Shown here: one piece after another, positions 1-64,000 of the stretch
Layout of the letters: every line of letters begins with the position of its first letter
How positions within the stretch are numbered: the first letter of the stretch is position 1
NCBI GenBank assembly: GCA_951406725.2
Contig: OX597839.1
Location: 17,980,001 to 18,044,000, forward strand
DNA from: Octopus vulgaris
Taxonomy: Eukaryota
DNA: 64,000 nucleotides
Reading direction: 5' to 3'
Notes under the pieces: generated by a model
The model's database searches: none
Seen by the model: the letters and a program-made list of their open reading frames with translations, nothing else
What the model was told of the DNA's origin: nothing
Translations under genes and position numbers: made by a program

Positions 1-112
1 AGAGATTCACATATGTAAAGCCATGCATGCATAAAAACATGCATGGTCACAAATATGTAAGTGTGAAGGGTAGTTATATCACTGTGTGTATGTGCATATC
101 TGTCTCTCTCTC

Positions 113-155
<43 letters not shown>

Positions 156-1327
156 TGGATGATGATATCTAAATCCAATGGAGGAGCATTGTTTGTTGAT
201 TGAAGACTTTTTGATGAGAAATTTGAGAAATGAAATAGGAACTGATATATAAAAATAAAATTATATATTAGCAATCACACACAAACTGTATGTGTATGTA
301 TGTATACTCTTTTACTTGTTTCAGTCATTTGACTGTGGCCATGCTGGAGCATTGCCTTTAGTCGAGCGAATCGACCCCAGGACTTATTCTTTGTAAGCCT
401 AGTACTTATTTTATCAGTCACTTTTGCCGAACCGCTAAGTTACGGGGATGTATGTGTGTGTCTTTTATCTCTGTAGCTTGTTTCTTTTCATTGGACTGTG
501 GCCATGCTGTGTCTGCCTTCAAGGGCTTTTAGTCGAACAGATCGATGCTGGCATTTATTTTAATGTCTGGTACTTGGCCTGTCAGTATCTTAAGCCACAC
601 TATTAAGTTACAGGGATGTAAACTAACTAACACCAGTTACCAAGTAGTGGTGTTGAGAGACACACACAAACTGGCTTTTTCCCATTTCCATCTATCAAAT
701 CCACTTGAAAGTTTTTGGTTAATCCAGGGCTTATAGTAGAAGCAATGCACATGTGCAAAGAGAGCTGCAACCATGCATTTAAGAAAGCTATTCATTTAGA
801 TCAAAAGGATCAAACCCTAGGCTCGTAACAAGTTTCCTGGACTCTGTGGCATATATATCCCCTTCTGGACAGGATGCCAGCCCATCACAGGATTACTCAT
901 TTTTATCAGTTGAATGGACTGAAGCAACATGAAATGAACTGTTTTATTCTTGAACACAATGCATTGCCTGGTCCAGGAATTGAAGCCACAATCCTATGAT
1001 CATGAATGCAACACCCTGAACTCTAAGCTATGCACCTCTACTTATGCATACATACAAGATATTGGTTTCAAATTTTGGCACAAGGCCAAAAATTCTGTGG
1101 GAGGGGGTAAGTTGATTTCATTGTCCCCAGTACTCAACTGGTACTTGTTTTATTGACCCCCAGCAGAATGAAAAGCAAAGTCAACTCTTGTTGATAGCAT
1201 CTGAACTCAAAAGACTGAAGAAATGCTACTAAGCATTTTGTCCGGCATGTTAATACTTCTGCCAGCTCGACACATAAAAAATATTAACACACATATCTAC
1301 AAAACTATATATATGTATATATATATA

Positions 1328-1465
1328 GGGGGAGAGTTTACGAAAAAAAAAAGACGAAGACAGATGGTGTAGAAAACAAACCGATGTATTGGTATAACGC
1401 TCAGGAATAGAAAAAGTCTTTTACGTTTCGAGCCTACGCTCTTCTACAGAAAGGGACACAGAAAA
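1328..1465 (-). mobile_element. Solo Penelope-like pLTR fragment with a minimal hammerhead motif
   Basis: Minus strand CTTT-CTGTAGA-A-GAGCGTAGGCTC-GAAA-CGTA-AAAG, followed by sequence resembling the pLTR end at 23530-23620. Ends in a (TA)n tract. Confidence 0.65.
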
Positions 1466-1621
1466 CACACACACACACACGTGCATAAAATAATATACAC
1501 ACATAGAAAACTACATCATATGAACAAAAATATACTTAGAAACTATACATTAACACAAATATGCTTTCAACAATACATACAAACAAAATTATGTGAACTA
1601 ACACACATACATATAGATGTA

Positions 1622-1995
1622 GGCACAGACATGGCTGTGTGGTAAGAAGCTTGCTACCTAACCACATGGTTCCAGATTCAGTCCCACTGCAGGCACCTTG
1701 GGCAAGTATCACCTACTATAGCCACAGGTTGACCAAAAGTGGATTTGGTAGATGGAAATTGAAAAAGGTCTGTCTTTGTGTGTGTGTATGTGTGTGTGTG
1801 TGTGTGTCCAACTACCACTTGACAACTAGTGTTGGTGTATTTATATCCCTGTAACTTAGCAGTTCATCAAAAGAGACTGATAGAATAAGTACCAGGCTTA
1901 AAATAAATAAGTACTGGGATAGAATCATTTGACTAAAAATTCTTCACATCAGTGCTCCAGCATGACCACAATCTAATGACTGAACAAGTGAGAGA
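1622..1995 (+). mobile_element. tRNA-derived SINE, family A (CORE-like), diverged copy
   Basis: TGGCTGTGTGGTAAG A-box, GGTTCCAGATTCAGTCC B-box region, CACCTTGGGCAAGT block, internal (TG)n and GCTCCAGCATG..ACTGAACAAG tail. Confidence 0.85.
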
Positions 1996-2460
1996 TAAAA
2001 GATACATGCATACACACACACATACATACATATATGCACATGCATGTGTGTGTACTGCATACAGGTTCAACTCTGCACTTTACATGTTTCACTTTCCGTC
2101 TCTCTTGCATACACTCATATACACTCTGCATATAGGATAAAGTTTATTACATTTTACAACATATATAATGTGTATATATATATATATATATATACAGACA
2201 TGCACACACACATATATCTAGATATGCACATGCATATAAATATATAGGCATGCATATACATATATATATCTAGATGTGCATATATATATATATATACATA
2301 AATATATATCATATGTATATATATATACATAAATACATATATACATACATATATATATATACATTCATACATATATATATTCATACATGCATATATATAT
2401 ATACATACATATATATATATATACATACATATACATTCATACATACACACACATATATAC

Positions 2461-2494
<34 letters not shown>

Positions 2495-3532
2495 GCATGC
2501 ATGGACATAAACACACATACACACAATGCATATAGGGTCAACTTTATTACATTTTACATGCCCCTTCTTTTTCTCTTTCTCTCTTCCTCTTTCCCTCCCC
2601 CCATCTCTCTCTCTCTCTCTCTCCTTCAACCATCCCTGCATCTATACATGATGGTTACTGAAATGTAAATAATGACTCAATGATTGCAGCATTGGTTTTG
2701 AATGCTCATTTATTCACTTTGTGTAAATACAATAAACTACTCTAATACAACAACAACAACAGCAATGAGAATAACGAAAACAACAGTCATTTCATTCTCG
2801 CTTCATTGCTTTGTGGTGGTGGTAGTAATTGTTGTTATTGTGATGTTGTTGTTCAGTGTTGATTTTTAAGGAGTTTCCTTACCTCACCTTAGTAAATCTC
2901 TACTGACCAACCAACCAAGCAGGCAGCTGGGATATAAACGAAATAATAAAAAGTGTGTGATGGTGATGGTGGCAGGTCAATGGGCAAAAAAGAGAAAAAA
3001 AAAAATGAAGAAATATTTATTATATTTTTAAGTTTGTTATTTTGTTTTCATGCTTCAGCCATTTTAGGGGTCTTTTTCTTTTAGTGGGAAGGGAGATTTT
3101 CATTTTCATTCTTTTGCTTTACAAATATCATCATTATTATATAGATAGATAGACGGTCGGACGGACGGACGGACAGACAGATAGATAGATAGATAGATAG
3201 ATAAATGGCATGTATATGTATGTGTCTATATTTCTGTATATTTGTGCATCCAAATATGTAAGTATGATCATCATCATTTAACAACCATGTTCCATGCTGG
3301 CTTGGGTTACATAGTTTGATGGATCTTATATGGCCCAAAGGACTGCATTTTGCTCCAGTGTCTGCTGTGACATGGTTTCTACGGCTGGATGTCCTTCCTA
3401 AAGCATGGACAGGGTGCTTTTCTCCTGCTACCAGCACTAGTGAAATTTCCATGCACCTTGTGAGACTATGGATTCTGAGTGGGGACAAGAGGAACCTTAT
3501 GCAATGAGAATAAGGTGTAGAGATGGGTAAAT

Positions 3533-3700
3533 CATCATCATCATCATCGTTTAGCGTCCGCTTTCCATGCTAGCATGGGTTGGACGGTTCAACTGGGGTC
3601 TGGGAAGCCAGAAGGCTGCACCAGGCCCAGTCTGATCTGGCAGTGTTTCTACGGCTGGATGCCCTTCCTAACGCCAACCACTCCATGAGTGTAGTGGGTG
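3533..3700 (-). mobile_element. RTE-clade LINE 3' UTR fragment with (GAT)n tail
   Basis: Reverse complement matches 18940-19110, the 3' UTR that follows the RTE ORF. Confidence 0.85.
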
Positions 3701-3741
3701 GAGAGAAAGGGCAAGAGCAAAATAGATTTCTTGCTGTCGTA

Positions 3742-4239
3742 CAGTGGTTCCCAACTGGGGTCCATAAGACCCTTTGGGGTGCATATAAGATTTTGTTATT
3801 AAAATTTATGAGCAATGAATTGGTTACACTTCTGCAATACACAAAATATTTTAACAATTTTTTAAATACAATTTCTAATAATATTTAATTATAAAAATAT
3901 AATGGGAGTTTTTAAACATTAAAGATGCAAGTTTGGCTTTGTGGTAAGAAGATCATTTCTCAACCTCATTGTTCTAGGTTCACTTTCACCGTGTAGCATT
4001 TTGGGCAAGTGTCTTCTATTATAGCGTTGGGCAGTAGATTTGGTAGACGGAAACTGAAAGAAGTCCTTTATATAAATGTGGCTGTGTGGTAAGTAGCTTG
4101 TTTACCAACCACATGGTTCCGGGTTCAGTCCCACTGCGTGGCATATTGGGCATGTGTCTTCTACTATAGCTTCAGGCCGACCAAAGCCTTGTGAGTGGAT
4201 TTGGTAGATGGAAACTGAAAGAAGCCTGTCATATATATG

Positions 4240-4273
<34 letters not shown>

Positions 4274-4591
4274 GGCGTGTATGTTTGTGTGTCTGTGTTT
4301 GTCCCCCTAGTATTGCTTGACAACCAATGCTGGTGTGTTTACGTCCCTGTCACTTAGCGGTTTGGCAAAAGAGACCAATAGAATAAGTACTGGGCTTACA
4401 AAGAATAAGTCCCGGGTGTCGAGTTGCTCAATTAAAGGCGGTGCTCCAGCATGGCTGCAGTCTAATGACTGAAACAAGTAAAAGACTGAACAACTATGGG
4501 AGTCTATCATCACCATCATCATTATCATCATCTAGTACAGTAAAATAGGAATCAAAGGGGTGGATAAGTAAAACATGGTTGACAAACACTA
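3742..4591. mobile_element. hAT-like MITE interrupted by two family-A SINEs
   Basis: Left end CAGTGGTTCCCAAC, degenerate right end GTTGACAAACACTA. SINEs lie at about 3925-4070 and 4078-4485. Confidence 0.45.
4078..4485 (+). mobile_element. tRNA-derived SINE, family A, near full length
   Basis: Highly similar to the copies at 14458, 48942 and 62382. Confidence 0.9.
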
Positions 4592-4869
4592 TTGTAGTGG
4601 AACGGCATGACCACTTACGTTTTGGAAGGGATGGGGCTGGAAAGTGATGTAAGTGGTGATGAAGTGTTAGGGGGGACTTTCAAGGTATGAGTGAAACAGA
4701 GGTGTCAGGTAAGAGTTGGTGGAGTAGGGTATGTCTAATAGTGTGGGCAGCAGGAAGAAATGGAAATGATGATAGTGTAAAGAGGGGTACAAATGAGATG
4801 GTATGCTGACAGTTTAGGGGTTGCAGGGGTGGATGAGGAAGAGAAAGAGAGAGGGGGAGGGGATCTTAT

Positions 4870-5258
4870 TCTTTTACTCGATTTCAATCATTATTAGAGT
4901 GTGGCCATGATGGAGCACCACTTTGAAGAGTTTAGTTGAACAAATTGACCCCAGAAATTTTTTTTCTTATAAATGTCTGTTATTTATTTTACCAGTCTCT
5001 ATTGCTGAATTGTTGAATTGTAAGGTTACAGGGACACAAACAAACCAATGTAGATTGTCAAGGTATGGGAAGGGGAGATACAAACACTGACACACTTGTA
5101 TCTGTGTCTGTGTTTATGCACAGTTTCCATCTACCAAATTCACTCAAAGCACTGACCACCCTATGGGACCATAGTAGAAGACACTTGTCCAGTGGGACAG
5201 AACCCAAAACCATGTGGTTGCAAAGTAATCTTCTTAACCACACAGCCATGCCTGCACC
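4870..5258 (-). mobile_element. tRNA-derived SINE, family A, diverged
   Basis: Reverse complement of family A head and tail. Inverted relative to the 4078 copy. Confidence 0.8.
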
Positions 5259-5526
5259 TATACTATGTACATATATTTTGTTTGACATTCTGTACCAGTC
5301 TGTGTTTATTTTACTAATCCTATATCTCTGCCGCATGTGTTTTCAGCTGAAAGACCTTACTTTGTCTCGTTTTGTCTAGTGCTTTCCAGATGAGTGATAC
5401 CAAAATTTTTCAAACTGCTGAAAGCATAATGACTCTGGTTTAACTCTTGACTGATGTAATGGGTTTATCCATGTCTGCTTTTTTGTACTTTCCATTAATT
5501 TTATCATACATTCACTATTATTTTGA

Positions 5527-5540
5527 TTATATATATATAC

Positions 5541-5616
<76 letters not shown>

Positions 5617-5801
5617 ATACATATACATATATATACATACATATATATATACATATACATATATATATATATACATATATATATACATATATACATACAT
5701 GTATATACATATATACATACATATATATATATACATACATATATATATCATCATCATAAGTTAGCGTCCGTTTTCCATGCTAGCATGGTTGGACTATACA
5801 C

Positions 5802-5866
<65 letters not shown>

Positions 5867-5891
5867 CATATATATATACATACATATATAT

Positions 5892-5974
<83 letters not shown>

Positions 5975-5975
5975 T
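5527..5975. repeat. Compound (TA)n/(TACA)n microsatellite containing a ~50-bp RTE tail stub (5748-5794)
   Basis: Direct reading of the sequence. Confidence 0.95.
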
Positions 5976-6559
5976 ACAAATACATAAAGAAAATAAGAGA
6001 GAAAGAAATTTGCCTGTGCATGTGTGTGTGTGTCTGTATTTACATATGAACATATACTTTTAAAAATGAAACTTTTAGAAAAAAATACCTATATATGTAT
6101 TTATAACAATTTTCTCTCTCTCTCACTATATATACATCTAAATATATATAGATATATATATAGGCTCTCTCTCAAATCAACATGGATCATTGATAATGAT
6201 AGAGAAAGGGGGTTTCTGCATTATATTCAAGGGAAAATGCTAGGATTTTTTTTACCTCTATTGATGACGATGCTGTGGGGTGGGGATGGGGGGGAGACCT
6301 GTTTCTATGACCAATTAATCTTATTTCAAATATCATTGTAAGAGATGAACAATATACCAAACAACAAAACATAACAAAACACTTTTATATGCTGTTATGG
6401 ATTTATTCTATCTTTTTTTGTTTTGATATTCCACCATCTTCTTCTGTGGATGTCTTCTTCCCTATTGTTGTTGATAACAGAAAAAATAAATGTAAATGTA
6501 AAGCCTATATGAGTGTACATGTAAACATGTGGATATATTTATATGTACATGCATATTTA

Positions 6560-6805
6560 TATATCTATATATATATATGTATGTGTGTGTATGTATATGT
6601 GTATGTATCTGTGTAAGTATGTATGTATGTGTGTATGTATGTATGTATGTGTGTGTGTATGCATGTGTGTATGCATGTGTATGTGTGTATGTGTGTATGT
6701 ATGTATGTATGTGTGTATGCATGTATGTATGTATGTGTGTATGTATGTGTGTATGTATGTGTGTATGTATGTATGTGTGTATGTATGTATGCATGTATGT
6801 ATATG
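6560..6805. repeat. (TATG)n/(TG)n compound microsatellite
   Basis: Direct reading of the sequence. Confidence 0.95.
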
Positions 6806-7074
6806 TTGTAGATGTTCATATTAACACTCACATATATATATATATCTGAAACAACTAGATTTGATGTGTATATAAACAGATAGGTCACCTGTTTCTAAGG
6901 GAATGGTCAAGTAAGGTTGCCACCTCACATGAAACTCCAGTAAAGGTCGAAAATTGATTAATGCTGTTCATAATTTTTTTTCAATCTGCAGAAAAAATAG
7001 GTAAAAATGAAGATGTTTGTATGTCTATCACATAAGTTACATACATATATATGTATGTGTGTGTGTCTGTGTAG

Positions 7075-7625
7075 TCAAGCCAAGTGAAATCATAGTTGTG
7101 GCCATTGTTGGTGTCATGTAAGTGGCACCCATGCTGGTGGAACATATAGGGCACCTTTCAAGCGTCGGGCCTCACAGATACAATGTGGCCGATGCCCGTG
7201 TCACGTAACTGGCACCCATGCCCATGGCTCATAAAAGGCACCTTTTAAGCGTCGGGCCTCACGAAGGCAATGTGGCTGATGCCCGTGTCACGTAACTAGA
7301 ACCTGTGCCTATGGCATATAAAAAGGTACCTTTCAAGTGTTTGGTGTCATGGAGACAAGGACAAATGACCAAGGCCTTCAGCAATATGTTGTGCTTGAAA
7401 AGAAGACCCGGCAAGCCAAGTGAAACCATAGTCGTGGCAGATGCTGGTGTCACGTAAAAGCACCCATTACACTCTCAGAGTGGTTGGCACTAGGAAGAGC
7501 ATCCAGGCATAGAAACCATGCCAAATCAGATTGGAATCTGGTGCAGCCCCTCAGTTTACCAGCTCTGGTCAAACTGTCCAACCCATATCAGTATGGACAA
7601 TGGACATTAAATGATGATGATGACA
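7075..7625 (+). mobile_element. RTE LINE 3' UTR (older subfamily) with internal tandem subrepeats
   Basis: Conserved GAGTGGTTGGC..TAGGAAGAGCATCCAG block, (GAT)n tail and repeated GTGTCACGTAACTGGCACC units. Confidence 0.75.
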
Positions 7626-8092
7626 TAAGAATAATATAAAACAAGGATGGAGGATATCAGGCTTTAATAATAGATCACATTTGTTTCTGCACTGCACCCA
7701 AGCTTTAGGTTGCTAAAATTATACTCACATACCATTATTAAAGATTATTCAAAGAGTAATCTTGAAAAGTCTTTTAAAATTACTATATAACTGAATATTT
7801 TTGCAACAGCAGTCTTGTGTGGGCACTTGATCAGGTGGAATATAATTAATTCCAATAAAATGCAAGTTACAAGGTTTCTATCCGAATTATACTAAAGATA
7901 CGTACTCAACTGAGTGTGCAAATGAAAGTAGCACTCAATATGCTTGACTTGAAATTTCAGGGACACTTAAGATACATTGACTTCATCAGGTTTACGAGCA
8001 GAGGGAAAATTATGAGAAATTCAAGAAGGTTTCTAGACCATATGGCTGAGAAGTAAACTTCTTAACCACACTCTCATACCTGCATTTATAGC

Positions 8093-8625
8093 CATCATCA
8101 TCATCATCGTTTAACGTCTGCTTTCCATGCTAGCATGGGTTGGATGATTTTGACTGAAGGCTGGTGAGCCAGATGGCTGCACCAGGTTCCAATCTTGATC
8201 TGGCAGAGTTTCTACAGCTGGATGCCCTTCCTAATACCAACTACTCCGAGAGTGTAGTGAGTGCTTTTTATGTGCCACCGGCACGGGGGGCCAGTCAGGC
8301 AGTACTGGCAATGACCTCACTTGAATCTTTTTACACGTGCCAGTGAAGCGACGTTGGTAACGATCACGCTCGAATGGTGCTCTTTTACGTGCCACGGGTA
8401 CGGAAACCAGTTGGCTGCTCTGGCAACGATCACGCTCGGATGGTGCTCTTGGCACCCTACTAGCACAGGCATAAGTGCCAGTAAGGCAACGTTGGCAACG
8501 ATCATACTCGAATAGCCGCTCTGTCAATGATCACACTCGTATGGTGCTCTTTGCACCCGTCATCGAATTGATTTTGATTTTGATTTCACTTGCCTCAACA
8601 GGTCGCCACAAGCAGAGTTTAGTGA
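8093..8625 (-). mobile_element. RTE LINE 3' UTR with multiple internal subrepeats
   Basis: (CAT)n at the left end. The reverse complement matches 18770-19110, including GACCTGTTGAGGCAAGTGA. Confidence 0.85.
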
Positions 8626-8954
8626 CCATTATTTTATTTCTAATTCAGGGCTGTGTTGTACATAAAATAGTTATTGTTTAAAGACAAGTTGTGAAAGGCA
8701 CAGATATGTAAGCTAGGCTATCCACTGTGGGGCTAGCCTTATTTATGATCACTTTATATCAGAGCAGAATGTGTCTGCTATTAGTTAGAGAAGGATACTC
8801 AGCTCATTTTCCCACACATCAAAAGTACATAAAGAAATGTTTCTACATTCTTATTTCAATTTCACCCAGAGGGAAGGATGCTTTGTGATATTTCAACTTA
8901 TTTCAGTTCTTCTGATTCATGCTTTGTTATGCATTAAATACATACATTAAATAC

Positions 8955-9274
<320 letters not shown>

Positions 9275-9516
9275 AAATGGTAATGACACTATTCTTAAGA
9301 AATCATTGATTTCTCTTTTTTAACAAATTCTTTTTCAAAACATTTTTTCCACTAAGTTATATTCATTTCCTTGATTCCTTGTTTCATGTGGTAGAATTCA
9401 TCCATGAAGTCTTTTCATATCGGATTTGTCTCAGCAGAGAAATCTTCTTTGTGTTTACATATTGTCTCACATATTGTCTTTGTCTCATAAAACCATAGGA
9501 AATTTTATCATGTATT

Positions 9517-9931
9517 TTAACCCTTTAGCATTCAGATTACTTATGTACAAATGTAATGCTTGCTTATCCACATGGTTTTTAATTCATTATGCAGTATATC
9601 ATAGCTTCAAGATTTCAATGATGTGATTACTTATTTTTAGTGACATTGCAGAGTAGGTGTGAGAGACCAGATACGGTCGAGTTAAATATAAAACAGGTAT
9701 AATATTGGGCCTGATGTGGCTGGTTTAACCATCTACTATTCAGATTACTCTCTCAAATGTAATGCTTACATTGTTTTAAATTAATCAGCATTGTCTCATA
9801 GCATTGAGATTTCAATGATGTGATTCTTTATTTTTAGAATGATATTGCAGATTAGGCTTGAAAGGCTGGATCTGTATGGTTTGGGCATAAAACAGGGAGA
9901 ATATTTGGGCCTGATATGGCTAAAAGGTTAA
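9517..9931. mobile_element. piggyBac-like MITE (TTAA ends) with an internal ~210-bp tandem duplication
   Basis: TTAA-CCCTTTAGC ... GCTAAAAGG-TTAA. The block ATTCAGATTAC..AAATGTAATGCTT..GATTTCAATGATGTGATT occurs twice. Confidence 0.65.
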
Positions 9932-10011
9932 GAAGGGCAGTGGACTTGCAGAATTAGTTGAACATTAAACAAAATCTCCTTGCAGTATTTGTTCCACTTC
10001 TTTATATTACA

Positions 10012-10373
10012 CTAGCACTATGACCCGGCAACGCTGGGTCATAATGCTAGTGCATGCATATACAGCTGCGTGCATGCACTCATACACGCGAGTACTGTCC
10101 AGATCTCTGACCAACCAAATACAGCTAGCTGGCATTCAATTGGCGTATCAAGTTTCGGGCATTTTGATTGGGTTTTGGATAGAAACTTCACAAAAAAGTC
10201 ACTTCTATTGGTTTTTTAATGGCTTTGCAGGGTGACTGGGGAAATGTAAAGATGTGCATGACCACCCTTGGACGGTTTTGAATGACCATAGAAAGTTCGA
10301 GCCCTCTAACTGAAAAATTGTGGATTTGTATAAAGAACACACATGCAGACATTTTGCTGTTTATATGTATAGA
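10012..10373 (-). mobile_element. Non-autonomous Helitron-like element inserted in a family-B SINE
   Basis: Minus strand starts TCTATACATATAAA and ends with hairpin GACCCAGCGTTGCCGGGTC followed by CTAG. The flanks rejoin into a SINE-B. Confidence 0.75.
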
Positions 10374-10859
10374 GCTGATCAAATACCACACTAAAGTCAA
10401 GTTTTCCTTTTATCCCTTAGGGGGTCAATAAAATTATGTACTAGTGAGGGTGCATGGCCTAGTGATTAGAATGTTGTACTCAACACTGCAAGGTCATGGG
10501 TTTGATTCCTAGACTGAGTGCTATATTGTTCTTGAGCAAAACACTTCATTTCACATTGCTTATTCCTTTCAGCTGTAAAGGAGCAGCCCCGTGTGGACTG
10601 AAAGCTCATTCAGAGGGATTGTTGAGATCCTCAGTCGCTATTATGCCATGGAAACCTATGAGCTTTCAGACACTGGAGATAATAATGTCCAGGGGTTGAT
10701 GATGATAAGTACCAGGGATTTTAGTATTGACTAACCAGCCTCTTCTGAAATAATTGCTGGCCTTGTGTCTAAATTAGAAATCATTATTATTGGTGAGCTG
10801 GTGGATTTGTTAGCATGGCAATATTTCTCCTGACTCTTTATATTTTGAATTCAAATTGT

Positions 10860-11110
10860 ACCTACGTAACAGAAACTTTTTACTATCTCTAAAGATTCTC
10901 CTGGGTATTCCAGAAGAATCTATTTCCAAAGTGCTCCTAGTGTTCACTGCTCTTGTACACCTTCCACAAACAAACACTACTTTCTATGTTATTCTTCTCG
11001 TGAATCCAGTGCTATCCTTGGATATCCATAGTTATACATTCCGTGTTTTGTGGCCCTTTATATACGGCAGGTTTTCTATTGTATGTACATACAAAAGGAA
11101 ACCTGTGGTA
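10860..11110 (-). pseudogene. Decayed RTE LINE ORF fragment
   Basis: Minus frames give KVVFVCGRC and SLEIVKSFCYVG, compared with EIVDSFRYLD at 18098. Contains stops and frameshifts. Confidence 0.55.
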
Positions 11111-11129
11111 TTTGTTCCAGCTTCTATCT

Positions 11130-11528
11130 TTTACTTGTTTCTGGCATTAGACTGTGCCCATGCTGGGGCACCACCTTAAAAAAGTCTTAGTTGAAAGAAT
11201 CAATGCTAGTACTTATCTTTTTCTTCAAGCTTGGTACTTATTCTATTAATCTCTTTTGTTGAACTGCTAAGTTATGGGGGACATAGACACACCAACACTG
11301 TTTGTCTATCAGTGGTAGGGGACAGACGCAGACTCAAAGACACACACACAGGTATATATATATATATATACAATGGGCTTCTTTCAGTTTCCGTCTACCA
11401 AATCCACTCACAAGGTTTTGGCCGACCTAAGGTTATAGTAGAAGACACTTGCCCAGAGTGCCATGCAGTGGGGCTGAACCCAGAACCATGTAGTTAGGAA
11501 GCAAGCCTTTTACCACATAGCCACACCC
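11130..11528 (-). mobile_element. tRNA-derived SINE, family A
   Basis: Reverse complement of the family A consensus. Confidence 0.85.
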
Positions 11529-12060
11529 CTTTACATTCTGATTTCAAATCCCAATGAGGTCAGCTTTGCTTTTCATCCTTCCATGAGTGAGTGAAAGAAA
11601 ATGCAAAATCCCAGTCATGATCTGGGGCTGATTTAATCGACTAGCCCCCACCACCTCTCAAAACTACTCACATCATCACCACCACCACCACCACGATCAT
11701 CACCATCGTCATGGTATAGTAAATCACTTGTTAGATTTGTCTTTTAGCAGTTAACAAAGAATCTTGATACTCACATCCCAATGTTGCAAACGAATCTTTG
11801 ATGTTATAGAAAATATTCAAAGTCATTTTCTAGCTTGGAAAATAAAAATGACAAACAACATTCGTCGTACCATCACCATCGCCACCCCGTATCTTTATAA
11901 AATGAAAACTTTGTCTCCAGTTTAATATCTTTTTGTTTTCTTTTATGTGTATTTATGTTTTCTGTTACATTCGTCTACAAGTCATCAGACACTGGCTAAA
12001 TATTTTGTGTCACCACAAGTGTTGCTATGCAAATTCATGAAGCGTTCCATATTTTTCTAA

Positions 12061-12293
12061 GGCAGTGAGCTGGCAGAAGCGTTAGCATGCTGGGCGAAAT
12101 GCTTTGTGGTATTTCGTCTGCCGTTACGTTGTGAGTTCAAATTCCGCTGAGGTTGACTTTGCCTTTCATCCTTTCGAGGTCGATAAATTAAGCACCAGTT
12201 ACGCACTGGGGTCGATGTAATCAACTTAATACCTATGTCTGTCCTTGTTTGTCCCCTCTATGTTTAGCCCCTTGTGGGTAACGAAGAAATAGG
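12061..12293 (+). mobile_element. tRNA-derived SINE, family B, full length
   Basis: GGCAGTGAGCTGGCAGAA head, GAGTTCAAATTCC B-box, central GACTTTGCCTTTCATCCTTTCG block. Near-identical to the 33020 copy. Confidence 0.85.
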
Positions 12294-12609
12294 TATGTAT
12301 GCATGTTTACTTCACCATAATCATCATCCGATGATGATGATAATGATTTCAAATCCCACGAAGGTCAATTTCGGCTTTCATCGTTTCAGAAGTGATGAAA
12401 TAAATACCAGTCATGTACTTGGGTTAACTGACTAAACCCCACCCCTGAAAATTGCTAGCATCCTCATTATATCATCATCATCATTACCAACATCATCCTT
12501 GTGTCTGCTTCAATCTTTGCATAGGTTGGACTGGTTGTTAGGATCCAAATCAGTTTTTATTTGTAGTTACTGTCCCCCAGCATGGATCAGAGGGTTACAT
12601 CTGGTTTAA

Positions 12610-12945
12610 GTATGGCTGTGTGGTAAGAAGTTTGCTTCCCAACCACTGTGTGGCACCTTGGGCTTCTACTATAGCCTTAGGCTGACCAAAGCCTTGTAAG
12701 TGGATTTGGTAGACAGAAACTGAAAGAAGCCTGTCGAGTGTGTATGTATGTATGTCTTTGTTTATCGCCCCAACACCACTTGATAACCGGTATTGGTGTG
12801 TTTATGTCCCCATAACTTAACAGTTCAACAAAAGAGACCGATAGAATAAGTACCAGGTTTAAAAAAAATACTGAGATCGATTCATTTGACTAAAAAATCT
12901 TCAAAGCAGTGCCCCAGCATGGCCCTAGTTTAATGACTGAAACAA
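12610..12945 (+). mobile_element. tRNA-derived SINE, family A, internally deleted
   Basis: Family A head and tail with deletions in the B-box region. Confidence 0.8.
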
Positions 12946-14457
12946 CTTAAAGCTAAAACATACAAATCCAGACTTAATCCTATCATATAAGCTTTCTGCT
13001 TAAGGTCAATTAAATTAAAACCTTCCATCAAAACTTCATATTAATTGATGTTCTAAAACAATAATAAATGCTTAATAAATGACAAAATTATTTTACTAAG
13101 TTCTTCTTCACTTTCAAAATTAATTGAAATAAAAGCAATATATTTCAATGCAAATTTGGTAAGAAAAGGGTTCAAGGAATTGTTAGAGCTAGTTCTGGCC
13201 CTCTGTTTTGAATCCTTAAGTAGTAGGTTCAATCTATCTTTCAGCTTCACACCACCACCTGGTCTTTGTATGAATTTAGTGGAATTCACTCTGTTGTAAA
13301 CATTTGGGCTGAGTCTCTTGTTTGAAGACAACTTTCTCTGTTCCTCCTTCCAGTCTTTAATTTATTTCCAGAGTCACCTCTCCCCCAGGAGGCATTTCGA
13401 AAAAGTAAAATTCTGTGGTAGAAGACAGGATCCAGGAAAGGGAGAATTCTGGTTTAAGCACCCCATATAACCCCTTAAATTTATATTTTTTGGAATTTTC
13501 TAAAAATTTTTGTGAATTTGTGTTCTACACATGGGAATTCCTAAGATTATGAATAGTCCCACCCATGCCAGCATGGAAAGCAGAAGTTAAACGATGATGA
13601 TAATGATGATGAAAAATAAAAAATATTTTTGTGTGACTGAAGGGTGATTTAGCAGTTGTTTTAGCATATCTTACGACCCGCTTCTTTGTTGCTCTGACAT
13701 GTTTTCCAATATCTTTATCCCCATAAACACATTTAATAGTCCACTGCTGGGATTTAAGTCAAAAATTTGGACTGTTTGTATTTTAAACTCCGATTTAAAA
13801 ACAAAATTTGAAAAGGAGTGGAAATTTTAGGATTTACGCTGGGTGGGGAGGTTTTAAAAATTTCTTAAAAACATTTGGGGCAAGTTTCTGGTTTGAAGAC
13901 AACTTTCTCTGTTCCGTCTTCCAGTCTTTAATTCATTTCCTGAGTCACCCCTCTCCCAGGAAGCACTCTGAAGAAGTAAGAGTCCAAGAGCATTGCCATT
14001 TCTTCCTTGATAAAGCAGTAAGGCAAAAAGTAAAAGTTTTTCCCAAACCCTGCTTCTGAACAGCTGTTTGCAACACAGACCATCCCCAGTTTCTTCAGAT
14101 TCTTGATTTTATCATACGTTAACCTGGAAATATATCTCTCCTTCTTTATGATAGTAGGATCTGATTTAAGAAAGATTTGATTGCTATTTCTAGCTTGTCA
14201 AGTGACCACATAGGAGCTACCAATCTCTCTCTATGTCAGCATAGTTTGTAACTTAAGGCAGCAAATTGATAAAGTAATTAAAATGTCTGATAGACTGCCT
14301 GGCAATTATTCATGCCAACTCTTTGTGTCTCGAGTTCAAATCCCACCAAGATCAACTATGCTTTTCAGGGTCAGTAAGAGGAAGAGGGAGTGGCTGAAAA
14401 AAACTGGAAGGAAGAGTGAAGTTATCTTCAAACCAGACACTTGACTCAAATACTAGC

Positions 14458-14850
14458 AGGCGCAGGAATGGCTGTGTGGTAAGTAGCTTGTTTACCAACC
14501 ACATGGTTCCGGGTTCAGTTCCACTGCATGGCACCTTGGGCAAGTGTCTTCTACTATAGCCTCAGGCCAACCAAAGCCTTGTGAGTGGATTTGGTAGACG
14601 GAAACTGAAAGAAGCCTGTCGTATATATGTATATATATGTGTGTGTGCGTATATGTTTGTGTTTGTCCCCTTAGCATTGCTTGACAACCGATGCTGGTGT
14701 GTTTATGTCCCCGTCACTTAGCGGTTCGGCAAAAGAGACCGATGGAATAAGTACTGGGCTTACAAAGAATAAGTCCCGGGGTCGAGTTGCTCGATTAAAG
14801 GCGGTGCTCCAGCATGGCCACAGTCAAATGACTGAAACAAGTAAAAGAAG
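14458..14850 (+). mobile_element. tRNA-derived SINE, family A, full length and young
   Basis: GGCGCAGGAATGGCTGTGTGGTAAG ... GGCGGTGCTCCAGCATGGCCACAGTCAAATGACTGAAACAAGTAAAAG. Confidence 0.9.
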
Positions 14851-15222
14851 AAAAAAAAGCAAACTTGATTAAATGCATTGAAAGACCAGATAAGAGAAAC
14901 AACAGAGAGAATCCTCCAATCTCTCCTCCTGCCTCACTATGTGTGTGTGTCCCACTGTGCAATGGGACAGACCCCAAACCAGGTGGTTGCAAAGTGAGCT
15001 CCTGTTTCTTTCTCTTTCTGTCTGAAAGAAATCGGCTAAGATCAGCCCCACAGTGGCATGGATTCCACAAGGATTAGAACCCCAAGTTGGGCTGAATATC
15101 ACAAAAGTGTTTCTATGACTACATTGGGAGTTTTAAAAGTACAAGGAAAGAAGGAAGTTTGAAAGTGCTTCAATGTTGTATCAAACAAAAGACTTTAGAG
15201 AGGGAGGGAGAGAGAGAGAGGG

Positions 15223-15253
<31 letters not shown>

Positions 15254-15863
15254 GAGCAAAAACGAAAATGAAAGAAGTTTCTGTAATTCATATTAATTTA
15301 AAAATAATGAATTCATTTATTTGATTCTCAGGAAATCCATTCAGAGCTTAGTATTGGTTTTAAAGATCTTGCCTACAAAAATCAGTAATATTTACTCCAA
15401 ATCTCTTTTTTTTTCATGTGATTTTCTTTCTATCTTCTTTCTTATTTTCGATTTCTATTTTATTTTGTAACTTTTTTTCGTGGGGTGGATGGTGAACAAA
15501 AGCTAACATACATCTCATTATAACTTTGTTCAAGTTGCTTTAGTATCTTGAAACCAGTTTATTTTTCAACTTCTGACATTTCACATTAGTGTTGTTGGTT
15601 GATTCGTGGTTCATGGTTTGTTCATCTTTCCTGTACCATACACATGCACGCACACTACCCTCTTTTGCTCTCTCTCTCTCTTCACACACCATCTGCTACC
15701 ACCACCACCACCACCCCTCCCTCCCTCCCTCCCAAGTTCTGACCTTCTGAAAGATCAAAATTGCTTGACCTCTACTTTTCTAAAGTCAACTTCTCAGACA
15801 TCTATAATATTTTACCTAATTAGGTTTCAGTTATTTCCACCACCACCCTTTTCCAACTCAATA

Positions 15864-15898
<35 letters not shown>

Positions 15899-16007
15899 GT
15901 ATATCCATACATAAATACATATATATGCACACACAAACACACATATATATCTAAACATACAGATCTTGTATACATACATATATACATGTGTATGTATATA
16001 TATATAT

Positions 16008-16517
16008 ATGCGCGAACGTGTGAGTGCGCATGCGCGAAGGTGTGAGTGCGCATGCGCGAACGTGTAAGTGCGCATGCGTGAACGTGTAAGTGCGCATGCG
16101 TGAGCATGTTCGTGTGTATGCGCGAACGTTTAAGTGCGCATGCGCGAACGTTTTCGTGCGCGCATGCGCGAACGTTTTCGTGCGCATGCGCAAACGTTTT
16201 CGTGCGCATGCGCGAACGTTTTCGTGCGCATGCGCGAACGTTTTCGTGCGTGTGCATGCGCATGCGCGTACGTGTACGTGCGTATGCGCGAACGTGAGCT
16301 TGCGCATGCGCGGTCGTGTAAGTGCGCATGCGCGAACATGTTCGTGCGCATGCGCGAACGTTTAAGTGTGCATGCGCGAACGTGTAAGTGCGCATGCGCG
16401 AACATGTTCGTGCGCATGCGCGAACGTGTGCGTGCGCATGCGCGAACATTTAAGTGCGCATGCGCGCACGTTCAAGTACGCATGCACGCACGTTCAAGTG
16501 CGCATGCGCGAACGTGT
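16008..16517. repeat. 22-bp CpG-rich minisatellite, block 1 (~23 units of GTGCGCATGCGCGAAC-N6)
   Basis: Direct reading. Conserved 16-bp core with variable hexamers (GTGTAA, GTTTTC, ATGTTC, GTTTAA, GTGTGA). Confidence 0.95.
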
Positions 16518-16527
16518 AGAGGTGTGT

Positions 16528-16698
16528 TTAACCCTTTCGATACCAACCCGGCTGAAACTGCCTCTGACTCTGTAGTACAAATGATTTGTTTTCATAAGTT
16601 TTGAATTAAAATCTTCCACTAAACCTTTGTCATGTTCCTAACACTAGCTTAACGATAACTAAGTTATTTTACTAAATTCTTTGTTATATTGTTATATT
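16528..16698. mobile_element. Truncated TTAA-type (piggyBac-like) MITE splitting the minisatellite
   Basis: Starts TTAACCCTTT. The body resembles 12974-13174 and 27850-27920 (AAAATCTTCCA..TTATTTTACTAA). Confidence 0.55.
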
Positions 16699-16700
16699 TA

Positions 16701-17036
16701 CGTGTGCGTGCGCATGCGCGAACGTGTGAGTGCGCATGCGCGTACTTGTGCGTACGCATGCGCGAACGTGTAAGTGCGCATGCGCGAACTTGTGCCTGCG
16801 TATGCGCGAACTTGTGCGTGCGCATGCGCGAACGTGTAGGTGCGCATGCGCCAATGTTTGTTTGCGCATGCGCGAACATGAGCCTGCGCAAACGTGTAAG
16901 GGCGCATGCGCGAACATGTTCGTGCGCATGCACGTACCTGTGCGTGCGCATGCGCGAACGTGAGCTTGCGCATGCGCGTACGTGTATATGCACGTGTGCG
17001 TGCGCATGTGCGAACGTTTGCTTGCGCATGCGCGTC
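16701..17036. repeat. 22-bp CpG-rich minisatellite, block 2 (~15 units)
   Basis: Same unit and orientation as block 1, somewhat more diverged. Confidence 0.95.
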
Positions 17037-17317
17037 GTGTCCGTTACCAGCCTCGCCTGGCCCCCGTACCGGTGGCACGTAAAAGCACCATCCGTTCGTG
17101 GCCGTTTGCCAGCTCCGTCTGGCATCTGTGCAGGTGGCACGCAAAAAGCACCCACTACACTCACGGAGTGGTTGGCGTTAGGAAGAGCATCCAGCTGTAG
17201 AAACACTGCCAGATCAGACTGGGCCTGATGCGACCTTCCGGCTTCACAGACCCCAGTTGAACCGTCCAACCCATGCTAGCATGGAAAGCGGACGCTAAAT
17301 GATGATGATGATGATGA
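17037..17317 (+). mobile_element. RTE LINE 3' UTR fragment with (GAT)n tail
   Basis: Matches 18850-19110. Confidence 0.85.
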
Positions 17318-17960
17318 TATATATGTATATATGTATATATATATATATATATACATGCATACACATATACATGTTTCTATGTGTGTGTATATATATATAA
17401 ATATACACATAAAATCATCATCACTTAACATACCTTTTTCCATGCTAGCATGGGTTGGACTATATACATATGTATGTAGGTATGTACATATGTATATATT
17501 CGTTGGGCACAGCTGGTTAACTGGCTGATTGTCATCTAAAATACCCCTTGAGGAATGCAAGATCAGACAAGTTTTCTTTTGCCATTGGTATTTAAGGTAT
17601 TGATTAATGAAATATCACCATCAATTTTCCGGAGACCGAAGCATACAGAGAGGAGAGCAGAAGACAAAAATGATGCATCATTTTCTCATTATTCAGTGAA
17701 AATCCTGGAAACCTGAAACCTGAGTAACATCAAGATATCAATCTCTGAAGGAGGGGCTTCACAGGAAGGGACAGAATTTCTATGTAGGTGATGAACATAT
17801 ACGTATACGAGTATATGTATGTGCATATATCAATATCTATCTATATATATATAAAATGTATGTATGAGCATATATATAAATGTACATATATACGATTATA
17901 ATAATATACTTATATATAATAATATAAATAATATACATATATATATATAATATAAACATG

Positions 17961-18002
<42 letters not shown>

Positions 18003-18039
18003 GACATATATATACACACACACACACACACACATATAT

Positions 18040-18086
<47 letters not shown>

Positions 18087-18097
18087 TACACATATAT

Positions 18098-19110
18098 AGA
18101 AATAGTTGATAGCTTCCGTTACCTAGATGACCAAGTCAGTAGCGGGGGCGGGTGTGCTGAAAGTGTAGCTGCTAGAGTAAGAATAGCCTGGGCAAAGTTC
18201 AGAGAGCTCTTACCTCTGTTGGTGACAAAAGGCCTCTCGCTCAGAGTAAAAGGCAGACTGCATGACGCATGTGTACGTACAGCCATGCTACATGGCAGTG
18301 AAACATGGGCTGTGACTGCTGAGGATATGCGTAAGCTCGCAAGAAATGAAGCCAGTATGCTCCAATGGATGTGTAATGTCAGTGTTCATACTCGACAGAG
18401 TGTAAGTACCTTGAGAGAAAAGTTGGACCTACGAAGCATCAGTTGTGGTGTGCAAGAGAGACGTTTGCGCTGGTATGGACATGTGGCAAGAATGGATGAA
18501 GATAGTTGTATGAAAAAGTGCCACACCCTAGCAGATGAGGGATCCTGTGGAAGAGGTAGACACAGGAAAACCTGGGATAAGGTGGTGAAGCACGACCTTC
18601 GAACTTTAGCTCTCACCAAGGAAATGACTAAAGACCGAGATCTATGGAAGTATGCTGTGCGTGAGATGACCCGGCAGGACTAGTGAGACCATAACCTGTG
18701 GCTTCTACCTGGGATGTAGCTGGTCCACTTATGCATACCTTTCCTTCTTGGGACACAAAACTCTACTTGTGAAGACCTGTTGAGGCAAGTGAGAATCAGA
18801 ATCGAAATCGAAATCGATCAACATCAATGGAAATTGTAGCTGTGATACCAGTGCCGGTGGTACATAAAAAGCACCATCCGATCGTGACCGTTTGCCAGCC
18901 TCGTCTGGCACCTGTGTCGGCGGCATGTAAAAAGCACCCACTACACTCACGGAGTGGTTGGCGTTAGGGAGGGCATCCAGCCGTAAAAACATTGCCAGAT
19001 CAGACAGGGCCTGGCGCAGCCTTCTGGCTTCCCAGACCCCAGTTGAACCATCCAACCCATGCTAGCATGGAAAACGGACGCTAAACGATGATGATAATGA
19101 TGATGATGAT
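18098..19110 (+). mobile_element. 5'-truncated RTE-clade LINE: ORF C-terminus (18098-18683), 3' UTR and (GAT)n tail
   Basis: Open frame EIVDSFRYLDD..RIAWAKFREL..MLHGSETWAVT..RRLRWYGHVARM..GRGRHRKTW..DRDLWK, typical of the RTE C-terminal region. Confidence 0.9.
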
Positions 19111-20542
19111 ATAATTATATATACATACACACACACACACACACATATATATACATACACACACATATATATATATATACACACACACATATATATACAC
19201 ATATATATATACACTCATATATATATATACACACACATATATATATGCACACATATATATACACACACACACACACATATATAACCACATACTCAAGCAC
19301 ACGCGCATACACACAAAATGAACACAACCTGACACACATCTCCACGTTCACACACACAACCTGACACACGTTCTCACACGCACATACATACGCACACCCA
19401 CATACCAGCACAGATGCCCACATATACCTCCAACAAACAATACTCATACAGATATACAGACATGGGCACAAATACACACGCACATAAGCATACACGCACG
19501 CACATTACGCCTACACAACTCCAACCCCCCCCACACACAAATTCACATACATACACACAATATATGCTTACACGTGCATACACATACGCATACACATATA
19601 GACACAGACACACACACACCCAACACTCACGTATACACACCCACATACGCTTACACACACACATCTACACGCACATACAACACGCACGCATATACATACA
19701 CACACAAATGAACCCACACATACATCCCATACACGCAGCACACAATTATACATACATGTGTACACACATACGCACGTACAAGCACACATACACACACGAA
19801 CACACATACACACACTACAAACAAAACACACAACACAATACATATACGCACACACACACACATACTTCAAACTAGCAGTACCTCTCACATGGGTAGACAC
19901 AAGAGCCACCCTTAATTCCTTCTTCCTTGACCTTAAACAATACTAAGCCTTACAACACACAGATTTACAGCCACAACCACACACACAAACACGTGTTATC
20001 ATTGCACACATACACACACACGTAGATCTTCGCGCACGCACATACCTCCTCTTGCACTCTCCTGTTTTTGAAAGAACTTTTTTCACCCATTTCCTTCCGG
20101 TCATTCAAAATTGTGCCCGCGTGTTTACCATTGACGATTATTTTTCCTCCGTCTTCCCTTCTCTGGATCTTTTCTTCTCCTATGTTTCCGACGTAAAACC
20201 CTCCTTCTTCTCTTCCTTCCTGAGCGTCCAATAATACTATATTTGTTCCACGTCCTCGCATTGTTGTGTTTTCATGTTTGGATTAACTTTATATACCGCA
20301 CGCTCACACGGACCCCGGCCTTCCGACTGCCTTGAATAACCAATTCCTGGATTTTTACACCTACGGATTACTGTTACCATTCATCCGGAGTACGCCACTG
20401 TAATCGTGATTGGAAATCAAAAAAGTTTGTCCGCGACTCTCCCACTTTTTCCTTGTCCTCTTTTTACCTTTCTTCTTCTACTTCCACTTTTCCACTTGTG
20501 TCGCCACCACTTACACCTACACAGACATTCACTACTTCTCAA

Positions 20543-22300
20543 CATGCCTGACTTACACTCGTTCCAACAACACCTTCAATCCCTTCTTTGCCGTTTTCTT
20601 GCTTTTTGCCCCCCTCAATGCTTGCAACCCGCAAAAAAACTTTCTCAATTAGTTTTTAAAAAAACTCGCCACTCTAGTCATCTCTCCTTTCTTAGCCGTT
20701 GCCTCCACCATCACGTCATACCCCGTGGCTTCCTCTTGAAGTTCCACGCCACCCCCTATTCCTCCCCTCTCATCGAACCCACCCTCGCCCGCACCTCCCG
20801 CCTCCTCATCCGTGCCACCATCCGTTCCACCCGCTCTCTCCTTTACTCTCTTGACCACCAACTTCCCCAGGCTTACCTCCTCCTCTTCTCCCTCTGCCCT
20901 CCACTCTTCACCCAACCCATTCTCCGCTTCATTCTTAATCTCAACCACCAACTCCACAATTTCCTCACACACACAAAAAACAAAAAACTCTACCACCTCC
21001 TCAACCCTTCACCTCCCACATCCCCTACACCCTCCCCTCCAGCTCCCCCGACCCCCTCCAATCCCGCACCCACCATGCCCGGCACCCTCCACAGACCCAC
21101 ACACACCCCACCCTGACTTTCCTACCCCTACCCCATCTTCACCCAACCATTCAAACCCTCCTCCCCACACCTCTGCACCCCAACTTCCTGACCCCACTCA
21201 TCCCACCACCCTGCTCCCTCGCACTGTTGTTACTATACCCCCAATCTCCCCCTCTCCGCTGCCGAGCGCTCTCTCCTCAGTAGGGGACTCCGCCACTGCG
21301 ACGAATTTGAGACCCGCGCCGACGTCAACCAGTTCCTGCACCGCATCAAACTTGGCACCTTTTTCCACACGTCCACACAACGTCACAACAATCAGGATTG
21401 CTTTTCTGAGCTAGGGCGCCACCCATCCAACTGGACGCCACCTCCAGGCCAATTCAGTAGCCTAGATTTGTTCGTGCAATGCGTTGGTCAACCGATTCGA
21501 TTTCAAAAAAAGATCTCTCCGAGTCAACCTCACTCGTGCTGAATCGATTGCCCTTCGCAACCTTCATCGCCGCAATGACATTGTCATCAAACCGGCAGAC
21601 AAAGGCGGAGCAGTGGTGGTGTGGCGCGCGGACCTATACAGGGAGGAAGCGCTCAGCCAGCTTCAAAATCCCCTCTTCTATCGCCTCCTACCAACAGCGA
21701 GTGTCCTCCACCATCCACGACCTCATCTCCTCTTCTGCTCTCCCCCCCCCCACCGCCACCAACCTCATCGTCCGTACACCCCAGACCTCCACCATCTATT
21801 TCCTTCCCAAAATCGTTTCTGCCTGTAATTGTCCCACCGAACTCATTTCCCTATACCTTGACCGCATCCTGTCCCCTTTAGTTGCTGCCCTCCCATCCCA
21901 CATACATGACACTAACCACGCCCTTCGTCTCTTCAATTCCTTTTCCTTCCCTCCCAGCCCCTCACACCTCCTCTTCACCTTAGACATCAAATCCCTTTAC
22001 ACTGTGATTCCCCACAACGACGGTCTCTTAGACCTCCAATACTTCCTCGACCGTCGCCCTGACCCCACACCCAGCACCCCCACCCTTCTCCGCCTGGCAG
22101 AGCTCATCCTCACCCTCAACTAAGGGATGTTCGGCGAGGTTCCAACTCTGGCCAACCATTCCCCCGGTGACATCTCTGTGTTTGGTCTAGCCCCACACAA
22201 CGGACCCCACAATCCAGGCTTCACCTGGAACAACGATTTATATTTAATTTACGGACTCATATCCCGCACGGACTTAACACAGCCCCCTCCTCTTAGTGAC
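20543..22300 (+). pseudogene. Penelope-like RT/GIY-YIG ORF, disrupted
   Basis: Several frameshifts. The RT breaks off at LAELILTLN (22120) and jumps to the end of the endonuclease, so the catalytic RT motifs and the GIY-YIG core are missing. Confidence 0.85.
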
Positions 22301-23500
22301 TGCTTCTACACCCGCCGCAACAAGTAAATTTATTCTTATTATTTCTTCTTTCTTCTCTTTTTTTCATTTTCTTTCCTTACGTGCAATTACGTCTTTTTTA
22401 TTGTTTTATAATTTTTTTGTTTTTTTATTGATTATAATTTTATTGTTTTTATACACGAACACATACTCACGTACCCACGAACACACACATACATATATAC
22501 TTCCACACACATACACACACGCATACATACACATATACGCACACCCACATACACCCACACACAGGAATGCACAGAAACCTATCCCACCCAACTCCACGCA
22601 CACACAGACACACATACCTTTAGACACACACAACCACATACATGCACATACTCAAGCACACGCGCATACACACAACCTGACACACATCTCCATGTTCACA
22701 CACACAACCTGACACATGTCTCTACGTTCTCACACACATTTACACACGCATGCACATACGTATGCACATGATACACGCACACACACATACACACGTACAT
22801 ACACACACACCAGCACAGATGCCCACATATACCTCCAACAAACAATACTCATACAGATACGCACACAATTATACACACATACACACACACACATTTTGCC
22901 TACACAACTCCAACCCCCCCACACACACACACACACGCATACATAAATTCACATACACCTATACATATACATACACACGATATATACCTACACGCGCACA
23001 CACACAAACATACGTATACACATATAGACACAGACTCACACACACGCACACGAATACACGCACCCAACACTCACAACCCCACGGATACACGTATATACAC
23101 CCACATACGCTTACACACATACATACATGCGCATACGACATGCACACACACACAAATGAACCCACACATACATCCCATACACACAGCACACAATTATACA
23201 TACACACAAAATTATACATACATGTATACACACATATGCACGTACAAGCACACACAAACTCTACGCATACACACACAAACACACACACGTGTTATCATTG
23301 CACACATACACACACACATGCACACCTTCGCGCATGCACATATCCACCCTTACACACACATACCTCCTCTTGCACTCTCCTGTCTTTGAAAGAACTTTTT
23401 TCACCCATTTCCTTCCGGTCATTCAAAATGTAACCGCGTGTGTACCGTTGGCGATTTTTTGTCTTCCGTCTTCCCTTCTCTGGATCTTTCCTTCTCCTAT

Positions 23501-23535
23501 GTTTCTGACGAAGAGCTCTGCTCGAAACGTTAAAC
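23501..23535 (+). ncRNA. Minimal type I hammerhead ribozyme in the right pLTR
   Basis: GTTT-CTGACGA-A-GAGC TCT GCTC-GAAA-CGT-T-AAAC. Intact core, 4-bp stem II, palindromic ACGT stem III and GTTT/AAAC stem I. Confidence 0.8.
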
Positions 23536-23937
23536 CCTCCTTCTTCTCTTCCTACTTGAGCGTCCAATAATACTATATTTGTTCCACGTCCTCGCGTTGT
23601 TGTGTTTTCATGTTTGGATTAACTATATATATATATATATACACACATACGATAAACTTATATCCGATGAAGTATACAGATATATACGTATATACACTCA
23701 ATCACATATACATAAATATACATGTATACATATATATTGATATATTCTTACACAAAGCCACAGCTACATATATACAGTCCTACCTAATATATATACACAT
23801 ACATTTATACATCAATATACACAAACACATACATATCCATATATTTATATACATTTATGTCTACAATTGAAAAAATAAACTAATTATAAGTTAAATAATT
23901 ATAAATACACAACACGTTCATTAAATAAATAAACGAG

Positions 23938-24640
23938 AACCTATCAAACTAATGTAATCACTAACCAATCATTAAAATAGATTTAAGTATCTCATACTTT
24001 GTATAAGTAGTATTACTGGCCTTATGGCCCAGGGGATAAGGGTGGTTGGTGACAAACAAGACAGTGGGGTAGATGGAGGGTTCAGGTAGAGTTTAATTTA
24101 ATTTTTTTCTGTAAATGGAGAAAGGGGGAAAAAAAAAACCTTTACAAAGAGCCTCAGGCCAAGATTGAACCTTTGTTAAAGAGGTTCAGGTGTTGCTGTA
24201 TCCATGTCTTTACCCACAAAACCATTGAGACACCAGCATTTGAAAATAATATATTTAAACCTATCAAACTAATATAATTACTAACCAATCAAGGCAGTAG
24301 GGTAGATGGATAGAGGGTTCAGTCTCAGGTAGGGACTGTGATATGATTTTATTTTTGTTTTTCTGTAAATGGAGAAGGGAGGGGAAAAAAAAAAACCATT
24401 GACTACTTTTACAAAGATTGAACCTTTGTTAAAGAGGCTCATGTGTTGTGGTGTCCATGACTTTACCCACAAGACCATTGAGACAACAGCAATTACTAGT
24501 GTGAAAATGATGTATTTAAACCTATCAAAAGAAAAAAAAAACAATCACTATGGGCCAAGATTGATCCTTTGTCCAAGAGGTACATGAGTTGATATGTCTC
24601 TATGTCTTTACCCACAGGACTATTAAGACAATACAAGCAC
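23938..24640. repeat. Degenerate tandem triplication (~260-320 bp units)
   Basis: AACCTATCAAA..CAAGATTGAACCTTTGTTAAAGAGG..CTTTACCCACA..ATTGAGACA recurs from about 23938, 24258 and 24518. Confidence 0.75.
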
Positions 24641-24902
24641 CAACAATTTGACCTCTTTGAAAGTCCAACAGATGTCATTTTAATTACCTTTTTCTGATGA
24701 TATCTGAAAAGAAACATTTATAAATTTTTATATATATATATATATTAAGGTATGTAGAAAAAAACAACATGGACAAGAACGTATAACTCTTAGAAGACGA
24801 CACAATAAACAAGGACAGGACATTCGAAACCCTCAGTCTTCAGTCAAGAACCGGATCATCGTAGTAATTTCGGCTGATTATATATATATATATATTTTTT
24901 TT

Positions 24903-25530
24903 TTTAATATAATATATAATATAATGAAATTATTGTATACAGTGCTCAGGTGCACCACAACTTGTCAGAAAGTGCATATAAAGTACATGCAGTAATGTAG
25001 AAATGTCTGGAAAGTGAACATGCTTGTGTGTGTATGGAGGGGAGAAAATCAAGTGTAGTGTTGGCGAATCTCAGGAAGCATGGAAGTCTTGAAGGATGCA
25101 GTGCTCCGACAACTAACAACCGATGCCGGCAGTTTGTTCCATGCTTCAGCAACTCTCAGCGTGAAAAAATGTTTCCTGAAGTCATAGGAGCTGTGCTGTT
25201 TTCTTACTTTGTAAATATGTCCACGGGTGTTAGATGGGTGGAGTTTGAAGAGGTGCTCAGTGTTATTGTTTGTGCGATGGTTGATAATTTTATGGGTGTC
25301 TGCCAGGTCAGCTGCCAGACGTCGGAGTTTCAATGTGTCCATGCCCAGGAAAGTAAGGCGTTCAGGATATGGCAAATGCCTGATGGAGGGTATTCTTTTG
25401 GTTGCACGTCGCTGAACAGCTTCCAGACGATTGATGTCCTGGGCAAGATAGGGGTTCCAGACCGGTGATGCAAATTCCAGGTGAGGTCTTACCATAGCTA
25501 TATAAAGCCGCAGATAGATAGCCGGAGAGC
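24903..25530 (-). mobile_element. 5'-truncated CR1/L2-group LINE: ORF2 C-terminus and 3' UTR
   Basis: Open frame LYIAMVRPHLEFASPVWNPY..LEAVQRRATKRI..YPERL..NTRGH..RKHFFTLRVAEAWNKLP. Flanked by (TA)n. Confidence 0.9.
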
Positions 25531-26221
25531 TATATATATAACTATCAAAAAGTATTAAAAAGTTTAATATAAGATAAAAAGTAAAACCACTACGTACGTT
25601 TCATGCCCATAACCTAATTCGAATTACATGTATGTATATGTATGTATGTATATATATGAATATGTATAATGTCTGCACTGATATACACATTTGTGTGTAC
25701 ATATATATATATATGTCTATACATATATGTGTATACATACATGTCTGTGTGTGTGTGTGTGTATATATATATGTGAGTGTGTGTGTGTGAATAATATACA
25801 TATATAAATACCTACATACATCATCATCCTCTTCCTCTTTTTATGCTTACATGGGTCGGAGGGGTTGTCACAATTCAAACTTTTATTTATCACAAGCTAC
25901 TGCTCCTAAATATTGGATTTCAAATAGACACAAACTCACACGCATACTTATGTTAGTGTGTGTCTCATCTATTTTATTTTACAGCCGGAAACCCTTCCTT
26001 TCACCCTTACAGCATGCAACAGGTGCATTTTATGTCACTTTACCTAAATAATTTGTCTGTCAGAATTACTGTCCCTTACAACTTTTTATTCAGAGTCACT
26101 TCCCATACAGTGTGGCGTCAACATCTTGTTTTATTGTTACCTGTACCATTCCTGCATTCCCCGTCACTAACCAGCATGGACTCAGCCACGTTGAAAAACC
26201 ATGCTTTCAACAATATATATA

Positions 26222-26400
26222 GTTGAAATTGACAGAAAAACAAAAGACGAAGACAGGTGTATAAGCAACAAGCAGATGCATTAGTTTGATGCTCGGGAAG
26301 GTGAGAAAGTCTTTTACATTTCGAGTCTATGCCCTTCAACGGAAAAGAACACGAGGAAATAAACAGAGAGAGAATTTTTTTTTAAATGTTGAGTTAGAGG
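26222..26400 (-). mobile_element. Solo Penelope-like pLTR fragment with decayed hammerhead (same family as 1328)
   Basis: Minus strand CCGTTGA-A-GGGCATAGACTC-GAAA-TGTA-AAAG at 26311-26346. Shares AAAAGACGAAGACAG with 1350. Confidence 0.6.
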
Positions 26401-26417
26401 TCAATCACGGCGATATA

Positions 26418-26630
26418 TCATCATCATCATCATCATCATTTAACGCCCGTTTTCCATGCTAGCATGGGTTGGACGGTTCGATTGGGGTCTGGTAAGCCAG
26501 GAGGCTGCACCAGGCTCCAGTCTGATTTGGCAGTGTTTCTACAGCTGAACACCCTTCCTAACGCCAACCACTCCGTGAGTGTAGTGGATGCTTTTTACAT
26601 GTCACCAACATGGATGCCAATCAGGCGGTG
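26418..26630 (-). mobile_element. RTE LINE 3' UTR fragment
   Basis: (CAT)n followed by the reverse complement of the RTE tail. Confidence 0.85.
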
Positions 26631-26819
26631 CTATATATATGTATATATATGTGTAATAACAAAATAATATATAAAACATGCATATATACATACATATATA
26701 TACATACCTACATATATATATATGAATAATTTCCACACAAGAACACGGGGTTTCTGACGTGAATTTGCTACCCAGGTATCGATTAACCGAATTATCCATA
26801 CTAGGATAATTCATTCACC

Positions 26820-26855
<36 letters not shown>

Positions 26856-26916
26856 TGTCAGTCTATCTACCTATGTATATTTTCTACCTCCACCTTCTTT
26901 TTCTATGTCTTTTCAG

Positions 26917-27026
26917 GTAGTCCTAACTCGTACTGTGACACAAACCAAACAGCTATGGTAGATCCTCTCATGAATAACCAGTCATGTCTAGCAATACCTA
27001 CTGATAGGAACAATATGAACCACCAG
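26917..27026 (+). CDS. FOXJ2/3: Internal (penultimate) coding exon of a probable FoxJ2/3-like transcription factor
   Basis: Polypyrimidine tract ending TTTCAG (26911-26916) and strong donor CAG|GTAAGG at 27026/27027. Open frame xSPNSYCDTNQTAMVDPLMNNQSCLAIPTDRNNMNHQ ends in phase 0, matching the exon at 31466. Gene identity is inferred from the downstream exon only. Confidence 0.7.
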
Positions 27027-27578
27027 GTAAGGGCTTTTTCTTTTTTACAAAATAATAAAAAAAGAAAGATTGAATTTATAACTTTTATTTTCAACTTGTT
27101 TCATTCATTGGACTGTGGCCATGCTGGGGCAGTTCTTCAAGAATTTACCTCAGACTTATTTGTCTTTAGTGTTTTAAGCCTGGTATTTATTCTGTCTGCC
27201 TCTTTTGCTGAACTGTACATTATGGGGATGTAAACATATGAACACTGATTGTTAAGTGCAGTGGAGAACTCACACACACACTCTCTTGCATATGCACTCA
27301 CACACTCACATACACACCTACTTGCACACACTCGCACATACACATACACTCGTGCGCACTCACTCACACACAAACACCTACTCAGACACACTCATACACC
27401 ACACACACACTCATACTCACATGCACATACCACCCCATACACACATACATACTCATACAAGCTCACATACACACACACCTACTCAAACACTCACACACAC
27501 TCACTCACTCACACACATACTCACTCATGCTCTTTCACACACACACACACTCTTTCTCTCTCACAGACACACACACTA

Positions 27579-27802
27579 TATGAGGGGCTACTGAAAAGTT
27601 CTTGGCTTTGAGGGTTCCACGAAAAGCCTGGTTGGAGGCCCAACCTTCCAAGTTCTTTTACAAGACTTAGAAAAACTGGAAGACCGCTGCAATAAGTGTG
27701 TGAATCTAAGAGGGGAATATGTTGAATAAAATAATAATTCACTGATCCTCCTCTAACTCCTTCTACCCAACACCAAGGAACATTTCATCACCCCACCCCT
27801 TA
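27579..27802 (+). mobile_element. Internally deleted mariner-like element
   Basis: TA-flanked TIR-like ends (TGAGGGGCTACTGAAAAGTT ... ACATTTCATCACCCC). Retains a transposase C-terminus LEKLEDRCNKCVNLRGEYVE*. Confidence 0.75.
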
Positions 27803-27944
27803 TACTTTTGACTGTAGTGTTTACTTACTCAAGGCTGAAATGGCCCTTAACAACAACTTATGCCAAACTAAAAACCTTCAATAAAAATTTCATGTTAATT
27901 TGTTTTAATCACCAGCTTAATAATGACAAAATTATTCATTATGG

Positions 27945-28310
27945 GTGGAGGGGTGGCTGCATGGTAAGAAGCTTGCTTCTCAACCACAAGGTGCCACTGC
28001 ATGGCATCTTGAGCAAGTGTCTCCTACTATAGTTTCAGGCCAAGTGGAGCCATGTGAATGTATCTAGTAGATGGAAACTGAAAGAAGCCTGTTATGTGTA
28101 TGTATAACTTTGTATCTGTGTTTGTTCCTCCACTTCTTGACAACCAGTGCTGATGTGTTTACATCCCTGTAACTTAGAGGTTCAGTAAAAGAAACCAATA
28201 GAATAAGTACCTGGCTTTAAAAAAAGTGATTACTGGAGTCAATACATTTGACCAGAAATTCTTAAAGGTGGTGTCCCAGCATGGTCGTAGTCTAATGAAT
28301 GAAACAAGTA
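27945..28310 (+). mobile_element. tRNA-derived SINE, family A, nested in a TTAA-type MITE ending at AAAAGGGTTAA (~28392)
   Basis: Family A head and tail. The flanks match the MITE at 12974-13174. Confidence 0.75.
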
Positions 28311-29654
28311 AAAAAAAAGAAAAAATATTTTGAAAATTCACTGAAATAAAAGCAGTGCATGCTGAAAGAAATGACAGTAGCAAAAGGGTTAAAAGGAAGG
28401 ACATATATATATATAGAGAGAGAGAGAGTAACATGATCCTTAATACACTATACTTGAAAATATAAACAAGATGGTCATGGATGGAATTCCTTTGAGTAAA
28501 GGCTGGGCCTTGGTCAGATTTGGCCTGCAGCTATATAACAACCACCCTTATTAGTATTCCCCACTTTATATTTCACCTCTCAAGCATACAACTGCAAGAT
28601 TTATTGTACTGTTACCGCCACCAACAACAACAACCCTTCCACCCACTCATTGTCCCTATTTATAGACAGTTGAAGTGAGCCACTGACAGTTAAATGTATT
28701 CACCAGATATTTAAAACCAATGACAAGACAGAAACTGTCAAGATTGTTTGGCCACCAGCCAGACAAACATCCCAATATCTTGATAAACTCAACTGGTGTT
28801 TGTTGCCCTTTCTCAATGTTCTACACTTATCACACATTAACAAATACATTTTTTTGTTCTCTTCTTCATTTCTCTTTTTCTTTTTCTTTTTTTTTTTATT
28901 AACTGAACCAGTTTTATTGACAGAATATTTAGCATTAATATAGAATTAGTTCCGATTGGATCTTTTAATAAATAATCCTTGTCTTTATCCCTTCTCTCTA
29001 TTTAGCAGTACATCGACTTGCAATGCATTACCATGACTGGTTGCCAAACCAATACGCAGCCATAGTCATGATGTAAAGCCCATCTTCACACCAATGAAAG
29101 CATACTTTTATTCTATTATTGGTTTCAACCAGAGGCTGTGACCTTACTGGGGTACTGCCCTTAGTGCTAATGGAAACAAATGGTTCAGTGGTTAGGGGTG
29201 TTTGGTTCATGATAGTTAGATTATGGGTTTCACACTGTATGGCTGTATGGTAAAAAGCTTGCTTCCCAACCACATGGTTCTGGCACGTTGTGTTTCTGAG
29301 CAAAACACTTCATTCCATGTTGCTTCAATTCAGTGGGGAATACATGTGCCACAGAAACTGGGAAACTAACCCTCTGAATCTATATGACCCAGGAAGGGTC
29401 TCACCTTGTTTATTTTAGACTTGCTTCCCAGCTCTTTCACTGGAATCAGTCCTCTTAAAAAAACTGAGTTGGACAGAGTGGTACTTATTCATGTTTCTTG
29501 TCATGATGTGTGCTCATCTCATATATCAGATGACGGTTTATCTAATCATACTTAAAACCCATCCACATCTACACTTTTTAGATCTCCAAGGCTTTTTGAC
29601 AAGGCATAGAAAAGTTGCAGGCTTAAGCTGTTACAGTATTAGGTCCTTTCTCTG

Positions 29655-30342
29655 GACAGTTGGTTCCGACTGACATCTGGCAGCCAATATCTCTTGCGGG
29701 CGAGGACCTGGAGAATGTAGAGTCTTTCGTCTACTTGGGCTCAACGGTGATCCCAAATGGTCAGGGTGCAGCTGAGGTCGATCATCACATCAATGCTGCT
29801 CTCATCGGTGACCAAAGGGCGAATATATCAGGCCGTCATTCGTACAGTACTTCTCTATGGCTGTGAAACGTGACCTATGCAGGTGGTCGATCAACGAAGG
29901 CTGGAAGCCTTTGACAATGACTGCCTCCGGTGCTTTCTTCGCTGCCGTCGGGTGGATCGAGTTCCCACTGCCAATCTCCGACTTCGCCTGTCTCTGCGGC
30001 CCCTTCCATCTGTCCTTCTGCAACAGTGCTTGCGGTGGTTTGGCCATGCATGTAGGCGTCCGGTAGGTGAACTGAGCCGTGACGTCCTTTTCCCAACTGG
30101 CGGAAACGCGCAGGTGGGCAGCTGAAGACCTGGGTTACGATGATCAAGGAGGACCTCTCCATGCTCACGGGACCGCAGGTGGTCGGCCTGCGCCGATGGA
30201 ACTGTGACTGGCTCGCTATCTCCAGTGAACTGGCACAGGACCGTCGTGCATGGGCTGCCATAGTTCAAGATGTCTCGAGGGTGCTAGAAGAAGCCGACTC
30301 AACCCGCCCAGGGTGAATGTCACCACAAGTACAAGTAAGTAC
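29655..30342 (+). mobile_element. RTE (BovB-like) LINE 3' fragment, second RTE family, decayed
   Basis: EDLENVESFVYLGS, YGCET*P, RRLEAFDNDCLR, LRWFGHACRRP, LAQDRRAW, and a (CAAGTA)n tail. Confidence 0.85.
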
Positions 30343-30529
30343 AGTTGTGGGGAAGGGAGCAAAATCTTTATTTCTATGCAGTGGTATAGTCTACTGAACA
30401 AGAAACAGTACAAATAATACCCCAGTCAAATGTAAAAGAGTGCAATTTATACACAAGTAGATACAGTTTTTGTTATATTTCATGCCTTTTCTCTCCATTC
30501 CAGGATTAAATTTTTCGTATTAAAATAAT

Positions 30530-31379
30530 TTAACCCTTTAACATTTAAATTAACAATATCTGGCTGAAATATTGTTTTATGTTCCAACTGGCCAGGTCTG
30601 GCCTTTTACACCTATCTTACAATGTCATTCCAAAAATGTACAATCACATTATTGAAATCTTGAAGCTACAAGATAGTGAATGATTAATTCAAAACCATCT
30701 TTTATCAGTCGTTTCAGTTGTAAGACTGTGGCCATACCGGAGCACCACCTTCAAGAAATTTTTAGCCAAATGAATCAGGCCCAGTGTTTTCTTTTTCTCT
30801 TTTTAAACCTGATACTTATTCTATAGGTCTCTTTTGCCAAACCGCTAAGTTATGGAGATGTAAACACAACACCACCAGTTGTCAAACAATGAAGTAGGGG
30901 ACAAACAGATAGATACAAACACAAACATATTCTTTTACTTTTATATTTGTTTCAATCATGTAACTGTGGCCATGCTGGAGCATCGCCTTTAGTCAAACAA
31001 ATTAACCCCAGGTTTTATTCTTTGTAAGCCTGGTACTTATTCTATCATTCTATCAGTCTCATTTGCTGAACTGCTGAGTTACAGGGACGTTAATACATCA
31101 ACATTGGTTGTCAAGCGATGGTGGGGGAGGGGGGACAAACAAAAGACACACACATAAATATATATATATATGACGGGCTTCTTTCTGTTTCTGTCCACCA
31201 AATCCACTCACAAGGCTTTAGTTGGCCGGAGGCTATATATAGAAGACACTTGCCCAAGGTGCCATGCAGTGGGACCGAATCTAGAACCATGTGGTTGGGA
31301 AGCAAGCTTTTTACCACACAACCATACAGTGTGAATAAATATTAAATTGGACAGAGTATTTTGAATGCTAAAGGATTAA
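30530..31379. mobile_element. piggyBac-like MITE (inverse of the 9517 family) interrupted by two minus-strand family-A SINEs
   Basis: TTAACCCTTTA ... GAATGCTAAAGGATTAA. SINEs at about 30700-30925 and 30932-31325. Ends about 90 bp upstream of the terminal exon. Confidence 0.65.
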
Positions 31380-31465
31380 AAATGAAAATGTTTTTCTTGT
31401 TTTTAAGATGTCTTAATTGTAGATGCTTATTTGTTTAATTATTTATTTATTTTTGCTGTTTCCAG

Positions 31466-31576
31466 CAAGCAGGGAATTACATGAACCATCCACTTCCTCC
31501 GATACCAAGAGCAAATACCAGATATATAACCAACGACGAGATTGATGATGAGTTCAACTGGGACAAACTGCTATGA
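31466..31576 (+). CDS. FOXJ2/3: Terminal coding exon of a probable FoxJ2/3-like forkhead transcription factor
   Basis: Acceptor TTTTTGCTGTTTCCAG, then QAGNYMNHPLPPIPRANTRYITNDEIDDEFNWDKLL*. The acidic-aromatic tail resembles the C-termini of vertebrate FOXJ2/FOXJ3 as I recall them (..EEIPDDFDWDLIT / ..DDIQDDFDWDSIV). No forkhead domain was found in the window. Confidence 0.65.
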   Translation, partial: QAGNYMNHPLPPIPRANTRYITNDEIDDEFNWDKLL

Positions 31577-33019
31577 AATTTCAAATTTTTAACATTGCAA
31601 TATATTAAATGTACAACAAGACAGTAACAGTTATGTACTGGGGTTGGACAAAGGTTTCAATTTAACATTCCCACAATGCATCTTTGATGGGAACAGAAAA
31701 AGTTTGAAAAAAAAAATAATCCACAAAAACAATTTAAAAAACAAAAACAATACCAGTGTAATACTGGTCATTTGATTTTAATATTTCCCATAATGCATTC
31801 TTGATGGGACTAACAATTATTATAGAAGACAAAGATGTTTGAAAAAGACAAAAAATATTACAAATAAAATGAGGAGTTGAAAAGAAGCTATAAAAAGTTT
31901 TTAAAAATTAATAAAACTGAAACAAATAAAAGACAAAAAAAAACAATAAAAAGGTGCCATTTCTGCACTTCCTGTTTGAGACAGGCAAAAACAACAACAA
32001 AAAGAAAGAAAAATGCTAAACAAATACCAAAAAAGAAAAAAAACAATATTAATATATTCCATGTAGAATCTATTCTTCACACAATGTTTTAAACCTATGC
32101 ACCACACACACACACATATATATATACACGCACATGTATACTACAGACATGCTTATACAAACATATGTACATATATACACATTCACTCAAACACACCAGA
32201 TTATCTGTTCAATTCAGGTTAACAGCTGATAAGCTATTGAGTCTAAACCCTGTAAAACGATTCATTTGATGCATCATTCTCTTTTTATCTATCTTTCTAT
32301 CTATTTACCTATCTAACTTTCTATCTCTGTCTCCTATCTGTCTATTAATTTACAAATTTCTATGTCTTTTCAATGCTATCTCTCTCTCTCTCTCTCTCTA
32401 CCTATCTATCAGTCTATCCATTAATTTAGAAATTTCTAGGTCTTTCCAATGCTGTCTATCTCTCCTTCTCTTGATACATATATACATATTCACATATACA
32501 CGTGTATGTGTATATATATGTTTACATCATATGAATTTAAGAACTTTGAGAGATGTGAAATAATTCGTTTTTAAATAGAGGGGTAAAAAAAATACCTTTG
32601 AATAGTAAAAAATCAAAGGCTGCCCGTTCCACCATTAAAAACGAATTTTATATATACACATACATAGGGGTCCAACCCATGTCAGCATGGAAAAAAAGAA
32701 TGTTAAATGATGTATATATGTATAACTCTATTACTTAATTCTCTATATCTGTATATTTATCAGTTAATCTACCTATGTGTCTGTCTGTTTGTCTACATAT
32801 CTCTCTCTCTCTTTCCATACCTTGTTTGTTTCTGTCTTTGACTATCCTTAAATCCACTGCCAGACTCCTACTGGAAAATGGTTATACCTGCTGACAATGA
32901 TGCTGCTGCTGCTAATGATGATGATGGTAATGATGACGCTACCAGCCACCTGCTGGAATATTTGTTGCTAATTGTCTCCCGAGACAAGGTTTGAATGGGC
33001 AAGGTATTGGTTTGATAAA

Positions 33020-33250
33020 GGCGGCGAGCTGGCAGAATCGTTAGCACGTCGGGCGAAATGCTTAGCGGTATTTCAGCTGCCGTTACGTTGTGAGTTCAAA
33101 TTCCGCCGAGGTCGACTTTGCCTTTCATCCTTTCGGGGTCGATAAATTAAGTACCAGCTACGCACTGGGGTCGATGTAATCGACTTAATACCTATGTCTG
33201 TCCATGTTTGTCCCTTCTATGTTTAGCCCCTTGTGGGTAATAAAGAAATA
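33020..33250 (+). mobile_element. tRNA-derived SINE, family B, full length with 16-bp target-site duplication
   Basis: AGGTATTGGTTTGATA at 33002-33017 and 33250-33265. CpGs retained. Confidence 0.92.
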
Positions 33251-33328
33251 GGTATTGGTTTGATATCTCCCCTACCTCAGAAACATACCTAACTATATAT
33301 ATATATGCACACACACACATGCATGTAC

Positions 33329-33365
<37 letters not shown>

Positions 33366-33857
33366 TACACACGTGTGTACATATATGTATATATACACAC
33401 ACATGCATGTGTGTAGACATGTGGATCTACATCTATGTATTTGTGCAAAGAAAGGCAAATAAGTTCCTGAGTGAGAAAGAAAAACACAACCCCACATATA
33501 TATAATACACACTGCATACAAAAACATATATATACATACATAATGTGTCTGTATGTATAGTTATCTTTGTATGCACTGGTGAAAGAAAGGGGGAATAACA
33601 ATAAAAACTAAATGAGCAAGAAAGAGAGAGAGAGATGGCGTTGGTGGTATCAGTGAAGGAGAAAAATATGTTGGTGATAAAGCATAGAAGGTAAATAAAT
33701 AACAAGCATATATAAGTAAACAATAACAATTTGCCCCGCACCTTTCTACTTCAAACAGACTGATAGATGTCTGCATAAGATGAAGTGTTATTATTAAGAT
33801 ACAAATATTTTGGGCTATTTACTTCATCTTCAATAATAAAACAAATTTTCTTTTTTA

Positions 33858-34265
33858 ATATTTATATCTACACTATGTTTCAATCCATTTGATCTCCAAT
33901 CATCATCGGGTGTTTTTGTTTCCAGTATGTGTACATAGACCCAAGCTGGATTTGAACAAGGAACCTTTATCCTTTATGTTTAATTTTCTGAACTACTAAA
34001 CTAATCAATGGAGTGTATATTTACAATATTTAATTTACACTGTTTTGATCTATCTGATCTCCAGTCATCATCAGGTAGGTGGCTTATTCCTGAACATGTA
34101 CGTATAAGAATTCCTGTACTATTAAACTTTAATGTCTTTGAGTGGTAATATCTGCAATATTTTCTATCACACTATGCTGCAATCAGTTTTAATTGCTAAT
34201 CATCATGATCAGGTTTCTTATTCCTGGATGTGTACATAGAATAAAGCTGGATTTGAACTAGGAAA
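33858..34265 (-). repeat. Degenerate tandem repeat (3 units, ~130-170 bp) with Pol III A/B-like boxes and hammerhead-like cores
   Basis: Minus-strand GTTCAAATCC at 33948-33957 and 34249-34258. Core motifs CCGATGA..GAAAC-ATAGT-GTA and CTGATGA..AAAAC-AGT-GTA. Confidence 0.55.
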
Positions 34266-34351
34266 TCTGTCTTTCAAATTTTTTTTTTCATTCTGTTAAC
34301 CTAAGTTTTAGAATACCAGTTTTTAAAATTTTTTTACTTTTTTTAAATATT

Positions 34352-34720
34352 TTTTACTTGTTTCAGTCATTCAACTATGGCCATACTGGGGCACTGCTTT
34401 CGAGGGTTTAGTCAAACAAATCAACCCCAGTACTTATTTTTTCAAAGCCTGGTACTTATTCTGCCAGTCACATTTGTTGAACCACTAAGTCACAGGGATG
34501 CAAAGAAACCAACACCAAGCAGTGGTTAGACATGGACACATGCACACGCATAAACATGATGGGCTTCTTTCAGTTTCCATCTTCTAAATCCACTCAAGGC
34601 TTTAGTTGACACAGAGCTATATAGCAGAAGACAATTGCCCAAGATGCCATGCAGTGAGACTGAACCTGGAACCATGTGGTTGAGAAGTAAGCTTCTTAAC
34701 CACACAGCCACAGCTGCACC
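34352..34720 (-). mobile_element. tRNA-derived SINE, family A
   Basis: Reverse complement of the consensus. Confidence 0.85.
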
Positions 34721-35147
34721 TATATTTACAATATTTATATATATTGTAATCGATGTGAGAGGTATCTCTCAATGTGGACATAGTCCCAGATTGACTTCAC
34801 ACCAGAAATTTCTAATTTCCCAAACTGTTTGATTTTTAAACTGTACATTTCACTAACTAACAGGAATTTCTAAGAAAGAAAGCTCAACAGCAGAAGGTAT
34901 TCAGAGAAATCCGCACCACTCCCTTGTGCAAATGATTCAAACCCTTAATTGCTTACACTCTAAGGGGCCAAGATGCATCCAGGTCCTAATTCCTGGCTAC
35001 CCATCTCATGCCACATTCTGTGCTACTGTTTGCATTCACGGTACTCCTGCATGGTTAGGTACCCCAAACCCAAGATACCCTGGGTATTGCAAACACATCT
35101 GCTCTCCCTGGAGTTTCTTACTATGCTATTCGTTTACTCTCTAATCC

Positions 35148-35522
35148 TTTTTACGTGTTCCACTCATTTGACTGCGACCATGCTGGAGCACTGCCTTAAA
35201 GAGTTTTAGTCGAAGTAATCAACCACGGACTTATTCTTTGTAAGCCTAGAACTTATTCTATCTGTTATTTTTGCTGAACTGCCAAGTTACAGGGACACAA
35301 ACCCACCAGTATTAGTTATCAAGCAATGGTGAGGGGATAAACATAGACACACACACACATATACACAATGGGCTTCTTTCAGTTTCTGTCTGCCAAATCC
35401 ACTCACAAGGCTTTGGTTGGCCCGAGGTTATAATAGAAGACACTTGCCCAAGGTGCCATGCAGTGGGACTGAACCCGGAACCACATGATTGGGAAGCAAG
35501 CATCTTACCACACAGCCACACC
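35148..35522 (-). mobile_element. tRNA-derived SINE, family A
   Basis: Reverse complement of the consensus. Confidence 0.85.
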
Positions 35523-35719
35523 TAAACCTATATTTACATTTCTTATGTGTTTCCAGCACTTTGATCTCAGATTATCATCAGTTGTATTATTTCTGATAAC
35601 AGTTACTAGACTGGATTCAAATTTTTAAACTGTGTAATAACAACTGAAACATAGTAAGGGATGAAAATACTAATTTCTAATTGAGGTACAATGGTAGTAA
35701 GTTACCCTGGGTATTAATG

Positions 35720-37032
35720 TCTTGAACCCTAAGACTCATAAGGGATGGTTACCCAGTTTCTATGGTGTTCAAGTGACTGAGATCACAATATGTTGCCCAA
35801 ATGGGATTCCAGTGAAATGAAGAGACTTGCTCAAAAACACAACACACTGCCCAGTCCAGGAATTGAAACCACAATCTGGGAAGCATGAATGCAACACCCT
35901 AACCATCAGACTGTACACCTTCACAGTTGAGGTACAATGATACAAATGTTGCAGGAGATGAACATTAGGTATTGCCTCCAGTATCTACTTAACTGGTGCT
36001 TGTTTTTAATTGACCCTAAAAGAATAATCTGCAGAGGAATTGAACGCAGAGACAAAAGGGGTGTCATTATACAAGGTCAGTCCACATTACTCTATAAGGT
36101 GCATAAGACTGGTTTCCAGATCCTTGGATGAGATGCTGGCCCATCACACGACTACTCATTTTTACCATATGAGTGGACTGGAGCAATGTGAAATGAAGTG
36201 TTTTACTCAAGAACACAACGTGTCACCCAGTTCAGGAATTAAAACCACAACCTTACAATCATGAGTCCAACACCACAACTACTAAGCCATACGTCTCTAC
36301 AATACAGTATACCATAATTTATCACACAATTACTTCAGCTAACCTATAGCCTTCGTCTTATGTAAATTGTGAAATCTAATAGTCAGCAGAAAGTCATCAA
36401 TTTTATAAGTGGCAAAATTAGTTATCTAACACAATCTTGAGCAAACTGGGGCCCATCACTCTTCCTGAAAGGCATGCCTAACAACAAAACATTGCCTTTG
36501 ATTTTTTTAATAGTGCAGCTCACCTGATGATGAGCCATTCTCATGCAGCCGGCTTCTCACAAAAGGTGGCCCAGGTCTATTCTAATCCAATAATTCTAAT
36601 GCCATGCCACTTCCTATTATGTACTTAGCAATTCCAGTTCTTCCACTAGTAATTATTCTTTCTCTATGGTTAAATAAAGGAGGGAGGAGGAGCAGTATTC
36701 TGAGATGGGTGAGAGGGAGTTACCCTCAGACCAGAAGGTTTGCTACAGAGTAGTCTGCAGTAAAGGCAGCCAAGAAACTTGTGATGATGAGATTTAGCAG
36801 ACTATCAGATGTTGTTATACCTTGCTGGTCACAATGCACTTTGCATCATTTTAGCCTTCAAATAACACCATCCTGTTGGCTAGGCAAACACACCAACGTT
36901 TCCCCCATGATCAAAAGCGGGGGCTGGGGCAATGTAACATGAAGTGTTTTGCTCAAGAACAGAATACGCTGCCTAATCTGGGTATTGAACTCACAATCTA
37001 GCAACCACGAGTCCAACACCCAAACCATGAGG

Positions 37033-37091
<59 letters not shown>

Positions 37092-37350
37092 GCATCCATG
37101 TGACTGACCAGGCTATCAGATGTTATACATCATTGGTCACAATGCACTTTACGTTGTTTTAGCTATGGAATTACGCCACCCTGCTGGCTCGACAAACAGG
37201 TCAACTTTTCCCCATGATCGAAATGGGAGACTGGAGCAATGTGAAATGAAGTATTTTGCTCAAGAACACAATGTGCTGCCTGGTCTGAGAAATGAACCCA
37301 CAATCTAGCAATCGTGAGTGCAACACCCTAACCAATAGGCCATACGCCTT
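35720..37350 (-). mobile_element. Cluster of four decayed family-C SINE copies (~35720-35925, 36070-36300, 36900-37035, 37200-37350)
   Basis: Each carries GTGAAATGAAGTGTTTTGCTCAAGAACACAA..AACCACAATC..CAACACCCTAACC, matching the 50455 copy. Confidence 0.75.
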
Positions 37351-40005
37351 TACTAAAGAACTAGATGTTGAATTAGGAAACAGATTAAACTGACTCTCCC
37401 TTCACCCCTAGGGATGGAAGTCGAAGCTGATGGGAGTCAAACTCAAAATAGAAAAGGACATATAGACATATTAAATAACACAAAGGATTTAAGCTGTTGC
37501 TCTACCAATTTTTACAATTCATACACATGTCTATATGTGCATGTGTAGGTGTGTGTTGGTTGATACAAATATTTAAGAAACAAACATTAAAAAAAAAATC
37601 TTTCATATCTAGCGATGAGGCTGATAATTCAAAACTGAAAAAATTATCGTTATTAATGAAGATGATGCTAAAAAACACAAAATTCTGAACTGATAAACTC
37701 ACAACAAATGGAAAAAAAAAAAAAAAGAAGAAAAAGTTTGAAAATATTTCGAAAACAATTTCCTTCAACAAAAAAAAAAGGACCAATTTGCATGGAGGGT
37801 GGGGGGTTGAAGAATTTCTTTCTTTTAATCTATGAGAGATCATTCTTATAATTAATTTCATTATTATTATTATTATTTAACATTATAAAAATATAAACCA
37901 ATATTATGACTATGTTTTCTTTTGGGTTTTTTTTTGGTGTACTTTTTCTTTTGTTTTTCTTTTGTCCTTTAATTTATTAATTTTATATTTCAATAAAATA
38001 TGGACTTTTTTCCCCCTTCTGAAAAACAAATAGAGAAACCGTAATATTTGTGTGTTTCTGTGTATGAATATGTAAGAGAGAGAGAGAGAGTGCAAATGAG
38101 TATGTGTGTATATAAATGTGTGTGTAATATATACATATATTTGTAAATTTCTGTGTCTGCACATATATATGTATAACATAAGTATGTGTGTTTGCATATG
38201 TGTGTGTGTGTGTGTGTGTGTGATATATATATAATGTACATGTGTGTATATATACCTATGTATGTGTATGTATAATATATATATGTATGTGTGTGTGTAT
38301 ATAATATATATGTATGTGTGCGTATATATATATAATACATATATGTATGCATTTGTATGTTTAATGTAATATATATATATGTGTGTGTATATGTAATATA
38401 TATATGTATATAGAAGTGTGTGTATATGTATATATAATATGTATAAGTGGCAGTAGGCACTCTAGGTACATGACAAATTCATATATATATTTATATATAT
38501 ATACTCACACACACACACACATACATAAAATGATGTATGTAAATATTAGGAGTAAAAATCCCTCTGGATAGAAAAAAAAATAATCAAAGGTTGCCTATGG
38601 GAATTGGACTGACAACTTCTGTAGAAATAAGAGACATTCTATAATTCAAGTCCCACAGGTAACCTTCAACTTTTTCTATCCCAAATGTTTTTTGACCCAA
38701 CGTTATTATCTATGGCTTTACCGACATTGAGTTCAACTGTCAAAAATAAATAATATATATATACCCTGTTACTCATTTCAGCCATGTGGCTGTGGTCATG
38801 CTGGAGCACCTTTTACTTATTTCAGTCATTTGACTGGACCTGAAGGGTTTTAATCGAACAAATTGATCCTTGGACTTATATCTTAAGCCTAGTACTTATT
38901 CTATAAGTCTTTTTCGCCAAACCACTACGTTACTAGAACATAAACACACCAGCATCAATTGTCAAATGGTGATGAGTGACTGTGTGCAACAAAAGGTTAA
39001 CTGCCAATATTACCATCTCTCTCTCCATGATGAGTTTTTCCCCCATTTTCTGGTAATAAAAAAGATTGCTTTGTTTTACTTTATTTTGTTCATGTATGTA
39101 TATGTATGGTTTCTTTTTTTTTTAAACTTCAAGGTTCCTAATTAACTAACATATGAGAAGATCTGAAATGATGATTTTTTAGGGATTCAATTAAAAGAAT
39201 TTACCAAGTTGATGTTAATTTATGGCACAATTTTATGCAAAGGCCCAGTTTGTTTTCAATGCCATGATAACGCTAATCATAATACTGAAAAATTATGCTA
39301 ATTTTTATGCAAAAGTAAAAAAGATATGAAGAAAATTGTAGGACTCAATAGCAGAACAGTTAACATACATGTACACATATACACCTATATATACACACAT
39401 GTATATGTGTGCACATATTATATACATATATACACAAAAACTACGACTGTGTGTGTATGTATCTATGTATATATGTATGTGTGTGTATATAATTATATAC
39501 ATGAAAGAATGAGTTTTCAACAACATGCACGTGGCGAAAGATTTCTTTTAATGGGATTTCATAGGTTCTGCATGAATATATTTGCAGTTATTCTGTCTGA
39601 GTTTGACTAATGACTGACAACTCTGTGAATTTAACCTGCAACAGTGTGACATGAGATATTGCAAGCTTACAGATAAGACGAGATGTACAAGACCATAAAC
39701 TAGTGGCAAAGAATATTATTCTTAAACAACAATACCCTTGACAATGACTTCGAAGTTTTGGCCAGTTGGACTGCGATGAATTGAAGTTAATCTTATATTT
39801 ATATAGTCTATCTTGAATCAAAATTCTCCTTAGGTGTTTGTTTTTATGTCTACGTAATTACAATAAAAACAGATTAAAATTAAATTGAAGAATTACACAA
39901 TGCTTTTTTTTATAGTTTTAGAGTACATATTTATAGAGTACATTTACAAGAGGATTGGCAGTGAGCTCAAAGATTCAGGTTGCTAAACTTTGTCAGACCG
40001 TGGCT

Positions 40006-40053
40006 GGTAGTCTGACGAAGGCCACTGGACTGAAACTTTGAAGTCACTGTACC
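40006..40053 (+). ncRNA. Type I hammerhead-like motif, slightly decayed
   Basis: GGTAGT-CTGACGA-AGGCCACTGGACT-GAAA-CTTTGAAG-TC-ACTGTACC with a GUC cleavage triplet at 40043-40045. Confidence 0.6.
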
Positions 40054-40194
40054 CTACTTTTTTGTAAAAAAGTGTATGTTAAATGATACATAGAGATTTA
40101 TACTCATGACTTTAAGTTTCTGTATAAACAATTTGAGGATTGTTACACATCTTAAGCTGTTGCAGGCCCGGTGTGCATGGCACTATTGATTATT

Positions 40195-40555
40195 TTTATT
40201 TATTTTTTTTTTATTTTATCCAGTTTCAGCTCACGAGCTGTGGCCATGCTGGGGCACCGCCATTTGGTGTTGCTACATGATTTTGCTTCATGAATGCTTT
40301 TTAGCAATTGCCATTTGGTGCATGAGAGAGTTTGATGCAGCTGCACTTCCTGCCGTGAAGTTGGTTCATCTGGGACACCTGACAGGAAGAGATCCAGTTT
40401 TATTTTAAAGACATCTGCATCCATCCCATGCAGGTCTCTCAGGTTCTTCGGGAGGATATTGAAGAGCTGTGGGCCTCTGAAGCCCAGGCTATCACAGTAT
40501 CTTGTCCTACATCTTGATGGCAAATTTGGAGTCCTTGGCACTATGCAGTGGCGAT
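40195..40555 (-). mobile_element. CR1-group LINE 3' end (ORF2 C-terminus and 3' UTR)
   Basis: SLGFRGPQLFNILPKNLRDL..FKIKLDLFLSGVPDEP. The 3' UTR ends GGCGGTGCCCCAGCATGGCCACAGC..GCTGAAAC followed by an A-rich tail. Confidence 0.8.
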
Positions 40556-41692
40556 GTACCAGGCTTGGAACAGCTAAAACATGCAATGATCATCATAAGG
40601 ACAGAGAAACTTGAAGTTCTGAACACGAGTCTCCATAGCTGTATCATTTAATAAATACAGTCCTCTATTCCCAATGATATTGAGGTCTACCACTTTTGTA
40701 GTCGCTCATGGTTTGTCTATATATATATATATTTACACACACTCACACATGGTTCTGTGTTTGCTGCCGGCACCAAAAAGGGCTGAAAGCACAGGCAGCC
40801 ATGCCAAATCATTAGCATCCAGTCATCTCTTTTCAGAGTAAGCATACAAAGGAGAAGCATTTTGGGTAGATTGTTTCAATGTAACAACATTACTAGCATT
40901 ATATGTTTGGGGACGATACCCTGTATGTGCTTCTTATTGTTAATATTAATACGCAAGCTTGAAAAGTGTGTGAGATCTGCAGTAGTGATCGATTGCAGTA
41001 ATTGTTGTGAAGCTTATTATGTGTTTAAGTTATATTTAGGATTCTTCTATGCAACATTAGTATAGTCTGGTATATTGAATAACTGCAAATATATTTACAT
41101 GAAACCTATGGTATCAGACCACTGAATTGTAATAAAGGTGTGTGTGTGTATGTATACACAAACACACACACAAACATATATATACACACCATACACATTC
41201 ACATATACATAAACACACACACATACATGTATACATATATATACACACACATATCTATACATGCATACACATATATAAATATATAACAGATGTGTACATA
41301 CATATATGTATATATGCATACACTTACGTATGTATATATACTACACACACACACATACAAATGTACACACAAACAAACTTTCCATGTTATTTATTGAAAA
41401 CAAAAGTAGCTTAGTTGATTTATGTGTGTGCTATTGTAATAATAATAATATTAATAAAAATAATAACAATAATGAAAAATCAATAAAAAGACCAGCAACA
41501 TTTAAATCTTACTGAATTGTACATATTATAAATATTATTCTTTATTTCATACTCTTCAACCGGAAGCAAACCATTCTCAACTGTGTACCATACTGTTTTT
41601 TAACATTAAGAGCATTAGTACAGTCCAATTTTTTTGTACTGCAGACATACTGATAGATCCCAAATGGCAAGACAGACAGACAGACAGCCACA

Positions 41693-41732
<40 letters not shown>

Positions 41733-43283
41733 GTGAAAGAATATGAACAATGAATTTTCATTCAAATTATGTTACATATGTTTCAATAGCAAGGCTGTTT
41801 ATTCGTTTACAATGTATTACACAATAAGATTACATAATATGGATTACATAACCCATCTATTCAAATATTTTGAACATCAAGTGTATATGTGTGTGTTTGT
41901 GTGTCATTGAGTTTGTATTACCATTGTTTTGACATCTGCATGTTGATTGTAAATGAAAGCTTCACCATTCATATGAATGGTGTCGTTTGTTTGCAGTCCA
42001 TTGTGAAAGCATGTCCAGGCTGTTTGTTGTTTGGAAAACTGCAAGGATGGGGGATTATTCCCTTGCTTGGAGACCAGTGAGAGCTGGTATTGGGAAGAGC
42101 ACTGGACTGTAAAATATTCTGCCCCAACTAAATTTTCTAGCCCTAGGCCAACCAAACCCTAATGAGCAAATTTGGTAGATGGAAACTGAAAGATCCTCAT
42201 ACATGTGTGTGTGTATACCTTTCTATCTTCTCATCTTGATATCATGCAATAGTTGTAAGCTTGCATCACAGTCATACAGGCAATGCCAATGACTTCTAAT
42301 CTTCCTTGAAATCACGTCCAGCTATCGGGAAATATTATCACCTTTGGAGAGGAATGAAGGTTGGTGATAGGAAGAGCATCCAGCTACAGGAAATCTGTCT
42401 CAACAAATTTCGTTTGACCCATGCAAGCATTAGAGAAGAGGCCATTACAACAATGTTGGAAAGAGAAAAAAGATGAAAATATCTATAAAGTATCATTCAT
42501 TACACACACACATATACATACATAAATGCATATATATGAGAGGTATGGGGGTTCAATTCTCCATAGCTGCTTGCAGGCAGTTTTCTCCTGTCTTCTATGA
42601 GCAGACACCTAATATTTCTCAGCTGTTTTCACGGATATATTGGATTCAAAATTTACTTTCTTCTCTGTAAAATACGAACACACTCATACAATTTTTTTAT
42701 TTTATAAAATGTTCCCATATATTTAATCGTCCTCCTTTACTGTCCACTTTCCCATGCTTGCATGGGTCAAAGATTTTCTATGCCCAGAAGCCCTTCCTAT
42801 GGTCAACCAGGCGAGGTAATGCTTGAACATTCCTAGAGATATTTTTCCACCTGGAAACAAACAACCTTGCTTGTATGGTGATGATGCTCATTCACAACAT
42901 CACATGATGTCTAGACAAGAGTTTGCACGCACACACATGCACATGATTCGGTTTACCCCCAGTTTGATTCAGACACATGATGTTTATAAACCACAAAAAT
43001 GGCAAAATATCAGTATCATTCACTCCTGAATGGAATTAGGGACAGGTTGTTTCACCTGTGTATGGCTTTCAGATGTTTAACAACCGGTGTAATGAGGGAG
43101 TCATCACCACCATGCTAAACCCCAGCAAACAAGCAAAAATTACACATTGAGTGCATGCAGTTGATAATGCTTACAAAACTGGCGCTGCTTCTAATTCATA
43201 TTTGAATATATATATATATATAAAAGGAGCACTCCATCGGTTATTGAAATACAGGTACAACTCATTTTTACCAGCTGAGTGGA

Positions 43284-43318
<35 letters not shown>

Positions 43319-43414
43319 TTAATAATTAGCATGATGAAATGGTCCTTTTTTCATGCCGAATTCTACTTGGTGAAATTATTGATTACTTCTTATTTAATTA
43401 ATTTTACCCTTTGT

Positions 43415-43458
<44 letters not shown>

Positions 43459-43678
43459 ATATCTAGTACTAGGCCTTAGCCTGGCACTAGATTTGAAGAC
43501 CCTTGCCCAGGGTGCAGCACACAATTGGGAAGAAACCTTTTTAAACCATACAGTAATACCTGCAGGTACACACACATACATAAATGAATATATGTATGTA
43601 TGTATATTCTTACTATATAACTACATTGTGTGAAAATTAATTGAATGGCATTTTTTTTTTGTATTTGTCGCTTTCTAC

Positions 43679-43730
43679 AATAAAAATCAGTTGTATCTTA
43701 TTAGCAAATTATGCCTGTCTTTGTGTCTTG
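43679..43730 (+). terminator. Candidate distal polyadenylation signal
   Basis: U-rich upstream region, AATAAA at 43679-43684, then a GU-rich downstream element (TGCCTGTCTTTGTGTCTTG) about 30 nt later. Proximal AATAAA motifs also occur at 31863 and nearby. Confidence 0.3.
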
Positions 43731-43976
43731 CCATCTATCTATCAGCCCAGCCAGACACTCTCACAAACACATTTACACCCAAACACTTTAATAAGACATT
43801 TCTTATATATATATTATCAATTTGAGAAAACTTCTAATACTATCATTCCTGCTAATAATACTACTACTAATAATAATAATGATAATAATAATGATGATGA
43901 TGATGATAATATAAATAATAACAGTAATGTGATTACTGAAAAGTACAGTCACCTTTTGGACTGCTGAGAATCAGTG

Positions 43977-44023
<47 letters not shown>

Positions 44024-44411
44024 ATTATTCTCTTATTTTGTTTTTTTTAAATTGGTTTTGTTGCTTGTGTTCTATTGAAACAAATTCTTCTGTTTGAAAT
44101 AATAATAATGATAATAATAACTATTAATTTTATGAATCCAATGAAGCAGACAAAATAAAACAAAACAAAAATGAAAAAATGGAAAAATAAACCCATCACA
44201 CTGCAATGTCCATTTTTTTAAAAATTTGTTTTCTTAAGTGTGTGTGCACATGTGTGTGTATATATGGTATGTATGTATGTGTATGACATTATTCTCATTA
44301 TCAATGATATACATATGTGTGTGTGTATATATTTATCTATAGACACACACAAACATATATATATAAACACACACATAGACATATATATATACATATACGC
44401 ACACACAGAGA

Positions 44412-44458
<47 letters not shown>

Positions 44459-44462
44459 ACAT

Positions 44463-44512
<50 letters not shown>

Positions 44513-45051
44513 ACATACACACACATACATACATATATATATATATATATGTATACATACACACACATACATACATACATATATATATATATATGAAATC
44601 ATGAGGTGGTAAACAAGATCATTTCCTTCATCTTATTCCTCACAGTTTTGTTTGGCTGACATTCGTCAACCCATCAATTTTACTTATCACTAAGTCTGGA
44701 ATTAGTAAAAAAAATGTAAAATAAACTATATTTATATACATATAAACACACACACATACACGCATGCAAATATAGATATACACACATATAATACATGTTG
44801 CTTTGTGTCAAACAAATGAGAAAGGAGTGCTCAATATATGTTGTAGAGGAGAGGTTTTCAACCATGGGCAGTATAGCCTGAGTGGGTGCTGGGCATGTCA
44901 AGGGCTTTAGAAGATGGTGAGGTAACATAATTAACAAACAAAATCTTACCTGTAGTAGTAATTATATTATACATAGTAAAACTAGTAACAGTTATTAATA
45001 TAAAATGGGAGCTAAGTATATACCATTGATAGAGACATGTTTGACCAAGAG

Positions 45052-45425
45052 TTTTTTACTTGTTTCAGTCATTTGACTGCAGCCATGCTGGGGCAGTCCT
45101 TTGAGAAATTTTAGCTGAGCCAATCGACCCCAGTACTTAGTTTTTTTAAGACTTGTACTTATTCTATCGGTCACTTTTGCCAAACTGCTAAGTTACAGGG
45201 ACATAAACTAACACTGATTGTCAAGCGGTGCTGGAAAGGACAAACACATACACACACACACACACACATATGACGGGCTTCTTCCAGGTTCTGTCAACCA
45301 AATCTACTCACAAGTCTTTGGTTGGTCTGAAGCTTTAGTAGAAGACACTTGCCTAAAGTGCAATGTGGTGGCACTGAACTCGGAGCCAAGTGGTTGAGAA
45401 GCAAACGTCTTTCCACACAGCCACT
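45052..45425 (-). mobile_element. tRNA-derived SINE, family A
   Basis: Reverse complement of the consensus. Confidence 0.85.
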
Positions 45426-46735
45426 GATTTTTTTTTTAATGTTATGTTTCTGTCCTGAACAGTATTTTTTAGGAATATATTCTTGCTTGTTTTCTTCATA
45501 TACTGTGATCTCCATCTAAGTAAAATTTATAAATTATCATCCATGACCGAGAGGGATTAGTCACGATACCTCTCTCACCACATAGGTGGGCACTAGGCAT
45601 AACAACTACTTCAAAGGGGCAGGGTGTTACCAAAAAAAAAAAATGGGTTAAGAATTACTGTTCTAGAGGATATGGGTTTTTTTTTTTTATTGAAATGGAG
45701 CTTGTCTCTTGACATTAGTTTCCTGCTACTATGATCATCAGACAAAACTGTTACAACTCAATGTTGGTCACGTGTGTGTGTGTGTGTGTGTGTGCATATG
45801 TTCACAAACACTACACTACACTAACACACCCATATATAAATTGAATAAGCCACTATACAGTAACTTAGAATTTCCCACAATGCATTCATTTAGGGATTTT
45901 GTGGGGAGTGAACACCCATTGGAAAGCAAAATGATGGGTGAATGTGTTACTTGTTCCTGATTGTCCCTCTTTAATACAGAAGGCAAACCAATGAGGAGTA
46001 GTAATGATTCTATCTCTCATCTTGTTTCTCAGAAGTTTAGCCACACAAGACAATAAACCTGAACAAATGCATTGCCCAAAACTCTCAGTAGCTACAGGAT
46101 GAACTCTACAACATCTGTGGAGTACTATTTTTCTTGTTTTCAGTTTTTTATACACATGTATGTAGTGTATATATATATATGTGTGCACTACATCAGTTAC
46201 AGACATCATATCATACCTTGATACAGTGTAGACAGAGATCCCCTGTTGACACACCACTGATATTAAATGCTAAATACTTTTAATATGCAAATTAGTCACA
46301 CCGGGTTCTTGGAAGCCACTCTAATTGTTGAGTAAATAAACAGATTTGCTGCTTGTCTCTCTGGGATTTGTCAAAGTGATGTAAACACCTCTGATGTGAA
46401 CTCAATAAAGTTAAAAAAATCAATTAACACTAATCATAATTTTTTTTTTTCAATCTACGGAGAATAACTTAATTTGCCTTGTCTGTATATCTACAACACA
46501 GGTTACATACACACACACACAAACATATATATATACATACATACACACACAGATAGACAGACACACACACATATATATATATACATATACACACAATGGG
46601 TAAGCACATAAATGCAAAACAAGGTAGAGAAAATAGTACTTGAATACTTGATCACAAGTGTCCAGCAAACAGAAACGTGAAACTCTGAGTTAACAGATTT
46701 TGTGATACTTTTGAAACTTTAATAAAAAAAAAGAC

Positions 46736-46769
<34 letters not shown>

Positions 46770-47100
46770 AAGTAGAAGAAATAGCTAAGGTTTTTGGCTG
46801 CTATTTCTAAACTTCGGTATGTGGTAAAGCAAATCTTTGCTGAACCCTAATTATTAAATATAAATATATATATATATATACACATATATATGTATATATA
46901 TAAAGGAGCACTCTGTTGGTTACGACGACGAGGGTCCCAGCTGATACGATCCACAGAACAGCTTGCTCATGAAATTAACGTGTGCAAGTGGCTGAGTACT
47001 CCATGAACACATGCACCCTTAAAGTAGTTTTCAGGGAAATTCAGCATAACACACAGTGTGACAAGGCTGGCCCTTTGAAATAAAGGTATATATTTAAAAA

Positions 47101-47141
<41 letters not shown>

Positions 47142-47255
47142 CCGATTCAGAATGTAAAGAATGAATTTAGCAAATCTTAATTATTAGTTATAATTGTTTC
47201 AGTATCGCTCAATTTCTAATGACAGTGCACATAATTTCCTGTAAAATGTTACACA

Positions 47256-47287
<32 letters not shown>

Positions 47288-47321
47288 CCATGAGTAAGTA
47301 TTTCATTTATGTCTTACGCAT

Positions 47322-47382
47322 TTATCGCTGACGAGGAGAAAATTCTTATGAATTAACTCTGAAATCGGGACCAATACGGTAA
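47322..47382 (+). ncRNA. Type I hammerhead-like motif within a ~105-bp insert in (TA)n
   Basis: TTATCG-CTGACGA-GGAG aa AATTC TTAT GAATT aa CTCT-GAAA-TCGGGACCAA-TA-CGGTAA. Has a 6-bp stem I, an extended stem II and an AUA triplet. Confidence 0.6.
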
Positions 47383-47384
47383 TA

Positions 47385-47420
<36 letters not shown>

Positions 47421-48744
47421 GCAAAGAATGGAGAATTAGACATCTTTGATCAACTTATGCTTGTTCTGGATAGAGGGGTAAATTACATAATTCTAAGATG
47501 TAATCAATATAGCCTACATGAATTACAAGAATACACACACACACACACATACAAGATAAAAGTGGAAGTCAAACTGTTTATAACTGTGAGGGAGAAGAAT
47601 GTACGAGTTGCTTTTTTTTAATTGTTATTCTTTCAGTTATTATTTTTATTATTATTATTATTATTATTAATTATTATTAAAATGGTGAAATGATGTATAC
47701 ATTTTTATATTTTACAACTCTTCTTTTTTCTCACAAACTGCAAAGTTGCTGTTTATTTGTATACCATTATTATTATTATTATTATCATTATTACTGTTAT
47801 TATTAATATTATTATCAATATTACTTCTTAACTCAGGACATTTGGTCTTTTAAAGATCTCATTGTAAAACTTTGGGGACATTTATGTGGGGTCGGGTGGA
47901 GGGTATTCAAAGAGGCAGAGAGATAGAGAAAAAAAGAGAGAAAAAATGGAAAAGAATGTTTGAGTGTATGTAAGTTTATGTGTGCGCATATGCTTGTGTG
48001 TGTGTGTATGTGTGAGAGAAAGAGAGAGAGTATGCTTTTGTGTGTATGAAGGAGAAGAAAAATAATAGAAAGATGACAAGAATGAGAGAGGGAGAGAGAG
48101 TGAGAGATGTGTGATGCGTTTAGTTTAATGTTGTGCCATTGGAAGCGTGAGCATTGCTGAAAGAATAAAAATTTAGTGTTTAGAAGTGTGCAATTGTAGA
48201 TTTGTAAGGTGATTACAAAAAAAAAAGAAAAGAAAATACTATAAAAAAAGAAAAACAATGTATGTAAAATGGAAAAAAAAAGATGATGCTGATGCTAATG
48301 ATGATGATAATAAACGAATTGATCAAAATGAAAACCAGATACATTTGGCATGTTTTCTGTCTATATCTTCAGATGTCTTTATTGGATCATTCCATCCCCC
48401 AAGTTCAAATCCTTCAACTTTACTATTCCCTTCCAGAGTTAATAAGCACAGAAACCAACCAAAAGAGTGGATTGGTATCAAACCAGATACCTTTTGGTGG
48501 ATCTTTGTAATCTAAGTCCGAATTCACTTCCAGTGCAGCACCAGTCGAAGTAAGTAAGCTGGCACACACACACACACACACACCAAATTCTGATATAATT
48601 ATAATCTACATCATTTGAAATATATTTGTTGAAAATTTTCAAGGTTTGTGAATTATCTGAAATTTCTCTCCATCCTCAAAACAAATTCTGTTATAACCGT
48701 TATCGATACCATCTAAAACTTATCCCTGGAAAATTTAATTACAA

Positions 48745-48940
48745 AATATTCAAAACTAAACTGGATCTCCTCCTGTCAAGAGTTCTGGACGAACCTACAT
48801 CACAGCAGGAAACGCAAATGAAGGCAGCAACATCAAACTCTCTCATTCACCAAACTCCGCATATCAGAGGTTTCAAATCATAGAAGTGTAGCAATGCAAA
48901 CATTGATGCCCCAGCCTGGCTGCAGCTCTCAAGTTGAAAC
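48745..48940 (+). mobile_element. CR1-group LINE 3' end (same family as 40195)
   Basis: FKTKLDLLLSRVLDEPTSQQETQMKAATSNSL, then the GCCCCAGCCTGGCTGCAGC..TGAAAC tail. Confidence 0.75.
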
Positions 48941-48941
48941 T

Positions 48942-49329
48942 CTTTACTCTTTACTTGTTTCAGTCATTTGATTGTGGCCATGCTGGAGCACTGCCTTTAG
49001 TCGAGCAAATCGACTCCAGGATTTATTCTTTGTAAGCCTAGTACTTACTCTATCGGTCTCTTTTGTCGAACCACTAAGTTACGGGGACATAAACACACCA
49101 CCATCGGTTGTCAAGTGATGTTGGTGGGACAAACACAGACGCACAAACACACATATACATACATACGATGGGCTTCTTTCAGTTTCCGTCTACCAAATCC
49201 ACTCACAAGGCTTTGGTCGGCCCGAGGCTACAGTAGAAGGCACTTGCCCAAGGTGCCACACAGTGGGACTGAACCCGGAACCATGTGGTTGGTAAGCAAG
49301 CTACTTACCACACAACCACTCCTGCGCCT
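48942..49329 (-). mobile_element. tRNA-derived SINE, family A, full length
   Basis: Near-consensus reverse complement, tail-to-tail with the CR1 fragment. Confidence 0.9.
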
Positions 49330-50316
49330 ATAGAAAACTAGTAAATGAATAAAAGGAATAAGGAAAAATTTTCAGAAAGTTATGAGGTAACAGTGTCAAA
49401 TGGGTGGGATAATGCATATCTGTAATTATGCCAGATATGTAACCAAATACCATAAAATATTTTGTCTGATTGTCTACCAATTCTGTCATCCACTACATCA
49501 TTCTGTTCTTTTTTTGATCAATTTCAGTCATATACATTAAGTGTATATAGTTGATAATACCAACTACTGTACTTATTCTTATCAACCTCACAAGGATGAA
49601 ACGCTAAGTTGACCTGGACGTAAACTGAAGCAAAATTAACGAAAACAAAAGAAAAGCTGTAAAGTAAAATAAAAAAAAAAAACATGGAATATTTTTGGAA
49701 CACCAATTAGAAATCTTTGATAATTAATGTCTTTAATCATATCTTAATTGAAATCGAAGAAATAAAAGAAAAAATGGCAAAAGATGCTTCTTGAAATTGC
49801 TGCCCCAATTTGAACTAATTTTAGACATTCCTTCTGCACTTTATCTCTCTCTATCTCTCCTTTTCTCTCTTACTCCCTCTCTTTCTCTCTCTCCCTTTCT
49901 ATCTCTCACACATACACACAAGAGAGGGTACGTAGCTTGGAAACCAAGGATTCTCTCAAGGTTAAGCCACTGCTTCTCGGCATTGAGAAGTCACAGCTCT
50001 TTTACAACAGACATGTGATTAGAATGTCACAAGAAATGATTGCTAAATGGATTCTTGAGAGCCAACCAGTTGGAGACCAAGGAGAAGACCTAATATAAGA
50101 TGGTTGAATAATATCCACTAAGCATTTTGTCCAGTGTGCCAATGATTCTACCAGCTCACAGCCTTAATAATCATAATAATAATAATCCAATATAAACTGA
50201 TGGCTAACTGAGTTGTAAAAGTTAGACAGAAAAACCAGGGAACCACTGATAACATACCAAAACACAGAGGCTGAATATACCATATAATCTCTAGTTATTC
50301 AATCCTTGCTAAATCT

Positions 50317-50350
<34 letters not shown>

Positions 50351-50451
50351 GCATGATTGTGTTGGCAGCAATATCCACATGGCAATATGCTAATACTTAA
50401 ATGTGAAAATAAATAAGAAATGGAATAGCTGTATACTGAACCTGATAATAA

Positions 50452-50707
50452 TAAAATAAATGTGTCCTTTTAAAGCCTAGCCAGGCTCATGGGCCCGGTT
50501 TCCCAGTTTCTATGGCGTATGTGTTCCCCAGCTGGATGGGACGCCAGTCCATTGCAGTGTTACTCATTTTTGCTAGCTGAGTGGACTGGAGCAACGTGAA
50601 ATGAAGTGTTTTGCTCAAGAATACAACGCGTCACCCGGTCCAGGAATCAAAACCACAATCTTACGATCATGATGCTGACACCCTAACCACTAAGCCACGT
50701 ACCTCCA
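50452..50707 (-). mobile_element. tRNA-derived SINE, family C, full length
   Basis: Minus strand GTGGCTTAGTGGTTAGGG A-box, GGTTTTGATTCC B-box and GACTGGCGTCCCATCCAG block. ACACTGAACCTGATA / ATACTGAACCTGATA flanks suggest a TSD. Confidence 0.85.
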
Positions 50708-50984
50708 CACTGAACCTGATACATGAGAACAACCTGGCCCAGAATCTGAAATATGCCCATCCAAACTGAGAAAGGAATATTGGCTTCAAATTTTGGCACA
50801 AGGCCAGCAGTTTTGGGAGAGGGGGTAAGTCAATTGCATTGACCCCACTGGTACTTATTTTATCAACCCCGAAAGGATGGAAAGTAAAGTCAACTTCAGC
50901 AGAATTTGAACTCAGAATGTAAAGACAGGCAAAATGCCACTAAGTATTTTTCCCAGTGTGCTTAATGTTCCTGCCAGAAATATT

Positions 50985-52006
50985 GCAAATTGTCCAGACA
51001 TAGCATGCAAGTGTTGGAAAGAAAAAAACATACACTGATAGACATTGCAATCCCTTCTGACCAAAATATTGACTGAAAAGAATTGGTGGTGGTGGTGGGG
51101 GAGACTGTCAAAACATAAGGATCTTAAAATTGAAATACTTAAGATCTGTAGCATGAAGGTGGAAACAGTACCAATAATAATTGAAGTGTGAGGTATAATG
51201 GAAGAAAAATATATGAACGGGCAAGGCTGTGCAGTAAGAAGTTAGCCTCCCAACAACATGGCACTGAGTTCAATTATACTGAATGGCCCCTTGAGTAACT
51301 TTAGCTCCAGGTTAACCAAAGCTTTAAGAGTGAATCTGGTGGACAGAAACATAAAAAAGGCCATTGTGTGTTTGTCTTCCGCCAATGCTTGACAACTAGT
51401 GTTGATTTGTTTACAGTCCCGTAACTTAGCAGTTTGGCAAAAGAAGAAATACCAGGTTTAAAACATATGTGCTGGGGTTGATTCTTTTGACTACAACCCT
51501 TCAAGGTGATGCCCCAGCATGGCTGCGGTTCCATAACTAAAACGAATAAAAGATAAAAATATAGAAGCCATATCAGGATTTACAACATTGCACACCGTCC
51601 AGAAATCAATTTGTTAAGAACAGCCCACATCCTGTGAAGGACATTATTGATTCAGTAACACAACCCAACTAGAAAAATCTTCTTACCTGACACCTGCTCA
51701 ATATATAACAAGCGCCTAATAAAATAAAACAACATATTTCACACATGAAGATTAATACCCAATAATGTAACGACTTTCATTACACAAATCATACAGCAGA
51801 GCAAACACGAATATAACACAAGAAACAAAACAGGTTAAATCACCATAGCAAAACAGAGTGATACAGTGCACCAACAGGAGGAGACTATGTTCTACCAACT
51901 TACACAAAAATACAAACATACAATGTCATACACATCTCAGCAACACAGAGATGCACTGCGTGATGCAGGAAAAACTCACAGGAAATTATCAAAACAATAA
52001 TAATAA
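50985..52006 (+). mobile_element. R4/Dong-like (RLE-type) LINE 3' part, decayed, interrupted by a family-A SINE (~51220-51555)
   Basis: PDIA..LIDIAIPSDQNI..LSKHKDLKIEI..VETVPIII is a restriction-like endonuclease signature. After the SINE the frame resumes VQKS..TAHIL*RTL, then 3' UTR and (AAT)n. Confidence 0.7.
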
Positions 52007-52845
52007 TGGTTTCTTTTATTTGCCACCAGGGCTCACATAAAACAGCATTAAATGACATGCAACAACATAAAAGACAAAAACAGGATACAATGGGTTTTAT
52101 GTGTAAACAATATATATAACAATAACAAATTAAAACTCCCAATAGGGGAAGGGCTTTAAGGTCCTCATGGAAAAACCTACAAAGGCTACAGGTGCCTGAT
52201 CAACAGGGCAAGAGCCCTTTCATTTCTCACAGGTGTATGTTCAGAATTGGTCCTTTCACACTGGTCATTCTTCCAAAGTTCAGCCACCTTTCAACAAACT
52301 TGCTAAAAGGCAACACTTCCCTCTCCACCCTCAACTTCCTTTTCAAGTGAAACTTGAAAAAGTTGATGAGGGCTTGGCCAAGGAGGAAAGTGTCTGTCTT
52401 TAGCCCTTTCAAATGGAGTCCACCACACTACCTCTTTTGCTACAGCCACTAGATTAATAAAAATAGCCTGTCCCTCCCAGCCAAAAGAGGGTGGTGGAGC
52501 AATTTTCACAACGGATTCAGCTGATAGCCGGATCTGTGCTACACATGACAGCAGATGTTTGACATAAAACCACAGGTCAGCAATACTCGGGCACTGGACT
52601 AGGGCATGCAGAATGGTTTCATCGCTCTGGGTGCACCTCAGGTAGGCAGGGCTGACAGTACTTCCGTGCTTGTAAAGTTTAATTCGAACAGGCAGCACCC
52701 ATCAGTAGCACTACCAGGCAAGGAATTTCTGGAAGTTATCCATGGGCCCAGGCCCAAAAGTTCTTTGAAACAGGCCAGTTAGATGGTCTTCATCAACGCC
52801 CAGAGTTTCCCTGAGAACATCATCGCACTTTCTCTCTACTAAGCA
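52007..52845 (-). mobile_element. Tx1/L1-like LINE 3' fragment
   Basis: LPVRIKLYKHG..YLRCTQSDETILHALVQCP is a decayed C-terminal CCHC knuckle. Contains frameshifts. Confidence 0.75.
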
Positions 52846-53679
52846 TTTCACCCAGTGTGATGACGATTATGCCCGCTCTCTGCCTTAATAATAATAATTA
52901 TAATAGTTTCTGATTTGAGATGCTTTGTCAAACTTGACAGATACTTTATTTTATCAGCCCCAGAAGGATAAAAAGCTAAGTTGACATTGGTGGGATTTGA
53001 ACTTAGAATATGAAGTACCAGAACAAACAGAGCAATACATTTTGTCTGATATTCTAATGATTCCAGCAATTTACCACCAAGAGAAGTAAGGACCGTGCTA
53101 TGCTAGTGAGGTTGAAATCAAAGCTGAAATACTTGTCCATAATTTTCTTTTACTTCTAAACAAAATACCAGATTGCCAATGGTTTTGTCTTAACCCTTTA
53201 ACTTGGAAATAAAATTGCATAGTTATTCCAGTAATGATGTTAAATATTTACCCAGAAATAGAACTGTCATTTTCTGCAAGTCACATTTCCTCAATAAATG
53301 CATCATATTATTATCATATATCATCATCATCATTTAACGTCTTTTTTCCATGCTTGTATGGGTTGGATGGTTTGACAGGAGCTGGTAAGCCAGAGAGCTG
53401 CACCAGACTCCAATTGTCTGTTTCGGCATAGATTTTATGGCTGAATGCCCTACCAAATGCCAATCCCTTTACAGAGTGTATTGGGTGCTTTTTACAAGAC
53501 ACAAGCATGGTGCTTTTTATGTGGTGGCAGCACATGGTAACAACATGGGTGCTTCACATTCCTTAACGAATGGTGGATTGGTGTATAAAACTGCTTTCTG
53601 CAGTGGAAGGTAGAGAAATCTTAAGCAGATGTATCTGATTTCTGTAGTAAAACAGTTAAGTTTCTTAATTCAAGAACAG

Positions 53680-53832
53680 TGCTACAGTAATCTTGAATGA
53701 GGAGAAATTGAAAGAGCAATATTAATATCATGACAGATAACGAAATAGAGATAAGGAGATTAGAGCAAACACAGGCTTATAAATAATTAGGAATCAATGA
53801 ACTAGATAAATTACAACCCACACAAATGAAAG
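53680..53832 (+). pseudogene. R4/Dong-like RT fragment
   Basis: IRRLEQTQAYK*LGINELDKLQPTQMK resembles the YKYLG motif region. Confidence 0.45.
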
Positions 53833-54491
53833 CCTACAAGGCTCAAAAGAGAAATAAGTCAAAGCTCAAGTCAACTATGCATCAAAAGCTCCAGACTAAA
53901 AGTAGAAACAGAGAGATTAACCCTCACAGCCAAGACCAATGGTTGGTCACAAAGAATTATATGAATAAAATAATCCTTTGTACAATAGGAACAAGGCCTG
54001 AAATTGTAGGGGAGGGGGCGAGTCAATTACACCAAACCCCCCCCCCAGTCTGTAACTGGTACTTAATTTATCGACCCCGAAAGGATGAAAGGCAAAGTCT
54101 ACCTCGGCGGAATTTGAACTCAGAATGTAGTAATGGGTGAAATACTGCTAAGCCTTTCGTCCAGTGTGTGAACAATTCAGTCAGCTCACCTCTAAATGCA
54201 GAATGCACGACCAATACAATGAGAAAGTGAACCACATCATCTCTGGTTCCTCAGTCCATGCTAAATTTGAATGGAAGAAATATTACAGAGAAATTAGTTT
54301 TAAACTGAACTAAATGCAAAACCTATGGTAATAGACAACTCCTTAGATCAGTATTTCTCAACCATTTGTTTACCTATGAAGCCCTTTGATTTCCATTTTA
54401 CTAGAGTGGACCTTCCCAGCCATTCAATGTTAAAAAAGTCTTATTACAATTTTTATGATGAAATATTATTCGGAATTGATAAAAATGATGA

Positions 54492-54870
54492 TCATCATCA
54501 TCATTTAACGTCCGCTTTCCATGTTAGCATGAGTTGGACGATTTGACTGAGGTCTGGCAAACCAGATGGCTGCACCAGGTTTCAATCTGATCTGGCAGAG
54601 ATTCTACAGCTGGATGCCCTTCCTAACGTCAACCACTCCGAGAGTGTAGTGGCTGCTTTTACGTGCCACCAGCACTAGGGCCAGTCAGGCAGTACTGGCA
54701 ATGGCCATGCTCAAATGGTGCTTTTTATGTGCCACCTGCACAGGAGCCTGTTCAGCGGCACTGGCAATGACCTCGCTTGAGTGTTTTTTCACGTGCCAGC
54801 AGCACAAGTGCCAGTAAGGTGATGCAGGTAACGATCACACTCGAATGGTGATTTTTACATGCCACCAGCA
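54492..54870 (-). mobile_element. RTE LINE 3' UTR fragment
   Basis: (CAT)n followed by the reverse complement of the RTE tail. Similar to the 8093 and 63470 copies. Confidence 0.85.
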
Positions 54871-56313
54871 TGAAGGGCAAATGATTTCTGCTACAGCCTG
54901 GGTCAAACCAAAGCCTTTTAAGTGAATTTGGCCTCCTTTGACACAAAGAGCTTCTTTCAGTTTCCATCTACCAAATCCATTGACAAGGCTTTGGACATCC
55001 CACGGCCTTAATGGAAGACACTTGCCCAAGGTGCCATGCAGCAGGACTGAACCTGGAACTACACACTTACCACACAGCCTGAGCTATCCTAATTCCAACA
55101 GATGAAATAGTAAATGAAATATATTTAAAAATATCAGATCTTCTTTAACAAGAATCTATTGTGTAACAAATCTTTGGATTTTATGGTAAATCCCTCCAAA
55201 TTGGTGAATTACTTTGAAGTTTCTAATTTCACAGAATGGATCTTTAATCCCCATCACATAAGATAATCTTATGAAAAGGCACCTCCATACTTCTTCACAG
55301 AAATTTGTATGGCTCTCAACTTTGCGATTAGATGAATTAGATGAAAAAGAAAGTACTTTCACACATGATTTAAGCAACAATTTGACAAGATGTGTCATGA
55401 ATGGAGATGTTTTCATAAACCGAATTCCTTTGCTCTTGGGAGATGGGCAGTTTCCAGCGCAAAGCAGCGAACTGGCAGAATCCTTAGCATGTTTGACAAG
55501 ATGATTATCGGCATTTCTTTCTGGCTGTTTACCTTCCAAGTTCAAACCCTGTTAAGGTCAACTTTACACGCCTTCACTGGTCGGTTAAGGTGAGACAGTG
55601 TCATGTGACAACTTGCTGGGGCTGCCTACTGGAGCCTGGCGGCAGGTATTTTAAGGGGAGAACATTTGACAAGTCAGTCACTAGCTGACTCTACATCGAA
55701 GAGGCCAGGGAACAGAAGAAAGAAGTGGGGCCTGCCACGTCAAAACGGTAGAGGAGTAGGGGCCGAAACCGGACGTGGTTCTTCCTGATGATGTCTTGAG
55801 CTAACTGGATCCTATAAAGGAGCTGTTGTGGTAGCAGATCATGAAACACGGTTGTAATTCCTTCCAAAATACTAATACTTTATTTTATCAACTTTGAAAG
55901 CATGAAAGGCAAAGGTGACTGTGCTAGAATTTGAACTCAGAACGTAAAGAGCCAGAAGAACTGCCACTTAACATTTTTCTCTGGCAAGCAAACCGATTTC
56001 GCCAGCTCAGATAGTTACACGTGAGATGTTGATCAAATACTGAAGTTTCAGACAGAAATATAACGCATATCTGATGATCCTGTTGTCGTGTAGGTCAGCA
56101 TTGGTAAATTCAAACACGAGCTCAAATACAGCTATGAATTCCACATACGTTTTTAATTATTATTCTATTTTAATTTTAATCTAAAGACCTAGATTCAAAA
56201 GCATCCGCACGCAATGAATCTAAGGGCAATAACTCCTGTAATCCAGAGTTACCGTCCTTGCACTAAATGTTTGACTATTCCTAATAGAATAGCAAAGATC
56301 CTTATTATAAGGG

Positions 56314-56466
56314 CCGTATTTACTTGTGTAAACATCGTATTGTTTTGTTTTGATTTTCAGTAAAACAAAACTGAGGTCTGACTTCGGAGCAGAGGTAAAA
56401 CTATGACGACAAGTACCAAAATTTTGTACTAAATTAAGGATGCAGCTTATACACAAGTAAATATGG
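56314..56466. mobile_element. Tc1/mariner-pogo-like MITE
   Basis: TIRs CCGTATTTACTTGTGTA / TACACAAGTAAATATGG. Confidence 0.6.
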
Positions 56467-56759
56467 TCTCATCATTATCGTTTATCGTTCACTTGCCATG
56501 CATGGGCCAGACGAATTTAAACGGGGTAGAATTCTTACGGTCGGATGCCCTTCCTCTCACCAACTCTCACCTGTTTTCACGCAAAATTTCACGTTGGCGC
56601 TTTGTTCCGATTTCCTGTCCGTGACAAAAATCGCACACTACAGCATGGACGTGATCACAAAAACACAAATCTCACAACTTGCGAAGTAAATGCAGAGATG
56701 TCACTCAGCATACTGCCTCGTGAAGATCACTGCTAGTTCTCACTGCACACGCAACCGTG

Positions 56760-57104
56760 TGCTGCCACCTGTTGGTACGCTACAGAACTAGTCCGGAAAC
56801 TTTTTGATACCACCTCATACAAATAAAACAATCTAAAAACACAAGACACAGTGTCTATACAGTAAATATCTAATCAAATAAATAACCCCCACAACATGGA
56901 CTCTACAGGCTGAATACCCAACAGAACACAACTAGTATTGCACACACAATACAAACACTAATTCAACAAAGGATTGCAACCAAATCCCACAACAAAACAG
57001 ATGCAATATATTACTAGGAAGAGTTTGCACTCCTCCAACAAAAAACACACATACCCCAGCGATGCAGGTGATGCAGTTGAAATTTGCACGAAACTACCAA
57101 ATCC

Positions 57105-57142
<38 letters not shown>

Positions 57143-57697
57143 TGCCCTGATGCAGTACCAGACAGTGGCTCTCATGGCTTCTGATCTTAATTGATTGGAA
57201 GTGTTATCATGTACATTGTTTTGTCTTGGTATAAAAGATGGGCTGCAGCAAATATTCTGCTCAATACCACAGATTTGCTTGTCAGTTGTTTGACCGTAAC
57301 CAGTTGAGCATGTCCCTTAGTGGCTGACAATATCTGCATCTCTGGTTACGAGCAGAAGTAGTGGGGGAGCATCATAGCCATGTGTTGAGAGGGGTTCTTT
57401 GGGGTTTGAATAATTCACTTCTGGAAACATGGGTGTTTCATTCAACATCTTTAAACAACCCCTATTCAGGGACCTTTTGAGTGGGATGGGTTACTCAACC
57501 AGAAGAAAATTCTAACTGGGCCCCATCTGCAGGGTCATGCGCTGTTTATCTTGATATGAGATCACCATGTTGCGCACATATGGTTGTGATGCATGTGCCT
57601 GGTGTACCCTTATCAGTCAGGTAATTATGATGGGTATACTGGGCTTCATATATTTTACCCCAGTGTCACTTTGATGGCATGCACTGCTCTCTCACTC

Positions 57698-57728
<31 letters not shown>

Positions 57729-58020
57729 GTGCAGCTCCAGAAAATAGTGTAATTAGGGACAGCTGAGATACTTAGGAAGGTTCTTGGCATCGAAAGTTAC
57801 TTGTTGTAGCCTGATGTTAGGAATTTTTCTGTTCCAACAGTTTAATCTGTTGTGTGCATATGAAATAAAAAAATAATGCAATACCAGGAGGTTCTGATGC
57901 AATACTAGGATGCACTGATGCAATGTCAAGCAGTGACTCTCATAGCTTCTGATCTTAAATGATTGGAAGTGTACATGTTTTGTCTTGGAGTAAAACAATG
58001 GGCTGTTTTGAATATCTAAC
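56760..58020 (+). mobile_element. Head-to-tail stack of R4/Dong-like 3' ends separated by (AAT)n tracts
   Basis: (AAT)n at 57107-57141 and 57698-57727. 57730-57790 encodes QLQKIV*LGTAEILRKVL. The block TGATGCA..CTCTCATRGCTTCTGATCTTAA..GATTGGAAGTG occurs at 57148 and 57916. Confidence 0.6.
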
Positions 58021-59534
58021 AAAAAAAAATACATCCCTGAACCCAAAGCCAAACTGATGTATGGACCAATATGGGCCATAGCACATGCAATCTTAAGTTA
58101 GCAACGTGCCCAAGCATTGAGGATCCCTTTAATTCAGAAGCTTCTAGCTTGGGGCTAACAATTAAAACATAAAGAATCAAAAAAGTACCATCTCATTCCA
58201 CGAAATACTATCTATATCTGTACCAACATCCATGTGCCAACTTCTAGATCAGCTCAGAATCAAGGGTCAGAAAAGAATAGCAACAATGAAACACCTGTCA
58301 GAGACCAACGTGGTTATGGGTGAAAAGGAAAGATAGATGGAACTGAAAAGAAGTACAGAAAGTCATTAAACATAGGAGAAAGCAAACCCAGTTTGAAAGA
58401 GTGCAAGTTCATGTGATGGACATTGTGGCTGAGCAATAAGGTCACCCAAAGGTTTTGAGTTCAATCCCAACTACAGGTGGCATTTAAATAACAGCGGAGG
58501 ACACCTCAGAAATCACTATCTAGATGGCCCAGTCCCCTAAAGTGTCATGAACAAATAGGTTTTGACACTCACCTTATAGCATGTTTTCATTTTGCAATAT
58601 CACAAACTGCTGACACAGATAAGTTTAAAATAGAAAATAAAAAAAACTACCATCAAATGGTAACTTCTAGAAACAAGACAAAATCCCTTCCTGCTTTCAT
58701 CCAGAAAATTATTAAGCTAGATGGGAACAATAATACTAAAATAAATATCTATGCAATATTGCTGTATCAGGTAATCTGTTACAGGATGGATATGAAAAAC
58801 TATTTCTAGAAACAGGGCAAAATTAATTCCTACTTTCATTGGCAAACTTAAGTCTAATAGAAACCATTTTAAAAAACTCTACAAAATACAATCATATCAT
58901 ATAATGTCCCCTTTTTCATACTATCATGGATTGGAAAGTTTGATAGGAACCAACAAACCAGAGGGTTGCACCAAGCTTCAATGCCTGCTTTGGCTTGGTT
59001 TCCTATGGCTGGATGCCCTTCCTAACACCAACCACTTTATAGTATGTACTGGGTGCATTTTTTCATGACACCAACATTTGTGAGGCTACCAAGTATTAGG
59101 TAAGGGCCCAATTTCAGCAGAGTATATTCAGGCAAAAAAAGTCTTTAGTAAATTAAAGTGTGTAATATTAAAAGTAATTTAAGTCTCATGTTATGCTAAT
59201 TCCCTTTGCAGGGTAAAGACCTGCTTCAGTCTTGAATGACCAAGGGATTGCACCTCTAAAGTTACCTTCCAAAGCACAAGTCTGGGAAAGGTTGTTTATG
59301 GAAAACCAGTAGTCGCCCATGCATACCAGCCTCCCCTCTCCACGCCACTGATGTTATCCAAGGGGAAGGCAAAGGTTGATACAGCTTGGCATCAGTGACA
59401 TCACAACTCATTTCTACAGCAAGTGAACTGGAGTAACACAACACTCAAACCAGTCCAGAAATCAAACTCATTACCACATGATTGAGAGCTCAACGCTCTA
59501 ACCACTGAGCCATGTGCATTCCTTTTATAAGTAA

Positions 59535-60047
59535 CTAGCAGTATCGCCCGGCGTTGCTCGGGTTTGTAAGGGAAATAACTATATAAGCATTTTTAGAGAG
59601 TTATTTCCCTTATAGATGCCAATTCGGGCTTTCTTAGCCATTTCTGTTTTGGTGTCTTCAAGCCATGAAGTCGTTGTTCTAAAAGAACGCTGGTCTCCTT
59701 GACAACGCTTTACGACGTTGATTTCCTTACACTCCCTTCCCCACAGCTTCACGAGGGAGGGAAGAAGGGGGAGAAGCAAACAGGTGCAGGTGTGACCATG
59801 GACGCCAACTGCGCCGCCATCGACACACGAAAAATTATGCATTAAAATGGAATAAAAAATGATGTTAAATTATTTTAAAAATCGTAGACTCATCGTAGAC
59901 GCGCGCTAATACTTAGACGAGCTCGATATGAATCACGACTATAAGATACCCGAATTTGGTTAAACTGCACCGCAAAATGTGGGAGTAGTTAGGAATCTAA
60001 ATCGAAGGGGACAGACACTCACACAACTACAGTTTTATATATATAGA
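59535..60047 (-). mobile_element. Non-autonomous Helitron
   Basis: Minus strand A|TCTATATATATAAAAC ... CCCGAGCAACGCCGGG hairpin .. CTAG|T, inserted at an A|T site. CpG-rich. Confidence 0.85.
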
Positions 60048-61213
60048 TAACAATCCTTTCTACTATAAGCACAAGGCCTGAGATTTTAGGGGAGGTGTTT
60101 AGTCAATTATATCAACCACAGTGCTTGATTGGTAAATATTTTAGAGTTTATAGGATGAAAGGCAAAGTTGATAGCAGTGGAATATGAATGTTTTAAAGAC
60201 ATATGAAATGCTGTTAAGCATTTTGTTTGGTGTGCTAACGATTCTGACAGCTTGCAGCCTTTACAAGTAATAGTAATAATGTTGAAGTAAATAATATTAT
60301 GGAGTGATGCTAGGTAGAAGAGATTGTCTTGATCATAGTTAACAGATAGTAGCGAGCACCCCAGGGCAAAAATTAGCTTATCGGAGGCCCAATTTTGCAT
60401 ACAGGACCTGAGGTGAGTTTTTTGGAGACAAGTGTGTCTTGCATGCCATTAAATATAATATCAATTAAAAATAAAATGAGGAAATAGGGAACATCGTTCC
60501 TTTCGGTTTTACACAAGATTAGGGAGGTTTAAACACTTGAATAGTTCAAAGACAGGCCCCAATTTCACCAGCGCATATTCATGGAAAAAGTTAACACATT
60601 AAGTAAAAAAGGCCCAGCTTCGTTAGCAGCACCTGGGGCCCATTTCCTTTCTTTTCAGACATTCAGAGTGGGGAGGATGTCTTATGCCATCAAATATGAG
60701 GGAGGGATAAATAGTTAGATCGATATATACACCGATGGCATAAAAGATGCACACCCATATAAGACACACAACCTGGACTTCGTCAACGTATATTCGGGGA
60801 AAAGAAAGAGCTTTTCGTACACTAGATCCATGTAATAGAGGTCCAGTTCCCCATGTAGGATCGTAGTGACTTTTTCAGATAATTTTTCGTCAATTTAAAA
60901 AATTTTTTGGAGGGTGAGTTCGTCTTATAAGCTATTGAATACGATAATACAAGCAACGGTTCTTTTCCTTAAGCCAAGAGAAAAAAAATATTTTATTTTG
61001 ACACATTCTACCAGTATACGAAGTTTAAAAGTGTTTAGTTAACTAGAAATTGTATTGAAAACTGCCGTTCAAACGGAAAAGATCCCAAGCAACGAACAAG
61101 GAGTAGTTAATAGTATAACAAATATTTGAAGAACTATATGAACCCCAAACACCGGAACAATTCGTAGATGCTTAATTGAGTTAGTCAAACATAACAGAAA
61201 CTAGGATAAGTCT

Positions 61214-61368
61214 GGCCAAGGTAAGGAATACGCACACGTGGGGTTTATGGTTAGGGTTTGGTCGAAAACGGGTGGGGTTTATGGTTAGGGTTTGGTCGAA
61301 AACGGGTGGGGTTTATGGTTAGGGTTTGGTCGAAAACGGGTGGGGTCCGAATTCTTTACCCACGCCGT
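61214..61368. mobile_element. Small MITE containing 3 x 34-bp TTAGGG-bearing G-rich repeats
   Basis: Unit GTGGGGTTTATGGTTAGGGTTTGGTCGAAAACGG. Imperfect inverted repeats at 61220-61235 and 61345-61360. TAAGTCT occurs on both flanks. Confidence 0.6.
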
Positions 61369-62297
61369 TAAGTCTTTGATAAAATTCTTAAATCTACTGA
61401 CAAAGTTTATCAGAATATTTAATTGGGAAAAACAATTGGCAAATGAAAGAAAAATATAAGAATATCCACTGAAGATTGTTATCAGATAAATAACGAATGT
61501 TTATCGAGATTTTTCTATTTTCCTGCCCGTAAAAGTTCGATATTAACAAAAAAGGCTAATTACCGTGTTCATATGACAGCTGCAAAAATATCTATAATTA
61601 AAGTGTTAGATTAATTTAGCAGATATTTTTTTCAATGAACATTTTAAATGTAGACATTTAGTAGCATATTATGTGAAAATTGTGCAAATTACATACCTTG
61701 CTCATCAAATTCTACCAGAATTTGTCTTCCAGTACCAAAAATGACTAACTTTGGTTGGAATCGTTCAGACGTCATTTTAAAAACAAGGGACGTTACTCTT
61801 ACAGAGTTGATGATAGTATTATCCAAAAAAACCCGACTTACTTCCCTTGTTTATGTGACTTTCTTTTCATGATCATATACAACTTGTGGTGTGCAGGACT
61901 TTTTGACTGGTGCACCTAAAAAAAAAAAGCCACCTTGGATTTTTTTTGGTAGTGCGGACCGCCAGATATTCAGCCATGTCTCATGCAGCCCACTCCTGGG
62001 AAACAGTTGCCTGTGCCTGATCTATAGTCAACAGCATACAGGTGCCGTGTGCACACGTATATACACACACATTGGTTTGCTTAACTTAACCTCAACAGAG
62101 AAATAAAAGGACAAAGCTAATTTTAGTAGGAATTGAACTTGTGCGGTCAGAAATTTGCTTCCCAACCATGGGGTCTAGGGTCCAGTCTCACTACCCAGCA
62201 CATTAGGCAAATGTCTTATAATTCGACCCCTGCGTCGAGCAAGGCCTTGTGAGTGGATTTGGTAAACAGAAATTGAAAGACGCCCATCATATACACA

Positions 62298-63197
62298 TAC
62301 GAAGGGGTGCTGAAAAGTCCCTGGCTTTCGGTAAAAGAAAATACAGGAGGATCACTTAATCATGATTTTATCCAACATATAGGCGAAGGAGTGGCTGTGT
62401 GGTAAGTAGCTTGCTAACCAACCACATGGTTCCGGGTTCAGTCCAACTGCGTGGCATCTTGGGCAAGTGTCTTCTGCTATAGCCTCGGGCCGACCAATGC
62501 CTTGTGAGTGGATTTGGTAGACGGAAACTGAAAGAAGCCTGTCGTATATATATATTTATGTGTGTCTGTGTTTGTCCCCCTAGCATTGCTTGTGTGTTTA
62601 CGTCCCCGTTACTTAGCGGTTCGGCAAAAAAAGAGACCGATAGAATAAGTACTGGGCTTTCAAAGAATAAGTCCCAGGGTTGATTTGCTCGACTAAAGCC
62701 GGTGCTCCAGCATGGCCGCAGTCAAATGACTGAAACAAGTAAAAGAGTAAAAAAAGAGTATATCCGAACGTGGCCGTAGCCAGCGCCGCCCTGACTGGTC
62801 TCCGTGCCGGTGGCACATAAAAAGCACCAAACGATCGTGGCCGTTTGCCACCCTCGTCTGGCACCTGTGCCAGTGGCACGTAAAAAGCACCCACTACACT
62901 CACAGAGTGGTTGGCGTTAGGAAGGGCATCCAGCTGTAGAAACACTGCCAGATCAGTCTGGGCCTGGTGCAGCCTTCTGGCTTCCCAGACCCCAGTTGAA
63001 CCATCCAACCCATGCTAGCATGGAAAGCGGACGTTAAACGATGATGATGATGATGATGATTCCCCTCTCGGATTCCCACACTTATTGAACTGGTCCTTCA
63101 GTTTTTTTAAGCCCTGTAAAAGAACTTGGAAGGTTAGACTTCCATCCAGGCCTTTTACGATATCCTTAAAGACAGGAACTTTCAGCACTCCCTCTTA
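62298..63197 (-). mobile_element. Mariner-like deleted element (inverse of 27579) split by a family-A SINE (62382-62750) and an RTE 3' UTR (62762-63060)
   Basis: The halves rejoin as ..TTTTATCCAACATAT|TCCCCTCTCGGATTCCCACACTTATTG.., the reverse complement of 27690-27740. TIRs are present at both ends. Confidence 0.8.
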
Positions 63198-63469
63198 CAT
63201 ACGTATGTGTGTGTGTGTACATATATGCATATTTGAGTGTGTCTGTGTTTGTTCATCATCATTGCTTGAGAATCGGTGTTGGTTTATTTACATCCCTGTA
63301 AGTAGGCTGTTCAGATAAAAGAGAATGATAGAATAAATACCAGGCTTTAAAAATTAAGTACTCGTCTTGATTTGTTTGAATGAATCCTTTCAAGAGTGTG
63401 CCCCAGCATGGCTGCATTCCAAAGACTAAAACAAGTAAAAATATAAAAGACAAAAGAAATTCCTCAATT

Positions 63470-63866
63470 ATCATCATTGTTTAACGTCCGCTTTCCATGC
63501 TAGCATGGGTTGGACGATTTGACTGAGGACTGGCGAACCAGATTGCTGCACCAAGGTCCAATCCGATCTGGTAGAGTTTCTACAGCTGGATGCCCTTCCT
63601 AATGCCAACCACTCCGAGAGTGTAGTGGGTGCTTTTACGTGCCACCAGCATGAGGGTCAGTCAGGCGGTACTAGCAATGGTGTTTTATACATGCCACCTG
63701 CACAGGAGCCAGTCCAGTGGCACTGACCTTGCTCGAATGTTTTTTCACGTGCCACCAGCACAAGTGCCAGTAAGGCGATGCTGGTAACAATTACGCTCGA
63801 ATGGTGCTCTTAGCACACTCTTACATGCCAGTATGGAAGGTGGATGTTAAACGATGATGATGATGA
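63470..63866 (-). mobile_element. RTE LINE 3' UTR fragment with a short inverted tail stub at 63825-63866
   Basis: (CAT)n at the left end and (GAT)n at the right end. Confidence 0.8.
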
Positions 63867-63916
63867 CGGTATATACATATATATATCATATATACATATC
63901 ATATATATATATATAT

Positions 63917-63991
<75 letters not shown>

Positions 63992-64000
63992 TATATATGT

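What the first reader, a model, noticed from the sequence alone, without database searches (positions are those of the whole stretch)
16008..17036. Helically phased array of ~38 NRF1-type palindromes forming a CpG-rich minisatellite
Seen: a 22-bp unit GTGCGCATGCGCGAAC-N6 with a conserved core and a variable hexamer, about 23 + 15 copies, extremely CpG-dense in an otherwise CpG-poor window, split by a MITE fragment. Known: TGCGCATGCGCR is the binding consensus of the NRF1/Erect wing/P3A2 family, and NRF1 binding is blocked by CpG methylation. A 22-bp period is about two helical turns, so the sites face the same side of the DNA. The ATGTTC variant makes the whole unit two-fold symmetric and creates GAACATGTTC, a perfect p53-family RRRCWWGYYY half-site (16334, 16400, 16912). 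Inference: the array could act as a methylation-gated homotypic enhancer or transcription-factor sink, or as a cruciform/Z-DNA or dsRNA (ADAR) element, probably within an intron of the FoxJ2/3-like gene.
Basis: partly seen in the sequence, partly recalled or inferred. Interest (0 to 1): 0.75.

Follow-up and report, generated by a model that had tools for sequence, protein, structure and literature searches.

The report
Hitch-hiking NRF1-site minisatellite family
This intronic repeat is one of at least 55 scattered copies of a short tandem repeat whose unit spells the ideal docking site of the gene regulator NRF1; the copies sit joined to pieces of jumping genes that likely carried them, and binding of the protein, which is untested, may help the repeat multiply.

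Summary
The array is real: 36 well-formed 22-bp units in two blocks, 26 with an intact GCGCATGCGC. It is not unique. The same unit forms arrays in at least 55 stretches on 21 contigs and holds about 1,980 of the genome's 6,911 perfect 10-mers. Most arrays are fused to a small Helitron. The window's copy belongs to a Helitron-free branch (MITE fragment + array + LINE 3' end) whose junctions recur at other loci. It lies in a late intron of a FoxJ2/3 gene, probably as a passenger. The genome encodes NRF1 with all three base-reading residues. Variants that spread within lineages avoid the 10-bp NRF1 footprint (3 of 30 possible alleles against 22 of 36 outside), while private mutations do not. This suggests a filter at copying, not lasting selection; 12 held-out arrays support it more weakly. 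Helical phasing, p53 sites, whole-unit symmetry and a methylation gate are not supported. Binding is untested. The scan found this pattern before, on other DNA of this genome, for other factors' sites.

The parts
15866..16007 (.). (AT)n-rich microsatellite that flanks the composite on the left
16008..16518 (+). Array block 1: 22 well-formed 22-bp units and one partial unit, core GCGCATGCGC
16515..16527 (+). 13-bp stretch ahead of the MITE that is shared with the array locus at G000:C12:9.75 Mb; its first bases overlap the last unit
16528..16690 (+). Left part of an abundant MITE (TTAA then CCCTT; free copies end AAGGG then TTAA; piggyBac-type label recalled), cut off on the right
16691..16699 (+). 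Short duplicated junction between MITE and array, the same at 5 loci
16700..17036 (+). Array block 2: 14 well-formed units and broken ones
17035..17318 (+). 3' end of a LINE-type retroposon (60-bp internal repeats, (ATG)n tail); three other arrays end in the same piece
18102..19110 (+). Separate 5'-truncated LINE copy (end of the reverse-transcriptase ORF, then the same 3' sequence and tail); it identifies the piece at 17035-17318
31466..31576 (+). Likely last coding exon of the FoxJ2/3 host gene (AG acceptor, C-terminal motif, stop); the array lies upstream of it in an intron
   Evidence: the C-terminal match is weak alone (E 0.021) and rests on order with eight upstream exon hits

Best explanation
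The array is one copy of a dispersed 22-bp minisatellite family whose unit contains the optimal NRF1 site; the copies are fused to Helitron, MITE or LINE pieces that likely carried them around the genome, and NRF1 binding likely favours the copying of units with an intact site. Shown: family membership, recurring junctions, the NRF1 gene, the intronic place, and the pattern of variation. Inferred steps: (1) a unit was amplified in tandem and fused to the 5' part of a small Helitron, which spread it; (2) one branch was joined to a MITE fragment and a LINE 3' end and was copied as a composite with ragged 5' ends, one copy landing in an (AT)n run of a FoxJ2/3 intron; (3) the largely unmethylated units are bound by NRF1, which would open or transcribe them and so raise their chance of being duplicated or mobilised; (4) once laid down, arrays decay freely, so this copy is probably a passenger and not an evolved enhancer.
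For: Family: an exact 17-mer has 100 matches (control 1); BLAST gives 195 matches; 55 of 56 fetched stretches hold arrays, on 21 contigs. Carrier: Helitron pieces lie within 700 bp of the array in 26 of 43 stretches and beside it in 11 of 12 further ones, against 1 of 59 array-free stretches; the break is at Helitron base 285 in 12 of 43 and 4 of 12. Window branch: the same MITE-array junction at 5 loci and array joined to the LINE 3' end at 4 loci. NRF1: five exon hits on C4; residues matching human R206, N242 and R244 are present (PMC10810270). Variation in 1,886 units whose neighbours, not they themselves, were required to match (1,989 found; one error-rich locus and 5 out-of-register units dropped): alleles at 10% or more in a lineage are 3 of 30 inside the footprint and 22 of 36 outside (base-stratified permutation p 0.0003); all 8 G/C footprint positions are better kept than all 6 G/C positions outside; private mutations are 214 of 1,218 inside and 103 of 714 outside. 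In the window 12 of 360 footprint bases differ against 87 of 432 outside. A core-blind search returned the same core in 73 of 100 listed matches and no sister family with another core (counted by hand; 18 not listed). A whole-unit neighbour rule gave the same profile.
Against: No binding, chromatin or methylation data. The footprint is also a perfect palindrome, so sequence cannot fully separate protein from hairpin effects. Lineages share ancestry, so the p-values overstate independence. In 12 held-out arrays (91 units) the contrast was weaker (63 of 910 against 157 of 1,092), rested mostly on three spacer positions, and G11, G17 and C18 of the core were down to 0.86-0.87. At a 5% threshold 14 of 36 alleles in positions 8-19 count as spread. 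C18T, which should cost about four-fold in affinity, reached 20% in one lineage. Frequencies of core variants do not follow the published Kd order (compared by hand). The four array-linked LINE ends are not one clade (3 changes; 50 of 500 shuffles as low). 17 of 43 stretches, the window among them, have no Helitron piece near the array. No target-site duplication is clear except a possible 5-6 bp one at L006.
Confidence: 0.55

Rival explanations
1. Same mobile family, but the palindrome itself drives copying: single-stranded fold-back between cores promotes slippage and template switching, so units with an intact palindrome are copied more, with no protein involved.
For: Block 1 folds far better than shuffles (z -8.1). 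Fold-back junctions occur: a perfect 26-bp palindrome at 3 loci, an inverted piece at the LINE junction, and arrays that change orientation. C10T+G17A double mutants number 4 against 1.0 expected.
Against: Spacer alleles that would extend the palindrome spread no more often than neutral ones (6 of 10 against 11 of 20), and alleles that break the only Watson-Crick spacer pair spread in 5 of 6 cases. G9A+C18T doubles are 0 against 3.2 expected. Neighbouring AT-rich satellites keep a MEF2-like 10-mer (motif recalled) across three unit lengths, with their three common variants outside it, though samples are small (47 and 117 units).
Confidence: 0.25
2. Neutral history: a few early mutations happened to fall in the spacer and were inherited by all lineages; the NRF1 match is chance and nothing filters the core.
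For: Lineages are related; the held-out set shows a weak contrast; private mutations are flat across the unit.
Against: 25 distinct common alleles, many limited to one long array, fall 22 outside and 3 inside; the best-kept 10-bp window starts at unit position 8 or 9 in 8 of 10 lineages.
Confidence: 0.1
3. One reading: this copy is a methylation-gated, helically phased enhancer or sink that serves the FoxJ2/3 gene.
For: It lies in an intron of that gene and holds 26 intact sites. Octopus methylation is concentrated in gene bodies, and satellites are somewhat more methylated than transposons (PMC9476566, passages). Helitron-borne site clusters are bound in vivo in Caenorhabditis (PMC6927752, passages).
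Against: It is one of 55 or more similar arrays; it has a mosaic transposon anatomy; 10 of 36 units are already broken; CpG transitions are not raised in the window (4 at four CpG sites against 5 at three non-CpG sites) and only 1.3-fold in the family; phase drifts.
Confidence: 0.08
4. Assembly artefact.
For: No public contig bridges the whole stretch; one other locus (L109) looks error-rich.
Against: Array sequence is covered by contigs of 5 independent DNA-type runs under 4 organism labels; units differ from each other in a patterned way; junctions recur at other loci; unique flanks on both sides are covered.
Confidence: 0.02

Closest known systems
Helitron-acquired heat shock elements of Caenorhabditis (PMC6927752; passages and section 6 read)
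   Same: Tandem, dense clusters of one factor's site spread by Helitrons; they hold a large share of all sites in the genome (61% there; about 29% of perfect 10-mers here).
   Different: There binding was shown by ChIP; here it is untested. Another factor (NRF1), a mollusc, and a branch that has moved from the Helitron to a MITE-LINE composite.
Cg_HINE elements of the Pacific oyster (PMC7492417; abstract and section 7 read)
   Same: Short satellite-like arrays scattered through a mollusc genome between shared flanks of rolling-circle elements.
   Different: Cg_HINE are Helentron-type with subterminal inverted repeats; the carrier here has canonical TC and CTAG ends. The window's copy has no rolling-circle ends. 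No factor site was noted in the parts read.
Human Satellite 3 as a transcription-factor platform (PMC11526998; abstract only)
   Same: Tandem repeat whose units hold sites for transcription factors.
   Different: Megabase pericentromeric arrays with shown binding; here arrays of 0.1-5 kb, dispersed and transposon-linked.
Helitron minisatellites that become PATCs in C. elegans (bioRxiv 10.64898/2026.08.08.743475; abstract only)
   Same: Helitron-borne minisatellites inside genes.
   Different: PATCs are tuned to the 10-bp helical repeat and act mechanically; this unit is GC-rich, has a 22-bp period that drifts out of phase, and keeps a protein motif.

Membership tests
NRF1 binding site | GCGCATGCGC 10-mer with AT centre | tested here: met
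   26 of 36 units; consensus and Kd table in PMC10810270
NRF1 binding site | Cognate factor in the genome with base-reading R206, N242, R244 | tested here: met
   numbering from a 52-residue offset in the PDB chain (inferred)
NRF1 binding site | Bound in vivo; unmethylated | not testable with these tools
   Only indirect: CpG transition ratio 1.3. Methylation sensitivity of NRF1 is recalled, not from a call.
Canonical non-autonomous Helitron (the carrier in most loci) | 5' TC, 3' CTRR, hairpin about 11 bp from the 3' end, insertion between A and T | tested here: met
   3' CTAG|T in 21 of 23 ends; 5' A|TC in 27 of 51 pattern matches; hairpin read; definition in PMC4067079
Canonical non-autonomous Helitron (the carrier in most loci) | Autonomous partner with the same ends | not tested
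   no search made
Helitron internal repeat (the window's copy) | Array enclosed by or joined to Helitron ends | tested here: not met
   No Helitron piece near the window's array; the only copy in the window is at 59534-60029
Helentron/HINE central repeat | Subterminal inverted repeats, TT target | tested here: not met
   The carrier's ends are canonical; subterminal repeats were not searched separately
LINE-mobilised composite (window branch) | LINE 3' end with tail and variable 5' truncation | tested here: met
   4 loci end in the same 3' piece and (ATG)n tail and begin at different points
LINE-mobilised composite (window branch) | Target-site duplications; single origin of the 3' ends | tested here: inconclusive
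   Possible 5-6 bp duplication at 1 of 4 loci; tree needs 3 changes and is poorly resolved
p53 response element | Two half-sites within 0-13 bp (recalled) | tested here: not met
   No pair among 22 half-site matches; GAACATGTTC found in 1 of 43 array stretches
Helically phased homotypic cluster | Period a whole number of helical turns | tested here: not met
   22 bp = 2.08-2.12 turns; two small separate arrays have a 26-bp period. Length is kept at 22 in 1,125 neighbour pairs against 23 at 21 bp and 15 at 23 bp.

The most novel reading that the evidence does not exclude
A selfish minisatellite that uses a host transcription factor as its copying aid: tandem NRF1 sites act as a portable, self-renewing promoter or open-chromatin seed that has switched carriers from a Helitron to a MITE-LINE composite, and the family now holds over a quarter of the genome's perfect NRF1 sites, enough to compete with real promoters for the factor.
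Probability: 0.3. Interest if true: 0.75.

Novelty: new variant of a known kind. Interest (0 to 1): 0.45.

Why it matters
If binding drives copying, satellite DNA can be shaped by host transcription factors with no benefit to the host. That would explain why several repeats of this genome spell factor sites, and it warns against reading motif conservation in repeats as enhancer function. The family gives a direct test: about 2,000 natural unit variants, one known protein with a solved complex and measured affinities, and a clear split between variants that spread and variants that stay private. For the FoxJ2/3 gene itself the array is probably incidental.

Tried and rejected
Sequencing runs: no RNA holder was listed. 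Two guessed-RNA runs and one DNA run under another organism label (X7) covered the MITE but almost none of the array; these blanks are not used as evidence on expression or on species range. No contig bridged the stretch. p53 element, whole-unit symmetry and phasing were rejected (and sequence). The ATGTTC variant is one transition from the GTGTTC spacer seen at C12:9.75 Mb. An E2F-like GCGCGAAA (motif recalled) is common in other lineages but absent from the window's array and is not conserved, so it was set aside. Symmetric double mutants gave mixed results. Core-variant frequency against published Kd showed no trend. The tree of LINE ends did not show one origin. I first took 17035-17318 for a SINE; searches show the same sequence behind a LINE ORF, so it is a LINE 3' end or a SINE that shares it. 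Pfam gave no hit above cut-off for that ORF. One fetched stretch (L104) held no array. Paper searches (listings only unless cited) showed no title or abstract start on an NRF1-site minisatellite in cephalopods; subscription journals, repeat libraries and supplements were not seen, so a library entry may exist. Look-ups of earlier notes by sequence, by words and near this place found nothing on this family.

Full report
Observation. The window holds two blocks of a 22-bp repeat at 16008-16518 and 16700-17036. Thirty-six units are well formed, 26 carry an intact GCGCATGCGC, and all 23 exact TGCGCATGCGCR of the window lie here. Shuffles give 0.04 matches where 40 are seen. CpG is about twice the expected level in the blocks and half of it in the window. 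Array sequence is covered by contigs of five independent DNA-type runs under four organism labels, though none bridges the locus. A 22-bp step drifts 27-42 degrees per unit. The p53-like half-sites never pair, and GAACATGTTC occurs in 1 of 43 array stretches. The dyad of the ATGTTC spacer lies one base off the dyad between cores.

A family, not a single element. An exact 17-mer has 100 matches in the genome and the first block has 195 BLAST matches. Of 56 stretches examined, 55 hold arrays, on 21 contigs, from a handful of units to more than 200 in one run; two of the stretches are neighbouring parts of one cluster. They hold 1,907 + 71 of the genome's 6,911 perfect 10-mers, about 29%, a lower bound.

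Carriers. A roughly 500-bp element with 5' TC, a 3' hairpin and CTAG, inserted between A and T, meets the definition of a canonical Helitron (PMC4067079, passages). Pieces of it lie within 700 bp of the array in 26 of 43 stretches and beside it in 11 of 12 more, against 1 of 59 array-free stretches. The array is often fused at Helitron base 285. A 23-bp cap at the other end occurs 20 times in the genome; the six of these places that were new all proved to hold arrays. Several long loci repeat a block of array plus foreign piece head to tail, as rolling-circle or unequal-exchange amplification would give (inference). The window's copy has no Helitron piece nearby. It reads (AT)n, array, left part of a MITE, array, LINE 3' end with (ATG)n tail, (AT)n. 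The MITE-array junction is the same at five loci, and one of them shares 13 bases ahead of the MITE. Four loci join the array to the LINE end; three have one junction and the window has a form about 40 bases shorter. The same 3' sequence follows a reverse-transcriptase ORF at 18102-18683. Ragged 5' ends with a fixed 3' tail fit retrotransposition of a composite RNA, but target-site duplications are unclear and the tree of the 37 LINE ends does not make the four a clade. Other arrays have bare ends. Repair-type copying may therefore contribute.

Host gene. Lingula FoxJ3 matches eight exon pieces in order on the + strand of C26 from 17.222 to 17.883 Mb. A last exon with the C-terminal motif and stop lies at window 31466-31576. 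The array is thus about 14.4 kb upstream of that exon, in an intron of a gene of roughly 790 kb (inferred from order; no transcript seen).

The NRF1 question. Human NRF1 binds GCGCATGCGC best, prefers the AT centre, loses two- to twelve-fold with single changes, and grips the site from opposite sides of the helix (PMC10810270, passages and section 15). The genome has an NRF1 gene with the three base-reading residues. I scored only units whose two neighbours matched, so a unit's own core was not selected: 1,989 units, 1,886 after dropping one error-rich locus and five out-of-register units. Alleles at 10% or more in any of ten lineages number 3 of 30 possible inside the footprint and 22 of 36 outside (stratified permutation p 0.0003). 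Private mutations are as common inside as outside (0.18 against 0.14). A core-blind pattern found no sister family with another core. So the filter seems to act on what gets copied, not on what survives. Against this: lineages are related; at a 5% threshold many more core alleles count; one footprint-breaking allele reached 20% in a lineage; variant frequencies do not follow measured affinities; and 91 held-out units show only a two-fold contrast with decay at core CpGs. CpG transitions are 1.3 times non-CpG transitions in the family, about 2 times in the two short-array branches, and not raised in the window. That points to little germ-line methylation, in line with low methylation of octopus transposons (PMC9476566, passages), and gives no sign of a gate.

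Protein or hairpin. The footprint is a palindrome and the array folds strongly (z -8.1), and fold-back junctions exist. But alleles that extend the palindrome spread no more than neutral ones, and the one paired spacer position is broken freely. Neighbouring AT-rich satellites keep a MEF2-like 10-mer (recalled motif) across three unit lengths (small samples). I favour protein binding about two to one. The idea that binding helps such repeats multiply comes from earlier notes of this scan on other satellites of this genome; I tested it only on this family.

Comparison and verdict. It works like the Helitron-borne heat shock elements of Caenorhabditis (PMC6927752) and is scattered like the oyster Cg_HINE arrays (PMC7492417), but the window's copy fails the test for a Helitron internal repeat. 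Nine paper searches showed no report of this family in their listings; repeat libraries and supplements were not seen. Verdict: real, a new variant of a known kind, probably a passenger at this gene. Interest 0.45; the factor-assisted selfish repeat reading has probability 0.3 and would merit 0.75.

Noticed in passing
G000:C18:9,200-13,000 (L103, L130) and C18:20.24 Mb (L122): NRF1-unit arrays abut satellites of 13, 18 and 20 bp whose units all keep a CTA(A/T)4TAG 10-mer, a MEF2-like site (motif recalled); the common variants lie outside it.
   Followed up: partly
L005, L094 (C1), L101 (C13), L114-L117 (C31), L103/L110/L112 (C18, C30): Other satellites directly beside the arrays: a 13-bp CTATTTGGGTTGG unit, a TTTTCG-rich 12-13-bp unit, a 48-bp unit, and a 152-bp unit made of common repeat pieces.
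   Followed up: no
G000:C26:17,222,229-18,011,576: The FoxJ2/3 gene appears to span about 790 kb, with a 374-kb intron inside the forkhead domain.
   Followed up: partly
window 59534-60029 (-): A full-length copy of the small Helitron, 94.6% like the reference copy, with no array.
   Followed up: no
G000:C1:131,449,099 and C15:17,499,018: Small separate tandem runs of the same 10-mer with a 26-bp period and other spacers.
   Followed up: no
L102 (G000:C15:28.57 Mb): About ten head-to-tail blocks of array plus Helitron 5' piece, with one inversion.
   Followed up: no
L109 (G000:C30:1.55 Mb): Sequence between arrays looks blended with array bases, probably a polishing error; dropped from the statistics.
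   Followed up: partly
window 20340-23600: Strong strand skew with open frames that look like a decayed reverse-transcriptase element of another kind, flanked by a repeated stretch; not examined.
   Followed up: no

Follow-up and report, generated by a model that had tools for sequence, protein, structure and literature searches.

Diverged tandem units in the Octopus vulgaris genome as probable remnants of the tRNA-headed terminal repeat of an old Penelope-like element

What left three diverged repeats, with traces of tRNA-type boxes and of a hammerhead ribozyme, on the minus strand behind a gene of Octopus vulgaris? They lie in a 64,000-nt stretch of DNA (contig OX597839.1, positions 17,980,001 to 18,044,000), the whole of which we call the window, and were originally predicted to be the relic of a tandem retrozyme, a short self-cleaving repeat comparable to SM-alpha of schistosomes. 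We put at about 85% the probability that the three units instead descend from an old Penelope-like element (PLE), as decayed copies, in partial tandem, of its 3′ terminal repeat (pLTR). This repeat opens with a tRNA-Arg-like head that is likely a Pol III promoter, and its ancestor is predicted to have carried a minimal, dimer-type hammerhead. The locus itself matters little; its value lies in the design of the family to which it leads.

The array in the window

Alignment by blastn within the window bears out that the minus strand carries three units, diverged from one another and arranged head to tail (76% over 112 nt, E 3e-13; 82% over 55 nt, E 8e-8). Unit A (34105..34278, minus strand, as are all the units and relics described below) begins in the anticodon-arm region, ends near the short 3′ end, and lacks both A box and tail; nhmmer places model positions 10-131 at 34153-34278 (E 3e-19), and the extension to ~34104 depends on a permissive pairwise alignment. 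Unit B (33981..34104; model positions 50-175, E 7e-16) is 5′-truncated, without A box, B box, or tail. Unit C (33764..33971), the last of the partial tandem, retains the anticodon-arm region, a B box, the linker, a hammerhead relic, and the full 3′ tail; its nhmmer match (model positions 16-205, E 9e-39) is to a model of which this copy is itself a part, and its end at 33764 was placed by pairwise alignment. The tail (33764..33797), of the optional Penelope type, is found on unit C alone, is predicted to form the 3′ arm of a stem-loop, and scores 24 against a 99% null of 21. The units are unequal, differently truncated partial copies, and TRF run on 30000-38000 reported no array with their period; the regular monomer of 150-170 nt that had been expected is not what the locus contains.

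The feature is also longer than the interval 33858..34265 first assigned to it. Unit C reaches ~33764 with its tail, a further relic copy at 35529..35632 (44 bits, E 5e-13) runs from the B box region to just beyond the hammerhead, and a possible, very decayed copy at 34726..34817 gives a weak match (16 bits, E 2e-4). Each of these additional copies is cut by a common SINE; very high-copy SINE insertions are present at 34346-34700 (minus strand), 35143-35520 (minus strand), and 33020-33250, and two of them cause these interruptions.

Both 10-mers proposed as B boxes stand up, one in unit A (34249..34258) and one, CpG-decayed, in unit C (33948..33957); the middle unit, being 5′-truncated, has none. 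The 11-mer TAGTTTAGTAG at 33993-34003, taken to be an A box, has to be given up, since it is a single occurrence inside the 3′ end of unit B (33981-34104 corresponds to model positions 50-175), and the A box of the family lies ~60 nt upstream of the B box. The family A box is absent from every unit in the window, where head scores are 9-12 against a 99% null of 20.

Pairwise alignment confirms that each copy breaks the hammerhead core at another place. The relic in unit A (34169..34216) has a 4-nt insertion in the core and changes at A13 and A15.1; in unit B (34037..34078), G12 has become A and helix III carries a 2-nt deletion; in unit C (33870..33913), U4 has become C and the palindrome of helix III has been lost through CpG decay, and the ancestral cut site would fall between 33874 and 33873. 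Rfam models run on 32500-35500 with E values up to 10 gave microsatellite-driven matches, with no hammerhead and no tRNA among them. Since the copies of this family are ~17-26% diverged and have decayed without visible selection, the window locus is most likely a dead relic in which ribozyme activity is absent today, and monomer circles are not expected from three broken copies. Two other hammerhead descriptor matches in the window, at 23505 and 47328 (both plus strand), are unrelated to this family, and each stands beside a (TA)n tract.

As predicted, the array is antisense to, and downstream of, a plus-strand gene, ~2.2 kb beyond the stop codon. The last coding exon of that gene, which had been proposed to be FoxJ2/3, lies at ~31462-31576; at 31462, three contigs continue from it into different upstream sequence. 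No forkhead motif turned up when the window was scanned with a short regular expression. Contigs that we guess to be RNA cross the array without joints, at a depth similar to that of the last exon, and cannot show strand, ends, or cleavage.

An old dispersed family and its parent element

Searches of the genome (2.8 Gb in 227 contigs) recovered other copies and allowed a consensus to be built; the outcome that would have refuted the prediction, a unit without other copies or a consensus without the hammerhead core and its paired stems, did not arise. A unit from the window gave 40 matches, mostly at 72-88% identity, and another copy used as query gave 45; a 33-place hammerhead pattern gave 27 matches and a 31-place head pattern 62, with 0 for the controls of each, and the exact 33-place core pattern had 0 matches in the genome. 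An alignment of 95 copies defines a unit of ~250 nt that consists of a tRNA-Arg-like head, a linker, a hammerhead-like core, and an AT-rich tail or end. The copy number, roughly 2500 loci, is an extrapolation from the head pattern (matched by 2 of 95 loci, with ~52 distinct matches), as opposed to a model-based genome-wide count. Outside CpG sites, copies diverge from the consensus by 17% in strict local alignment and 26% in permissive alignment. This divergence fits a PLE expansion reported for octopus at a JC distance of 0.2, ~56 million years (PMC13282606), a consistency that does not date the family; a text search of that study found neither "hammerhead" nor "ribozyme".

The parent of these repeats was not evident from the copies first collected: tblastn over 79 loci plus the window, and over 25 more loci, showed no ORF beside a copy of the old family. 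We had first taken the family for a stand-alone SINE, on the ground that its copies shared no flanks, a view overturned by a diverged endonuclease remnant upstream of the unit at one of 23 head-selected loci (L232; 42-54% identical to the protein of a younger PLE described below) and by the contiguity of ORF end and unit. The ORF-end DNA of L232 recurs at 14 other places, and at 11 of them it is followed by an old-family unit on the same strand, mostly ~35 nt past the stop codon; at the other three the model found no match downstream. Remnants of RT or endonuclease (26-58% identity to the younger protein) are present at 10 of the 15 ORF-end loci, the ORF end aligns clearly with the C terminus of the younger PLE, and two loci (L027 and L043) share upstream sequence. 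Because the unit follows an RT/endonuclease ORF end at 11 of these 14 places, we identify it as the terminal repeat of a PLE. Within the family as a whole, a minority of loci show this contiguity with an ORF. All the ORF remnants of the old family are 5′-truncated and broken, and no full-length or intact element was found; within 9.9 kb around L232, no RT match was found further upstream. The old element is apparently extinct.

The window holds a piece of another such element, a frameshifted fragment at 21400-22300 (plus strand) that we take, from its DKG motif, to be a Penelope-like RT. Its tblastn match to the young PLE is weak (27%, E 0.007), and the part at 21461-22120 has no match in the old-family loci.

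A descriptor scan of the loci revealed a younger family in the same genome (L042:2260-2890, minus strand, and L155-L184, with 3841 candidates for the endonuclease piece). Its repeat stands directly after an endonuclease ORF, with the head motif in 26 of 30 loci and the hammerhead motif in 20 of 30, and its parts follow one another as ORF end, tRNA-like head, (AAT)n, minimal hammerhead, 3′ stem-loop, and tail. The protein matches RVT_1 at E 1e-6, just under the cut-off, and falls with Atlas clusters that carry RVT_1, HTH_animal, and GIY-YIG. Pfam does not recognise the endonuclease pieces, which we take to be endonuclease from their motifs together with the Atlas clusters; the element may belong to the Poseidon clade, a name that we apply on motif likeness. 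Young and old families agree in the order of their parts and in helices I and III, and their C termini align. They differ in that the young repeat has an (AAT)n tract, another linker, another anticodon arm, another helix II sequence, and the cut triplet GUU in place of the GUA of the old family. The likeness of the two repeats as DNA is modest: the heads score 38 against a shuffle maximum of 36, and hammerhead plus tail score 44 against a shuffle mean of 27.5 and maximum of 52. Copies of the young, active-looking relative are 90-95% alike, compared with ~72-86% in the old family. At one place (L127:2-910), a long C2H2 zinc-finger exon adjoins a young PLE tandem.

The head of the old repeat contains a 16-mer (with one degenerate position) common to the tRNA-Arg(TCG) genes of this genome, and its B box returns to the canonical form once CpG decay is repaired. 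At a relaxed threshold (-ps70), a setting that also returned a spurious tRNA on the minus strand, ARAGORN folds a cloverleaf over positions 2-82 with an anticodon loop 7 nt longer than usual. At the level of the family, then, the repeat has the SINE-type, tRNA-related 5′ head with A and B boxes that had been predicted, and the copies in the window lack the A box; we consider the tRNA-Arg-like head a likely Pol III promoter. The tRNA-Arg(TCG) genes form a cluster at C1:130863978-130899501, and the same 16-mer occurs as a ten-match tandem at C20:5232706-5237961. A different repeat (L109, L112-L116) carries the tRNA-Arg A-box 16-mer without a tRNA fold, in tandem with ~345 nt spacing.

Leaving aside loci recovered with the ORF-end query, we had 125 loci with 198 copies, of which 56 extend as far as the A-box part of the head. 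Upstream of these full heads, ORF-side sequence is absent in 51, clearly present in 3, and ambiguous in 2; the simulated power to detect it exceeds 0.99, and even truncation would stop ~13% of copies per 25 nt. Because heads were called by a score threshold, the 56 probably include some false ones, which inflate the pile-up at the start of the tRNA. That so many full heads (51 of 56) start where the tRNA does suggests that transcripts made by Pol III served as templates, in the manner of a built-in SINE.

The same count could be taken to favour a separate, non-autonomous SINE, in which short, tRNA-headed masters arose from the pLTR and spread by means of PLE protein acting in trans, the copies in the window descending from one of them. 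Size and layout are SINE-like, and because no ORF-side sequence was found next to the window copies, a short, non-autonomous template may have been the source of this locus. Yet a single model fits solo and ORF-linked copies alike, no diagnostic difference between them being seen, and the repeat of the young family, which is a pLTR, likewise shows 0 ORF-extended heads among the 15 matches to the head motif in loci selected by the hammerhead part. We consider a separate SINE improbable; it differs from a PLE terminal repeat in the template alone, and both may hold.

Insertion pattern and the predicted ancestral hammerhead

If the unit is a PLE terminal repeat, its copies should be arranged as those of PLEs are. 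The signature described for these elements is an inverted, truncated copy, partial tandems, and a 30-40 bp tail on one end only (10.1101/2021.04.23.441226), the tail spanning the distance from one RT start site to the other within a stem-loop (PMC11167929). In 124 old-family loci we counted 60 inverted pairs, every one divergent and 0 convergent, 58 solo copies, and 6 tandems, no tandem being longer than 3 units. Three sets obtained with different queries gave, as divergent, solo, and tandem, 35/38/3 of 76, 14/9/2 of 25, and 11/11/1 of 23, after 11 overlapping loci among 87, 7 duplicates among 30, and the query itself (L185) had been left out. The 3′ ends fall into two fixed classes ~25-34 nt apart, with no poly(A) found at them, and the tail is predicted to close a stem-loop in the old and young families alike. 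Thirty-seven divergent pairs retain both 3′ ends; the 34-nt tail is on one arm in 26 of these, on neither in 11, and on both in 0. That divergent pairs are never tailed on both arms is the Penelope insertion signature, and the array in the window, with a tail on its last unit alone, fits the same pattern. One divergent pair is present six times (C3:182332755-182333101, C21:1016836-1017180, and on C35, C36, and C44), near contig ends or on small contigs, and is probably a segmental duplication.

These arrangements bear directly on the tandem, non-LTR retrozyme or SM-alpha-like satellite with which we began, whose multimeric Pol III transcripts would cleave themselves to monomers and circles. 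Three local head-to-tail units, and the pairing of a type I hammerhead with tRNA-type boxes as in schistosome elements (PMC6765202), speak for it, and a derivation of retrozymes from pLTRs has been proposed (10.64898/2026.07.22.740005). Against it, no more than 6 of the 124 loci are tandem, with units unequal and differently truncated and the tail on the last alone; the 60 divergent pairs, the direct link to an RT/endonuclease ORF, and a hammerhead that is minimal as opposed to canonical are all at odds with it. The two features that define such elements, tandem equal monomers and a lack of coding capacity, are both missing from the old family, and we regard the satellite as largely refuted and very unlikely.

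There remains the ribozyme. Mixed columns of CG, TG, and CA mark decayed CpG sites in the alignment, five of them in the core region. When these five are restored, the consensus reads CUGAUGA, one extra C after A9, a 6-bp Watson-Crick helix II, and GAAA, together with a 4-bp helix I, a GUA site, and an ACGU palindrome as helix III. Work on viroids suggests that C as the extra nucleotide may impair cleavage. A type I hammerhead descriptor is passed by this CpG-restored consensus and failed by the majority consensus, and the core proposed originally proved to be out of register. The minimal type I hammerhead of a PLE pLTR is thus present in the restored consensus and in 0 of the 3 window copies. 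Of 20000 dinucleotide shuffles scanned on both strands (40000 strands), 0 pass the strict descriptor and 1 the loose one, figures that overstate the surprise and yield no clean p value, since the hammerhead was already the expected motif when the CpG sites were restored. The helix III site is the weakest of the five: G is found there in 31 of 110 copies, compared with 51 of 810 at other CA sites, and held-out loci gave TG 9, CA 14, CG 2, and TA 4, a result repeated in a second held-out set. In copies not picked by the query, conservation at core positions barely exceeds that elsewhere (304/400 vs 3811/5240), and an intact core is seen, by permissive alignment, in 14 of 122 copies, none of them with all helices.

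The younger family bears on the same structure. Its hammerheads are intact and in the same place, with the same helices I and III and a helix II that is different and yet paired, three double-sided, compensated changes separating it from that of the old family. On this model, the CpG-restored core of the old family is predicted to be a minimal type I hammerhead of the Penelope kind, and the type I ancestor from which the units were said to have decayed is supported at the level of the family; minimal PLE hammerheads are described as cleaving weakly, and as dimers only (PMC4209133). The covariance search suggested for such a motif was less telling: it finds no hammerhead at the locus, and RF00163 run on this genome gave 6 matches among 73 scored of 263217 candidates, all in other families and none in the old one. 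In five other loci (L032, L033, L036, L121, and L031), hammerheads have a long helix II insertion and a longer, palindromic helix III, the one in L032 lying within an inverted repeat. That the hammerhead likeness arose by chance in an AT-rich SINE, a reading to which the Rfam results and the failure of the majority consensus lend themselves, is hardly credible when CpG restoration supplies every helix and the young relative bears its counterpart intact.

A tRNA-headed terminal repeat among known systems

Taking the units to be decayed copies of a PLE terminal repeat, we can picture how they might have come about. Pol III would start at the tRNA head and produce a short RNA of ~250 nt, separate from any transcript of the 3-kb ORF; the RT-endonuclease of the element would nick AT-rich DNA, and reverse transcription would begin in the 3′ stem-loop at one or the other of two sites, giving SINE-like solo copies with the short end or the tail end, with repeated use of the template yielding a tandem such as that in the window. 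Hammerhead cleavage may be dispensable in this process by analogy with PAc, a PLE of Anolis for which cleavage was not needed in vitro (PMC11167929).

Knowledge of PLE transcription comes from very few elements, and the SINE-like partners of these elements are ill defined. Since two families that differ in age have a tRNA-headed pLTR in common, the design appears to be stable and not a one-off capture. We see it as an even call whether an octopus PLE lineage kept a tRNA-derived Pol III promoter in its pLTR over two waves separated by tens of millions of years, the built-in SINE being copied far oftener than the full element. The young relative makes two questions approachable: can Pol III drive a PLE, and do pLTRs give rise directly to hammerhead SINEs and retrozymes? 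Our results also suggest that some octopus repeats filed as SINEs are the ends of PLEs.

The closest known counterparts are the pLTRs of Penelope and Poseidon elements (PMC4209133), including PAc (PMC11167929). As described there, they have the same minimal type I hammerhead with a long helix II, an extra nucleotide after A9, a G10.1-C11.1 pair, a palindromic helix III, and a 4-bp helix I, and the repeat likewise follows an RT/endonuclease ORF, with an inverted, truncated partner, partial tandems, and an optional tail at a 3′ stem-loop. The old octopus repeat differs from these in that it opens, ~35 nt past the stop codon, with a complete tRNA-like unit, and in that most of its copies are the repeat alone, full heads mostly starting at the tRNA start. 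PAc is described as having a start codon at the head of helix II (PMC11167929), which the old family lacks, and the promoter reported for Penelope of D. virilis is internal and LINE-like (PMC2377424), unlike the tRNA head found here. A search of the open-access literature turned up no paper describing a tRNA-headed pLTR.

A small-RNA-derived Pol III promoter within the terminal repeat of a retrotransposon has a parallel in the TRIMp3 elements Helenus, Ajax, and Cassandra, which differ in being non-autonomous LTR elements with PBS, PPT, and TSDs; the name "Penelope" does not occur in the main text of the paper that describes them (PMC10886601). Typical tRNA-derived SINEs share the head and end in a poly(A) or simple-repeat 3′ end taken from a LINE partner, in place of which the old family has two fixed 3′ ends. 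In the schistosome elements SM-alpha and Sj-alpha, a Pol III-type promoter and a type I hammerhead are likewise joined in a short non-coding unit; these are described as tandem repeats freed by cleavage (PMC6765202), whereas most copies of the octopus unit stand alone or in inverted pairs, and the unit belongs to a coding element. Metazoan non-LTR retrozymes, also short, low in GC, provided with a type I hammerhead, and akin to PLE pLTRs, differ as non-coding tandem repeats with equal monomers and circular RNAs (PMC7229834; 10.64898/2026.07.22.740005), and neither "tRNA" nor "promoter" appears in the main text of the retrozyme preprint (10.64898/2026.07.22.740005). If octopus PLEs do carry a built-in SINE, PLE pLTRs would have a direct way of giving rise to SINEs of the SM-alpha type and to the retrozymes of animals.
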